Of a stretch of 64,000 nucleotides of DNA, positions 1 to 64,000 are shown piece by piece. Origin of the DNA: Octopus vulgaris. Its lineage: Eukaryota. The notes beneath the pieces are model-generated. The model made no database searches. It was given only the letters and a program-made list of their open reading frames with translations, and was not told the DNA's origin. The stretch spans positions 61,504,001 to 61,568,000 of the forward strand of contig OX597814.1 in assembly GCA_951406725.2 (NCBI GenBank), written 5' to 3'. Position 1 is the first letter of the stretch. The number at the start of each line of letters is the position of its first letter. A program made the translations under genes and the position numbers.

Positions 1-504
1 AATGATGTCTGACTGTGGAGAATGTTATGTTGTGTCAGAGGACACAAGCTTTATTCCAAACACGAACTCAAAGGCCCCAAGAAACCACAATGCAAAGAGC
101 CAGAAGGAATATCATAATGCACCTCTTCCAACATTAACATTTATGTATTCCTTTGATGGACATTTTATTTCATTGACTCTGAAAAGACGAAAAGGCAAAA
201 TTGATCCAGATAAGATTTGAACTCAAAAAGTAGAAAACTGGAACAAATGTCCCACAATATTTTATCACAAGCTCTGACATTTTACTAACTTGATATTGGG
301 TTTTGTGTATGTTCTTGTGTGTATGAGTAAAACTCCAAAGAGACTGGGGTTGGTCTGCATTGGCAAGACATGAATTATTAATTATATTTGACAAAAATCA
401 GCATTTTCCTGAAGAAGGACTCAGTTTGAAACATTTTCCACTCTTCACATCAAGTTCACTATTTTTGGCAATTTTACCTACATATATATATATATATTTA
501 TAAA

Positions 505-740
505 GACCCCCTTCAGTCAAAAATGACCATGGGATTGCACCTAGAAAGTTCCACTCTAAGGCACAAGTCAGGGCAAGGTTGTTTGTAGAAGACTAGTAGT
601 TGCTCGTGTATACCAGTCTCCCCTCTCTATGCCACCGATGTTGTCCAAGAGAAAAGCAAAGACTGATACAGCTTGGCATCAGTGACGTAGCAACTCATTT
701 CCACAGCTGAATGAACAGGAGCAACATGAAATTGTCTTGT
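505..740 (-). repeat. SINE-like interspersed repeat
   Basis: Shares cccttcagtca...tgaccatgggattgcacctagaaagtt with 35443-35512. Strand is tentative. Confidence 0.5.
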
Positions 741-759
741 AATTGCTTCCATCTGATGT

Positions 760-1311
760 GCGAAGTTAAGTCCCATGTACATAGTCCCATGGTTTCGACT
801 GTTGCCCAATGACCAATTTGTACAGGTGGGAATTTAGATTGTCATGCAAAATACACCTTACTAATCTATTACCAATGCTAGGTTCAGTGGAATGCCTCTG
901 AGCAGAGCAATTAGGACTCCGTATCAAAGCTTGTCTGACGTATTCCACATTTTCTGGGGTCCTTACCGTTTTCCCCCCCACTGATCTCCTATTCCTTTGT
1001 GTACCTTGTATATGAAGTGCATTCACCCAACATAAGATTGTGTCATGGGTGGGAACAGACTGATTTTGTTGAATATTGAAGTAACTCCGAAACTCATGCT
1101 GAACTGCTGCAACAGACTCATTATTCTTCACATAACTGTCATAGGTAAACACGTGGTGCTCTATCGTCCACCGCACCATGGCTTCACCTGAAAAGAAAAA
1201 AAAAATTGCTAAGACACCATAGACCGAATGATACCGCTCAGACATATGTCCCTCCCACTGGGGCTGGGTAATAGCCATTTCAAAAACGTCCGTCCTCTCT
1301 ACCTCACCTTG
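760..1311 (-). mobile_element. Tc1/mariner-family transposon 5' fragment (HTH of DUF4817 type)
   Basis: ORF 766-1278 reads ESVAAVQHEFRSYF..PTHDTILCWV..TVRTPENVEYVRQALIRSP. TIR-like end ta|caaggtg on the minus strand at about 1311. Confidence 0.75.
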
Positions 1312-1339
1312 TATATGTGTATATATATATATATATGTA

Positions 1340-1945
1340 TATATCTGTGTGTGTGTTTCTATGTTTGTTCCCCCCCCCCTCCATCACCTGGAGTTGGTGT
1401 GTATACATGCCCTTAATTTAGTGGTTCAGCAAATGTGACCAATAGAATAAGTATTAGATTTCAAAAATAAACCCTGGTGTCGCTTTGTTCGACTAAAATC
1501 CTTCAAAGTGGTGCTCTAGCATGGCCATAGTCAAATGACTGAAACAAGTAAAAGAATATATATATTCTTTTATTTGTTTCAGTCATTTGACTGTGACCAT
1601 GCTAGAGCATCACTTTTAGTCGAACAAATCGACCCCAGGACTTATTCTTTGTAAGCCTAGTACTTATTCTATCGGTCTCTTTTGCTGAGCCAGTAAGTTA
1701 CGGGGACATACACACACCAACATTGGTTGTCAAGCAATGGTGGGGGGAAAAACACAGACACACAAACATATATATATACGTTGGGCTTCTTTCAGTTTCT
1801 GTCTACCAAATCCACTCATAAGGCTTTGGTCGGCCCAAGGCTGTAGTAGAAGACACTTGTCCAAGGTGCCATGCAGTGAGACTGAACCTGGAACCATGTG
1901 GTTGGTAAGCAAGCTTCTTACCACACAGCCACTCCTCTGCCTATA
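1340..1945. repeat. two tail-to-tail SINE copies (a + strand 3' half and a near full-length - strand tRNA-headed copy)
   Basis: 1435-1557 is the reverse complement of about 1563-1690. The head gtggctgtgtggtaagaagcttgctt..ggttcagt (A/B-box-like) is on the minus strand, and the same family occurs at 4086-4435. Confidence 0.8.
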
Positions 1946-4085
1946 TATAAGCATCTGTGAGCTAATGTAGTTTATTGCATAATTCGTAGTTACTTACTCA
2001 TTTATGCTCTATTCTCAACAAACATTTCCTTTTAAAGCACATGTATATTGAGTTCTAATAGCAGGTTATTAGTATCACTGTGTCTAAGCAAAATGTTAAT
2101 ATGTTTGTGTGTGTTGGCTTGTACAAAGGCATTTCTTGAGTTATAGAGGCATCACATTCTTAGTATTCTGGATTGCAAATTCTATTTTCTGAATGATTTC
2201 CATGTTAAAAATTATGATGCATTCCAATGAAATTTCTTCAGAAGAAAAAGAAGATTGTAATGCAATCACTTTTATGTGTGAAAATAACAAATTTTCAACA
2301 CACAACAGTACAGCATAAGAACATTTGAAGAGAGAGAGAGATATTACTGAATGAATACAAATACAGTTACAACATAGTACAGTATTTAAGGTGGTGAATA
2401 AGTTGAATTGTTAGAATGTGAAACAGATTGCTTTGTGTTATTCATTCCTGCACTCAGAATTCAAATAGTGCTAAGGTCGACTTTGCCTTTCTTTTCAGGG
2501 TTGATAAATAAAGAATGAGTCCTGTACTAGGGTTGATTTCTCTTTCTGTTTGTTTTTTTTTCTTCTTTTCTCATCTGTTCCTCTTTCTGGAAAAGATAGT
2601 CTGTAATCACACTTGGAGAAAGATGGACTGCACCCAAGTCTAAAAATACCCAAGACGTACCATGTATTGTGACTGGACCCCCTACAACTCCATCAGGAGG
2701 GCCCACAGCAAGTGCTGTGCATATTCATCACAAAAAAGACATCAACTGCTGTGTGATGGGAGGTGATGCAACATAATCCTTTTATAACTCCTCTTTGTAC
2801 CTCTGTCTTCACTTCTGTTTCATGGACTCCTCTCATTCTTCTTGAGTAAAGGTTAATGCACAACACTGTTTGTAGTTAAATCCAGAAGTGGGGAATCTTT
2901 TTAATGCAGCTGGCAAAAATTTCCAAAGAAAAAGGTCCACGAGTGGATCGCAAGTTCTAACTCTTATTTCTGTATAAATCTTGTATATATCTATGTATAA
3001 TTCGATATACATTATTAAAGATAGGTTTAACACATTAAGTTAATGCATAACATCTTCATTAATGCTGCCATTGAATTTAGGACATTTATATTACATATAT
3101 ATTTTTCAGCTTGAGTGTAGTTGGGTCTTAAGGGGCTGGTACAAACCTGGCAATGTGTTTTATAGTGAAAACAAAATTTCCATTCAAATGGCAATTACTG
3201 GATGATTTTTATTTGAGTCTGACCATTTTAAATCATAGAGAAAACATGACCTATATTGCAAATAGGCATAGAAATATTGTATAAATTTTAGAATTGAAAA
3301 ATTTACTATATTTTGTACATACGAGTATACCAGCCTGCGGGTACAATAAAATGCTATAGACAAAAAAACAACACCAAATAGTGCAACTGTAGAATTTGAG
3401 GAATATTGTGATTTTCTGTGGCAATAAGTAGTGGTCTTGTATACTCCAGATACAAGAATGGAAACCTCTTTCGAGGTGAAGTAATGATGTTAAAGTATGG
3501 AAGGAAAGACACGTATGATTAACTCCAGCAGTTAAACCATATCAGGCCAAAGTATTCTTCCTGTTTTATGTTCAAACCAGCCAGATCTGGCCACTCACAC
3601 CTACCCTATAATGTCATTCTAAAAGTAAACAATCACATCATCTTGAAGCTAAAGCAATATGAATAAATAAGCATTGCATTTGACAGAGCAATCTGAATGC
3701 TAAAGGGTTAAAGTCAGTAATGAGACCCAGGTCAGTTGGAAATTAAGGCATGCACAAAAATGGTATTAGTGAAGGAGAGTACAGGTAGTTGTAAGAAAGC
3801 ATGTTGAGAGCAATGCAAAGAAAATTCAGTTGAACTGATGTATGTAGAAATGAAGTGTGTGACATTGAAGGGAGTGGGTAGGTGTTGGCAAGAATGTCAA
3901 GAGCAATTAAAAACAAGGTCAGTTGAATTATTGCCTGTACAAATAAAATGAACAGGGAAGCGGATGTGGGTGGGGTTTTTTTGAAAAAATTTAGAGTAAT
4001 GAAAAGAGGAGAAGGGAAAGGAAGTGGGTGTGTTGGGAAAAATAAAAAATTGTTGGAGAAATAAATTAGATTTAAGGAATTGTAT

Positions 4086-4435
4086 AGGCACAGGCGTGGC
4101 TGTGTGGTAAGAAGCTTGCTTCCCAACCACATTGTTCCAGGTTCAGTTCCACTTTGTGGAACCTTGGGCAGGTGGCTTGTGAGTGAATTTGGTAGATGGA
4201 AACTCAAAGAAGCCTGTTGTATGTATCTATGTGTGTGATTGTGTTTGCCTTCACCACTTGACAACTGGTGTTGGTGTGTTTACATTCCAATAACTTAGCA
4301 GTTCGGCAATAGAGGCCAAGAGAATAAGTACTAGGCTTTAAAAAATTAACTCCTGGGTTCAATTTGACAGAAACCCTTCAAAGTGGTGCTCCAGCATGGT
4401 TGTAGTCAGATGACTGAAACAAGTGAAAGATAAGA
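4086..4435 (+). repeat. tRNA-derived SINE; other copies at about 21200-21580, 35585-35750, 57440-57885 (-) and 59900-60080 (-)
   Basis: Head ggcgtggctgtgtggtaagaagcttgcttcccaaccac..ggttcagttcc and tail gactgaaacaagt..aaga recur across the window. Confidence 0.8.
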
Positions 4436-5304
4436 AAGACTATAAACAAAAGAAATGTACAGAGAATTGAGGCAGAAAAATGAGAGAAGTGGTTGTGTAC
4501 CTTAAAGTATCATATCAAATATATTATTTTCCCTACCCAAAAAATTATGATTTAGGTTTTTAAAATTGTTAAAATTTGCTCTAGTTTCTGTAAGGGTAGA
4601 ATTGCCAGCCATATCCCCAAATTAGGGGTCATATTTCAAATTTTCATTTCCATAGGTGCAGAATTCTATAACATGGAGGATATCTGTATATCAGTATTTT
4701 TTTCTCCACAGAAAGAATGAAAAAGACACTAGTTTACAATTGTCACAGTACAGCAACAGTGGAAATCTGCAGCATATACTGACTCCTTAAAAGTAAATAG
4801 ATACCTCTCGTTGTACCATTTTACCCATGTGGATGGATACTTCCTGGTGTTTCAAACTTGTTAACTTATTGTGCACAAGGCATGTCCACTAAATACTAGA
4901 TTAAGTATTTAAAGGCATCAAATGACATTTTCTTTTTTAGAAATAAATCTTTCAAAAATGATAGTGTCTATTTAATTTCGAGCTGGGTCTATGGTGAAAA
5001 AAGTTTGAGCTCAGTCCCATTACACTGCACCTTGGGCAAATATAGATCTAGGTTGACCAAAGCTTTGTCAGTGGATTTGGTAGAGAGAAACTGAAAGATG
5101 GCCAGTTTATATATGTGTATATATATACATACATGCACATATATATGTACACACACATATACGTCAGACCTATCGGACTGTCCAAACCTTGCTAGTGAGG
5201 AAGGCATGTTAAAAAAATGATGTGTGTGTGTATATACATACAAACACGCACTTACCCTTGGTATTTATGTGTACATTTATGTGTCTCTCTCTCGTGTATA
5301 TATA

Positions 5305-7855
5305 TCATCATCATCATCATCGTTTAGCGTCCGTTTTCCATGCTAGCATGGGTTGGACGGTTCTACTGGGGTCTGTGAAGCCAGAAGGCTTCATCAGGCC
5401 CAGTCAAATCTGGCAGTGTTTCTACGGCTGGATGCCCTTCCTAACGCCAACCCCTCCGTGAGTGTAGTGGGTGCTTTTTACGTGCCACCCGCACAGGTGC
5501 CAGACAGAACTGGCAAACGGCCACGAACGGATGGTGCTTTTTATGTGCCACCGACACAAGGGCCAGGTGAGGCTGGCAACGGACACGAAACAGGGCGGTG
5601 CTGGCAACGGTCGCGAAACGGAAGGTTCTCTTACATGCCACCGGCACTGGTAACACATCTGCAATTTCCATTGATCGATTTCCATTCTGATCCTCACTTG
5701 CCTCAACGGGTCTTCACAAGTAGAGTTTCGACATGCCACCAGCACTGGTAACACATCTGCAATTTCCATTGATCGATTTCCATTCTGATCCTCACTTGCC
5801 TCAACAGGTCTTCACAAGTAGAGTATCGACATGCCACCGGCACTGGTAACACATCTGCAATTTCCATTGATCGATTTCGATTCTGATCCTCACTTGCCTC
5901 AACAGGTCTTCACAAGTAGAGTTTTGTGTCCCAAGAAGGGAAGGTATGCATACGTAGGCTGGCTCCATCCCAAGTAGAAGGCCACGGGTTATGGACTCAC
6001 TTGTCCTGCCGGGTCTTCTCGCGCACAGCACACTTCCAGAGGACTCGGTCTCTAGTCATTTCCTCAGTGAGACCTAAAGTTCGAAGGTCATGCTTCACCA
6101 CCTCGTCCCAGGTTTTCCCGAGTCTGCCTCTTCCACAGGTTCCCTCAACTGCTAGGGTGTGGCACTTTTTCACACAACTATCTTCATCCATTCTCGCCAC
6201 ATGACCATACCAGCGCAAACGTCTCTCTTGCACACCACAACTGATGCTTCTTAGGTCCAGCTTTTCTCTCAAGGTACTTACACTCTATCGATTATGAACA
6301 CTGACATTACACATCCATCGGAGCATACTGGCTTCATTTCTTGCGAGCTTACGCATATCCTCAGCAGTCACGGCCCATGTTTCACTGCCATGTAGCATGG
6401 CTGTTCGTACACACGCATCATACAGTCTGCCTTTCACTCTGTGCGAGAGGCCTTTTGTCACCAGCAGAGGTAAGAGCTCTCTGAACTTTGCCCAAGCTAT
6501 TCTTACTCTAGCAGTTACACTTTCAGCACACCCGCCCCCGCTGCTGACTTGGTCACCTAGGTAACGGAAACTATCAACTATTTCTAGTTTTTCTCCCTAG
6601 AAAGTGACGGAAGTTGGTCTCAGAGCATTTTCAGTGTTTATTGTTCCTGAGCATCTGCCACATACAAAAACCATCTTCCTAGTTAGCCTTCCTTTGACAT
6701 TGCTGCACCTCTTATGTGTCCATAGCTTACACTTGGTGCATCTTATAGAGTTTCTACCTACACCTTTTCTACAGATCGAGCAGGGCCATCTACCTGAAGG
6801 CGTTTGTGATTTGTCTACCTTCCTACTGATTACGACTTTGGTTTTAGCTAGATTGACTCTGAGGCCCTTCAATTCTAATCCTTGTTTCCACACCTGAAAC
6901 TTCTCCTCCAGTTCTGATAGCGACTCAGCAATTAGAGCAAGGTCATCAGCATAGAGGAGCTCCCAAGGGCATCCTGTCTTGAATTCCTCCGTTATTGCCT
7001 GGAGGACTATGATAAATAGGAGGGGGCTGAGTACTGAGCCTTGGTGGACCCCTACCTCTACCCGGAATTCTTCACTGTACTCATTTCCAACCCTCACCCT
7101 ACTAGCAGCGTCCCTATACATGGCCCGCACAGCTCTCACTAACCATTCATCTATCCCTAGTTTCCTCATTGCCCACCAGATAAGGGATCGGGGGACCCTG
7201 TCGAAGGCTTTCTCCATGTCAACAAAAGCCAGGTACAGGGGCTTATCTTTGGCTAGGTATTTCTCCTGCAGCTGCCTTACTAGGAATATAGCATCAGTAG
7301 TACTTTTCCCTGGCACAAACCCAAACTGCATCTCATCTAAACTAACTCTCTCTCTAATTAGTTGGGCTATGACCCTCTCCGTAACCTTCATCACCTGATC
7401 CAACAGCTTGATACCTCTGTAGTTATTTGTATCTAGGGCGTCACCTTTACCTTTGTAGCAGTTGACTATTATGCTGCTACACCAGTCATTGGGTATGACT
7501 CCTTTGTGTATCACCTGATTAACTATATGGGTGACTAGGCTATAGCTGACACTACCAGACATTTTGAGCATCTCTGCAGTGATTCCTGATGGGCCTGAGG
7601 CTTTTCCTGTCTTCATGCTTCTAATTGCCTTAGCTACCACGGAACTATCAACTCGGATAGCTGGTCCCTCTGTTGGGTCAACATTCGGCAGACTCTTTAT
7701 CCCATTCATTTTCTTTATTCAGCAAACTTTCATAGTGGCATCTCCAAACCTCTCTCTTTGCATCCTCATTTAGCGCAAGTGAACCATCTTCCATGCAAAC
7801 ACACTTCTCTCCTACCACATCACGATTCTCTCTCACACACTGTCTTGCAACTCGA
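5305..7855 (-). mobile_element. RTE-clade LINE, 5'-truncated: RT, Cys/His finger, C-terminus, 3'UTR and (GAT)n tail
   Basis: ORF 6597-7709 has NYRGIKLL, QFGFVPG, FVDMEKAFD, HQGSVLSPLLF and YADD. The same frame continues past two TAG stops (6597, 6285) to RLRWYGHVARM..GRGR at 5997. A frameshifted upstream piece lies at 7678-7850, and (cat)n at 5305-5320 is the tail. Confidence 0.93.
5633..5924. repeat. 3 x 98-bp tandem repeat inside the RTE 3'UTR
   Basis: Units start at 5633, 5731 and 5829 (acatgccacc.gcactggtaacacatctgc...). Confidence 0.9.
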
Positions 7856-8091
7856 ATCCGCTTTCCATGTTGGATTGGGTTGGATGGTTTGACTGGGGGC
7901 TGGCAAACCAGAAGGCTGTACCAGGCTCCAAGCCAATCTAGCAAAGTTTCTACAGCTGGATGCCCTTACTAATGCCAACCACTTCGAGTGTGTAGTGGGC
8001 ACTTTTTATATGCCACCAGCATGAGGGCCAGTCAGGTGGTACTGGTATTGACCACACTTGAATGGTGCTTTTTACATGCCACCAACACGGT

Positions 8092-9990
8092 TTACCACAA
8101 TTTACTTCCTCCCCAAAATCCATAAACCTAACAACCCTGGCTGCTCCATCGTCTCAGCCTGCAACTGCCCTACCAAACTAAAAACAATCATCTGTAATGG
8201 GCTGATGGTTCCAGGACAGCAATTATAATTAGGTGAACACAGTCCCCAAAATTCACCTAATTATAATTGCCGTCCTGGAACCATCTGCCCGTTACAAACC
8301 CATTGCAGAAGACATAATGTAATTTACAAATGCACGGTCTTTAATCTATTACACAACTCTACAGCCATATACATAGGCTCAACCAAAACTTTTAAGCAAC
8401 GATATGCCACTCACCTCCATTCTTTAGATATGATAAACATAGTAAATCTACAACACTCGCCAACCACATACATCATCTCGAAAAATACAAATATACCCTA
8501 TACTCTAACGTGGTCCATACTGGACTCAGGACTTCCCTACTGAGGTTAATGCTCAACCTGAAAATTTTGTCTGAAGGAAGCACTTCACATATTAAAGCAC
8601 AACTCTCCAGAACTGCTAAATAAACATAATGAGGCACTAAGCACATGCAACCACTGCTTTTTTCACACATTCAAATTCTACCACAAATCCAAATACCTAA
8701 ATGACCATACAGTACATTTCCACAATACCCCTTAAGTAATTCCAATAACCTTATAAATCTACATTCTAACTCCTAATCCCTATCTAATTCCTCACTCATA
8801 TTTGAATATCACATATTTGTGTGTACGTGTATCCATCCATGTGTGCATGTATATGTATGAGTGAGTATATGTGGATATGTATGAGTGAATGTATGCGTAC
8901 ATGTATGTATGTGTGAATGTACGTATGTATGCAAGGTATATATACCTGCGTATACAGGGGTGATAATACATGCAGATGCACATGTGTGCATATACATACA
9001 AGTGAGAGTTGTATATGTAGATATTGATATGTATAAACATCTGTATAAATAAATATATATATATATGTCTAATATATACATATGTATACATCTTCACATA
9101 TATTTTCTTATATTACTAAGCATTAACCTGCCAAACCATCTAAATTCCTAAATTCTTCTTTCATTACTACTTACCCTCTCTCTGTCCCATCACTTAGACT
9201 CTACCACTTCACATTTGTCACTCCTTTACCTTTTATCACCCACCCCCATTCCTTCTATCTTTTTACACTCTAATACCTTTCTCTCTCTATCACCCTTTAT
9301 CTCCCCACTCCTACTTTCAAATTATCTCCACTGACCACTGGTACACTTTCCCTTATCTATATCTTTGTTTTTCTTTTTTCTTTCTTTCCTTTATTCCTCT
9401 CTTCCTATTTTTTATATTTTTTAATTTTATTTTTATTACTTTTTTCTCTCTTTTTCTCTCTTCTTTTTCTCTTTCTTTATTCCTCTCTTCCTGAGCCTAC
9501 TAATACACTCCCTATTTTTAGGTCACTTTAAATAAAACCCTTGATTCAATAACACTGTATAAACTCTCTACTTGGAATGGCCAATTTTAAATACTATTGG
9601 ATTTTACTCATTAGGTATTGGAATCTTATAGTATACCATTCTGCCTAAAAAATGGATCTACAAATACATTATTCCTACATATCTCACATCTATTTTCTTT
9701 CCTCCACCTCAATCTCTATTTTGTATCTTTTCTAAATTAATTATTACTTAACCATCCTCTCACACTGTCTCCGATGAAGGGATATAATAAATATCCTGGA
9801 AACAGCTGTAAGACCTTCTATTTATAAATGTTCTAAAATCTACACAGCCTTGGTTTTTTATCTCATTATGAAAAAAATTTATTACATACATATGCTGACA
9901 TATGACCAACGTTGAACTCCTTATTTGCATAATCACCGAACCTGGAACTTAACCTTTGGGTATCAATGACACCATTACCTCTCATAACCT
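8092..9990 (+). mobile_element. Penelope-like element relics: short RT piece, GIY-YIG endonuclease, 3' region with hammerhead motif
   Basis: About 8097-8180 reads IYFLPKIHKPNNPGCSIVSACNCPT. About 8265-8420 reads NCRPGTICPLQTHCRRHNVIYKCTV..IYIGSTKTFKQRYATH. Hammerhead-like motif at 9767. Confidence 0.8.
9767..9816 (+). ncRNA. minimal type I hammerhead-ribozyme-like motif (variant core CCGAUGA)
   Basis: gtct-ccgatga-(ggatat..atatcc)-gaaa-cagctg-ta-agac, with palindromic stem III acagctgt. Confidence 0.65.
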
Positions 9991-9996
9991 CTCCTC

Positions 9997-10028
<32 letters not shown>

Positions 10029-11169
10029 TTTATATATATTTATACTCTGTGTGTGTGTATAATCATCATCATCATTATCGTTTAATGGCCATTTTCCATT
10101 CTGGCATAGGTTGGACAGTTTGAATGAGCTGGCAAGCCAGAGGACTGCACCAACCTTTACTGTTTGTTTTGGTATGGTTTTTATAGCTGGATGCCTTTCC
10201 TAACGCCAACTGCTTTACAGAGTGGACTGAATGCCTTTTACGTGGTATTGGTACCAATGGGATCTCACAAGTAACTCGCAAGACAAAGATCCTTTGTGAG
10301 GAAGTGGCTTTGTGCCAGGTACTCAATATAAAAAACACATAGTAGTGCTCAAATGGTTTGAACTTACACTCTACAGCTATTTTGCTGATCTTTCCACCCT
10401 AATGAAGTAGGATGGTTTTACTGTAATGTTTATATGCATCCTTGACTGGTTGCATATCTTTGACTTTTTGCACACTATATCTGCTGCTTATGAACATTAT
10501 AACTATTACATAATTCCGAGTCCCCCAAAACAGCTGTTAGACTTGAAATACCATACTTTCTCTTAGTTTTCTGTATTTTTTGTATCCATGTAAGTTTAGT
10601 TTGTAAATATATAAATAGCTATATGCTTATACATGACTGTTCATCTTCTGAATATTTTCAGTTTTTGCTTCATTCTCTATATATATTTACATGTGTATAT
10701 GTATGTATATTTTATATCTCAAGCCCAAACATGTTCATATGCTTCACTCTCTCTCTCTCTCTCTCTCTCTCATACACACACACACATTTTTTCCCCTATC
10801 CACTGTAATAATGGTCCTCAAATAGTGGTAGTTAAAAAAAAAATTTAATTAAAAGAAAAATACTGGGTCCATTGGACCCAGTTGGTAATTAGTGATGTAC
10901 ATTTTCTCTGATAGATCAAGGGTTAAAGGTGTTCCACTTACTGCTATGTTGGTGGTCTTTTCTGATTACTAAAATATTTCCCTAGTGATTAATTTATCAC
11001 TCATCTTAGGTAAGGGATGTCAGGATAAGAGCTAGACTGATTCACTGTCATTAGATAATTTGAAAGATAGGATGGAAGCTGAAAGAATCTTTGTTATATG
11101 TACGTTCAAAGAAATACTATGCAATGGTTATGACAAAAAGAAGATAAAGACTTACAACATAAAGGACAA

Positions 11170-11550
11170 TTGATAGTTTCTTGAGGACAGCATGCTGCAA
11201 GCCACAAACCAGATCTTAGAAAGAAGGGAAGGTAGAGGAGAGTGAGGAACAATATTAGGTTGTTAGAATGGAAAAACAGACATCAGGTATACTTAGCAAG
11301 GAGAGAAGCTGAAAGAGAGTTGCCAGTGTTTTCGCTAGAGGGTTGTGAGGTGTTCCAAATTGCAAAGCTGTGTGTCGGTATGAATCAGGTGATCATTAAT
11401 GAAAAGTTTGTAACAAATGATAGCAGTGCACTCATGTGAACTGATGCCAAGAAGAAAAAGATATGGAAATGATTTAATTGGAGGCTGTTGAATGAAGAGA
11501 ATGCATGGGAGAGCCAAGCTAACCCAAGTCAACCCAATAAAGGAAGTAGC
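11170..11550 (+). mobile_element. degenerate RTE LINE fragment
   Basis: VFQIAKLCVGMNQVIINEKFVTNDSSAL aligns by eye with VARQCVRENRDVVGEKCVCMEDGSLAL of the RTE at 7678-7850. Confidence 0.6.
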
Positions 11551-12298
11551 TAAAGATACATATATATCTGTTAATACTGCTTTCTACTTCTTCTAATGAA
11601 ACAAAATGACATTTTATCTCATTGAGTGTTGGACCATTAAAACAGATCTAATAATTTGTTTTCAAACTTTTCTGTCAAATTGTTAAGGAATTTTATATTA
11701 GAGATACTGACACTTAATTTTGTCAAAGCCTGACAGATGGAAAGTTGAATCAGGTTCAGAACTTCACTCTACTCTCTTAGCTGCCTCCACAACCTGAAAA
11801 TAACTTTAAATTGACTACAGAAACATTCTACACATGTCAGGATATTTATTTTCTTGAGATGCACCTTCCTGTAACTTCAGGGTATACTCTGCCACATCTT
11901 CACCACCATCGTCTTTCTATTCCAGCTGGAGTAACCACATATCTCCCCCAACAGCGAAACACCTACTTCAATTCTACTTGCCCTCCTCCTCAGTTAAGGG
12001 GTTCTTGTCTTGTTTTGTGAGCTACATGGTAATCTTGCTAATACTGGTACCACGTAGAAAAGCACTCAGGACACTGTAGACTGGTTGGCATTAGGAAGGG
12101 CATACAGCCATAGAGATTATATGCCAAAGCAGACATTGCAATTTGGCATAATCATCTGGCTCGCTGTCTAAACCATAACAGACTGGCAAAATGGGCATTA
12201 GATGATGATGATAATGAGATAGACAGTTTGATACTAGATGAAGTTGGAAGTCAACAAGCTTATTTCTGGATATAAGTTGTTTAGTTTGATATAGAGAG

Positions 12299-12690
12299 AA
12301 TACCAAACGAGTTCCCTATGGATACCGTATTTATTACAACGAGTGGCTTGTAAACGTATCTAACGAGCGAAAGCCACGAGTTGTAATAAATACGGTATCC
12401 ATAGGGAATGAGTTTGGTATTTTATTTATTACACACGAATAAACGACCATATTTTATTAACCCAATAATTAAATTCTTCACGTTTAGTTGTAACTTATGA
12501 ATGACAAAAGTAATGCCGTCACCGTGACCTTGGGTCATCATCATGAATTGACCAATCAGAAGCAGCGCTGTCACCGTGACCTCGGGTCATCACCATGGAT
12601 TGACCAATCAGAAGCAGCGCTCGCAGTATCTGACATATGTTAGATACCAAAAATATCTCAAAGTGTTCTCACTCACATGTGTGTAATAAT
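12299..12690. mobile_element. palindromic non-autonomous DNA element (MITE- or Crypton-like), family uncertain
   Basis: 51-bp inverted arms at 12299-12349 and 12371-12421, a second short inverted pair ttattacaca/tgtgtaataa, and an internal 2 x 52-bp tandem. CpG-richer than the flanks. Confidence 0.55.
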
Positions 12691-12702
12691 TCAAAGCATT
12701 AG

Positions 12703-12910
12703 GGCAGTGACCTGGCAGAATCATTAGCAGACCAGGCAAAATGCTTAACAGCATTTTGTCTGTCTTTACATTCTGAGTTCAAATTCTGCCAAATTCAAAT
12801 TTGCCTTTTGGGGTTGATAAAATAAGTACCACTTGAGTATTGGGGTTGATGTAATTGACTTATTCCCTCCCCCAAACTTACTGGCCTTGTACCAAAATTT
12901 GAAACCAATA
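12703..12910 (+). repeat. second tRNA-like SINE family; copies at about 2390-2540, 18660-18870 (-), 23400-23600, 24240-24440, 37330-37445, 38699-38915 and 60513-60600
   Basis: Recurrent ctggcagaatcattagca..aaaatgctta..ttctgagttcaaattctgcc..tttgccttt..gataaaataagtacca. Confidence 0.8.
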
Positions 12911-13794
12911 TTTCAAAGCATTGAATAAATGCAAAATCTTATTTCACATAAAGCAAATATTTTGTGCAGGTTATTCAGTAACTTTTTTCTCCTTCTTCCT
13001 TATTCAAAAGTGGTTGTTGCCATTGCAATAGATGAGCTATCACACACATCTGTGACAATGAAAAACTGCCACTTCCATAGTTCCTTTGCTCTTGAGGGCA
13101 TATGGTTGGTGTATAATAGGCAAAAGCAATCACATCTTTCCAGTCACTCACATAGCTGTGTTTTATCCTTTCCTCCTGAGTGCTCATGTATTGTTATCAA
13201 CGAGAGTCCTTCATCATATGAGTGTGAGTGGGTGTGTGCGTGTCTCTATTTACTAGTGTGTTCCTTTATGTTAGGAAAAACATGGATTTAACTATTTGAT
13301 AGAGATCAGTAAAACATACCAGTATGCTGTAGTCCACTGTCTGCAACTAGTAAAAAAATGTATAAAATGTTTTGGAATTATAAATCTCTTGAGATCAATT
13401 GGTAGAGAGAAAGGATGTTGGAATGTTGAGATAATGTGCTTAACTGTTACTTCATTATGTCTATCCTTTACTAATCTGATTTCTTTGTAACTCAAATTAT
13501 ATAATTTGCATGCAATAGCTAAAGAAATTCATATTTTTTTTTTACTTAGACTATCAATCTGTGAAGTTTGTGAATTTCTATATGTTTGTATACCATGGGG
13601 AGAAGAGGAACCTGACATCACAAAACTTCCTTTTGTGTGTGTGAGATACTGACTTGGATTGAATTAACTTTTGAAATTGTCTTTTCTTATCTGTCATTTC
13701 TTTGAGAACATCATGCAGTGTGTGTTGAAATGTTTTCTGTTGTCTTGTGTGATTGCTGGAACTTTTATATTACTCCACCATTTTGTGTAATATA

Positions 13795-14648
13795 CAGGGT
13801 GTTTGGGCTAAATTTGACAGTTTGCATAAATGGAAAAGAAAATACAATATCCCATGCAGAAATAAAAGTATTTAACAAATTAAAAAATATCAACTAAATT
13901 ATGGCTGGGTGATAACAGTTTACTCACAGTAGCTGCCTTCACCTTACACCACAGCCTCATGATGGCTCCAGAATCATGCATGCATTCCTCACTGTCTCAC
14001 TGGGAAGATCTTCAAACACTTTGATTTTAGTCACTAGCTTCGCCTTGGTATTGCAGACAGAGCAATTGGTGTTATTCTCAATCGTACCCCACCCAGGATA
14101 ACTATCAGGGGAATCTGGAGGCCAGAAATTGGGGCTGGTGAAGTCATAGAGATTCTCAGACATCTACTTCTGACTGTTTCCAGAGGTATGGCAATGAGCC
14201 GAATCCTGCAGCCTCACAATTGGCCTTCCAGCATCAACCGTCTCCAGACATAGCTGTCTAAATTGAGTCTAATGCTCTGTTCTGTGTTCTGGGAATGAAT
14301 TTTGGCATGTGGACATAATCAGAACACTTATTGTGTTCTTTCTTGCTGGTGATGGTTTCATAGTATCCATTGCAGCTGTCCAAGTTACATCTTAGAGCCT
14401 GTGTAGTGTTCACAGAGCACTGAACAGCTGTCATGATGTCAGCATTTTGATTGCTAGCATGAATCATCATGACATAGATAACTCTTTTCCTATATTCAGT
14501 TGACTTTCAGCCATCCATGTCAGTTAACGTTTTCTCAATTACGACTCTGATCTTTACTTCTCCAATGTCATTGACTGTTCACCAATACATTGAGCTGTTC
14601 CTGAAAAGAGAAACATTAAAAATCATCAAATTTAGCCTGAACACTGTG
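13795..14648 (-). mobile_element. internally deleted Tc1/mariner (maT/DD37D-like) transposon with both TIRs
   Basis: TA|cagggtgtttgggctaaatttga ... tcaaatttagcctgaacactgtg|TA. Relic peptide QDSAHCHTS..DFTSPNFWPPDSPD..WG. Confidence 0.8.
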
Positions 14649-17600
14649 TATTTACTATAGATTTTCAACTAATACTCTTGTTTACTAATTAGTCAAAGGT
14701 ATTTGTAGAACTTTCTTGCCTATTTCTTGTGAAAGTTTTCTTTAGGAAATGAGGTGTGAACTTCATACTGAGATAGACAAATAATATTATCATTTGTTTC
14801 ATTCACAGCAATACACTTATTTGTTTGAATGTCTAATAAACACTTTAATATGCAGTACAATAAATGATGAACATGGATGGAATAAATATGGCTATTACAG
14901 AGATTGGCTTGATTGTCCTTCTGGATACCTGTAGTCAACTCTAAATTTGTACTATTATTGCCAAGCTGGTCAGTATATTCTATTTGTAATGCATATATAT
15001 AAATTTAAAAGCTTTGGAGCAAACTTATTTCATTACTTAGTTTGCTTGTTAATATTCATTAGAAAAAATCAATTTAAGTCTATATGCACATGGAATTAGG
15101 GTTGAACTATCTTATTTTAATTTACTAACTCTCATATTAATTATCTTTCATTGTAATTTATTCTATTTATTTATTGCTTCTAAAACTTGCTGTATAAAAT
15201 ATTTCCATACTATAACCATTGTAACACCAAAACCAACACAGGCATTCACATACAGGAAGTATCTATATTTGCTTATAGCTGTTTTTGGATTTGGTTCTGA
15301 CTTGATGTTAATATTCATAAGCTGGTTTTCACATATTTGCAACTAAAAATATTTGCAACTAAAAATCTTTAAAATTAAAATGAAAATGGCATCATAAAAT
15401 GTAAGCTTGTTGATAACTCATGTACTTTTTACTAAAATATTTCTCATCAAACAAGTATATGAAAATAATTTTTTTTTTTCAGCATAATGTTTTAAATTGT
15501 TACTTACTGTTAATTTCTCATGGAATAGCTTGATATACTGTAGTATAAGACATGTTCAAACTTCCCCATCTGCTAAATGTAAACAGAAAATAGTACACTG
15601 ACAGTCACGGCAGTTTCTCTGCATGTCTTTTGCTGAAAGATCAAGAATATAAAAATATATTTACTGTATATGAAGATAATATTAATTGGATTAAATATAG
15701 CTATTTCATCATCATATTCATCATTGAAACATCCACTTTTCCATGCTTGCATGAGTCGGACAGAGTTCATTGAAGCAGATTTTCTAGGACCGAATGCTCT
15801 GTCCCCACTCCTTGCTTCTTTCCAAACAAGATAATATTTCCCTTGATATGGAATATTGAAAATGAACAACACATTTTTCCAGTCATCATGCAATGTCATG
15901 ACAAGAGTGTATACACACACATGCACACACACACAGTTAACTCCCACACCCATACTTCCTATAAATATGTATGTAACTGTTTTCTTTTTCTAGTTTTCAT
16001 TTACCAAATCCATTCACAACACTTTGATTGTCCTGAAGCTAAAAGAATAGTGTTGTAGAAGAGTGGGTTTATTTGAATCCTTCATGGAGTTTAGTGTAAA
16101 ATTGTGGAATCATAGGTTCTGGGTGATAATTTTGTAGGGAAAGAATAATCTGAGCTAGTTATTAGAAAAGATAAGTAACTTGAAAAATTGGAACTGTAGA
16201 GTTTCCTTGTCATGCCACTTCATTTAGGAATGGATTCTTTTGTATTCCTTTAGTTTTAAGGGAACGTGTTTGAAGATAACTAAATGAAACGTATATTAAA
16301 CTGGAGAAAAAAAATAGCAGTGTATTGACAGTATTTGTGTTAGTGTGTGTTGAGCCTATGTATATATGTGTATAAGATCCACAAAGATCAGAACTTATCT
16401 GCAACTCTTGGTCGTCCAAATTGGATGTGCAATCTATGTGGGTGTCTTTTCAGAACATTGTCTGGTTTAAAAAGCTACATCAGATGGTTCTAAGGTGTAG
16501 GTACAGGAGGTGGTGAAACTCTGCATAAGGAGTAGACAACCATCATATATGTATATGTATGTATATACGTGTGTGTGTGTGTGTATGCGCAAGTTATCAT
16601 GTTGGTGAATAGTTCATCTTCTAGGTTTTACCTTACCTTTTTATACATGTTTAAAAATTTTACTTGAGGCTGGTGGATTTATGCTATGATGTAATCTGTA
16701 AATGCATCCATAAAATGAAACCTAAACAGCTGTAGTATATTTTAAATGCCATTTGTGTTCTTTTTTTGGTATATATATTTATAGGTGCTTATATAATAAA
16801 AGATATCTGTTTACCCACAATAAAAAAAAATCTAGTTGAGATTATATTACTGATCTCTATCAAGTTATTAGGTCTCATTGGAGAGAGCAGTCATCATCAA
16901 CAATGGAAATGTCAAGTGGAACTCTATTGAGATTCCATTCTGTATAGTGAATATTTGTGATCTGAAGATAAGAAATATTGTGAGTTGAATGACTTGAATA
17001 TATATAGGAGTTTCAGGAGTACTGAATAAGGTGGAGGAAAAATATGCATCTAAAATATTTTTATAATACAATTTTTACCTTTACCATTCCAACTTTATAT
17101 GTTAACCATAGTTTGTGGTGAACACTGTAATAATCAATAATCCAGTGTAAATATATTTAGTTTGGTAATGTGTTTGAGGAGTTCATATATATCATCACCA
17201 TTTAATGTTCCTCTTTCCATGCTGGCATGTGTTGGACATTTTGACAGGAACCAATGAGCCTGAGGGCTATGCTGAGCTCCAATATCTTCTTTGACATAGT
17301 TTCTATGATCATTTTAACCTTAGGATTGTATCTTTTTTTCCTTTTCTCCTAGTATTTAAGGTGTTTTCTTTCACAACCAAGAAGCCCATGGTTTGATTTT
17401 ACTGCATGATATCTTGAGGAATGAATGTCCTGTAAATGAAATTAAGAGGATGGAAACCGGAATCTTGTTGGGTGGGTTGTACCTGTAATTCAAAGGTCCA
17501 GCCTTGTTACATTATGTTACATAGATTTTGGCTGAGAATTGCATCAACTCTAGCATTACTCTGCCAAATGTAATGCTTATTTATTGATATTGCTTTGAAT

Positions 17601-20214
17601 CTCCTGCTTTTGAGATTTCAATTGTATGATTTTTTATTTTTAGAATAATAATGTAGGGTAGTTGTGAGAGGCTGGATCTGGTCAGTTTGAATAAAAAGAA
17701 GAAAAAAACAATATTTGGGCTGGATTTGGCTGGTTTGATTGCTAAAATATTAAGGCTAATGTAATTCTCAGGCAAGTAGAGTATACTCACCTGTATAGAA
17801 TATATAGCCACATTTTACACTCTCAGAGTGGTTGGCATTAGGAAGGGCATCCAGTCATTGAAACTATGCCAAATCAGACGAGTCTGGTGCAGCCTCTTAG
17901 CGTATCAGCTGTGGTCAAACTGTCCAACCCATACCAGCATGGACAACAGATGTTAAATGATGATGATGATGATGATGATGACAATGATGTCATTAATTTA
18001 CTAAGGGTTTAGTTGGTTTCACAACTGAAGGCTTATCATGGGAACTGGTGGAGGTCTTTCATATTTGGTTGAGACATCTCAGTGTCTGTCTGGGTGATTT
18101 ACCTTATTTAGTTTGGTACTTCATTGCTCTGATTTTAAATTTTAGCAGTCACCCAAAATTTACTTCACCATACATCCATTCAGACCTGATAAAATAAGGA
18201 GCATTAAAGTAATCTGCTATATCCTCATGAACTTTGTGCTTAATTAAATAGACAAAGAAAATAAGTATTTTTATGGAATGCCATATGCATCTTCATGAAG
18301 GCAGCTAGTAGTTAGGGTGTTGGTGTTCTGAACATTAGGTCATGGGGTTTGATTCTGAAGCCAAAGGGCATGGTGTGTTTTTGAGCAAGGCACTTCATTT
18401 CACATTGCTCCAACCACACTGTTGAAAACAAATACCAGTCCATCACACAGTTAACCCTGCAATGGAGTGGTGTCTCATTCATGGTGTATTATGCTCTCAG
18501 TCGCTAGAATATTTTGAAAATCCAAATAATCTCCAGCCTTATGAGACTTTATGCATACTTAAGGCAGATTTTATGTGCATCTCACATATGCTCTATAGAG
18601 TAGTACATTCATAATAGATTTCAGTGAAGTATATGTCTGTCATTTTGGTAGAGTACATTGATTTCAAATTTCGGCACAAGAGCAGCAATTTCAGGGGAGG
18701 AGATAAGTCATTACATTGACCCCAATGTTCAACTGGTACTTATTTTATCAACCCTGAAAGGATGAAAGGCAAAGTTGACCTTGGCAGAATTTGAACTCAG
18801 AATTTAAAGACCGACAAAATGCCACTAAACATTTTGCCTAGTGTGCTAATGATTCTGCCAGCTTACCACCTTATTTTGGTAGAGTATATTGATATTGTTT
18901 TGTGTTGGCTGTACCATTGCCATACAATACTTTTTATTCTTTTCATTTACAAAGCATTATAAACATGGAAGATATAATTTCTTACTTGATGTTGGCAAAC
19001 TCGACTGCTCTGCATATCTTTATGTCAGTGACATTTAGGCATTTAGATTATTTTTGCAATGCATTAAACAGAGCAGTATTTTGTTGATTTAGTTTAGAAT
19101 ACCAACTTTGTAACCAATATCTGTCTCTCTATGAAGTTACTATCAGAAAAATGGTTTTTGGGTTTTCACACATTAAATGTGGTGATAAATTTTTGTTTGA
19201 TGATATCTAGAGAAAAATTGAATGACTGATAAAAAGTGAACAAAGACAATTTATATTTGATTACAGAGAGTCTAGCGTATTGGTGCTGCAATGTAACAGG
19301 TTGATATGTTGTGTGCGAGGCTTGGCTGCTTTTTTAGAACATGTGTATTTGTTATGAATTATGTATCAGTAGAATAATCATAGCTGTTTCATAAGTCTTA
19401 GTTTTTGGACTTACATAGCACTTCTACATATGTTGTATAATGATGATTTTAAAAGGATATGCATGTATTTATTTTTAAAAGGATATGTATTTATTTATTT
19501 TTTCACTCCATTCAGCATAGCCATGGCTCTCTGGTTAGATAATGTAAAAGTGTAATTAATTAGCACTGTATAGAGCTGGAAGATGTTAAAGAAACTTCAA
19601 ATGTGGAAGTGTAGGGCTCTGTTACACTTCTAAAGGAATTGTTTTATTAAAACTTGTCAGTTGTGATTAAGTAAACAACAGGTGGAGAATTATTTACTGG
19701 AGTTGTAGAAAAAAAGAGAAAATATTTTAGTTATTTTGACGATGTTATGATTAATGTTTTAATCTCCCCTTAGTATTGAAAAGAAAAGGAAATTAATAGT
19801 GAATATTTTTGTCTCAAGTGTTCAGAGTGGAAAGGGATTTATGATAAACTTTTTACTCAGTAGGAAGAAAAATCCAAGCTTATAATGGCATTTTTCTCTC
19901 TCTTATTGAGTTGGACTTAGACTGTAAATAGCTAAAAAATACTTTGGAATGAGGTAGTAAACTGAGGAAACTAATGGGAGTGCAGAACAGACATTATTTC
20001 CTTCATAAGTCGGTAGTGGCATAAAGGAAGAAGGTTGGGCAAAAATTATAAAAATCATAAGTAGAACAATTAGATAAAGTTGTTGACTTCTGGATAGCCT
20101 GGTTCAGTTTTGACTGACCATACCTGTAGGAAACATATGGACCAGTGTTTCCCAATGAGAAATAGTAATATATAGGCTAAGTATATGCTAATTTTGAGTA
20201 ATTTTTGTGTTTAA

Positions 20215-20655
20215 CCCTTTTGGTACCATATTTTTCTTGAAATACATCTCTTTGTTTCAATTGATTTCAAAAATAATGAAGACTACAGTAAAATAATTCA
20301 GTCATTATTAAGCAGATGTTTGGAACATTATTTAACAGGAAATTTTAATAGGAAATTGTAATTTAGATCACTTTAACCCTTTAATATTCAGATTATTCTG
20401 TCAGTTCTAATGCTTAATCACACTGTTTTCAATTAATAATGCATTATTTTATAGCTTTGAGATTTCAATGATGTGATTGCTTATTTTTAGAATGACATTG
20501 TAGGATAGGTGTGAGAGGTTGGATTTGGTTGGTTTGAACATAAAACATATAGAATATCTGGGCTGGATATGGCCAGTTTAAATACTAATGGGTTAAAACA
20601 GGAAGTTTGTACCAGGGAACCAAGGACAGTCTTGGGCACATTGGTATCAAAATGG
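20215..20655. mobile_element. nested piggyBac-type MITEs (inner element 20377-20592)
   Basis: Both elements start ttaa|ccc and end gg|ttaa. The inner family also occurs at about 3530-3710, 17550-17760 and 58662-59297. Confidence 0.65.
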
Positions 20656-21835
20656 TTAATTCTATATTTGTAATTTCATACACATACTGTATATTCTCTG
20701 AGGTAAAGGAAATTTTGGCATCTTTAGGTAGTAAGGTGACTGACCCTATGGGAAAAATAGCCTCTTAATAAGAAATTTTAAAGGAATTTGCTCTAAACAA
20801 GGACTTGATTAAGATGAAATTTAAAAAAATTTTCTTGGCAGCATTTGGATGGATTTAAGTCTGCTAAAATTTTGAAACACAGTTTTATGACTTAATCTCT
20901 TATGAAATTTAACTTTATGAGAGAAAAACAATTGATAAAGGCCTAAATGACTTTTGTGTGGGTGTTCTCTGAGACAGGGAACATATTTCAAAGGTTCCAT
21001 AAGACTAAAAGGACTGGGAAATGCTGATATAGCCCACCAAGATGATTGATGCTTTCCCATACATATCCTGATATGCTGCTGACTCTAGAGAGAGTGAAGT
21101 TTAAGTAGGGATTAAAAGTGAAAACTGTTAAGCTATCAAATAGTCCATCCTTGTGCTCATTTTCCTGTGACTGCTTTTTTTCTTCATATCTATTATATTG
21201 CTTCCCAACCTTGTGCTCTCAGGTTCAGTCCCATTGTGTGGAATCTTGGGCAAGTGTCTACCAACCAAAGACTTGGGAGTGGATTTGGGTTATAGAAACT
21301 GAAAAAATCTCACCATGTGTGTGTGTGTGTGTGTGTGTGTACATCCTTGTCTTGACATCACTTGATAGTTGTTAGCAAGCATCGCTGTCATAGAAGTGGT
21401 GTTTGTCTCTGGTCTACCATGAAAAATGTGTTTGGCTCTGGGAAAGTATTATTTTGCTTGGAAACAAGTGTGGGTTGGTGACAGAAAGGGCATCCAGCCA
21501 TAGAAAATCTGCCTCAATGAATTCTGTCTGACCCATGCAATCATGAAAAAGTCGATGCTAAACAATGATGATGATAATGAGTTGACAGTAGAGAAATCTA
21601 GAATTTGGAGAAAACAAACCCACTAACTTGTGGAAGCTTCCTTGGTGACTCAGTCCTGTGATCTCTTGAAGTATTGATGGCGCAAGAACTGTGTTAAAAG
21701 ATTCTGCTACAATTTTGGTATATCATTGTATTTGTTGTCATATAATGTTAAACTTAACTGTGATTATATTATTTGTGCTTAGGCTTTGAAACCTCTTGAA
21801 ATTTGAAAGATGATGAGCTGACTGATCATATAAAG

Positions 21836-22077
21836 CAATGGATCTCAACTGGGGTCCAAATGGCCTGTTGTGGCCTATATAAGGCTTTTGTTGTTAAAAT
21901 TGATCTGCAACAAATTGGTTGTATTTCTACAATACCAAAAATATTTTTTTTATGCAATTACTAACATTTAATTATAAAAATATATGAATTTTTTCAAGAT
22001 TGAATGGCTAGGAGGGTCCATCCGAGTAAAATAGGAATCGAAGGGGTCCATAAGTATAAAATGGTTGAGAAACTCTT
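21836..22077. mobile_element. possible hAT-type MITE relic
   Basis: Degenerate inverted ends caatggatctcaac / gttgagaaactcttg. Confidence 0.35.
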
Positions 22078-23945
22078 GATATAAAGTTAAATTGTTAATA
22101 AAGTGCTGATAGATGTGAATAATAGTGAAGAATTTCCTCAAAGTGTTGCTGTTATGGGTGGAATGATAGTAATTTGGATTTGTGCCTAAAACAAATATTG
22201 TTAAAGTACTGTAATATTGATATTGTCCTCTCATAAAACTCTCCAGATTAAAACAAATTATTATTGTCTTGATTGAGCAGACAATCCTGCTGTAACCATT
22301 ACACTTTATTTGTTTAGGACTACATTATTCGAAATACTTAAAAAAAAAAAAATGTGGAATTTGAAGAAATTTGGTTGCTATTTTCTAGCAGCTTGAACAG
22401 CCACTTAGAGACTTTCTCATTGGCTCATCTGAAACAAGTTTGTTGCTTTAGGAAGATGGTAGATATGTTTGAATAGATGACAAATAATGAGTGTTTACTT
22501 AATTTTGAGTATATTGTTAATGATGTCTACATCAAATATTTTTTCATTACCTGTGATAAAAGGTAATTCAACTGGTCTATTCTGTTATCCAACCCCCCCC
22601 CCCAATATTAGTGTAACTACAACCATTTTATCCAGTGTATCACATTTCTAATTTGTTTTTAGAAAAGATGGTGGAGTAGAAAGGAGCGAGATTTGGCTGC
22701 TATTTCTAGAAGGTTAAGTGACCAAGTAAAAACACTCTCATTGGCTTGTTTTCATACTTGTGTAATTTGTATGTGATGAGTGATGTTATGTGTTGATAAT
22801 CTGACAAGTTAGGTTTGCAGCCTTGTATCAGTTTAATTTATGGTAAGTTTCAAATATAACAACTCCTTACATCTCTTTCATGAAAGAGATGTGAGATTTA
22901 TTGCTGTAAATGAAAGATCTTACAGCTATTGCTATATTAATAAACTATTGAGCCAATATTGTCATTTCTTCACCACATAAGTAATTTCTTATTTGGTATC
23001 TGATACTACACTAAACATATTAACACAAACTTAACTGTTGTATTTTCTTGCTGATTGCATCTCTAAATAATTAACATTAGTGATTTTATTTTGATCTTTT
23101 AAAAAAAATGTTAATATGTAAATTTGTATTCATTGTGGAGACCAATACCTGTCTAATTTATTGGGATCCAATGCAATTGCTGCTATTATTGTTAAGACTA
23201 GTGATGGAATGATTAAAACAGTAGAATGTTTGACAGTATTTAGTTACAGCCCTTCATGTTTTTACTTCAAACCTCACTATGTGCAGTCATCATTACCTAT
23301 CATTCATTCTGGGTCATAAAATAAAGTAACAGTCAAATACTGAAGCTAATATAATCAACTCACACCTCTCCATTAATTTCTGACCTTGTGCATATGTTAA
23401 AAGCTAGGCAGAATCATTTGAGTGTTGGACAAGATGCTTTGTGGGATTTGTTCTGGTTCTTCACATTCTGAGTTCAACTCCAGTTGAGGTCATCATTGCC
23501 TTTCATCCTTTCGGAATTGTTAAAATAATGTACCAGTTTAATACTGGGGTTGATGTAATTAACTTGTCCTCTCTTCAAAATAGCTGGTTTTGTGTCCAGA
23601 GCTTAAACCTGTCACACTATGTTCCTGCAATAGCAAGAAGAGCTTAAATGTCATCTCTGCCAAGTTCCTGCTAAAGCGTTAATGAACACCACACAGAGAA
23701 AAAGGAGATTAAATACTAAAAATAGACAACTGATTGCATTGCAGTTTTGTAGTCAAGTGTGGTTATGACTCATTGTTAATGATGTCCCCCATATCTGTTG
23801 GTTACTTTTGTTTTTAATAATAATAAAAAAACAAACAATTTTGTGAGGAAATGAGGATATGATGAACCCAGTACTTCTTTTAGTAAATGAGTGAGGCCTA
23901 GACTCTTTGCAGTTGAGAAAACTATTGATAATATTTATTCTTCAG

Positions 23946-24028
23946 ATGAAGAGTTTACACTTATGCTGATAATGAAAGTGATTCAGACAATCAAACTAGT
24001 GAAAGTGATGAGGAAAGTAGTGATTCAG
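23946..24028 (+). other. candidate 5'UTR (uORF-bearing) exon of CREB
   Basis: tttattcttcag| acceptor, cag|gtgaat donor, purine-rich exon-like composition, 1.9 kb upstream of the ATG exon. Confidence 0.35.
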
Positions 24029-25919
24029 GTGAATGAATACTGTAGTTGAGAGATTGGCCTATTATTGTTATTCTCCTGAATTTCTTTGTGATTTAGTTGT
24101 ATTAGTTTGCCTGTAATCATTACTCTTGAGCTGCATATGCAACTATTTATTTTTTGCCTTAGGAGCCAAGAGGGTTCAAATGTGAGACAATGTGTAACTA
24201 CTGACATCTACTTAAATCTAACCAATATTACTACTACAAAAGGCAGCAGGTTGGCAGAATCATTAGCACATCAGGCAAAATGCTTAGCAACATCATGTCC
24301 ATCTTTACATTATAAGATCAAATTCTGCTGGTGTTGATTTTGCTTTTCATCTTTTCAGTACCTGTTGTGCATTGGGGTCAGTGTAACTGATTTACCACCC
24401 CCTGAAATTGTTGATCTTATGCTAAAATTTGAAACCAGTATTACCACTACAAGCAGGCCTTGTGCCTGTGTTAAAAATCAATATTAGAAATGTATGTGGT
24501 GATAAGAATCAAAAGAATCAGTTAAAATGTTTTTTTCCCCTGGAAGATTTATGAGTATCGACCATATCTAGGAGAACATTTATACATTTATGAAATGAAA
24601 CAGCTTCAATTTAGAATCAGAGTTTGTGTTCAGATAATAAGATATCTGTTGCACCTTTTGGAATGGTAATTTCAAATAGTAATTTATTTGGTCTACCATC
24701 TTATTATTTCTTTGACACGTTTGGTAAAGGATATTAGAAATTTATAAACTGTTCTGCATGAGGTAGTGCTTTAGAGTCAGCAGATATATTTTTACAAGAG
24801 TCTAGACATGTGGAAGGCCAACTGGAAATTCATTTCCACCCAATCACCTTGACAGTATTTGCTAGTTGGATTCTGTATAATCGTTATTGCTGCTGCTGCC
24901 GCTGCCACCACCACCACCACAAACTCGTCCTCCTCCTCTTCCTTCCCTCTATAAACTTATTCAGTTTAGTTTCTGGTTATTTTTGGTTGAATTCTAAATA
25001 TGTATAATTTTCCCCAATAAAACATATATATATGTAAAAGCCTCACATGTAAGGTTTATCTTGAGGATTTCACTCCAGCTCAGTAGCAGTCAACTGTTTT
25101 AAGTTAAATTTACATGTATAATGACTGTTAGGTTAATAATTTCAATAAGTTGTGGTTGATTTACCGGGTGAGTTGTTTGAAGTGAGGTTTTAACTTATAT
25201 TACACCCAAGACTATCAGAAATCTTATCAGCTAGAAATTGAATCAAACAATAATGTGCTGGTTACTAATATATTTGCATTACCTTATGCTCAGTGTTGTT
25301 TTAACAAGCAAGTTACTAATATGCTTTAGTTTACTAAATATATTGTACATTAAAATGGTGTCAGGTTCTTGGAAGTAAGATTTAATGACTTCTCAAATAT
25401 ATTTTTGTGTGAAATGCTTAAATTATTAATTACAGATATTTTTACCTTCAGAGTTTCTTTGCGAAAACAACACACTTAAGGAAATATTTGGTATTATTCA
25501 ATAAAAGAAAGACTCAAGTTATTTCAAATAAAATCTCCTTTCTTTATTGAGAATGATTTGTGAAATGTTGATATCTTTTTTCAATAATTTCAGTTGTGTT
25601 TGTATTACATTTGGTAATAAAATTTTAAAGGGAAATGTTTCATTTAGGGAAATGTTGGCAATTTCTTTTAGAATTCGTACTTTATTTTGGCAGGGAAGAA
25701 CTTTCATCTACATGACCTTTGACGTTATTACTTTCGATGTTGGCCAAGATAACAGGTAAATTGTCACCAATACATTCAGTGTGAAATATTCTACAAATAT
25801 ATCTATTGAGTGAAGATGCGCATGGGCTCTCAGTTTGTCCCCTTTTCTCTGGATCTGTTGCATCAGTTGGGTCTAATTTTGACATGGCCTTCTGTGCTAT
25901 ATTTTTTCCAGAGTAGAGA

Positions 25920-26090
25920 ATGTCTGAAGTGCCAACCTCACAGACCAGTGAGATTGAAAACGGCTCGCAGGAGATATCTATTGTGCATGTGACAATACCT
26001 AACCAACCAGTCCAAGTGCAATCTGTTATACAATCTAGCCATCAACCATCAGTGATACAGACAACTGGCCCAAATGTTCAGACTATTCAG
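25920..26090 (+). CDS. CREB1: CREB-family transcription factor, first coding exon (Q1 glutamine-rich region); exon acceptor at 25911/25912
   Basis: Acceptor ttttttccag, ATG at 25920 with an in-frame TAG just upstream, donor cag|gtaggt. Translates as MSEVPTSQTSEIENGSQEISIVHVTIPNQPVQVQSVIQSSHQPSVIQTTGPNVQTIQ, which contains the CREB VQVQSVIQ..QPSVIQ motif. Ends in phase 0. Confidence 0.93.
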
Positions 26091-27014
26091 GTAGGTTGAG
26101 CCATGTTGCTGCCACTGTTGCTGTTGCCACTATTGTATCACAAAACTCTTCTAGAAATCCTTCTCTTTAATTTATTGATTCTCTTAGTTTCATCATGTTC
26201 GTTATTTCCCTTCTAACACTCCATATAATTATCTTCTGTTGCTAACAGTCCTAAGTTATCCCTGCTGATGGCTTCTTTATAAAACTTATCTGTAAATCTT
26301 GAAACACTTGTCATCATTTTAATGAACTGACAGCTCTAAATTCTAACATTTTTCTAACCTTAGTAAATGATGAAGGCATTGTAGCATTTTTCTATCTAAT
26401 TTATTAGCTGCTTTGGTTTTATTTCCTCTCTTCTCATTTTGCAGACTTTTTTTAGAAACATACTTAATATAAAAACCGAGATGGGTTTTAAAAATTCTTT
26501 ATACTGAGTTATCTTCATCTTGTGTTTGGATACTCTATCCTGTAAGCCAGCATTGTTCTAATGATGCATTTATTCAGGCTAAGTTGGAAGATCTCTGAAG
26601 TATTAACTTTCACCGGAAGACTGCAATATGAGAGTCTGCATTTACTTTCTTTCCTTTCTTATACTCATTTCTTTTATTCTCTTATTTTCTTTAAAATATC
26701 CAAAATGGTAACTGAACTTCTTCATTTCATTATCTTCTTTCAATGACTTACTTAAATCATAAATCTAAAGGTTTTTCTGAATTCTGTTATATCTTCTTAT
26801 TCTTTCCTCTTACATCTGCATGCCTTCTTCTGAGTAGTTTATAATAAATGAATGGGAGTATTTTATTTGGTAGATGACTTTCACTTTAATTCTTTACTTT
26901 GAACTTTGATTTTAATATTTTGGTTAATTTATAGTTGGTGAAATCTCATTTTTAAATAAAGATTAAGTTGCCAAAAAGAAAACTATGTCCTTAAGATACT
27001 AAATAATTTTTTAG

Positions 27015-27043
27015 GTCTATTTGCACATCCGTTTCTATCACTG
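27015..27043 (+). other. candidate 29-nt poison exon or alternative acceptor upstream of the KID exon
   Basis: tttttag| acceptor and ctg|gtaagt donor. Gives VYLHIRFYHW-stop whether or not the following 42 nt are spliced out. Confidence 0.35.
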
Positions 27044-27085
27044 GTAAGTCTTCACCTAATTTGACCTCTTTAAACATTCTTTCAG

Positions 27086-27168
27086 GTAGCTACAGTAAAT
27101 GATGATATGACAGATGGTGCTGAAGGAAGAAAGAGGAGAGAGATATTAGCTAGAAGACCTTCATATCG
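27086..27168 (+). CDS. CREB1: CREB coding exon, KID/P-box N-terminal half with the PKA site
   Basis: Acceptor ctttcag, donor cg|gtattt. Translates as VATVNDDMTDGAEGRKRREILARRPSY(R); RRPSY is the Ser133-equivalent motif. Phase 0 to 2. Confidence 0.97.
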
Positions 27169-28103
27169 GTATTTATCTTCATTTCTGTACCAGCAAACAT
27201 GCTTTTTTTTTACTCATGTTTTCTCTTGATCTGTCTTTGGATGCCATGTCTTAATCTTATCCAATTGGTTATTTCTGTTGCACATCCTATGTGAAGTGGC
27301 CAAACCTCGTCCATGCTTGATAGCCTTCTGAATTAAGGGAATCTTGTAGAATATTTTACACTGAAATTATTGGTGATATAAATAATGTGAAAGTACTTGT
27401 GCTTATGGATTCAACCATATGACCATAGTCTTTCAAACTGGTTTTCAAAAGTCATGTAAATTGATAGTTTCTTGACCTTGTTTTTTGATTGTTCAGTGTT
27501 ATTATTTTTGTGTGTTTGTCTTGTAAATTTCAGTCAGAAAGAAAGAATAAATATGATCTTGAAAATGTTAGCATTGTTTTAAAAACAAATTTATCAATTC
27601 TTATTTTGTCTTCTGGTATTTTGAAAAGTTGGAAAATGATTTAAGCTTGTAATTATCAAGCCCTTGTTTTCAGTGGGTAAAATATTCTTTAGCTTTACTG
27701 CTGCTAAGAAGGCAATTTGGAACTGGGCAACTATTTGTCTTACTCAAATGAGAAAAATGTTATGAAGCAGCCTAGTTTTGTCGAAATATTAATGTTTAAA
27801 TTTGTTTATATCATTTTGATTGAAATGGCAACTTGAAATATACAGGCATATGAAAGCAAATTTTCCAACAATATCCTTTCAATATAGATTTCTTTAAATG
27901 GTACCAGACTACACATTTTTAGTGGTAAGGGATGTAGTATATTGACTTGGTCCTTACATATGCTTAGTATTTCTGTTATTGACCTTTGAGGAATGAGGCA
28001 CATGAATGTCCTAGTGTGATTTAAACTCAGAATATAGGAAAACAAAGCAAAAATTCTGAATGATGTTGTTTCTGTATGGTTCTATTTCTTCCACTCATCT
28101 CTA

Positions 28104-28144
<41 letters not shown>

Positions 28145-30404
28145 CTGTGAGGGATTAGAACTGTTTTGTTCTGCTTTGAAAAAGCAAAACACAGTGAAAG
28201 TTTGCTATCAAATTATTTTTATTTCAAAAACTATTTTTCTGTTGCTGAACAAAACTATTCTTTTTGAAGCAGTTTATGCAAATCAAAGTGACCAAAACTA
28301 CATTTAGTAAATGTCTTTTGTGTTATGTCTTAGAATTCTTTGTCACGGGTTGGCTTCATGAATGAAAAATTCATAAAGACTGCTACCCAGTTTGACTGCA
28401 GGCTTGCTGGTGGTTGACAAAACTTAGACAGGCCCTGCTGCAGTGGTGCAAAGGAAATTCTATTCTGGGTCCAATAATGCTATGTCCAATCTCCATTATT
28501 CTCATGTGTTCTCAAAAGAGGAGACTGACTGGTGAATAGTGTGTTGCAAGGTTTCATAATTGGAGGCTGTATAGTACACCACTGTCAATGATCAATGAGA
28601 CAGACACCAAAATCTTCTGGGAGTCCTTGTACTGTTTCTTTGGTGTTCACAATGTCCAGTGGAGAGCATGGCCTTGGTACAGGTGATTTCTGCCTGTTTG
28701 AAGACAGTGGACATTGAGGATGATACAGAAGCATTGTTGGTGGAAGAACTCAAGGAGTTGCAGGGGATATTGTAATATACATTTAGAAACCTGTTGATAT
28801 AATCAAAGTTGAATCATTTTTTTCATTTCTGTTGTGGAAATATGTTTATATGGTGTTTTCTGTTGATCTGTTTAAAACACTTGAAAAAACAATCAAGGCT
28901 TTCAATAATGTTATTGTAAACTGACTCAACAACTAATATTCACATGTCATTTAGTGTAGGGATTCTGTTTATTTATTAGTCCTTTTGTTGATTTGAACCA
29001 GACTGGTTTTAGTCATATTGAAAACTGCCATAATTCTAAATAACCTTATTAGTTATAAGATAAAAAGATCTGTGGGAATAACAGAAAGAATGCTATTTTA
29101 TTTTACAATGTTTACATATTTTACAATATGTTTAATGTTTTAGAATGTTTACTATTTTATTTTACAATAACATGTTCACTCAGAATCACTGAAATAAATT
29201 CAACTTCAGATATTTTTAACTGGAATTCATTCCTTATTTTTTTGTTGAACAAAATTCTCCTTTCTAAACTTGCATTTTCTATTATTTTTCTCTAAATTAT
29301 TTCTTATAAAACAGAAATGCAAAATTTTATTTCAGTGTTTTAGGAACATTTTTGAATCCTATAGAAATTTAGAGAATCATGATTAATATACATTTCAAAT
29401 GGTTAGTTTTCCATTCAATTTTCTGGCCCCGGAATATAAAATTACTACATCAACTGTTGATTTTAGTTTGAGAATATAATCAATTTTGGCATAATGTTTT
29501 TGTAATAGCACATGGATATCAAACATTCCTGAAACCAATACAATTTGGATAGTTGGTTATATAACACATGGATTGAGGTAGAATGTTTTAAAATATAAAT
29601 TAATAAATAATATTGTTTTGCTTGACTGAGAGTAAAATAATATAAACAAGAAGTGGGTTTTAAATGTCAGCTAGATTTCTACCCTTAATGGCAAGTATAT
29701 TTTTTACACACTCACACAAAACAAAGAAAGAAAAAGACCTAAACTACTACAAGAGTATTTACTGAAAGAAGTTTTTGTTTGTCAAATGTTGTCCTGAAAC
29801 TTGTCTTATCTTCTTTTAGTTCTTCATTTTTTTTTATCATGTGGCTATGATGTGACATTTTGTGACAGAATCCTTTAGAACAGTTGTTTCAGTGATGTCT
29901 TAGTTATAGATTTTCTTAAAAATTTTATGAAACTCATTTATTTTTATGTAACTCATTATATTTTGTGTGTGTGTATGTGTGTGTGTGTGTGCATTCATGT
30001 GCGTGTGTGTGTAAGTGAGAGAGAGAAAGAGAATATGTGTACATGACTGAGATAGTGAAAGGTATAATCATTTTTAAAAAATATATTTTGCAGTTGCAAG
30101 AATTCATTTTTTTAAGCTATTCTTTTCAACAGAGTTGGAAATCTTGCATGTAATGAATCTATAAAAGTACCTTTATCTCCAGTTTGTTTCTAAATTCTGT
30201 TTGCTATTAATTTTTCTCTTTCTTTCAATGTATTATGTCTTTTGATTGCAGACTTAGTTTCTTATAATAGAAGCAGCATCCAGATAAAATTACAAAATGG
30301 AATTCTGATAGTTATGTTACCATTTTTGTCTGCAGTGGCTCATATAATTACATAAAATTCATTATATTGTGTTAATATTATTTTCTTTTGGGATTTTCTT
30401 ACAG

Positions 30405-30538
30405 TAAAATTTTGAATGAATTATCGTCCGAGTGTCCACCTATCAAAATTGAGGAACCTACAAATCAAGACGGTCAAGAGACCACTGAAGCAGCTTCAAA
30501 CCTCAGTACAAATTCCATACAGTACCAGCCTGCAACAG
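30405..30538 (+). CDS. CREB1: CREB coding exon, KID C-terminal half and linker
   Basis: Acceptor ttttcttacag, donor ag|gtgagt. Translates as (R)KILNELSSECPPIKIEEPTNQDGQETTEAASNLSTNSIQYQPAT. Phase 2 to 1, continuing the previous exon exactly. Confidence 0.96.
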
Positions 30539-33500
30539 GTGAGTTCATTCAAACTTTTGAAACTAATTTACTTTGACCTTTTACCATAAAGACTTTCATA
30601 AAAGGTTAGTAATTTCATCCAGTGTTCTTACTGTGAGAAGAAATATTCTGTTTTATTTATTTACATCTATATTTAGATGAGTTTCTTCTTTCAATTTTCA
30701 AGATCTCTGATTCCTTTTTATATTCAAATATAAATTTGAATGATATTGCAGAGTAAAATCCATTGAAAAAACGAATTATGCCACTTCATGGCAAGTGATT
30801 TCATTTCTAGTGTAGCATCAGAGAAAATGATTTTTTAAAAATTAAACAATCTTTGGAAATTCATTAAATACACAATTTATCAAAGGCTAGTCTTTAAACG
30901 TTTCTAATTATTTAGCTTTATAAATTTTTTTGATACATGAGAAGAGCTGGACTCATTGTATCAAAGAGTGACCTGTCTGAAGTTTAGGCTTATATAAGTT
31001 TATACCTTCCTCTATCTTATTTGGGATTGTCGTAATATAGTAGAGGGTGGCAGTTTTGCAAACAAATATTGACTATGTTCATTTGTATAAACAATAAGAA
31101 GAGAGATATAACAGTGATATTAATAAATGGATTGCAATAATATGGACAGAAGTCTCTATTTTTGTAAAAGAAGTCTCTATTTTTGTAAAAGATCAAGAGC
31201 TGAAAACATACAGTTTGTTTTCAAAACAAAATGTACATGGTGAAAATAATGTTAGCTTGTGGGGAACCGTTCCATTTTCTGAAGTCATCATTGTTGACTT
31301 AAGTACACACAACTGATTCTTGCCATCCTCTTAGATTGAACCACTTGTGCAGAGACTGAACAGTTTGCATATTTTATATTTACTTGTCCATATCCCTGAC
31401 CAATATGCTGTCTGTCAAAACACACTTGACCTCTCTCCTCTTCAAACCCAGCCATCATTGTTTCTGTTGTTAATTAGGTGACCTGATCACTACCCTCTCA
31501 AGGCTTCAGACCTCACATCTGCTTTCCTCTAAAGTTTTTGTTATTTCAGCTCAGTTAATCAACAGAGCTCTATTAGTTATTTCACCTCTGCCTCATGTTA
31601 GATAAGTAAATAGTCAAAACAGTTGATCCTTCATTATCTCCCATTGCTAATTGTGTGGCATTTATCCACCATATCAACACATGGAACACAATCATGAAGA
31701 AAACAAAGGATTCCTCTGTGTATTACAAGGTCTGCAATATGTTTTGACTCATAAATTTCAGTTGGGCCTTTTAGTCCTTTGCCAAATGAGTCTCTAGGTT
31801 GCTACACTTCAACCAAAATGGTGCTGTAAGTAGTACACCATCTAAGAAAGTTATTCTATTTGCTCTCCATTTTATCACACATACTCACAAAACTTTTCTC
31901 CACAACACCATGCTCGCCACCATCTTTAGCCAGTTACTTAATACATGTGATTCACTAATTACCCAACTGTACAAGTTGATCACTCCTAATAGTTCACTCT
32001 GTTTCTCTAAAACAATGTTGCTCTAGTAATAACTCTTATTCCCATCAAATATTTCATCCCTTCTCTTTGTAGAGAAATCTATCACAACATATGGAAACAC
32101 AACAGAATGCCTCCACAAAGCCTTCTAACCTATCAAGTTAAAAGTGCATAAAAAATCATCTCCTTTATTACTTAAACTCTCTCTCCTTGCCTGGTGGTCA
32201 CTTGTATGGCATGGTTTCCTTAGAGATAGATCTATCAGAAACTTCCTTTCCTATGTCACTTGAGAACTTTGATGAAAGCAATAGGTGTTATCTTTGACAA
32301 TTACAAAATCTTTGCCTATGTTTGCATAGGAATCCTAAGTTGCTTACCTATAAGTTGCAAACATCAATTATCTCTTGGATCAGAATTTTACTGTTAGAAT
32401 ACTCTGTCACACTGGAATATGCCATGGTTTGATTATGTTTCCTGCACTCAGTTGTCTACAAGGTTACAGAGTTCACTTTGGAACCATGTGGTTCCAGGTT
32501 CTGTTCTGTTGTGTGGTCTGTTTTGTAAGTTCTTTGGGATGTGCAATGCCTTGTGGATAAAATTTGATAGAAGAAAACTGTATGGAAGCCTGTCACATAA
32601 TATGAGTGTGCATATGTGAATGATTGTTTTTGTGTGTCTTCATATTAATACCATTTGAGTGATGGTGTATTTGTTTCCATCTCTAGTAAACAGTATCTCC
32701 TGTATCTTGGTGGTGGCTTCATTGATTTTGAATGAAGATCTGTAGAATAAGAAAATACCTTCCTCAAAAACAAGTAAAGGATACTTCTTCAATAAGTGTC
32801 AGTCAGCCCATGCCAACATGGAAAAAGTAGATGTAAAAACGATGGTGATGACAATGATGACTTTTCTATTGTACATCACTTGCCTTACTATTGCTGATGA
32901 TAAAACTTCCATTCCCCTTTTTATTTTTCTGATTCCAAGCATCACCCACATCTAACATAGATACTCCATGCCAGACTTGAACTGTTTCTGGTGACCTCAA
33001 AATAAAAAAAAAAAAAAACTCCTTCAATAGGTGCAACACCCAGTCACCATGAAGATTGTACATACATAATGCCAAAGAGTACCCTAAAAACTAAACTACT
33101 TCTCTTTGGCCAGTAGATAACTTCAGTTGTCACCAGTTGCCTATCCCAACTAATTCTGATCCTCTGATCTAACTAGTAGCATACTACATGTACCTTTTCC
33201 CCACTTGGTGCATTTGTATCTCATCTCGTTTTTTCATCCCCAACACCACATTGCTCAATCACTTCTCCCAAAACTGCATCCCTCTTCAATTTTTCTTTGC
33301 CATGTTGGTGTTGTTTTACTTCAGGTCAGCCCTGACTAAGCAAAGCTATTTCAGCTATGGCCATCCTGTTTTGTATTTCCATTTGGACAATGTCCAGTTT
33401 GTCCTTTCTGTTTTTGAGATAGTAAGGCAAAGTTTAAGGGAGATTTGGTTGTTATTTCTAGCAGGTTGAATGACTGCATAGAGACTCCCTTGTTGGCTAT

Positions 33501-33954
33501 TTGCTTGTGTTTCCTATATTGAGCATCAACTACATTCATCTCACCTAGCTTTGATGACACAAAGTTTATAGACACTGCTCCTCCTCCTCTTAATAAAAAA
33601 AAAAAGAGAAAAAAAAAAGCAAAACAAACAAAAAGCAAATGTTTGAATGGGCTCTGTTTTGAAATACTTACTTGGTAAAGCTGATTTTGCTATCATGAGA
33701 AAGCTAACATCTGAATAATTTTTATTTCTTAATGGATATTTGAATTTTAAGGATAAGTTCTTTGGATATGATATGTGTTGTGAATTTTTAAATCTGATTT
33801 AGTGATTATATTCATTTAAGTGAGGGATAGCATCATGTTCTCTCTCAACATATAATAGTTTACTTCTTGACTCTGTGAACCCCACTTCTCTTTCTCTCTC
33901 TCATACACACACACACTTACATATATATATATACGTAATATATATATATATGTG

Positions 33955-34315
33955 CAGGTGGCACGTAAAAAACACCCACTACACTCGCGGAGTGGTTGGC
34001 GTTAGGAAGGGCATCCAGCCGTAGAAACACTGCCAGATCTGACTGGGCCTGACGAAGCCTTCCAGCTTCACAGACCCCAGTTGACCCGCCCAACCCATGC
34101 TAGCATGGAAAACGGACGCTAAACGATGATGATGATGATGATGATATGTATGTAGAAACCATGCCAAATCAGACTGGAACCTGGTGCAGTCTCCAGATTA
34201 CCAGCTCCAGTTAAACTGTACAACCCATGCTAGTATGGAAAGCAGATATTTAATGATGATGACTATTTATGTATATATTTACGTACATCATCATCATCAT
34301 CATCATCATCGTTTA

Positions 34316-34349
<34 letters not shown>

Positions 34350-34830
34350 TACGTAAATATATACATAAATAGTCATCATCATTATCATCATTATTTAATA
34401 TCTGCTTTCCATACTAGCATGGGTTGTACAGTTTAACTGGAGCTGGTAATCTGGAGACTGCACCAGGTTCCAGTCTGATTTGGCATGGTTTCTACGGTTA
34501 GATGCTCTTCTTAACACCAACTGCTCCAAGAGTATAATGGATGCTTTTTATGTGCCACTGGCATAAGTGCCAGTTATGTGGCACTAGCATCAGCCATGAC
34601 TATGATTTAACTTGGCTTGGCAAGTCTTCTCAATATGAAGCATAGCATATCACCAAAGGTCTCAGTCACTTGTTATTGCCTCCATGAGGCCTAATGTTCA
34701 AAGATCGTGCTTCACCACCTCATCCCATGCTTTCCTGGGTCTACCCCTTCCACAAGTTCCCTCCACAGTTAGAGATTGGCACTTCTTTACCCAGCTGTCC
34801 TCATCCATACATACCACATGACCATACCAG
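33955..34830. repeat. cluster of RTE 3'-end copies including a fold-back inverted duplication (34152-34495)
   Basis: Same ggcgttaggaagggcatccagc..catgctagcatggaaa..(gat)n tail as at 5305-5500, with an RTE C-terminal relic at about 34660-34830. Confidence 0.8.
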
Positions 34831-35528
34831 TGCAGTCATGGTGATAATTTTATATTTGGGTTTACAGCTTGTAGTAATGCTGTTTAAAGCCCATCCACAA
34901 TATTCGGCTATCTGATGTCAACAACATTATTGAGATATATGCCACTGAATTTACTTCTGGAATACCTTTGTGTCTGTAGAGTTTATAAAATATGAGAGAA
35001 AGAAAATAGAATTTACAAGACTCTTTATTCAGAACCACTATGATCATTTTGTACTAGTGAGATGCTGTACAAACAGTTGTCATGCATCATGGGTGAGGAT
35101 GCGTCTCTTCAAGTGACTTTTCAAAAAGTACTGAATTTTTTACTTGTTGTTTACCATATTTCTATAACAATACATTTTGCTTAGTGTAGCTTACAACCCA
35201 TCTCCATAAATGAAAGAATTCTCATATAAGCAATAAGAGAAAGTATACCAGGATAAAAGAATAAGGAATCAAAAAATAAAATAAATAAATCAAATAAAAT
35301 GTAATACACTGATAAAAAGATACTGTTAAATAAAAACAAAATATACATGTGGCAATCAGAATAGAATAAACAATACAATCAGACATTTATATTGACCTTT
35401 ACATTTCATCAAAACAAATAATTTAATATGTCCATGAGCTGAGACTCCCTTCAGTCATGACTGACCATGGGATTGCACCTAGAAAGTTACCCTCCCAGGC
35501 ACAAGTCTGGACAAATATATCCATATAT

Positions 35529-35584
<56 letters not shown>

Positions 35585-37454
35585 AGGCGCGGGCATGGCT
35601 GTGTGGTTAGGGAGCTTGCTTCCTAGCTATGTGGTTTCGGGTTCAGTCCAACTGCGTGGCACTTTGGGTAGGTGTCTTCCACTATAGCCCCGAGCCGACC
35701 GGAGCTTTGTGATTGAATTCGGTAGGTGGAAGTTACTGCCGTGTGTGTATGTGTGCATATAGCTGCTCAGAGCCTCTCCGAAAGAGAGAGAGTGGGGATA
35801 TATATATATATGCACTTACATACATACACACATATATCCATTTCTCTATATATTATATAGTTATATACGCTCGTGCACATACAAATACACACGCATGTAT
35901 ATACACTCACATGTATATCTATTCACATATGATGGCTCACCTGCTAGAAACAGCAGTCAAATTTCCTCTCAAAATCATATCCCCACCATATTAAGAAAAG
36001 ACACATATGGTCCTGGATTTCCTGCATAATGCAAAAATGGGACAGTCATAGATGGAATATCTTTGATCATAGGTCTGCTTGATGAGGGATGGCTTAAAGT
36101 TGAAGAAGAACAAATTTGTATTATAGGTCATAACACCTTAAGAGGTAAAGAAAATTGTATTTACCACACTATATCCCAGTTGTTCTTCACTTTCTCTCTT
36201 TGGTTTTATGGTGTGTTGTTTCTTTTTACTGAAATGTTACCACCAAAAAGTATATGAAGTGTTGTTTGTACAATAATAAATACTTCTTTCTTCAAGCTTA
36301 ATGATTTGAGGCTTAGTCATAAGTGATCTCAGAAATTATTTATGTCCATCTTTGTATAGTGTGTGTATGTCTGTATTAACTGAAATTAAAACGTACGTGA
36401 CAGTGAAATAATGAAATAATTGCTGTGCTCTAATCACATTGTAATAGGGTTTACTCATCTTTATAAAACCATAAAATAAAATATTGATTCATACAGTTGG
36501 TTTTGTTAAACCCCCGTTCAAACTTATAGTGAAGAGTGTTCTAGTTTTTCTGTCTTTTATTTTCAGACAGTATATCTTGGACAACTGTATTCTACTCACT
36601 TTTTTAAAGAAATTAAGAAATTAAGGTGACTTGATGTCTTAAATTACTTTAAATAATGTGAGAGTGTTTTAGTAGGTTAAATGATAGAAAACATTTTTTT
36701 TTTTTGCAGTATTAATGTCTAAAGGTTATTTTTATAAATGGCTATAAATACCATTGACCTTTGCTAATAGACACTATAAATTATATTTCACAATATTTCA
36801 AAAATAACATAGTAAGACCTAAGCAGTTCTCTTGATGTAAAGAAATGGACCTGTCATCTTTATGATGTTCATGGGATTCTGACTATAATCATGATATAAA
36901 TTCTGGTCTGTTCTCTAAGTGTACATTTTCCAGCACATGTAAAGGATGAAAGTTATTTTCTAGTTGAGAATTTGTACATTTATAAATCATATGGCAAACA
37001 ATTCCAGAAATAATAAACTGGTATTTGTGCATATGTATTCATTATTCCTTTTATTATGGTATTTTATAACCAAATATTGCTTGAGCTGTAGAGTTGGTAC
37101 AAAAAATCTTCGGTTCTGATTCTTCAATTTATGGTGTCACTGACACCTGACTCCTACTCTCTATTTGTAGTTAGACTAATCATATAGTTCTTATATTGAT
37201 TAAAAGTATACAACATATATTGCCAATGTAAATTATGAGACTACTTTTTAGCACCTGAACTTGTTAAACTTTGGATTTGAAGGCTAAATCTATGCTGTTG
37301 TGACTTATATTATTTGTTAAAGAAGTTAAAGTGGTGAACTGTCAGAATTGTTAGCATGCTGAGAAAAATGCTTAGTAGTATGAAATTCTGTCTTTACATT
37401 CTGGGTTCAAATCCTCCTGAAGTTGACTTTGCCTTTCAAACTTTTTAACATTTA

Positions 37455-37734
37455 ATCTGGCCATATCCAGATAAATTATTCTACCTGTGTTGTTGTCTTT
37501 ATTAAACCCATAAAGCAAAATATGCCGAATATGCTCCTTTGTCACTTCCATTATAGCTTTCAAAAAATAACTGTTAAAATTGAACTGCACTCTTCAAAAC
37601 TTGCACTAAGAATAAAGTCAAGATAAAATTCCTACCTGCTTTTATAGCAAGTTGATGCAGGTAGTTTAACCCATCTCCCTTTGACTTTTAGTTCATGCAA
37701 TTGAAAAAAACGCATTATTTATGGGATGAACCAA
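37455..37734 (-). mobile_element. mariner 5' end fragment
   Basis: MEVTKEHIRHILLYGFNKDNN is a Mos1-type HTH start. TIR-like ta|ttggttcatcccataaataatgcg at 37734. Confidence 0.7.
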
Positions 37735-38059
37735 TAGTTACTGCTTTCATCTCTTACAGAGATTTTCTAACTAGCTACTTTGCTTGTTGATATAAAAGTA
37801 ATAAACTATAAAAATACTATGCAAGATAAACAGGAACTTCTTTGTTTATAAATTCAAAATTCTAGAGCTCATTGAAATGAAAACTAAAAGATTGAAAACC
37901 TGAAGCTATTTAACAGATGACATTTTAGAAGAAAACTCAAGTAGATACTATGCTATCTTTGTCACTTGACTTGTGGTTGTTGAGGCACTCATTGATGATA
38001 TCACAACCAGATTTTGCCACATTTTTTTGGATTCTTTTGCTCTGAAATGGCAAAATTCA

Positions 38060-38420
38060 GGCCTGTCCACTTTTTGATGTTATGAGCCTGTCTTTTCCTT
38101 GGTCTGCCCTACATTCATTCACCTTCCAATGCACCTTTCAGGATTGTCTGTGCTGGACCAGGGTTTCTTGTGACATGGTCATAACATTTCGGTTTCCTTG
38201 ACTTTACAATTGTCAGCAGGCCCTTGTGTAGTCCAGTAGCCCAGGTTATTCTCATCTCACTTCATTATTTGTCATGTGTTCTTTTATGAGATAACCTAGA
38301 CACCATTTGTAGCTACTCATTTCCATTGTGCTTACCTTTTTTCTCACTTCTGCTGTTAATGTCCAAGCCTTACAGGCATATAGAAAGATGGAAATCACAA
38401 ATGATTGCATCAGTCTGACT
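38060..38420 (-). mobile_element. degenerate RTE/BovB-like LINE 3' fragment
   Basis: Minus strand reads TILKGALEG..GRPRK..NIKKWTG. Confidence 0.55.
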
Positions 38421-40873
38421 ATCAATTAGATACATAGATATATGACCCTTACTTTTGAGATTAGTAAATTTAACATGAAAGCTTACACTAAAGTAAATGA
38501 AAAATAATATTGTGAAGGAAACGCCAAAACCTAATAATTACTTCTGATTCTGACTCCCTGACTTTTCAGATCTGAATATTGCAATACAATTGCAATTGTA
38601 TCAGATGTAAGAATTGTTTCAAATTAAAAAATTTTTTAGCTTTTGACTGTTTGAAAATGTAATCTTATTTGAATGTTTCTAATATTTAGAGTTGATAAGG
38701 GCAGTGAGCTGGCAGAATCAGTGGCATGTCAAGCAAAATGCTTAACAGTATTTCATCTGTCTTTATGCTCTGAGTTCAAATTCTGCCAAGGTCTACTTTG
38801 CCTTTCATTATTTCAGGGTCGATAAAATAAGTACCAGTTGAGCCCTGGTGTTGATATAATCAACATACCCTCTCCCCAAGATTTGCTGACTCTGTGTCAA
38901 AATTTGAAACCAGTATTTAGGATTGATAAATTTGCTTTCTGCTTTTGATATCCTGATTTCTATTTTCCATAAATCTGTAGTTTCTTTTGAGTGTATGTAT
39001 GTGTGTCAGAGTATGAATGTGAGTGAGTGTATGTGTACTTTATATACAATGAGAAAGAGATGAAGGAAATAAGTATATTCAGTACTATCCCACCCCACCC
39101 ATCCTATGAAAGAGAGAAAGAAAAAGAGAATTGTGGTCTGGACATTCTATATTATTCTGTGTGTGCATGAAAATGTGCTAAGAGAAGTAACTTAGGTTGA
39201 TTAGTGGCATGTATCTGAACACTGTAGATAATAAAGGTGTATTAAGTAACATGAGATAAATTCTTGCTTTATTGATATTATTTCAACTTGAAGAGAGGGT
39301 AGCATAATCACTTGGTGGACTTCAAATAAGAAGTGGCAGGTACTCCCAAAAATCACAGATTCTTCATAATAGACATACCATTAAGGAAATAACAGTGTGA
39401 CTTCTGGAAGCCAAAAGGATAAACATGGACATGTTTCTGCTTCAATCAGTGTTAACATCACAATTGTCCTATCTATCTTCAGCAGACAATACACATAGAC
39501 GTTTTAAAAAAAAGAGTATATAGCATTGGTAATTTGCACAAAGGAAACAAAAAAGGTGGCATGTGTGTGGTGTATTTGAATCACTAAGATGAATATATAT
39601 ATATATATATGCATACATAAATACATATGTATATATATATGTATGTGTGTGTATATATATACATATATGTATTGGTAACTTGCCGAATCACTTAAGAAGC
39701 ATCCAGCTATAAAAATTATGCCAAAACTGATCGTGCCTTTGCTCATGCCACATAAAAAGTGATCAGTCCAATCTGCGGGGTGGTCGGTTAGGAATGGCAT
39801 CTCACCATATGGTACAGTCTTCTGCTTGGCCAGCTCCTGTCAAACCGTGCCAGCATGGAAGGAGGACGTTAAACAATGATGACAATTATATATATATATA
39901 ATCAATTTAGCATTCACTTTTCCATGCTTAGGTGGGTCAGATGGAGTTTATTGAGGCAGATTTTGTATGGTCGGATGACCATCATAATGTCAAAACAAGG
40001 AGACACATACACACACGACGGGCTTCTTTCAGTCTCCATCTACCAAATCCACTCACAAGGCTTTGCTTGACCTTGGATGATAGTAGAAGATGTTAAAAAC
40101 ATACCATACTGTCTCACACATAACAGAATGAGTTAAAAGACTTCACTCTACTGAGAATTATCCTTGCAATTAAGAGGTAAAAAAAGATAGATGGCGGGGT
40201 GTTTAAAATTTTAAACCAAAGTGCAAGGGAGATAATTACAGATATAGTGATTAATATAAAATTTTGAAATCTAGATAGTGCTTTTTCATAATAAGAATTG
40301 CTACTTTCTCTGTATTTCGGTATTTACTAATCACTTTTAAGTCTTTCCAACTGTGTTGATGAAATTTAACAAGTCATAAAAAAACATGATCAACTTGTAA
40401 ATGCATTTTTTTCATTTCCAAAAGAAATTGGATTTCGATGTTATTAGAGTTATCTCCCTCTTTTATTTCTAAGCTTTTACTGCAGAGATAATTCAAGTTT
40501 TTCACTTTACTATATTACAATCTGTAACACTATTGTAGATGTATCGAATATGCTTGGCTGATAAGATCTGATGCAATAGGAAGACATCCGTTGCTATCAC
40601 TTGTAATACCAAAGTCGTATTCCTAGAATTACATCCCCTGCTCGTTTTCATATTTTCAAATAGCCCCTGAAAGAATTTTTCTTCTAATTAACTGCAAATT
40701 TACTCTCAGCTAACTTACATATTTCAATGCCCTTTAAATGTACATAAGTGAAACTGCTGTATGTAATATATATATATATTTTAATATAGATAATACAGTT
40801 CTATGTTTAAGAGTGAGGAATTATGTACATTATTTACATTTGATGGATATTTGTCCGCAAATTGTTTGTTTTT

Positions 40874-40918
40874 AACACAGCGTTTTGGCTGATATACCCT
40901 CCAGCCTTCATCAGGTGT
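40874..40918 (-). ncRNA. degenerate minimal hammerhead motif in a Penelope-type terminal repeat
   Basis: Minus strand: acac-ctgatga-aggctg..cagcc-aaaa-cgct-gtgt (GAAA changed to AAAA). Confidence 0.6.
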
Positions 40919-41109
40919 CTTGGGGGAAATTGCGAACCTGGGTTCTTATTACTAAGGTATTATTATTCAAGTCACTGCTTGGAATTGAACTCGGAATCTT
41001 GGGTTAACAACTATGCCATATGCCCATAGGCAATTATGGAGTGAATTTTAGGGCTTATGAATCTAATATTTTCCTAATATTTTAATATAGATATATAAAT
41101 ATATAGATA

Positions 41110-41140
<31 letters not shown>

Positions 41141-41229
41141 ATACATTAATACATACGACAGGGTAATACCCATCCTTAAGTCTAAAATTAGATTAGCCCT
41201 CTGGTCTGATGCCCAAGAGGTGGTTGGAT

Positions 41230-44210
41230 AGTTCAAGATTCTAGAAATTAATAAGACTAGTAAATTCTTGCAGCTTGATATAAAGAGCTACTATGCTACT
41301 ATCAACCAAATTGTTCTCAATCAAGCCCTGATTTTTAGCATGAAAATATTTTGATTTGTCCTGACATGAAATATATATTATTTTTGCTGCGCAAGCCACT
41401 CTAGTAGATTTTGATGTTACATTATGGAGTAGATTAGATAGGGAAAATGCATTTGATATAGCAATAGGCTGACACAATTCTGCTCAGTCCTGTGACCTAG
41501 TCAGAATATATATCCTTTCATTAATCCAGTCTTCCTTTCTGGAAGTGACAGGGGGTCTATATAGGGATGACGCTTTATTTTTTCTAGACAGAAGTAGTAA
41601 AGTACAGTTAGAAAACATAGAAAAAATTTCTTTAGACTTTTCAAAAATTTAGGACTAAACATTACTATAGGTAAAGATTATCGTAGAGTGAATTTTCTTG
41701 ACGCTACATTCTGTCTTGATACTGGATTATTTGAACCATTTCATAAGCCGAATGATCATATTAAGTACATGTAGCATCCAACCATCCACCCTCGATTATA
41801 TGGGGACTAGTTAAGAATATTTCTACCAGAATCTCTAGATTATCTGCTAACAGTAAAATTTTTGAATCTCATGCATCTGATTATAATGATGCTCTAGCTA
41901 AGACTGGGTACCTTGATAAAATTCATTATAAACAAGATGCTGGCATAAGCAACACTGGTAATTTGTACAACTGCAAGGCACATTGTATACACCACAACGT
42001 TACCATTTGAGAAATCACTCGGATAAAAAATACAGGCCAGAAAGAATTGGTCATGTCAATGAACTACCAAAGAAAACTCATAGACACATGCAACATAGTA
42101 ATTCAACTGCTTGTTCCAATCCTGTACAACACACTCGATCAAATAAACCTGACAACAGATATAGGAATCAAGATGTCCTCTGGTTCAACCCAATTTTAGG
42201 TTTGTATGTTTCATCCAGGATTGCTGAAAAATTTTTTGCTGCTTTGGACAAATGTTTTCCTAAATCTAATTGGTATTATGCTATTTTTAATCAACATCAA
42301 AATCAAAATCAAAATCAAAATCAAAACAAATCAAAATAGATGAACATCAATGGAATTTGTATCTTTGTGGTACCAGTGCCGGTGGAACACAAGAAAACCA
42401 TCCGAACGTGGCCATAGCCAGTACCGCATCGACTGGCCTCCGTGCTGTGGGCACGTAACAAGCACCATCCGATCATGGCCGTTCGCCAGCCTCATCTGGC
42501 ACCTGTGTCGGTGGCACATAAAAACACCATGGTTGTGAAGACCGTTGAGGCAAGTGAAAATCAAAATCAAAACAAATCAAAATAGATGAACATCAATGGA
42601 ATTTGTATCTTTGTGGTACCAGTGCCGGTGGCACACAAGAAAACTATCCGAACATGGCCGTAGCCAGTACCGCATCGATTGGCCTCCGTGCTGTGGGCAC
42701 GTAACAAACACCATCCGATCGTTCGCCAGCCTCATCTGGCACATAAAAACACCATCCGAAGACCCGGCAAGACTAGTCAGGCCATAACCCGTGGACCCTA
42801 CCTGGGACGTGCATACCTTCCTTCTTGTGACACTTGTGAAGACCTGTTGAGGCAAGTGAAAATCAAATCAAATCAAATCAAAATAGATGAACATCAATGG
42901 AATTTGTATCTATGTGGTACCAGCCTCATCTGGCACCTGTGTCGGTGGCACATAAAAACACCATCCGAAGACCCGGCAAGACTAGTCAGGCCATAACCCG
43001 TGGTCCCTACATGGGACGTAGTCAGTCCTTCCTTCTTGTGACACTTGTGAAGACCTGTTGAGGCAAGTAAAAATCAAATCAAAACAAATCAAAATAGATG
43101 AACATCAATGGAATTTGTATCTTTGTGGCACACAAGAAAACCATCCGAACGTGGCCGTAGCCAGTACCGCATCGACTGGCCTCCGTGCTGTGGGCACGTA
43201 ACAAACACCATCCGATCATGGCCGTTCGCCAGCCTCATCTGGCACCTGTGTCGGTGGCACATAAAAACACCATCCGAAGACCCGGCAAGAATAGTCAGGC
43301 CATAACCCGTGACCCCTACCTGGGACGTAGTCAGTCCACCTGTGCATACCTTCCTTCTTGTGACACTTGTGAAGACCTGTTGAGGCAAGTGAAAATCAAA
43401 ATCAAAATCAAAATCAAATCAAATCAAATCAAAATAGATGAACATCAATGGAATTTGTATCTTTGTGGTACCAGTGCCGGTGGCATACAAGAAAACCATC
43501 CGAACGTGGCCGTAGCCAGTACCGCATCGACTGGCCTCCGTGCTGTGGGCACGTATACCACATCGACTGGCCTCCGTGCTGTGGGCACGTAACAAACACC
43601 ATCCGATCGTGGCCGTTCGCCAGCCTCATCTGGCACCTGTGTCGGTGGCACATAAAAACACCATCCGAGCATGGCCGTCTGCCAGCCTCGTCTGGCACTG
43701 TGTCGGTGGCACATAAAATCACTCACTACACTCTCGGAGTGGTTGGCGTTAGGAAGGGCATCCAGCTGTAGAAACACTGCCAGATCTGACTGGCCTGGTG
43801 CAGCCTTCGGGCTCCTCAGACCCCAGTTGAACCGTCCAACCCATGCTAGCATGGAAAGCGGACGTTAAATGATGATGATGATGATGATGACACCATGAAG
43901 GTATCCTACGCCAACTCTGCTAACTTAGAGCAGCTTATGCATTGCATAAACAATAGCAAAAAGTGGCAAAGGTTCAATAACCCACCTACTGGATCTAGCA
44001 AAGATTTGCATCTAAATACCAACCAATCATTAACTTCGATCAATTTGTTGTAGTAGAAATACTCATGGTACATCTAGTACGTTAAAGGAGTTGGGAGTGC
44101 CTTATGTATAAATAAATATAATAAATGCTCATGCAGAGATAGATAAAAATGTCCTTTGCTGAATCTCTGTATGAATACAAATCTTGTATATAAATGTACC
44201 ATGCACACTA
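41230..44210 (+). mobile_element. decayed Penelope-like RT element, split by an insertion at 42297-43890
   Basis: Relic peptides FDIAIG..SAQSCDLV, GLYRDDA, VNFLDATFCL..FHKPND and VLWFNP..FPKSNWYYAIFNQ|HTMKVSYA, which rejoin across the insertion. Confidence 0.8.
42297..43890 (+). mobile_element. tandem array of about five RTE 3'UTR-derived units ending in one (GAT)n tail
   Basis: Each unit starts with (caaaat)n-agatgaacatcaatggaatttgtatc. The last unit runs into the complete RTE tail. Confidence 0.85.
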
Positions 44211-44274
44211 GGTGTGTGTGTGTGTGTGCTATATTTGTGGGGGTGGGGGTGGGGGGGCGGGGTCACCTGAATGA

Positions 44275-45015
44275 ACGACAAGGTTTAAGTTAATTCGTAG
44301 GGGAATTTCTGTAACAGAAATTACTGAACATCTAGAAAATTCGGGAATCGAGTAAAACATAATATAAATAAGAAAGAGAATATTTTGTAGGAAATTCTGG
44401 GGAATGGAATAATAACGGGATGACACTGAAATTAAAGGAGGAATTGAAAATGCATGATCTTAAGACAGACAGGAAGCCATGTATACAAGATGGCAAAATA
44501 AATAATAGAGAAACGGGATTTAGGGTTATGAATCAACGCTTAAAAATATGAATATGAATGACAGGTTGAAAGTTAAGTTCGCTTAGCTGGTCAGTTTTTG
44601 GAATCAGTGTTTTGTCAGCAAGATGTAGATCGAAAAGAGGGACGAGATCAATCGAACACTGCTTTATAAACAGTTAGGGGTTGGGGGGGGGTTATCAGGT
44701 GGCAACATGAGGAAAGAGAGAGGGGGGAGAGAAAGAGAGAGAGAGCTAAGGAACAACAGGTTTAATTCGTAGGGAATTTTCTGCAACAGAAATTACTGAA
44801 CATCTAGAAACTTCGGGAATCGAGTAAAACATAATATAAATAAGAGAGAGAGAGAATATTTTGTAGGGAATTTTGGGGGAAAGGAATAACAACGAAGGAA
44901 CAACAGGTTTAAGTTAATTCGTAGGGGATTTTCTGCAACAGAAATTACTGAACATCTAGAAAATTCGGGAATCGAGTAAAACATAATATAAATAAGAGAG
45001 AGAGAGAATATTTTG
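44275..45015. repeat. three direct copies of a 120-140 bp unit
   Basis: aattcgtaggg..acagaaattactgaacatctagaaa..cgggaatcgagtaaaacataatataaataaga at about 44278, 44755 and 44900. Confidence 0.8.
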
Positions 45016-45289
45016 TATATATATCTATATATATATGTATATATCATCATCATCGTTTAACGTCCGTTCTCCATGCTAGCATGGGTTGGACGGTTCGACC
45101 GGGGATCTGGGAAGCCAGAAGGCTGCACCAGGCTCCGGTCTTATCTGGCAATGTTTCTACAGCTGGATGCCCTTCTATATCTATATATATGTGTATTTAT
45201 ATATATCTATGTATATGTATGCATATATATATATCTATGTATATATATATCTATATATATATGTATGTATATATATCTATGTATATATA

Positions 45290-45530
45290 TGTGGAGGTGC
45301 GTGGCTTAGTGCGTAGGGTGTCAGCTTCATGATCGTAAGATTGTGGTTTTGATTCCTGGACTGGGCGACACATTGTGTTCTTGTGCAAAACACTTCATTT
45401 CACATTGCTCCAGTCCACTCAGCTGGCAAAAATGAGTAATGCTGTGATGGACTGGGGAATACATACGTCATTGAAACCAGGAAACCGGGCCCATGAGCCT
45501 GGTTAGGCTTTAAAAGGGCGCAAAGAAGAT
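45290..45530 (+). repeat. tRNA-derived SINE (third family; decayed copy at about 18300-18560)
   Basis: Head gtggcttagtgcgtagggtg..ggttttgattcc, and shared cacttcatttcacattgctcca. Confidence 0.6.
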
Positions 45531-45549
45531 GTCTATATATATATATGTA

Positions 45550-45593
<44 letters not shown>

Positions 45594-45754
45594 AAATGAG
45601 AAAATGGAGAAATATATCTAAATCAATCATCAACTAACAGATAATACCCAATCAATACTTTATTAAACCACTACACAATAGCAATGATATTATACATTAA
45701 TATAGTACAAATATAACAAGACATAGAAATAGAAATAGAAATACATTTACATTG

Positions 45755-45869
45755 TAGCTGACAGCTGTTTCGGCTGTGAAGACAGGTATGTCTCATTTAA
45801 CCTATTAGCCATATAAAGCAGGTATAAATGAGACATTAACAAGAATATCTCACGGCCTCTTCAGAGATT
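45755..45869 (-). ncRNA. hammerhead ribozyme, intact core, long stem II
   Basis: Minus strand: atct-ctgaaga-ggccgtga..(atgtctcattta/taaatgagacat)..tcacagcc-gaaa-cagctg-tc-agct. Stem I is imperfect. Confidence 0.7.
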
Positions 45870-46986
45870 TTAATGCAAGTATGAGTACAAATCCTAAAAA
45901 ATTTACATATAAATATAAATATGTGTGCATACACACTCATATTCTTACATATATATATATACACAATAATACAATATAAACAATATAGATCAATATACAT
46001 CAACAAACACAATAATGTTCCATATTGAACTCCACAGCTCCTCAACCAACATCAAGAAACCACAACAGATACACTCACACTCAAAGCAGGCATATATATT
46101 AAACAGTCCAATATATTAAAATGTGTCATTTCACAAAAAGTCAATAAAATTAATATCACCACGACGGTACCATCCAATGCAAGTGGACATCCGCATATAT
46201 ACGCAATCAGTCGAATTTCTCTGCCCGCATGGTATTAATTTTCACAGATGGATTCGATTGGCCTATACTTTTAAATTTGAATTACAATAGAAATTTTACG
46301 GTTAGTTAGCTCGGAAACATATACACGCGCACGCACATCCACAAAAAGTGCGCATATACATACATATACACACCCACTCACATACACACAGACATACCCA
46401 CATACACAACCAAATCATAAATAAATAACATAAGAGGTACTATCCCATCTATACACATGCAAACAGAGGAACTCAACTGATTGCACATACATGCATGCAG
46501 ACATCCACCCGCCCCGGATGGCACCATGGCGGTGGTATTAACTAAGTATTTACAAACAGATCCACTCACATATGTCCATAAATCCGTAAATGCAATCATA
46601 CATATAATTATATCCAGATGGAGAGTGTAATTTGTCATAAGGTACATAATTCATGTGACACCGTATTTTTTGTAAACAAAATATTTTAGAACTAAAAATG
46701 TCCGCAACTTTACCGCTATGTTTCATTCAAACATTCACTAAATTATAAAATATAGAATACCCGTTTATGTTTGTCTATCAAAAGACATAAAAATATATAT
46801 ATACTAAGTTAACAGAGGTTTATAATAATTAAATTATAAGAAATTAATTGTAAAAAGTCAAAATACGCTAATATTCTAAGATATATAATCAAAATAACTC
46901 CTTATAGCTTATACAGATAACATCACTACGTAAGAAGTCTAGTATTATTACAATACTATTATATTCCTATTTAAACCCTCACACAC

Positions 46987-47043
<57 letters not shown>

Positions 47044-47061
47044 GTATATATATATATCCTT

Positions 47062-48100
47062 AAATCCTTAAAAATGTTCTAGCCCGAAGGTCGCGGCCAT
47101 GCTGGGGCACCACCGCTGAATGAGCTACACTAATATGTGAATCGATCTCTGATACGTGGCACTTGATCAACAAGGGAGTTCGATGCTGCTGCCCGCATCT
47201 GCATCTCCTGTCATGAGGTAGGTTCATCTGGGACTCCCGACAAGAAGAGATCCAGTTTAGTTTTAAAGAAACCCACATCCACACCATGTAAGTCTCTCAG
47301 GCATTTAGGGAGGATGTTAAAGAGCTGTGGTCCTCTGAAACCCAAGCTGTTGCAGTATCTGGACCTGTATTTTGATGGTGATGTTGGAATCTTTGGCACC
47401 AGCGGTTGGGGTAACTTTGAATGCCAAAGTTTGGGACAAGACCCTCCAGGATTTTCCAGATGTATATCACCGCATATCTCTCCCGCCTCCGCTCTAGGGA
47501 GAAGAAGTTTAATACTTTCAGTCTTTCCCAGTAGCTGATATTTTGCATTGAGATGATATTCTTTGTGTAGCTTCTCTGAATTGCTTTGAGTTCTACTGTT
47601 AGTTTTATATTGTGTGGTGACCATAGTTGGGAGCAGTAGTCCAAGCGGCCGAGGACGAATGTTTTCCATAGGACCATCAGTGTCTCCTTCTCTCTTGTTC
47701 TGAAAGTTCGGAGAATCTATCCAGTTAGCCGTCTGCCTTTTATCACCAGATTAGTAATATGCACTTGGAAAGATGCATCATTGCTCATGTCAATGCCCAG
47801 GTCACGCACTGATTTTGACTCAGGGATTGCAATTCTTCCTAGGCCAGTGTATCCAGTCTGCATGTCGTTTACCTTTGTGTGCCGGTAGCACAGGGCCTGG
47901 TACTTACCTGCATTAAACTGCATGTTGTTGTCCTCAGCCCACCTGTATACTGTGTCCAACTACTGTTGCAGACGCGCAATATTTTCAGGGTTTTGTATTG
48001 TGTGGGAGACTTTTGTGTCATCTGCATAGCTAGCAAGGGTGGTCATCGTAGCAACTGAAGGCATATCTGAAAGGGCCACTATGAACATCAGTGGCCCCAA
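47062..48100 (-). mobile_element. CR1/Jockey-group LINE 3' portion, decayed
   Basis: [64 protein letters not shown] and FKTKLDLFL across frameshifted ORFs. Confidence 0.88.
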
Positions 48101-48102
48101 GA

Positions 48103-48596
48103 CATATATATATATATATGTATATGTATATATAGATATGTATATATATATGTATATGTATGTATATGTATATATAGATATGTATATATATATATGTATA
48201 TGTATGTATATGTATATATATATATAGATATGTATATGTGTATATATGTATGTATATGTATATGTGTATATATGTATGTATATGTATATGTGTATATATG
48301 TATGTATATGTATATATATATATAGATATGTATATGTGTATATATGTATGTATATGTATATGTGTATATATGTATGTATATGTATATATATATATAGATA
48401 TGTATATGTGTATATATATATATGTATATGTGTATATATATATATGTATATGTGTATATATATGTATATATGTGTATATATATGTATATATGTGTATATA
48501 TATATATGTATATGTATGTATATATATATAGATATGTATATGTGTATATATATATATGTATATATGTATATATGTATATAGATATATGTATATATA
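48103..48596. repeat. (TA/TG)n compound microsatellite
   Basis: Direct inspection. Similar tracts at 46990-47055, 51121-51522, 53447-53496 and 54995-55070. Confidence 0.95.
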
Positions 48597-50790
48597 TTGT
48601 CCTTACTCTGAACTGCTTCTCGTTCGCGGGCGAGTTCTACCATCAGGTCTCGGGAGTGGCCATGGGAACGCGAATGGGCCCCAACTATGCGAACCTGTTC
48701 GTTGGCTATGTTGAGGCCCAAATATTCTCTAATTTCACTGGTCCCACTCCTGAACTATATGGTCGTTATATTGACGACATTATCGGTGCCACCTCACTCT
48801 CCCGCGAACATCTAGATTCCTTCCTCTCTTTCGTCCAATCTTTCCATCCAGCCCTCCACTTCACTTCCACTATCTCCAACACCTCTGTCTCCTTCCTCGA
48901 CATTTCGGTTAGCATTCTTCACTCCACTCTTACCACCTCCATTCACTACAAACACACAGACTCACACTCATACCTCAACTTCTCTTCCTCCCACCCAGAA
49001 CACACCAAGCTTTCCATCCCCTATTCCCAATTCCTCCGTCTACGTAGGCTCTGTAGTGACGACCATGACTTTGAGACTCAGTCTCAACGTATGGCTCACC
49101 ACTTCACCCTATGTGGATACCCCCTCACCACTATCCACACCGCCCTTGCCAGAGCACGGTCCGTGGACCGTGTATCTGCTCTCTCTCCCCGAACCCACCC
49201 TGTAGTCTCCCGCCTCCCTTTTCCCATCACTTACCACCCCACGACCCTACGTCTCCAACGCACCATTCTTCGAGCTTTCCGTCATCTCCAGTCCGACCCG
49301 TCCACTTCACACCTCTTCCCTAACCGACCCCTCCCCTCTTTCAAACGAGCCCACAACCTTCGAGACCTTTTGGTCCATAGCTCCTTCCCTGACCCTACCT
49401 CCCAACCCGGCTTGTTCCCCTGCTCCCGCCCACGTTGCCGCACTTGCCCTTACCTCTCCAACATCACCCGCCTCACTAGCACCCACCATCGACCCTATCC
49501 CATCATCCACTCCTTCACCTGCACCTCCAGCAATATTATCTATTGCATCTCTTGCTCTCTCTGCAATTCCTTGTACATCGGACAAACGGGACGCCGCTTG
49601 GCTGACCGGTTCGCGGAACACCTTCGTGACATCCACCTTGCGAACGACACACCGGTCTCACGCCATTTCCGCTCCACCGGTCACTCCTTGCAACACCTAT
49701 CTGTGTTCGGTTTGTCCTTACATAGAGGCCATCCGGATTCCCGTTTGCGCCGTGAACAGGAATTAATCTTCTCTCTTCGCTCTTATACGCCATTTGGTCT
49801 CAACTCTCCCCCTCCTCATCTAACCCCCTCTCCCCCCTCCTCACCTATCCTTTCTCCCCCGACCCCTACTTCTTCAGTCCTTCATCCTTTCACCCCTACT
49901 CTCCTTCCCTTCTTCCCTCTTTCTCCCTCCCTCTTCCCCTTCCCTCTGCTCCCTCACTCCCTCTCTCCCTCTTTCCTCCTTCATCCCCCTCCTCCCCTTC
50001 CTTCTCCCCCATCCTCTCCTCTTCCCCCTTCTCCTCCCCCTCTTCTTCCCCTTGCCTTCTCTCCCCCTCTTCTCCCCCTCCCCCTCTTCTCCTCACTACA
50101 CCACATGACTTTACACATCACATCACATATGATGTGCCATACTAATACACACACCAACTAATACATACTAATACGTACTAATACATACCAGTACATACTA
50201 ATACTTACACCAACCCTATACATACACACGTCCAGACCCCGCATACGCACTTATACTCTCTCACACACACACACACACACACCTATACATACCAATACGT
50301 ACTAATACATACTAATACATACTAATACATACACCAACCCCATACATACGCACGTCCAGACCAATCTTACGCACTAATACTCTCTCATACACACACACAC
50401 ACACACACACCCTTATACATACTAATACATACACCAACCCTATACATACACACATCCAGACCCCTCCCACGCACTTTTAGCTGGTCCCTCAACCCTTTTA
50501 TCAACCCTATTATCTCCCCTTATTTCGCTCTCGCGTCTCATGTTTGATCTTTGACCTCTGGCCGAAATCAGATCGCCATGTTGATTCGTTAGCTACTGCA
50601 CGCATTTTTTTCTCTCCTTCTTTCTGTGTTTTTCTCTCTCTGTGTATCTTTCTGTTGAAGAGCGTAGGCTCAAAACGTTAAAGACTTGTTTTATTTATAT
50701 TTCCTGAGCGCCATACTAATACAATTGTTCGTTTGTTTTCCACCTGCCTTTGTCTTTTGTTTATTTTCATAAAGCTTCCCGTTATATATA
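48596..50790 (+). mobile_element. Penelope-like element (Neptune-type), 5'-truncated: RT C-half, Cys linker, GIY-YIG, 3' region with hammerhead relic
   Basis: Stop-free frame with [71 protein letters not shown] and [13 protein letters not shown]. Confidence 0.93.
50647..50684 (+). ncRNA. degenerate minimal hammerhead motif of the Neptune-type element
   Basis: tcttt-ctgttga-a-gagc-gtag-gctc-aaaa-cgtt-aaaga. Confidence 0.55.
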
Positions 50791-50835
50791 TGTATATATA
50801 TATATCTATATCTATATATATATAAATAATAATAA

Positions 50836-51346
50836 TAAGGTGGCATTACTGGTGTAAATTTCATAGTAGTTATAGAGTCCGGTGTCAGGGGTGATGGAGA
50901 TGGAACATTTTGATCTTCGACAGTAAAGATGCCTGCATACCATCCAGCAATGATTTCTGCACATTCTTTGGGATTATCAGGAATCTGGCCTGTGTGGGGA
51001 TTGCAAAGGGGACCAACTGGAGAGTGAGGTCTCTGCTTTGAATGTACATACTTCCAGAACACTTTGCTGTCAGGGTTGGTTGCTATGCGCTGTTTGAATG
51101 CAAGCACTGCCATATTTGTCATATATACATATATATACACACACACACACACACACATATATACACAAATATATACATATATATATATATACACACACAC
51201 ACATATATACATATATAAATATATATATATACATTTACATATATATATATATATACACATACATGTACATATATATACATATATATATATATACACATAT
51301 ATACATATATATATATATATACACATATATACATATATATACATAC

Positions 51347-51407
<61 letters not shown>

Positions 51408-51800
51408 GACATGCATATACATTTATATACATATACACACATATATATACATATATATACATATATATATACACATACATATATACACATACATACATAT
51501 ACATATATATAGATATATATACATTTTTTTCACGCTGAGAGTTGCTGAAGCATGGACAAACTGCCGGCATCGGTTGTTAGTTGTCAGAGCACTGCATCCT
51601 TCAAAACTTCCATGCTTCCTGAGATTCGCCAACACTACACTTGATTTTCTCCCCTCCATACACACACAAGCATGTATCTGACTCATACATTGTTCGCTTT
51701 CCAGACATTTCTACATTACTGCAAGTACTTTATATGCACTTTCTGACAAGTTGTGGTGCACCTGAGCACTGTATACAATAATTTCATTATTATTATTATT
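50836..51800. mobile_element. CR1-like LINE pieces: internal fragment (-) at 50836-51120 and 3' end (+) at 51523-51800 with (ATT)n tail
   Basis: [28 protein letters not shown], and [10 protein letters not shown] followed by the tail. Confidence 0.7.
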
Positions 51801-51990
51801 ATATATTTTTTAAATAATATATTATTATTAATATCAGGAATTCAATATTAGAAAATTCTTCAGAAAAATATATATGTGTGTAAAATAATTGTTGTATTAT
51901 AAATATATATAAAAATATATGTAAATATGTATAAGGATAAATATATAATGTATATGACAGTTTAAAAGTTCTGAATTAAGTATTTAAAGC

Positions 51991-52080
51991 ATCTTACGAT
52001 CGTTTCACAGAAGTGCAGTCCCTATAATGAAATCCTATATTGATAAGCATTTATAGACAACTCTTCTGCTCTTCAGAGAT
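51991..52080 (-). ncRNA. hammerhead ribozyme, intact core, long stem II
   Basis: Minus strand: atct-ctgaaga-gcagaag..cttctgt-gaaa-cgatcg-ta-agat, with palindromic stem III acgatcgt. A partial second copy lies at about 52318-52372. Confidence 0.8.
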
Positions 52081-52434
52081 ATAAAACTTGAATTTTGTAT
52101 AACATATCGAATGGTGGTTTTTAAAAAAAATTTGAAGTAATACTATAAAATAGTGTTTGTTTGAAATAAAAATAAAAAATTACTGCTTTTGATGAGAGTC
52201 TTTAAATCCATATATACTTCGTTGGTTAGTCTTCTGTAATAATCCATAATGTTCATATGTAAAATCTGTTATATTATCTTGTATTCCAAATATAGTTCAT
52301 ATACTTAGGTAATATGGAATAATGGAATCCTGTATTGATAAGCATTTATAAATAACTCTTCTTCTCTTCAGTAATATCAAATGTGAAATTTGTATATACT
52401 TTAGTATGAGAATCTTGAAATTCATATATGTCTC

Positions 52435-53445
52435 CTTGGTAAACAAGTTTGTATCCACAATCACGAATTGTTGCCATGGCAACTACTGAGGCGTGGACTG
52501 GAGCATTGTCTTGATGAAAAAGGACTACTCTAGTGAGCATTCCCGGTCTTTTTTCTTTGATTGTTTCTTGGAGGTGTTTCAGTAGCTGAGAATAATACAG
52601 CCCTGTCATGGTGTGATCCTTTTCAAGGTAATCAATCTGCAAGACACCTTGAGAATCCCCAAAAAAATGGATGACATAACCTTGCCAGCTGAAGGAATAA
52701 CCCTGGCCTTCTTTGGGGTAGAAGATGTGTGCTTCCACTGCTTTGATTGTTCTTTGGTTTCAGGCTGGTAGTGATGAACCCAACTTTCATCCATAGTAAT
52801 GAAATGAGCAAGAAAATTCTCTTCATTGGTTTCAAACAGTTCCAGGTTGCTCATGGACAAAGTGCTCGTGGTGCGTTTCTGTTCAGGAATCAAAAGGTGA
52901 GGGACCCACCTTGCAAAAACCTTTGAGAACTCAAGTCCTTTTGTCACATTGTTGTCTGCTCTTTCAATTGAGATGCCCAGTCTCTTGGCTATCTGATGAC
53001 ATGATATTCGGCGATCTTGCATTATCTTACCAAGAGCAATGCCAACGTTGTCCTTGGTGGTTGCAGTTGGAGGTCTCTCTTGTTTATGATCATCTTCCAC
53101 ACTCTCCCTGCCATGCTTGAATACATTTACCCAGCGTTTGACTGTTGCATATGAAGGAGCATTGTCTGTTAAGTTTCTCACCATATCTTCATGGATTTCT
53201 GATAAAGTCATGCCTTTCAAATGAAGGTACTTTATGACAGCACAATATTCAGTCTTCTCCATTTTCCTTGTAACCTTAACACTTGTTTATTCAAAAACTG
53301 CAACAAAAAAAAAAAAAATTAAAATATCAGAATCGTGAAAATGAGCAAGAATACTCCAAAATGACTGTACTTGCCAGAAAAAATTGTTTCAGCTATCTAG
53401 CAGCCTCGTTTCTAGGTTAGGCTCAAAACTGTTCATACTCCCCTC

Positions 53446-53446
<1 letters not shown>
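52435..53446 (-). mobile_element. mariner (DD34D-type) transposon, frameshifted and 3'-truncated
   Basis: ORFs 52606-53262 and 52346-52738 carry APSYATVKRW, ARWVPHLL, ITMDESWVHHY and FHQDNAPVH; YSPDLAP is absent. TIR ta|cgaggggagtatgaacag at 53446. Confidence 0.92.
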
Positions 53447-53497
<51 letters not shown>

Positions 53498-53534
53498 CAC
53501 AGAAAACGGACGTTAAACGATGATGATGATGATG

Positions 53535-54060
53535 ATATTTAAGAATATTAATAAGGTAAACTGGAAACAAATTGAGAAAGAGATCCTCAAACAAAACTGG
53601 CCTAAATGTCTCTCCTCACCAGACATCGACATGAAACTTCAACAATTCATGTCTGTAATGCAAGCTGTATGCTACAAATGTGTCCCGAAGAGAAAGGCCA
53701 CTGTACACAAGAACAAAATCCCCAGGGAAAGGAAAATTCTTATGAGACGGCATACAAAAGTTTCAAATCGCCTAAACAAACAAATTGAAAGCAGTGAAAA
53801 GTCCTGCCTGAAAATACAACTGCTGGAGATTGTAAAAAAAATCTGCAACTCTCCCATGAAAAAGAAAGAGCAAAGAAGCCTGGGCTATAGATAATATAAA
53901 ATCTAACCCCAGAGCTTTCTATAAGTTTGCCAAAGAAACAGCTTCAGTGCATTGCAGGAGAGGGCCACTCCTCAAAAATGATGGTACACTCACAGGAAAT
54001 CCAATGAGGATTAGTGAAATACTAAATGAGCAATTCAAAAGTATTTTCACTCCACCCCCT
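53535..54060 (+). mobile_element. CR1-like LINE internal (pre-RT) fragment, followed by an RTE tail copy (about 54065-54540, -)
   Basis: KVNWKQIEKEI..NW, NPRAFYKFAK, GPLLKNDGTLT..ISEILNEQFKSIFT. Confidence 0.7.
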
Positions 54061-54998
54061 AGGGTACTTTCACCAGGCTCCTATCTGATCTGGCAGAGTT
54101 TCTACAGCTGGATGCCCTTCCTAATGCCAACAACTCCAAGACTGTAGTGGGTGCTTTTACGTGCCACTGGCATGAGGGCCAGTCAGGCAGTACTAGCAAC
54201 AGCCATGCCCAAATGGTGTTTTTATGTGCCACCTGCACAGGAGCCAGTCCAGCGACACTGGCAACGACCTTGCTCGAATGTTTTGTTCATGTGCCAGTAA
54301 GGCAACGCAGGTAATGAACACGCTCAAATGGTGCTTTTTATGTGCCACCGGCACAAAAGCCAGAGAGCTGCTCTGGCAGTGATCCCGCTCGGATGGAGCT
54401 TTCAGCGCTCCACTAGCACGGGTGCCAGTCATTGAATTTGGTTCAATTTCGATTTCACTTGCCCCAACAGGTCTTTGCAATCAGTGTTTAGTGTCCAATG
54501 AAGGAAAGTTGGCATAGGTGCCAGTCGAATTTGGTTCGATATATATATGCCTTTAATGACACACTCACAAATCACTGGAGTTTTTCTTTCATCACTACTT
54601 TAACTTTAGATTCTCTAGTGTTTGGATGTGTGGACATTTTAACCATTTATCATAGGCATCATTCCCAATAAATCCCACTGCAAAGTGAGCCTAATACAGC
54701 ATTTAATAATGTTATCAAAATGAATTTTAGAATTTATGTGTGATTTGAGTAGGTTGCATGGTTGATATAAGATCTTAATCATTCCACTTTTGTTTTCTCT
54801 CTGTGTATATATATGTTTGTATGTTGTAAACTTTTATAAGAGACCATGAACTAAATGGCTGGTTTACTTTGTTAAAAATTAGTTTAGATGAAATCATTGC
54901 TTCTTATGAGAATTATCTAACAATTTCCATGGAAACCGGTTTCTTCTTTCAAAATAATGTAATTTGCTTTTGTTATCAGTTTATTTAAATATTTATAG

Positions 54999-55058
<60 letters not shown>

Positions 55059-56358
55059 AGAGAGAGAGAGAGATGTGAGTGTGTGTGTGTTGCTTCCATA
55101 TTTTTGCTTGTAAGAGGGATACTATTGGAAATTATCTTCAATTTAATTCTGACATTGTTGATGTTTTGCTTCTAGTAAAATATTAATGCTGTCTGCATGT
55201 GTGATATAGTTCCTTGTTGCTTTATTTGTCTGTGGCTCAAAATATTTCATGTTTTTCAAGCAAACCTACATACCTGTTTTGTATCATACATGTATATATA
55301 TATATATATAATATCTATTCTGTTAAAGTGTTTTACTGGTCACTTGTTACATTTTATGAACACATTCAATAAATCAATAATATTTCTTTGGAATACTTTT
55401 TCGCTTCTATGAAATCATATTGTCAGTTTTGAACCTGTTTTCTCACTTCAGCTTTTGTTTTTATTTGATATTGTGATTCTGTCATAATGTTCATTTACTA
55501 AAGTATTCATTATTTATTTTCAGTTGTAATTAGTGTTATTGATCTTGGTCTTGTTTTTCTGCTGTTTTCAACAATGTTTAAGTTAACAGAAATAATATAA
55601 TTTTGTTCTACTTCACAACTTGTTCTTCAAATATTTTGTTTTCATAAAAACAATGTTGGATATTTCATTTTAAATAAGTGTTTTTCAGGTGTTCTTAGTT
55701 TCTCTGAATATTTTATATATTCCATGATTTGGTTTGCTAATTCTGTGTCTGCTTTATAAATTGCAATTAAAGGTTTCTATTGATTAGTTTTCTGAGGGTA
55801 TATTTAGGTTCCATGCACTTGTCTAGTTATTTTGTTAATTTTATTTTATTAATTACTTGGTTAGAAATTCTTCTGATTGGTGTATTGTAATGATTTTCTG
55901 TTCAGTGGGTCAACATGTCTTCTGTTTTCATATTTTGCTTTTTCTCTCTCTGTCTCTCCAGTCAGAAAGGATCATAGAGCTTTGATATATTCCTGAGAGA
56001 TCAAATCCTAATTCTTCAGTGACAATTTGCAGCAACTACTATATTGCTTGAAATCTGAGCAAGAAATCATCAGTGATTAATTAGAGATTTTGTCACTAAT
56101 GTCCGAGGAAAAAAAATGATTCTAGTTGTTTTATTTTGTCTTCATGTTGAATAACCATTACTAATTCACAAAGAAGACATGATAATAAAATCTCCTAGAT
56201 AATTTTTTTTGTTGCTATTGTTGATTGACATACAAAACTAATTCAAAATAGATTTTATTGACATCTTTTTAAAACTAACTTATCTAAAAAAAAAGCAGTT
56301 TAAAATTTATGAATGTTTATTTTGTTTTTCTTTTTTTTCTTCTCTTCTTAAATTTTAG

Positions 56359-56382
56359 TATACAGCCAGATGGAAGGTTTGC
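56359..56382 (+). CDS. candidate 24-nt in-frame CREB microexon, (V)YSQMEGL(P)
   Basis: Very strong U/C tract plus tttag, donor c|gtaagt, length a multiple of 3, and open in the phase-1 frame required by the flanking exons. Confidence 0.6.
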
Positions 56383-59300
56383 GTAAGTATATTCTTAAAG
56401 TGGTTTGATATGTTTGCATATAGCGTAAGTATATTCACCTCTCCAATTAGATGTGTTCCCAAAAAGTGAACTTTCACACCTTTGGAAGATTGTGGCAACA
56501 TAGCTATATCAATTCTCAGGATTTGGTCTTTGGGATTCCACTTAGCTACTGCATGAATTAGTATCAAAGCACCTTTAATTTAGGACCTATTCAGCTAACT
56601 GTAGATTGTTTAGTTATCGTCTATATTATAACAAAGTGGATAGTTTCTGATTTTATAAGAATCCAGTTCTAGGAAGACTTGTCATTCAATCTGAAACAGT
56701 TTTAGATAACATAGTTTTTTGAGGTCAGTTTGTATGAGTGATTCTGTTACTCTTTCACAATTTCATTCTTTTTCCATGTTTTATGTTGTTTTCGTAATGT
56801 CATCAAAGACTGATGATCTGTTGTTGCTTTGTTATGTATTTTATTCTTCAACCATTGTGACAATAATATGGCTTAGCTACTTTACTTTTAATAATTATTT
56901 TATTGAATACTTGATTTTTTATACACTGTGTGCAGTAGCATGGTTTAGTTGACCTATGTTTAATAGTAGTAATACTTTTTAAAACATATGAACATAACAG
57001 TTATATCTAAGCATATATAGTAATTCATGACTTATAAGTGTTTTTCTTCTTAAGGAACGCAGACATAAGAATTTAATGAAAGTTTCATTTGAGATTATTT
57101 AGAGAATTGATGTGAATTCTTGCTTGATGGTTTGCACCATCTCTCCTTTATTCTATAATATTTCCTTTTATCCAAATGTCGAGGCATCTTCAGTTTCATC
57201 TTTGAGTTTCACTTGCTGTTCCCTATTTCTCTAAAGCGTGATAGATTTATTCAGCATACAGGCATACATATAGGCATATTCAGTTTCATATTCTTTCTCA
57301 TATTTTATTTAATTTTGTTTCCTTACTTTTCTGGGGTTTTTTTTTTAAGTTAAAAAAATTGTTCTGATAAAACATTGTCAATGTTAATTATGACTGGTTA
57401 TTTAAAACGATAGATATTTACGATATACTGAGGTTTTAGTGAACTCTCCTCATCATAATTTTTTTAATTATAATTTTAATTTTCACTTTACTATGCTTGC
57501 GTAGATCAAACAGAATTCATTAATGTAGATTTTCTATGGCCAGATAACCTTGTCACCAACCCTCTCCTGTTTCCAAGTAATGTTTCTCCATGACCAGTCA
57601 TTGTAATGATGGTGATGCATGCGTAGAACCATCATGTGCTGCCAAGACAAGAAGACACATATACACACACACATACACACACACAATTGCTCACTTACAT
57701 GCACAACATACACACATGCACATATATAATGGCCTTCTTTCAGTTTTCTTCCAAATCCACTCACAAAGCTTTGGTCAGCCAGGGACAATAATAGAGAACA
57801 TTTGCCCCAGGTGCTACACAGTGGGACTGAATCCAAAGCCATGTGGTTGGAAAGCAAACTTCTTAACCACACAACTATGCCTTCACCTACCTCATGTTTC
57901 ATTTAAAAATTTATTGCAGTTAATCTCACATAGCTATATTTTTTAACTGATCACTTTCACTTTAACAACACTGTAACTTTTTTGTGTTGCACTTATTATC
58001 TTGCACATTTTTATGTATGTGGCTCTGATAAATTAGTGTTTTAAATTACTTTGAATGTTGCCTCTTTAAGGCAGATTCTGTAAGTAATCTTTTGAATTAT
58101 TTTGTTCAAAACTCCAACCTCAATGAGAGCTGTCAGTTATTATATTTCCTGTAATGTCTAATTGTTGTTGATTTGTATAATATTCACCATGTTTTCATCT
58201 ATATCATCTCTGTGTTATTTAAAAAAAAAAGCATGGAATTTTATGTAATACTATTGCATGTTAGCGCTGAAGAAATAACTTGTCAACTTCATGTTTTATA
58301 TGTAGTGTCAGAAACTGTTTGGTAAAGAGAGTTAGTGAGATAACATATTTAGATTTATATTAGGACTTTGTGACAGACTAACGTGTAAATTAATTTGTAT
58401 GCATTTACAAATTTGTACCCATTGCTAATTTAGACAAATTTTTCTTTTCCATTTTTATCAATGTACGAATACTTCATTGAAATTTTCCTCACTTGCAATG
58501 GGTTATATTTCTTGATTTGTTGGCTGTAAAAGGGTTACTGGTGAAGTGATGTAAACATTTTGTTAAGAGGGAGTAAAGTGCCTGTAATATACGTAAATTT
58601 GCTCAAACCACTCGAATCTATGTCTTTACCATGACAAAGTAAGTTGTTAAATAATCACAGTTTAACCCATTAGCATTCAAATTAATCTGTCAAATGTAAT
58701 GCTTGTTTATTCACATTCATCATCATAATCCTCTTTTAATGTCCATTGTCCATGGGTTGGATGGTATAACCAGAGCTGGCAAGCTGGGGGTGGGGGCTGC
58801 ACCAGACTACAGTCTGATTTGGCATGGTCTCTATGTCTGGATGCCCTTCCTAATGCCAACCACTTTACAGAGTGTGCTGGTATTTATTATGTGGAACTAC
58901 ACGGGTACTTTTATGTGACACCACATGGGTACTTTTACATGTCGCTGCACAGACACTTTTATGTGGCACCACATGGGCACTTTTACATGGCACTGTCACA
59001 AGTGCTTCACACCATCTGAAGGATTGGTCTTAACACTTCTTCTGCAGAGTACAGGTCTTCTTGAGTACAGCCAGACACCAGGTATCTCAATCCTTGTGTC
59101 TTGCCAGAAAGGTTCAGCTTCCTCAGGTTGTTCTTCAGTGTAGTGTTTTGAAATAATCATGTACTATCTTGTAGCTTGGAGATTTCAGTGATGTGATTGT
59201 TTAGTTTTTATATTGACATTTGTAAGATAGGTATGTCTGGCCAGATCTTTCAGTTTGAACATAAAACAAGTAGTATATTTGGGTTTGATATAGCTGGTTT

Positions 59301-61038
59301 CAAAACTAAAGGGTTAAAATTATAGCACTGACATAATACCTTCATTCTGAAGAGGCTATTAGTCTTTTGTTGAAATAAAATATTTCATCTCATTATTTTC
59401 AAAAGGCAATGTATATTTTTCTTGATTAACATAATCATGTTGCTTAAATTACAATTGTATGATTTTCAATTGTATGCATTTTTCTCAAGTTTTGCTTTAA
59501 AGTTATAATTTTTCTTTCATCAGTAGTTATTAATATATCTAGAATAAATCCATGCCCGCATGGCAAAAAGAATGTAAAAATTATAGTGATGCACATAAAT
59601 ATCTACAAGGCTTAGAATGAACTATTTTAAGATTGGTTTCTGTTTTAGTTGAAAAGAAGAATGAACTTCATTTGTTGTGTACATTGCTTTTCTATACTAG
59701 CTTGGGTTACTCAAATATATTATCTAGGCATTGTTTTACAGCTGGATGCCCTTCCTGTTGTCAACCCTTATCTGTTTTACGAGTAAAGGATCTATTATTT
59801 TATATGACTTTAAAGGCACAGAGCCAGCAGATGGTTTGTTGACAAGAGGGAGAAATGACAACAACATCACTTGCTTGTATCTTATGATTTTGGGGGAAGA
59901 TCAAATATAAACAAACACACACACACTCTTTCACAAAAGATTTCTTTCAGCTTCCATCTACTAAATCTCCTCAAGGCTTTGGTCAGCCAGTGGCTAGAAA
60001 AGACTTGATCTAGGTGCCTTGCAGTGGGACTGAACCTAAAACCATATGGTTGGGAAACAAACTTTTTAACAACCCAGCCTTGACTTCTCCTCACCATACT
60101 TGTGCCTAGCCACCACTGATAATTTTAAATTGGAAAATGGGGTTACAATTTAAATGCAGTTCATGATCACCTTTTAAAATATTTTAATATTGTACCTGTC
60201 ATTCTTGTTTGAAAAATCTCTATGAAAGTTTTAATCTCATTCAACTTCCAATGTATGGTATGTAATAACAGTAACAAAATTTTTTTTTTTTTTTGTGTTT
60301 GTCCTTGGTTGGTAGGTGTTATTTCTTATTTGCTTCTATCTAGAAATCAAAGGAAATGACTACTATTCCCTTTAAACTTTGCTTTTGTCACCTGGACACT
60401 AATGTTTTGAAACCAACCTATTTTTCATTACATTTCAGACAGATTCAGCCTTGAGTTGCTGAAGCAGAAATATTGTTATAGCAAATATTCTGTTTAATAT
60501 CACAGATTTGCAAGGCAGCGAGCTGGCAGAGATGTTAGCACATCAGGCAAAATGCTTAGTGGTATTTTGTCTGTTGTTACGTTCTGAGTTCAAATTCTCT
60601 GACCATGAGCAGGAGTAAACAGGGAGCATCTTAGCCATATGTTGACAGGGATTCTTTGGGGTTTGAATAAATGTAACAACAGTTTTGATGGAAATATTAG
60701 CTATTTTTTATATTTTCTCAAGTGTAAGCAAATAGGAAATAACAGATGCTACCCAAGGACAAAAATCATGTTATGCAGTGTAATTGGTGTGTTGCTAAGA
60801 GTGTATAATTTCTGTATCTTTTAGATCTAAATTTTGTTATACATTCTACTCCTTACCTAAGTAATAGAAAATAGCTACCAACTGCACCTCACAGTAGATT
60901 GCATCTACTTTCTGAATATCTTAATGTCTGTATTGTTAAAAGAGAAAACCCCAGAGTAAAAAGATTGCTCATAGACCTTAAGTTTAAAACTAATCTATTG
61001 TTGGTATTTTGTTGTTTCCAAGCAAAGGAGTTTGGATG

Positions 61039-61553
61039 GAATTCTGGTTTAAGCATCCCATATAATCTCTCATAACTTTTTTATATGTTTGGAAATTTTC
61101 AGAAAATTTTTTGTGAATTTTATGTGGAATTCATATGAGTAAAACAAAAAAAATTTTCTTTTTAAATTTTTCAAATCTCCCCACTCTTAGATCCTAAAAG
61201 TTCCACTCTTTTTTGGTTTTACAAGTCAGAGTTTAAAATATGGACAATCCAAATTTTTTGCTTAAATCCCAGCAATGGACCTTGGGTGTATCATCATTTC
61301 ATTAAATGTGTTTAAGGAGAGAAAAATATTAAAAAACATTAATACATGTCAGAGTAACAAAGAAACAAGTAAAGTGTCAGGCAGTCATGGGATGAGCGAA
61401 AAGTAACAGTTAAATTGCCTTTAAATCACACTCAAACAACTTTTTTGTTGCTTTTTGCATAATTGTATGAATTTGCAAAAAATTTCAGAAAATCCCCCAA
61501 AATAAAAAAATAAAAGTTATGCATGGTTATATGGGGTACTTAAACCAGAATTC
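61039..61553. mobile_element. MITE-like element with long imperfect TIRs
   Basis: gaattctggtttaag..ccatataa..cataacttt pairs with aaagttatg..ttatatgg..cttaaaccagaattc. Confidence 0.6.
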
Positions 61554-63425
61554 TATTGAAGTTTGTTCTATTCATTATTACTTTTTACTTGTTTCAATCA
61601 CTAGACTGTGGCCATGCTGGAAGACTGCTTGAAAGATTTTAGTCAGTTATGTGACTCCAGTTCTGTTTTATTTATTTATTTATTTATCTTAATAATAATT
61701 TCTAGTTTTCATACCTCAGGAGATAAAACTCAGGCATCGTTTCTTTCAAGTGATGTCAAACATTAAGGCATATACAGGCATATACACACACACACACACA
61801 AGTTTTCACAGTTTCCATCTACCAATTTCACTTACAAGGAAGTAGTTGACTTAAGACTATAGTAGAAAACACTTACCCAACAAAACATTAATTTCATTTT
61901 ACTTGATTATTGAAAATTGATACTAGATCATGTGACAATTTTCACCTGTGGTAGACTAGCATTCAGTCTGGGGAAAGAACAGTCTCTCTTTTACTTTATG
62001 CTATGAGTATCAGTCCTTTTAAAAATCCCTTCAAGGCTTAAGTTTTTCTGTTGGATTAGATTCTTTGGAAGTTTTGTCATTACAGACAATCTACAAAAAA
62101 TGTAATCCTAGATTGTATTCTCACATATATTATAAATATTCTAGCTATCAAGAAGTTCATTATTAGTAATTATCTATTTAATCCTCAGTTTGTCTATTTA
62201 AGCTGCTTGGAAATAATTAGGAATGTTTGCATCAAGATTTCAATTTTATAAATATATCTGATTATCATCCTTTTTTCTTGAGATTTGTTTTATTTCTAAT
62301 GGATTTGGTATTGCTACAAATTCTTATACTTATATGTAGCTCTTTTCTTTTTGTTGCTAGATTTCATTCATCATTTTAATTATCCAGTTGTAGGAGTGAA
62401 TGTTGTAGTTTAGTCCCAATTTGATTGAGATCTATCGTGAACCATTGTCATCCTGTCTTTTTATTCCCACAGGTTTAATGTATTTTAAAGCATCATGTTA
62501 TTCAAGATACTACTCTTCTTTTTTAAGTGCATTTAATTAAAGGTAGATTTGGCTGACATTTCTAGCAGATGAATATTGAAGTGCCTTCATTTGGTCATCA
62601 TAGTTCTTGTGTTTTCAGTTTCTTGTACTTTTCGTAAGTTTTTCTTCTTGAAGCAGCAAAACCTTATATATGGCAAAAATTTTAGCATAGATTGTTCAAA
62701 TTGTAATTTTTTAATAAGTTGCTTTTAGTATGTCAGAGACCTAATTGGTTTATTGTTATAATCTTGGAAGTACCACTATCACACCGATACTTTTGGTAGT
62801 TTCAATTAGCCATTTTTAGTTAGTAGATGAATGAGATCACCAAACCTGAGTGATTTCAATTGCCTACACTCTTGAACCAGTACATAATGAGTTAAGAAGT
62901 TTTTAAGATCTGACTAATGAATTTACCTCCAAGAGTTACTTTGAGAATTTGTATCTTCTGATTACTGTTTGCCATTGTCTCCTAGAAAATGTGTTACTGT
63001 ATGTTTTTTAAACACACACACACACACTCACAATGTCTTTTTAGAGTTTTATTCTTTGTTTTGCAAACAACTCTTTTTGTATGGAGATTTTGATTTACAG
63101 AGATTGTTTGCTTCTTTTTATTTCTCTTATGTTATGACTTTGGAAGAATATTTAGTTCTCCCTTATTGAAATGTTCATAGTGTTTCTCTCTTTATAATTC
63201 GAAAGTGAGATCATTCTCTTTCTATAGCATACATATACACACTATTTTTCAAAAATTGTTATGCTTAATTTCACACATTCAAGTTTAACTGTTTTTACTA
63301 TTTTATGTCTATTTCATTTTGCTATAAACTGAACTCGCATTTTAATGCTTCTAAAATATATATATTTACCTCTGCTATGGCAGTATGATATTACATTTTT
63401 GTTTCCTTTTTCCATTTTATTTTAG

Positions 63426-63605
63426 CATTAGTCCCATCTGGTGCCATCCAAATAACTACACATCCAGAAGGAACAGTGGCTGGTCAAGGTCTTCAAACGT
63501 TAACAATGACCAATGCAAATCCATCATCTGGTGCTGGTACAACATCTGGTACTGCCACTATTGTACAGTATGCCCAAGGTCCTGATGGACAATTTTTAAT
63601 TCCTG
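63426..63605 (+). CDS. CREB1: CREB coding exon, Q2 activation domain; bZIP exons lie outside the window
   Basis: Long pyrimidine tract plus tttag, donor g|gtaagt. Translates as (A)LVPSGAIQITTHPEGTVAGQGLQTLTMTNANPSSGAGTTSGTATIVQYAQGPDGQFLIP, with the hallmark GLQTLTMTNA and TIVQYAQ..DGQ motifs. Phase 1 to 1. Confidence 0.96.
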
Positions 63606-63621
63606 GTAAGTAATTAACTGA

Positions 63622-63967
63622 ATCCATTTCCCACAATATGATAGTAGCTGTTCTCTATTATTAAGTCCAGAATGAATTTCTTAGGAATTCTGTTTCTATT
63701 TGTATAATAAGGAAAGCAAACATTTCTAAGGGATGTTTATCTTGTTGATCTTTTTACTTACATTGATGGAAAGTGAGCCATTACCTCGTTCAGCTCTTCC
63801 TTTTAGCCATTGCTTACACATAGAATTATGTAGTTCTAAATGTTGGGGCTTTGTCACAAGCATTAACTAAATTCATTTTCCCACAGTATAATAGTAGTTC
63901 TCTATTATTAAGTCCAGAATGAATTTCTTAGGAATTCTATTTCTAGTTTTACAATAAGGAAAGCAAA
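63622..63967. repeat. direct duplication of about 100 bp just after the Q2 exon
   Basis: ttcccaca..tagtag..ttctctattattaagtccagaatgaatttcttaggaattct..aataaggaaagcaaa at about 63622-63720 and 63872-63967. Confidence 0.85.
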
Positions 63968-64000
63968 TGTAGTTGTTAGGCATGCAATTACTTCCCATAC

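What the first reader, a model, noticed from the sequence alone, without database searches (positions are those of the whole stretch)
56270..56560. Candidate 24-nt frame-preserving microexon in CREB between KID and Q2
Seen: inside the 32.9-kb phase-1 intron, one of the strongest pyrimidine tracts in the window ends in tttag. It is followed by 24 nt (tatacagccagatggaaggtttgc) and a consensus gtaagt. Inclusion adds eight residues, changing ...QPAT-A-LVPS to ...QPAT-VYSQMEGLP-LVPS, with no stop. An ACTAAC (branch point or Quaking-type motif) lies at 56274-56279 and a TGCATG (Rbfox motif) at 56550. Known: 3-27 nt microexons are typically neuron-specific in bilaterians. Inference: this is a regulated CREB isoform that gains an SQ (ATM/ATR-type) site and an internal Met, from which a KID-less repressor-like form could start.
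Basis: partly seen in the sequence, partly recalled or inferred. Interest (0 to 1): 0.85.

Follow-up and report, generated by a model that had tools for sequence, protein, structure and literature searches.

The report
Conserved 24-base microexon in octopus CREB
A 24-base optional exon in the octopus memory-linked gene CREB is real, is already in public transcript records and has a counterpart in cuttlefish; its eight extra amino acids likely fine-tune CREB's activation domain, and nerve-specific use remains untested.

Summary
The exon is real and already on record, though no paper found discusses it. Window 56359-56382 (TAG|24 nt|GTAAGT, phase 1-1) appears with both junctions exact in a 2009 Octopus vulgaris brain cDNA. 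Database isoform pairs show inclusion and skipping in Octopus (296/288 aa) and Sepia pharaonis (299/291 aa). The peptide is VYSQMEGLP in octopus and (V/A)LGQMDGLP in decapodiform-type records, so length and Q-M-[ED]-G-L-P are kept but SQ is not. The internal-Met repressor idea is weak: poor start context, an overlapping out-of-frame ATG, and an annotated KID-less form that starts in exon 1. New here: four ACTAAY motifs cluster 85-264 nt upstream (2 of 5000 shuffles). There is no UGC within 100 nt of the acceptor, which fits STAR/QKI-type control better than typical eMIC control. The insert lands next to the region matching mammalian CREB's TAF4-binding Q2 hairpin, and other molluscs vary at the same junction. 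Tissue specificity could not be tested. Verdict: a genuine, annotated coleoid microexon with an open, testable regulatory question.

The parts
56359..56382 (+). 24-nt cassette microexon, phase 1-1; with flanking bases codes VYSQMEGLP in place of A
   Evidence: both junctions exact in the O. vulgaris brain cDNA; isoform pairs P0118/P0117 and P0119/P0121
56299..56358 (+). AG-exclusion zone (58 nt), pyrimidine tract and TAG acceptor; no TGC in the 100 nt upstream
56383..56388 (+). GTAAGT donor
56095..56279 (+). Cluster of four ACTAAY motifs (56095, 56160, 56237, 56274), candidate STAR/QKI or SF1 sites
   Evidence: 2 of 5000 local dinucleotide shuffles reach 4; 0 motifs in the 300 nt before the 7 other acceptors checked; binding is inferred
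56550..56555 (+). TGCATG (Rbfox-type motif; label recalled), 168 nt downstream; weak
   Evidence: P about 0.065
25694..26090 (+). CREB exon with main ATG (25920) and Q1
27086..27168 (+). CREB KID exon (RRPSY)
30405..30538 (+). Upstream flanking exon (KILNELSS...YQPAT); holds an out-of-frame ATG at 30416
63426..63605 (+). Downstream flanking exon, start of Q2 (LVPSGAIQI...LQTLTM...QGPDGQFLIP)

Best explanation
This is an alternatively spliced 24-nt exon of the octopus CREB1/CREM gene, included in a brain cDNA, skipped in other annotated transcripts and matched by an eight-residue insert in cuttlefish, that likely tunes the constitutive Q2 activation domain and is likely gated by a STAR/Quaking-type protein binding the upstream ACUAAY cluster. 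Shown: splice sites, frame, brain inclusion, both isoforms in database records, and conservation of length and of Q-M-[ED]-G-L-P. Inferred, function: the insert sits just N-terminal to the residues matching mammalian I183-A184-I185. In mammalian CREB these belong to a transient hairpin (172-185) that binds TAF4 and Q1 and affects chromatin residence, so inclusion would change basal activation strength by respacing that element while leaving KID and bZIP intact. Inferred, regulation: strong splice sites would favour inclusion by default, and a STAR protein on the ACUAAY cluster would repress it where abundant. By the mammalian pattern (QKI high in muscle, low in neurons) this would give more inclusion in neurons.
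For: Brain cDNA with exact junctions. Isoform pairs in O. vulgaris, O. sinensis and Sepia pharaonis; O. bimaculoides records hold the 288-aa skip form and 249/248/232-aa inclusion forms. Decapodiform-type read-through proteins show the insert is neither a donor nor an acceptor extension (P0325, P0278). A vertebrate-type locus has its intron directly before (I)AITQGG (L078), and Conger CREM reads IYQTSSGQYIAITQGGAIQI. YIAI>AAAA or deletion of 162-179 lowers residence time and reporter activity (PMC10666024 passages). The ACTAAY cluster is non-random and absent at 7 of 7 other acceptors checked. QKI represses exons through upstream ACUAAC (PMC13004596). A STAR_dimer gene is in this genome. In decapodiform-type assembled contigs of cluster 3, skip forms were seen on 59 contigs and inclusion forms on 7 (tissues unknown, not a PSI). 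Oyster, clam and scallop isoform pairs also differ at this junction.
Against: No tissue-resolved inclusion data and no functional data. AlphaFold2 gave pLDDT below 50 and no hairpin at the junction in either isoform, so the structural step rests on mammalian NMR and on an alignment whose register is ambiguous (MAFFT puts vertebrate GQY on octopus IQY). The nearest ACTAAY is 85 nt upstream, outside the 20-60 nt zone studied for QKI/SF1 competition. The cluster statistic was chosen after seeing the sequence. Conservation of the cluster in other coleoids is untested. 4 of the 6 spliced Octopus models in the cluster include the exon, which would also fit broad inclusion.
Confidence: 0.45

Rival explanations
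1. It is a classic neural microexon switched on by the eMIC domain of Srrm234; its effect on the protein could be as in the best explanation.
For: 24 nt, frame-preserving, conserved, included in brain; 58-nt AG-exclusion zone and strong tract with 2 TCTC/CTCT words; a PF15230 SRRM_C match above cut-off in this genome (that this family is the eMIC domain is recalled). 21-26% of human SRRM3/4 targets lack UGC (bioRxiv 2024.09.17.613571).
Against: No TGC within 100 nt of the acceptor (nearest at -146). eMIC exons are described as having very weak 3' splice-site regions (PMC8797185), whereas this tract runs almost to the AG. The AG-exclusion zone is not exceptional (24-67 nt at the other acceptors).
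Confidence: 0.22
2. It is a broadly included or weakly regulated spacer in a disordered linker, kept because it is harmless or mildly useful; skipping is leakage caused by small size and long introns.
For: The region is predicted disordered. Length at this junction varies freely across molluscs. Both splice sites are strong, and most Octopus models include the exon.
Against: Same length and 5-6 of 9 residues identical between octopus and decapodiform-type sequences, across a split of roughly 270 million years (date recalled); non-random ACTAAY cluster.
Confidence: 0.22
3. The exon supplies a start codon for a 163-aa KID-less Q2-bZIP repressor, like the 167-aa Lymnaea repressor.
For: The Met is kept in all 7 inclusion sequences seen. 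It is the first in-frame Met after KID and would give 163 aa, close to Lymnaea's 167 aa (PMC3105992). The Met that gastropods have just after KID is absent in coleoids. KID-less transcripts are annotated in two Octopus species (P0120).
Against: Context is C at -3; on the KID-less transcript a scanning ribosome first meets an in-frame exon-1 ATG and then an out-of-frame ATG whose 50-codon frame overlaps this Met; the next in-frame ATG (LTM) has A at -3 and is present with or without the exon. No record starting at this Met was among the proteins fetched.
Confidence: 0.08
4. The exon adds an ATM/ATR phosphorylation site (SQ).
For: S132-Q133 is present in the octopus inclusion form; ATM/ATR regulate mammalian CREB (PMC11333461).
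Against: GQ in 3 of 3 decapodiform-type inclusion sequences. It is a lone site: the only other S/TQ are at 7 and 16. The mammalian sites listed lie in KID, before S133.
Confidence: 0.03

Closest known systems
Annotated Octopus and Sepia CREB/CREM isoforms (FJ617443; UniRef C0KKU6_OCTVU; XP_029638655.1 vs XP_029638680.1; XP_052825826.1; CAE1228142.1 vs CAE1228140.1)
   Same: The very same exon and both splice forms.
   Different: No text found treats it as a microexon or tests its regulation or function.
eMIC/Srrm234 (SRRM3/4) neural microexons
   Same: Size, frame preservation, conservation, brain inclusion.
   Different: No UGC near the acceptor; strong rather than weak 3' region; neural specificity unshown.
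QKI-repressed exons with upstream ACUAAC (RAI14 exon 11); QKI/RBFOX2-regulated Snap23 microexon
   Same: Several ACUAAY motifs upstream; a UGCAUG downstream.
   Different: Motifs lie 85-264 nt upstream, not 34-43 nt; in Snap23 QKI binds downstream and activates (abstract); no binding data in any mollusc was found.
CREB splice variants: mammalian alpha region (residues 87-100), Lymnaea activator and repressor, Aplysia CREB1a/b/c
   Same: Alternative splicing in the disordered activation region of CREB.
   Different: The alpha region lies before KID; the molluscan repressors lack KID. This exon keeps all domains and lies at the start of Q2.

Membership tests
CREB1/CREM/ATF1 bZIP factors (host gene) | pKID domain plus bZIP_1 domain | tested here: met
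   PF02173 and PF00170 above cut-off in P0118 and P0117; exons map to this locus
Microexon (3-27 nt cassette) | Length 3-27 nt with canonical AG/GT | tested here: met
Microexon (3-27 nt cassette) | Spliced in and spliced out in transcripts | tested here: met
   Inclusion: cDNA. Skipping: database gene models only; no skip-junction read was seen here
eMIC/Srrm234 neural microexon | UGC close to the 3' splice site | tested here: not met
   None within 100 nt; the motif is found in 74-79% of human targets
eMIC/Srrm234 neural microexon | Long AG-exclusion zone, UCUC-rich tract, strong CUAAY branch point | tested here: inconclusive
   Zone of 58 nt vs 24-67 at other acceptors; 2 TCTC/CTCT; CTAAC present but upstream of two AGs
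eMIC/Srrm234 neural microexon | Neural-specific inclusion dependent on eMIC | not testable with these tools
   No tissue-labelled read data were available
QKI/STAR-repressed exon | Several ACUAAY motifs in the upstream intron | tested here: met
   4 in 264 nt; 2 of 5000 shuffles
QKI/STAR-repressed exon | Motifs within about 20-60 nt of the acceptor, usable as branch sites | tested here: not met
   Nearest is 85 nt upstream (zone)
QKI/STAR-repressed exon | STAR protein binds and represses | not testable with these tools
   A STAR_dimer gene exists in the genome; no binding data
KID-less CREB repressor (Lymnaea 167 aa, Aplysia CREB1b) | Protein initiated downstream of KID, retaining bZIP | tested here: inconclusive
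   A KID-less model exists (P0120) but starts in exon 1; context of the microexon ATG is weak
ATM/ATR substrate site | Conserved S/TQ site | tested here: not met
   GQ in decapodiform-type sequences

The most novel reading that the evidence does not exclude
Coleoid cephalopods evolved their own neural splice switch in CREB: a Quaking-gated, UGC-independent microexon that retunes the TAF4-binding start of Q2. It would sit at a junction where oysters, clams, scallops and snails independently vary the same element, making this junction a recurrent molluscan dial on CREB's basal activity that bears on cephalopod memory.
Probability: 0.2. Interest if true: 0.6.

Novelty: already known. Interest (0 to 1): 0.3.

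Why it matters
CREB isoform balance is central to long-term memory in molluscs, yet octopus CREB splicing has not been studied in the papers found. The reference O. vulgaris CREB clone is the inclusion form, and the published qPCR primers lie downstream of the exon, so they cannot tell the isoforms apart. If inclusion proves neural and Quaking-gated, this is a cheap, well-defined model for microexon control outside the eMIC code in a lophotrochozoan, and a natural variant of the TAF4-binding part of Q2. If it proves unregulated, it is an ordinary annotated isoform.

Tried and rejected
Four runs laid on 55100-64000 were swamped by interspersed repeats. The tables were cut (15 of 99 joints and 24 of 805 loose ends shown), none of the rows shown touched the microexon or the Q2 exon, and repeat masking cut reads at 56310-56351. 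This says nothing either way.

AlphaFold2 on both isoforms with matched 80-row alignments: the junction region had pLDDT below 50 and no hairpin in either; inconclusive. The idea that the insert mimics the second Q2 hairpin (YAQGPDGQFLIP) was tested: it scored above all 181 other 12-mers, but 370 of 5000 shuffles of the octopus insert and 1101 of 5000 of the Sepia insert did as well; not supported.

Metagenome scan for relatives: 80 loci kept, best long match 61% identity, none with the coleoid junction, so intron conservation could not be checked. Two bivalve-like genomic loci had short introns (222 and 385 nt) with no microexon candidate and no ACTAAY. PF16274 (Qua1) found nothing in the genome; PF16544 did. 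The representative search added no further protein with the insert among 146 new sequences. No Nautilus record was seen, so the age of the exon beyond coleoids is open. Sadamoto 2010 and Torres-Mendez 2019 were not held. Earlier scan findings: none. Supplements of bioRxiv 10.64898/2026.09.05.749416, which covers O. bimaculoides tissue-specific exons, are closed and may list this exon. In PMC9699675 the PDF supplement was not searched and only 24,410 characters were searchable.

Full report
Observation. The sequence is as described. The exon runs 56359-56382 between TAG and GTAAGT, inside a 32,887-nt phase-1 intron (30539-63425). Its pyrimidine tract ties for the top among 840 YAG sites of the intron, and a simple scan found only one other, weaker candidate site. 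The exon with its splice sites is single-copy in the 2.8-Gb genome. The host gene is an Octopus CREB1/CREM: its exons match P0118 here and downstream of the window, with pKID and bZIP domains.

The exon is real and already on record. A search with the Q2 exon returned O. bimaculoides XP_052825826.1, which contains QPATVYSQMEGLPLVPS. Its cluster holds 296-aa and 288-aa forms (O. vulgaris, O. sinensis; the 288-aa form also O. bimaculoides) and a 232/224-aa pair. Of 7 members, 4 include the exon, 2 skip it and 1 is an unspliced read-through. The O. vulgaris creb cDNA FJ617443 came from a supra-oesophageal mass library and codes 296 aa (PMC2722649, passages); its supplement shows both junctions exactly. 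Brain inclusion is therefore shown. Skipping rests on database gene models.

Conservation. Sepia pharaonis has 299- and 291-aa forms differing by VLGQMDGLP versus A at the same place, and an unnamed assembled protein has ALGQMDGLP. Read-through proteins of decapodiform type show intron sequence unrelated to the insert on both sides (P0325, P0278), so it is inferred to be a separate cassette there too. Argonauta and two other coleoid-type clusters showed only the skip form. In cluster 3, unnamed assembled contigs carried skip forms 59 times and inclusion forms 7 times; tissues are unknown and these counts are not inclusion levels.

The SQ is GQ in all three decapodiform-type inclusion sequences and is isolated in octopus; the mammalian ATM sites listed lie in KID (PMC11333461, passages). 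The Met is conserved and would give 163 aa, near the 167-aa Lymnaea repressor (PMC3105992, first quarter of the text; Aplysia background from PMC5772390 passages). But the annotated KID-less model P0120 joins exon 1 (upstream of the window) to the 30405 exon and is open from an exon-1 ATG. On that transcript an out-of-frame ATG overlaps the microexon Met, whose -3 base is C. This reading is not excluded but is unlikely.

Regulation. eMIC targets typically have UGC near a weak acceptor (PMC8797185, passages), though about a quarter of human targets lack it (bioRxiv 2024.09.17.613571, passages). This exon has no TGC in 100 nt and a strong tract. It has four ACTAAY motifs at -85, -122, -199 and -264. 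2 of 5000 local dinucleotide shuffles reached four; with the 26 intron sites placed at random, some 300-nt window reached four in 3.4% of trials. None lies before the 7 other acceptors checked, and the only other cluster in the window is a short tandem repeat near 50140. In mammals QKI represses exons through upstream ACUAAC and is high in muscle and low in neurons (PMC13004596, abstract and passages), although the motifs studied there are closer to the acceptor. The genome has a STAR_dimer gene and an SRRM_C match, so both regulators are possible. The TGCATG is weak evidence; QKI and RBFOX2 can also drive a muscle microexon (PMC12064062, abstract), so even the direction of any tissue bias is not assured.

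Effect on the protein. Mammalian Q2 residues 172-185 form a transient hairpin that binds TAF4 and Q1, and YIAI>AAAA lowers activity (PMC10666024, passages). Conger CREM reads IYQTSSGQYIAITQGGAIQI, and a vertebrate-type locus has its intron just before (I)AITQGG, as octopus does before (A)LVPSGAIQI. The insert thus lands next to the second strand of that element, whichever register is used for the upstream residues. AlphaFold2 predicts disorder here in both forms and adds nothing. Oyster, clam and scallop pairs differ at the same junction by 2-3 residues (GSF, GDY, GDL), and longer inserts occur in unnamed mollusc-type proteins. Most begin with Gly, as a downstream alternative donor would give (inference; their genomes were not seen).

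Novelty. Searches for octopus + CREB + isoform, microexon + cephalopod, microexon + octopus, the accession, and cephalopod + squid + CREB + exon + alternative splicing (listings) found no paper on this exon. A 2026 preprint covering O. bimaculoides tissue-specific exons does not mention CREB in its main text, nor does PMC9699675; PMC9712504 names it only in a reference. The feature is known as an annotation and undescribed as biology.

Verdict. A correct prediction of a real, conserved, already annotated microexon. Best reading: a regulated tuner at the start of Q2, probably under STAR-type control (0.45). Interest 0.3; 0.6 if the neural, Quaking-gated reading holds (probability 0.2).

Noticed in passing
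window 55920-56210: A second very strong acceptor (CAG before 55962; 35 of 40 pyrimidines, 9 TCTC/CTCT words, TGC at -26) with no good donor. In frame it reads VRKDHRALIYS-stop, and an AATAAA-type signal lies at 56184: a possible terminal exon giving a bZIP-less CREB, or a decoy. One low-depth contig covers 55937-56205.
   Followed up: partly
window 56381-56394 and 56423-56436: A 14-nt duplication of the donor region puts a second GTAAGT 42 nt downstream. Its use would give a 66-nt exon with an in-frame TGA, a possible poison variant.
   Followed up: partly
L090:1501-1608 (G000:C1:61496246 onward, upstream of the window): CREB exon 1 holds an ATG frame whose peptide DVATTYSANLSTPIAAKLVTK is identical in Aplysia (P0144) and nearly so in Physella (P0044). 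The region carries a full CRE (TGACGTCA) and several half-sites: a conserved upstream ORF or a conserved regulatory element. It is in frame with Q2-bZIP when the Q1 and KID exons are skipped.
   Followed up: partly
window 30538-30550: Read-through of the upstream donor codes G-E-F-I, and G-E-F is also seen in two decapodiform-type read-through proteins. It resembles vertebrate GQYI and clam GEYI/GDYM, but octopus has no second GT there.
   Followed up: partly
window 25694-25911: The 2009 brain cDNA uses a Q1-exon acceptor at 25694; an AG at 25910-25911, just before the ATG, could serve as a shorter alternative acceptor.
   Followed up: no
window 38981-39022: A weaker candidate 42-nt in-frame exon (VSFECMYVCQSMNVT) with GTGAGT donors; not seen in the isoforms examined.
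   Followed up: no
window 50140-50430: Short tandem repeat rich in ACTAAT (10 motifs within 300 nt).
   Followed up: no
window 57470-61900: Several high-copy interspersed repeats, heavily represented in assembled contigs.
   Followed up: no

Follow-up and report, generated by a model that had tools for sequence, protein, structure and literature searches.

The Octopus CREB gene carries a 24-nt microexon whose donor sequence recurs in an exact copy shortly downstream, and the question raised by this locus is whether the second copy acts as a switch between coding and stop-containing forms of the transcript or is the silent remnant of a small duplication. A sequence-only reading of the window (the whole 64,000-nt stretch of DNA analysed here, on whose + strand part of the CREB gene lies) had proposed the switch. 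The exons, splice sites and repeated elements on which the argument rests are as follows, in window coordinates.

25920..26090, + strand: CREB Q1 coding exon, starting at the ATG (tblastn 100% to residues 1-58 of isoform P0118; spliced translation equal to the annotated proteins).
27086..27168, + strand: KID exon carrying the RRPS kinase site (tblastn and spliced translation).
30405..30538, + strand: post-KID exon, phase 1 at its end (tblastn and spliced translation).
56275..56358, + strand: acceptor region of the microexon, with CTAAC at 56275, a 58-nt AG-free zone and an 87% pyrimidine tract (sequence scan).
56359..56382, + strand: 24-nt frame-preserving cassette microexon, which takes ...PATALVP to ...PATVYSQMEGLPLVP (brain cDNA and isoform pairs).
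56381..56394, + strand: proximal copy of the 14-mer, the donor in use, GT at 56383 (exact match; cloned cDNA).
56423..56436, + strand: distal copy of the 14-mer, a candidate cryptic donor, GT at 56425 (exact match and consensus).
63426..63605, + strand: Q2 exon, with the common acceptor and an in-frame Met165 (ATG 63506) inside it (protein match and spliced translation).

The 24-nt exon is a genuine cassette microexon of octopus CREB and is spliced at the first of the two donors. Splicing and translating 25920-26090, 27086-27168, 30405-30538, 56359-56382 and 63426-63605 gives residues 1-197 of the 296-aa isoform P0118, and the same exons without the 24-nt exon give residues 1-189 of the 288-aa isoform P0117. 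The Q2 exon is 100% identical to an O. bimaculoides protein, the bZIP exons lie beyond the window, downstream, and the borders of the microexon are canonical (AG 56357-58, GT 56383-84). Both isoforms are on record in three Octopus species, P0118 and P0117 each being labelled O. vulgaris, O. sinensis and O. bimaculoides. The including form was cloned as a 296-aa creb cDNA from a brain library, that of the O. vulgaris supra-oesophageal mass (Sirakov et al. 2009, PMC2722649), and in that cDNA the microexon follows the post-KID exon and runs on into the Q2 exon via the proximal donor. In Sepia pharaonis the CREB1 pair is 299/291 aa long and VLGQMDGLP stands at the corresponding position; the Octopus and Sepia pairs represent the same gene, the same 24-nt cassette exon and the proximal donor. 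Pairs of including and skipping forms are P0118 vs P0117, P0123 vs P0124 and P0126 vs P0125, and the Logan proteins likewise contain both forms. Of the cephalopod-type CREB proteins that span the junction, seven of 17 include the microexon, all seven by way of the proximal donor, nine skip it and one reads into the intron. The part of the sequence-only reading in which the proximal donor yields an in-frame CREB was thus borne out by the cloned cDNA and by recorded proteins of both kinds, and on these sequences the 8-residue cassette exon is common to octopods and cuttlefish. An alternative frame of the microexon (IQPDGRF, resembling a Q2 repeat) is ruled out; the cDNA and Sepia fix the frame in use.

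With the neural microexons that depend on eMIC/SRRM4, as described in the available text of PMC8797185, the octopus exon shares a length of at most 27 nt, a preserved frame, a long AG-free zone, a UCUC-type pyrimidine tract and an upstream CUAAY. It differs from them in that the 40 nt before the acceptor lack UGC and that two further AGs follow its CTAAC. Because a sequence scan found no TGC in -40..-1 before the acceptor, the exon fits the eMIC code of that source only partly.

Isoform diversity at other points of the gene was also seen. P0001 (O. bimaculoides X3) is an annotated Octopus isoform that ends at RLLKNR, without the leucine zipper, and P0120 is an annotated KID-less Octopus form in which an upstream exon is joined to the post-KID exon; the N-terminus of P0120 agrees with the cloned cDNA at its 5′ end, and no sequence for it was located within the window. 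At the post-KID junction (window 30530-30550) bivalve CREB carries short optional inserts (P0066 vs P0067); in Ruditapes, form X1 has GDYM there and X2 does not (P0015/P0017, P0066/P0067 and P0050 compared). Because of these bivalve inserts, the junction looks like a splicing hotspot that recurs in molluscan CREB. In octopus, the intron after the post-KID exon begins with G-E-F-I in frame, which resembles the GQY-I of vertebrate-type proteins. The vertebrate CREM-like proteins P0130, P0131, P0133, P0180 and P0181 stop a few residues past the post-KID exon (...GQYSMYA); they are Q1-KID truncations at the homologous junction, produced either by a stop exon or by intron read-through. Elsewhere in the window, an 80-nt direct repeat lies just past the Q2 exon donor (63641-63720 and 63888-63967, 91% identical, 247 nt apart), and long reverse-transcriptase-like open frames, interrupted by a few stops, run along the minus strand at 6000-7718, which we take to be a LINE-type element.

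The repeat behind the microexon is as it had been described, a 14-mer occurring twice, 42 nt apart, with exact copies at 56381-56394 and 56423-56436. The window contains no third match even at two mismatches (chance mean 0.25), and the sole two occurrences of GTAAGTAT on its + strand sit within these copies. By chance, such a 14-mer would recur at a distance of up to 100 nt with a probability of about 1e-7 to 6e-7, and at less than 1e-6 the second 14-mer is better explained by duplication than by a coincidence of base composition. Events of this kind are not confined to the microexon, as complex exact repeats of at least 14 nt within 100 nt number 12 in the 64-kb window, at 10 loci including the microexon donor; the nine other loci give a background of about 0.5% per donor core and about 2% for the five donors of the window. 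The two copies match the donor consensus equally (exonic 0/3, intronic 8/8, scored against the textbook consensus). The +1..+8 consensus leaves six of the 14 shared bases uncovered, a sign of copying more than of separate selection at each site for pairing with U1; a perfect 14/14 copy without flank similarity could instead reflect selection. The flanks of the two copies show no similarity to each other, and a longer tandem duplication is ruled out by these dissimilar flanks and by the lack of a TRF hit at the site. An origin by template switching, which would give a copy, an inverted copy and a copy, is unsupported: the direct copies are identical, but the putative inverted segment in the spacer is off the exact reverse complement at 4/11 bases. 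None of 80 related loci, all of them non-cephalopod by identity, has a duplicated donor-like 13-mer within 100 nt, and a scan of metagenome contigs for the microexon donor pattern gave 0 matches.

Use of the distal donor would have a clear consequence, marked by one further feature.

56406..56408, + strand: first in-frame stop, TGA, in the hypothetical 66-nt exon, with a second stop, TAG, at 56421-23 (spliced translation).

That splicing at the distal donor would create a 66-nt exon with a stop, as the sequence-only reading had claimed, is confirmed on translation. The spliced frame reads ...VYSQMEGLRKYILKVV-TGA, the TGA at 56406-08 sits 16 nt upstream of the distal junction, and the TAG at 56421-23 is a second in-frame stop, additional to the one claimed before. 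The predicted product has 145 aa and consists of Q1-KID, with the RRPS site kept and the tail VYSQMEGLRKYILKVV. Both premature stops precede further junctions, with the Q2 and bZIP exons downstream. An in-frame ATG follows 96 nt downstream of the stop, and a start at this Met165 would give a 132-aa bZIP product. One base past the first stop lies an out-of-frame ATG, from which a mini-ORF of 6 codons would run through the hypothetical distal junction (window 56410-56424). A-to-I editing of both stops to Trp, which would give a 14-aa insert, was considered and set aside, as no matching protein was found and the hairpin is short.

The equal consensus of the two donors makes some use of the distal one plausible, as does length, since exon definition should come more easily at 66 nt than at 24 nt. 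The predicted distal tail was found in 0 of 17 cephalopod-type CREB proteins, in collections of proteins to which NMD targets are invisible; every member of five cephalopod protein clusters was inspected. Protein searches with a length range that included 145 aa returned no truncated cephalopod CREB cluster. None of the annotated Octopus and Sepia CREB isoform records (for example C0KKU6_OCTVU, XP_029638655.1, XP_029638680.1, CAE1228142.1 and CAE1228140.1) uses the distal donor, and the duplicated donor is part of none of them. RNA contigs from four of 24 listed runs (X7, X12, X10 and X9), placed on 56100-63750, are dominated by those of intronic repeats; among the 15 of 124 contig joints listed none falls at a splice site, and the Q2 exon is almost without contig cover although all its words are present in those four runs. 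The intron past the microexon holds high-copy interspersed repeats (57636-57891, 58660-58915, 59940-60195, 60452-60707 and 61476-61731), which attract thousands of contigs from the four runs. In the literature covered on octopus CREB splicing and cephalopod microexons, from which most subscription journals fall outside, neither the microexon nor its donor copy is described, and the word 'isoform' is absent from the main text of the octopus creb papers (PMC2722649, 10.1101/2025.10.16.682951). The microexon itself is already annotated in databases, and the duplicated donor behind it is real.

We give a probability of roughly 0.5 to the reading that the microexon is spliced at the first donor and that the second 14-mer is a leftover of a short duplication, a latent cryptic donor that is rarely or never used. 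It is favoured because splicing in the cloned cDNA is at the proximal donor, the distal tail is missing from all 17 proteins, and nine other loci in the window carry comparable duplications; the equality of the two donors in consensus counts against it. The distal copy is therefore likely to be a mostly silent remnant of a small duplication and not a regulatory switch; a regulatory role for the copy is less probable than none. In such a history, a short duplication would have placed a copy of the microexon donor 42 nt downstream, and productive splicing would use the first donor or skip the microexon. An 11-bp hairpin with the spacer would possibly damp the distal copy. Any leak from the distal donor would yield a premature-stop mRNA with junctions downstream of the stop, and nonsense-mediated decay would probably remove this mRNA, rather than its giving rise to a regulated short protein.

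The hairpin depends on a predicted element in the spacer that was not part of the sequence-only reading.

56407..56417, + strand: 11-nt antisense arm, which pairs (Watson-Crick and G-U) with +1..+11 of either donor copy, the distal one preferred (prediction only).

In the centroid structure an 11-bp helix joins the arm at 56407-56417 to positions +1..+11 of the distal copy. Within a 201-nt context and from 37 to 15 C, the distal hairpin has a probability of 0.74-0.88 and the proximal one of 0.05-0.16, and the predicted pairing of +1..+6 is 0.965 at the distal donor vs 0.587 at the proximal, which would speak weakly for a damped distal donor. The distal occlusion value was reached by 15 of 600 shuffled spacers. 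For the post-KID donor, which is in use, the predicted pairing is 0.99, and among 24 GTRAGT sites the distal one comes 5th, so predicted pairing is weak evidence of silencing. Long-range pairing between the microexon and 56460-56500 does not stand out (rank 40 of 933). A comparable arrangement is found in adenovirus 2 E3, where the donors D1 and Dcr1 lie 74 nt apart and, according to the available text of PMC1524908, a stem-loop may favour the natural donor. Octopus CREB is like adenovirus E3 in having two nearby donors and a local stem-loop; the adenovirus structure, however, was tested by disruption, whereas that of octopus is predicted, has modest significance and involves donors that are exact copies of each other.

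Among the alternatives, the one that survives best, though we still think it rather unlikely, is that the distal donor is a regulated poison 5′ splice site, of which a controlled fraction of use lowers the CREB dose through NMD. The equality of the donors, the two in-frame stops and the exon junctions further downstream all agree with it, and premature-stop CREB variants are known in other animals. Waeber and Habener reportedly described in 1992 a stop-containing exon in rat testis CREB, and a premature-stop case is likewise reported for human testis. Porcine CREB provides another, the cloned variant V5, which retains part of intron 5 (available text of PMC9331954). Like the hypothetical octopus form, V5 acquires by alternative splicing a premature stop upstream of the bZIP; the octopus transcript, in contrast, is hypothetical, and its stop would lie at a different position, after the KID. 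Against a poison donor stand the lack of distal use among the proteins searched, with the tail in none of the 17, and the background of about 0.5% per donor at which duplications overlap donors in any case, and also, weakly, the predicted hairpin covering the distal donor.

More doubtful is the idea that the distal copy is never spliced and instead serves as an intronic enhancer, recruiting U1 snRNP and so aiding definition of the short exon, as happens downstream of PAH exon 11. A perfect +1..+8 consensus 42 nt past a donor that itself has no exonic consensus would suit such a role, and there is precedent, in PAH intron 11 and with engineered U1s, for inclusion being promoted by U1 bound past a donor (available text of PMC10572768). 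However, the predicted hairpin would hinder U1 binding, and the identity of the copies at -2, -1 and +9..+12 is not explained by U1 pairing.

A third alternative, which we consider improbable, is a three-part RNA toggle made of the donor, the antisense arm and the exact donor copy, in which competing hairpins would choose between skipping, in-frame inclusion and the stop-containing form. The arm on the proximal donor would lead to skipping or distal use, and the arm on the distal copy to inclusion, the copy serving as a decoy; the stop-containing form would then be decayed, or would give a bZIP-less KID modulator and an internally started bZIP repressor, and the choice might be set by transcription speed, temperature or A-to-I editing. 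For this speaks a single arm whose predicted partners, 56383-93 or 56425-35, form mutually exclusive hairpins of 11 bp, and whose four departures from the exact reverse complement are all wobble-compatible. A helix of 11 bp turns up in 70/5000 mononucleotide shuffles, 130/5000 dinucleotide shuffles and 30/9110 window 28-mers, and in a nascent RNA ending at 56420 the proximal hairpin is predicted to form transiently, at 0.43. But the reading is post hoc, and taken in isolation the two hairpins have little stability (-3.4 and -4.5 kcal/mol at 37 C). The duplex energy of the arm is not significant, being matched in 350/5000 mononucleotide shuffles, 641/5000 dinucleotide shuffles and 720/9110 28-mers, and regional folding z-scores are unremarkable (0.61, -0.71, -1.80, 0.53 and 0.16). 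Scrambling the distal copy in silico barely raises the proximal hairpin, from 0.02-0.10 to a mean of 0.08-0.22; the medians stay flat or fall, the widest context gives no rise, and the structure does not flip. An arm with mutually exclusive partners is reminiscent of the docking and selector sequences of Dscam, a likeness that is predicted only, but the failure of the octopus structure to flip once the distal partner is removed in silico is unlike a Dscam docking-selector switch.

Ribosomes in general re-initiate poorly after an ORF of 145 codons, and this counts against a CREB1b-like product from Met165. CREB1c of Aplysia, which lacks the bZIP, arises by exon skipping. The weakest alternative, likewise improbable in our view, is that distal mRNA escapes decay and gives a stable 145-aa bZIP-less Q1-KID modulator (CREB1c-like) and perhaps the 132-aa Met165 bZIP repressor (CREB1b-like), for which the retained RRPS site, the in-frame ATG 96 nt past the stop and the single spliced Aplysia CREB1-beta transcript that yields the CREB1b repressor and the CREB1c cytoplasmic modulator (available text of PMC5772390) can be cited, but the predicted tail is seen in 0/17 proteins. 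The hypothetical octopus transcript matches the anatomy of CREB1-beta; its products, however, are predicted and would come about through donor extension.

The interest of the locus lies in what CREB isoforms do in other molluscs. Lymnaea CREB has seven spliced forms, which give an activator and a KID-less repressor (PMC3105992), and long-term memory is gated by the balance of CREB isoforms in Aplysia (PMC5772390) and in Lymnaea (PMC3105992), according to the available text of these sources; in the octopus brain, creb is induced by learning, as stated in the available part of a preprint (10.1101/2025.10.16.682951). If the distal donor were used and regulated, as a poison or truncating site, cephalopods would have their own control of CREB dose or a repressor of their own. 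If the distal donor is silent, it is a small and ordinary case of a duplicated cryptic donor, and what the locus adds beyond that is an 8-residue cassette exon of CREB in octopods and cuttlefish.
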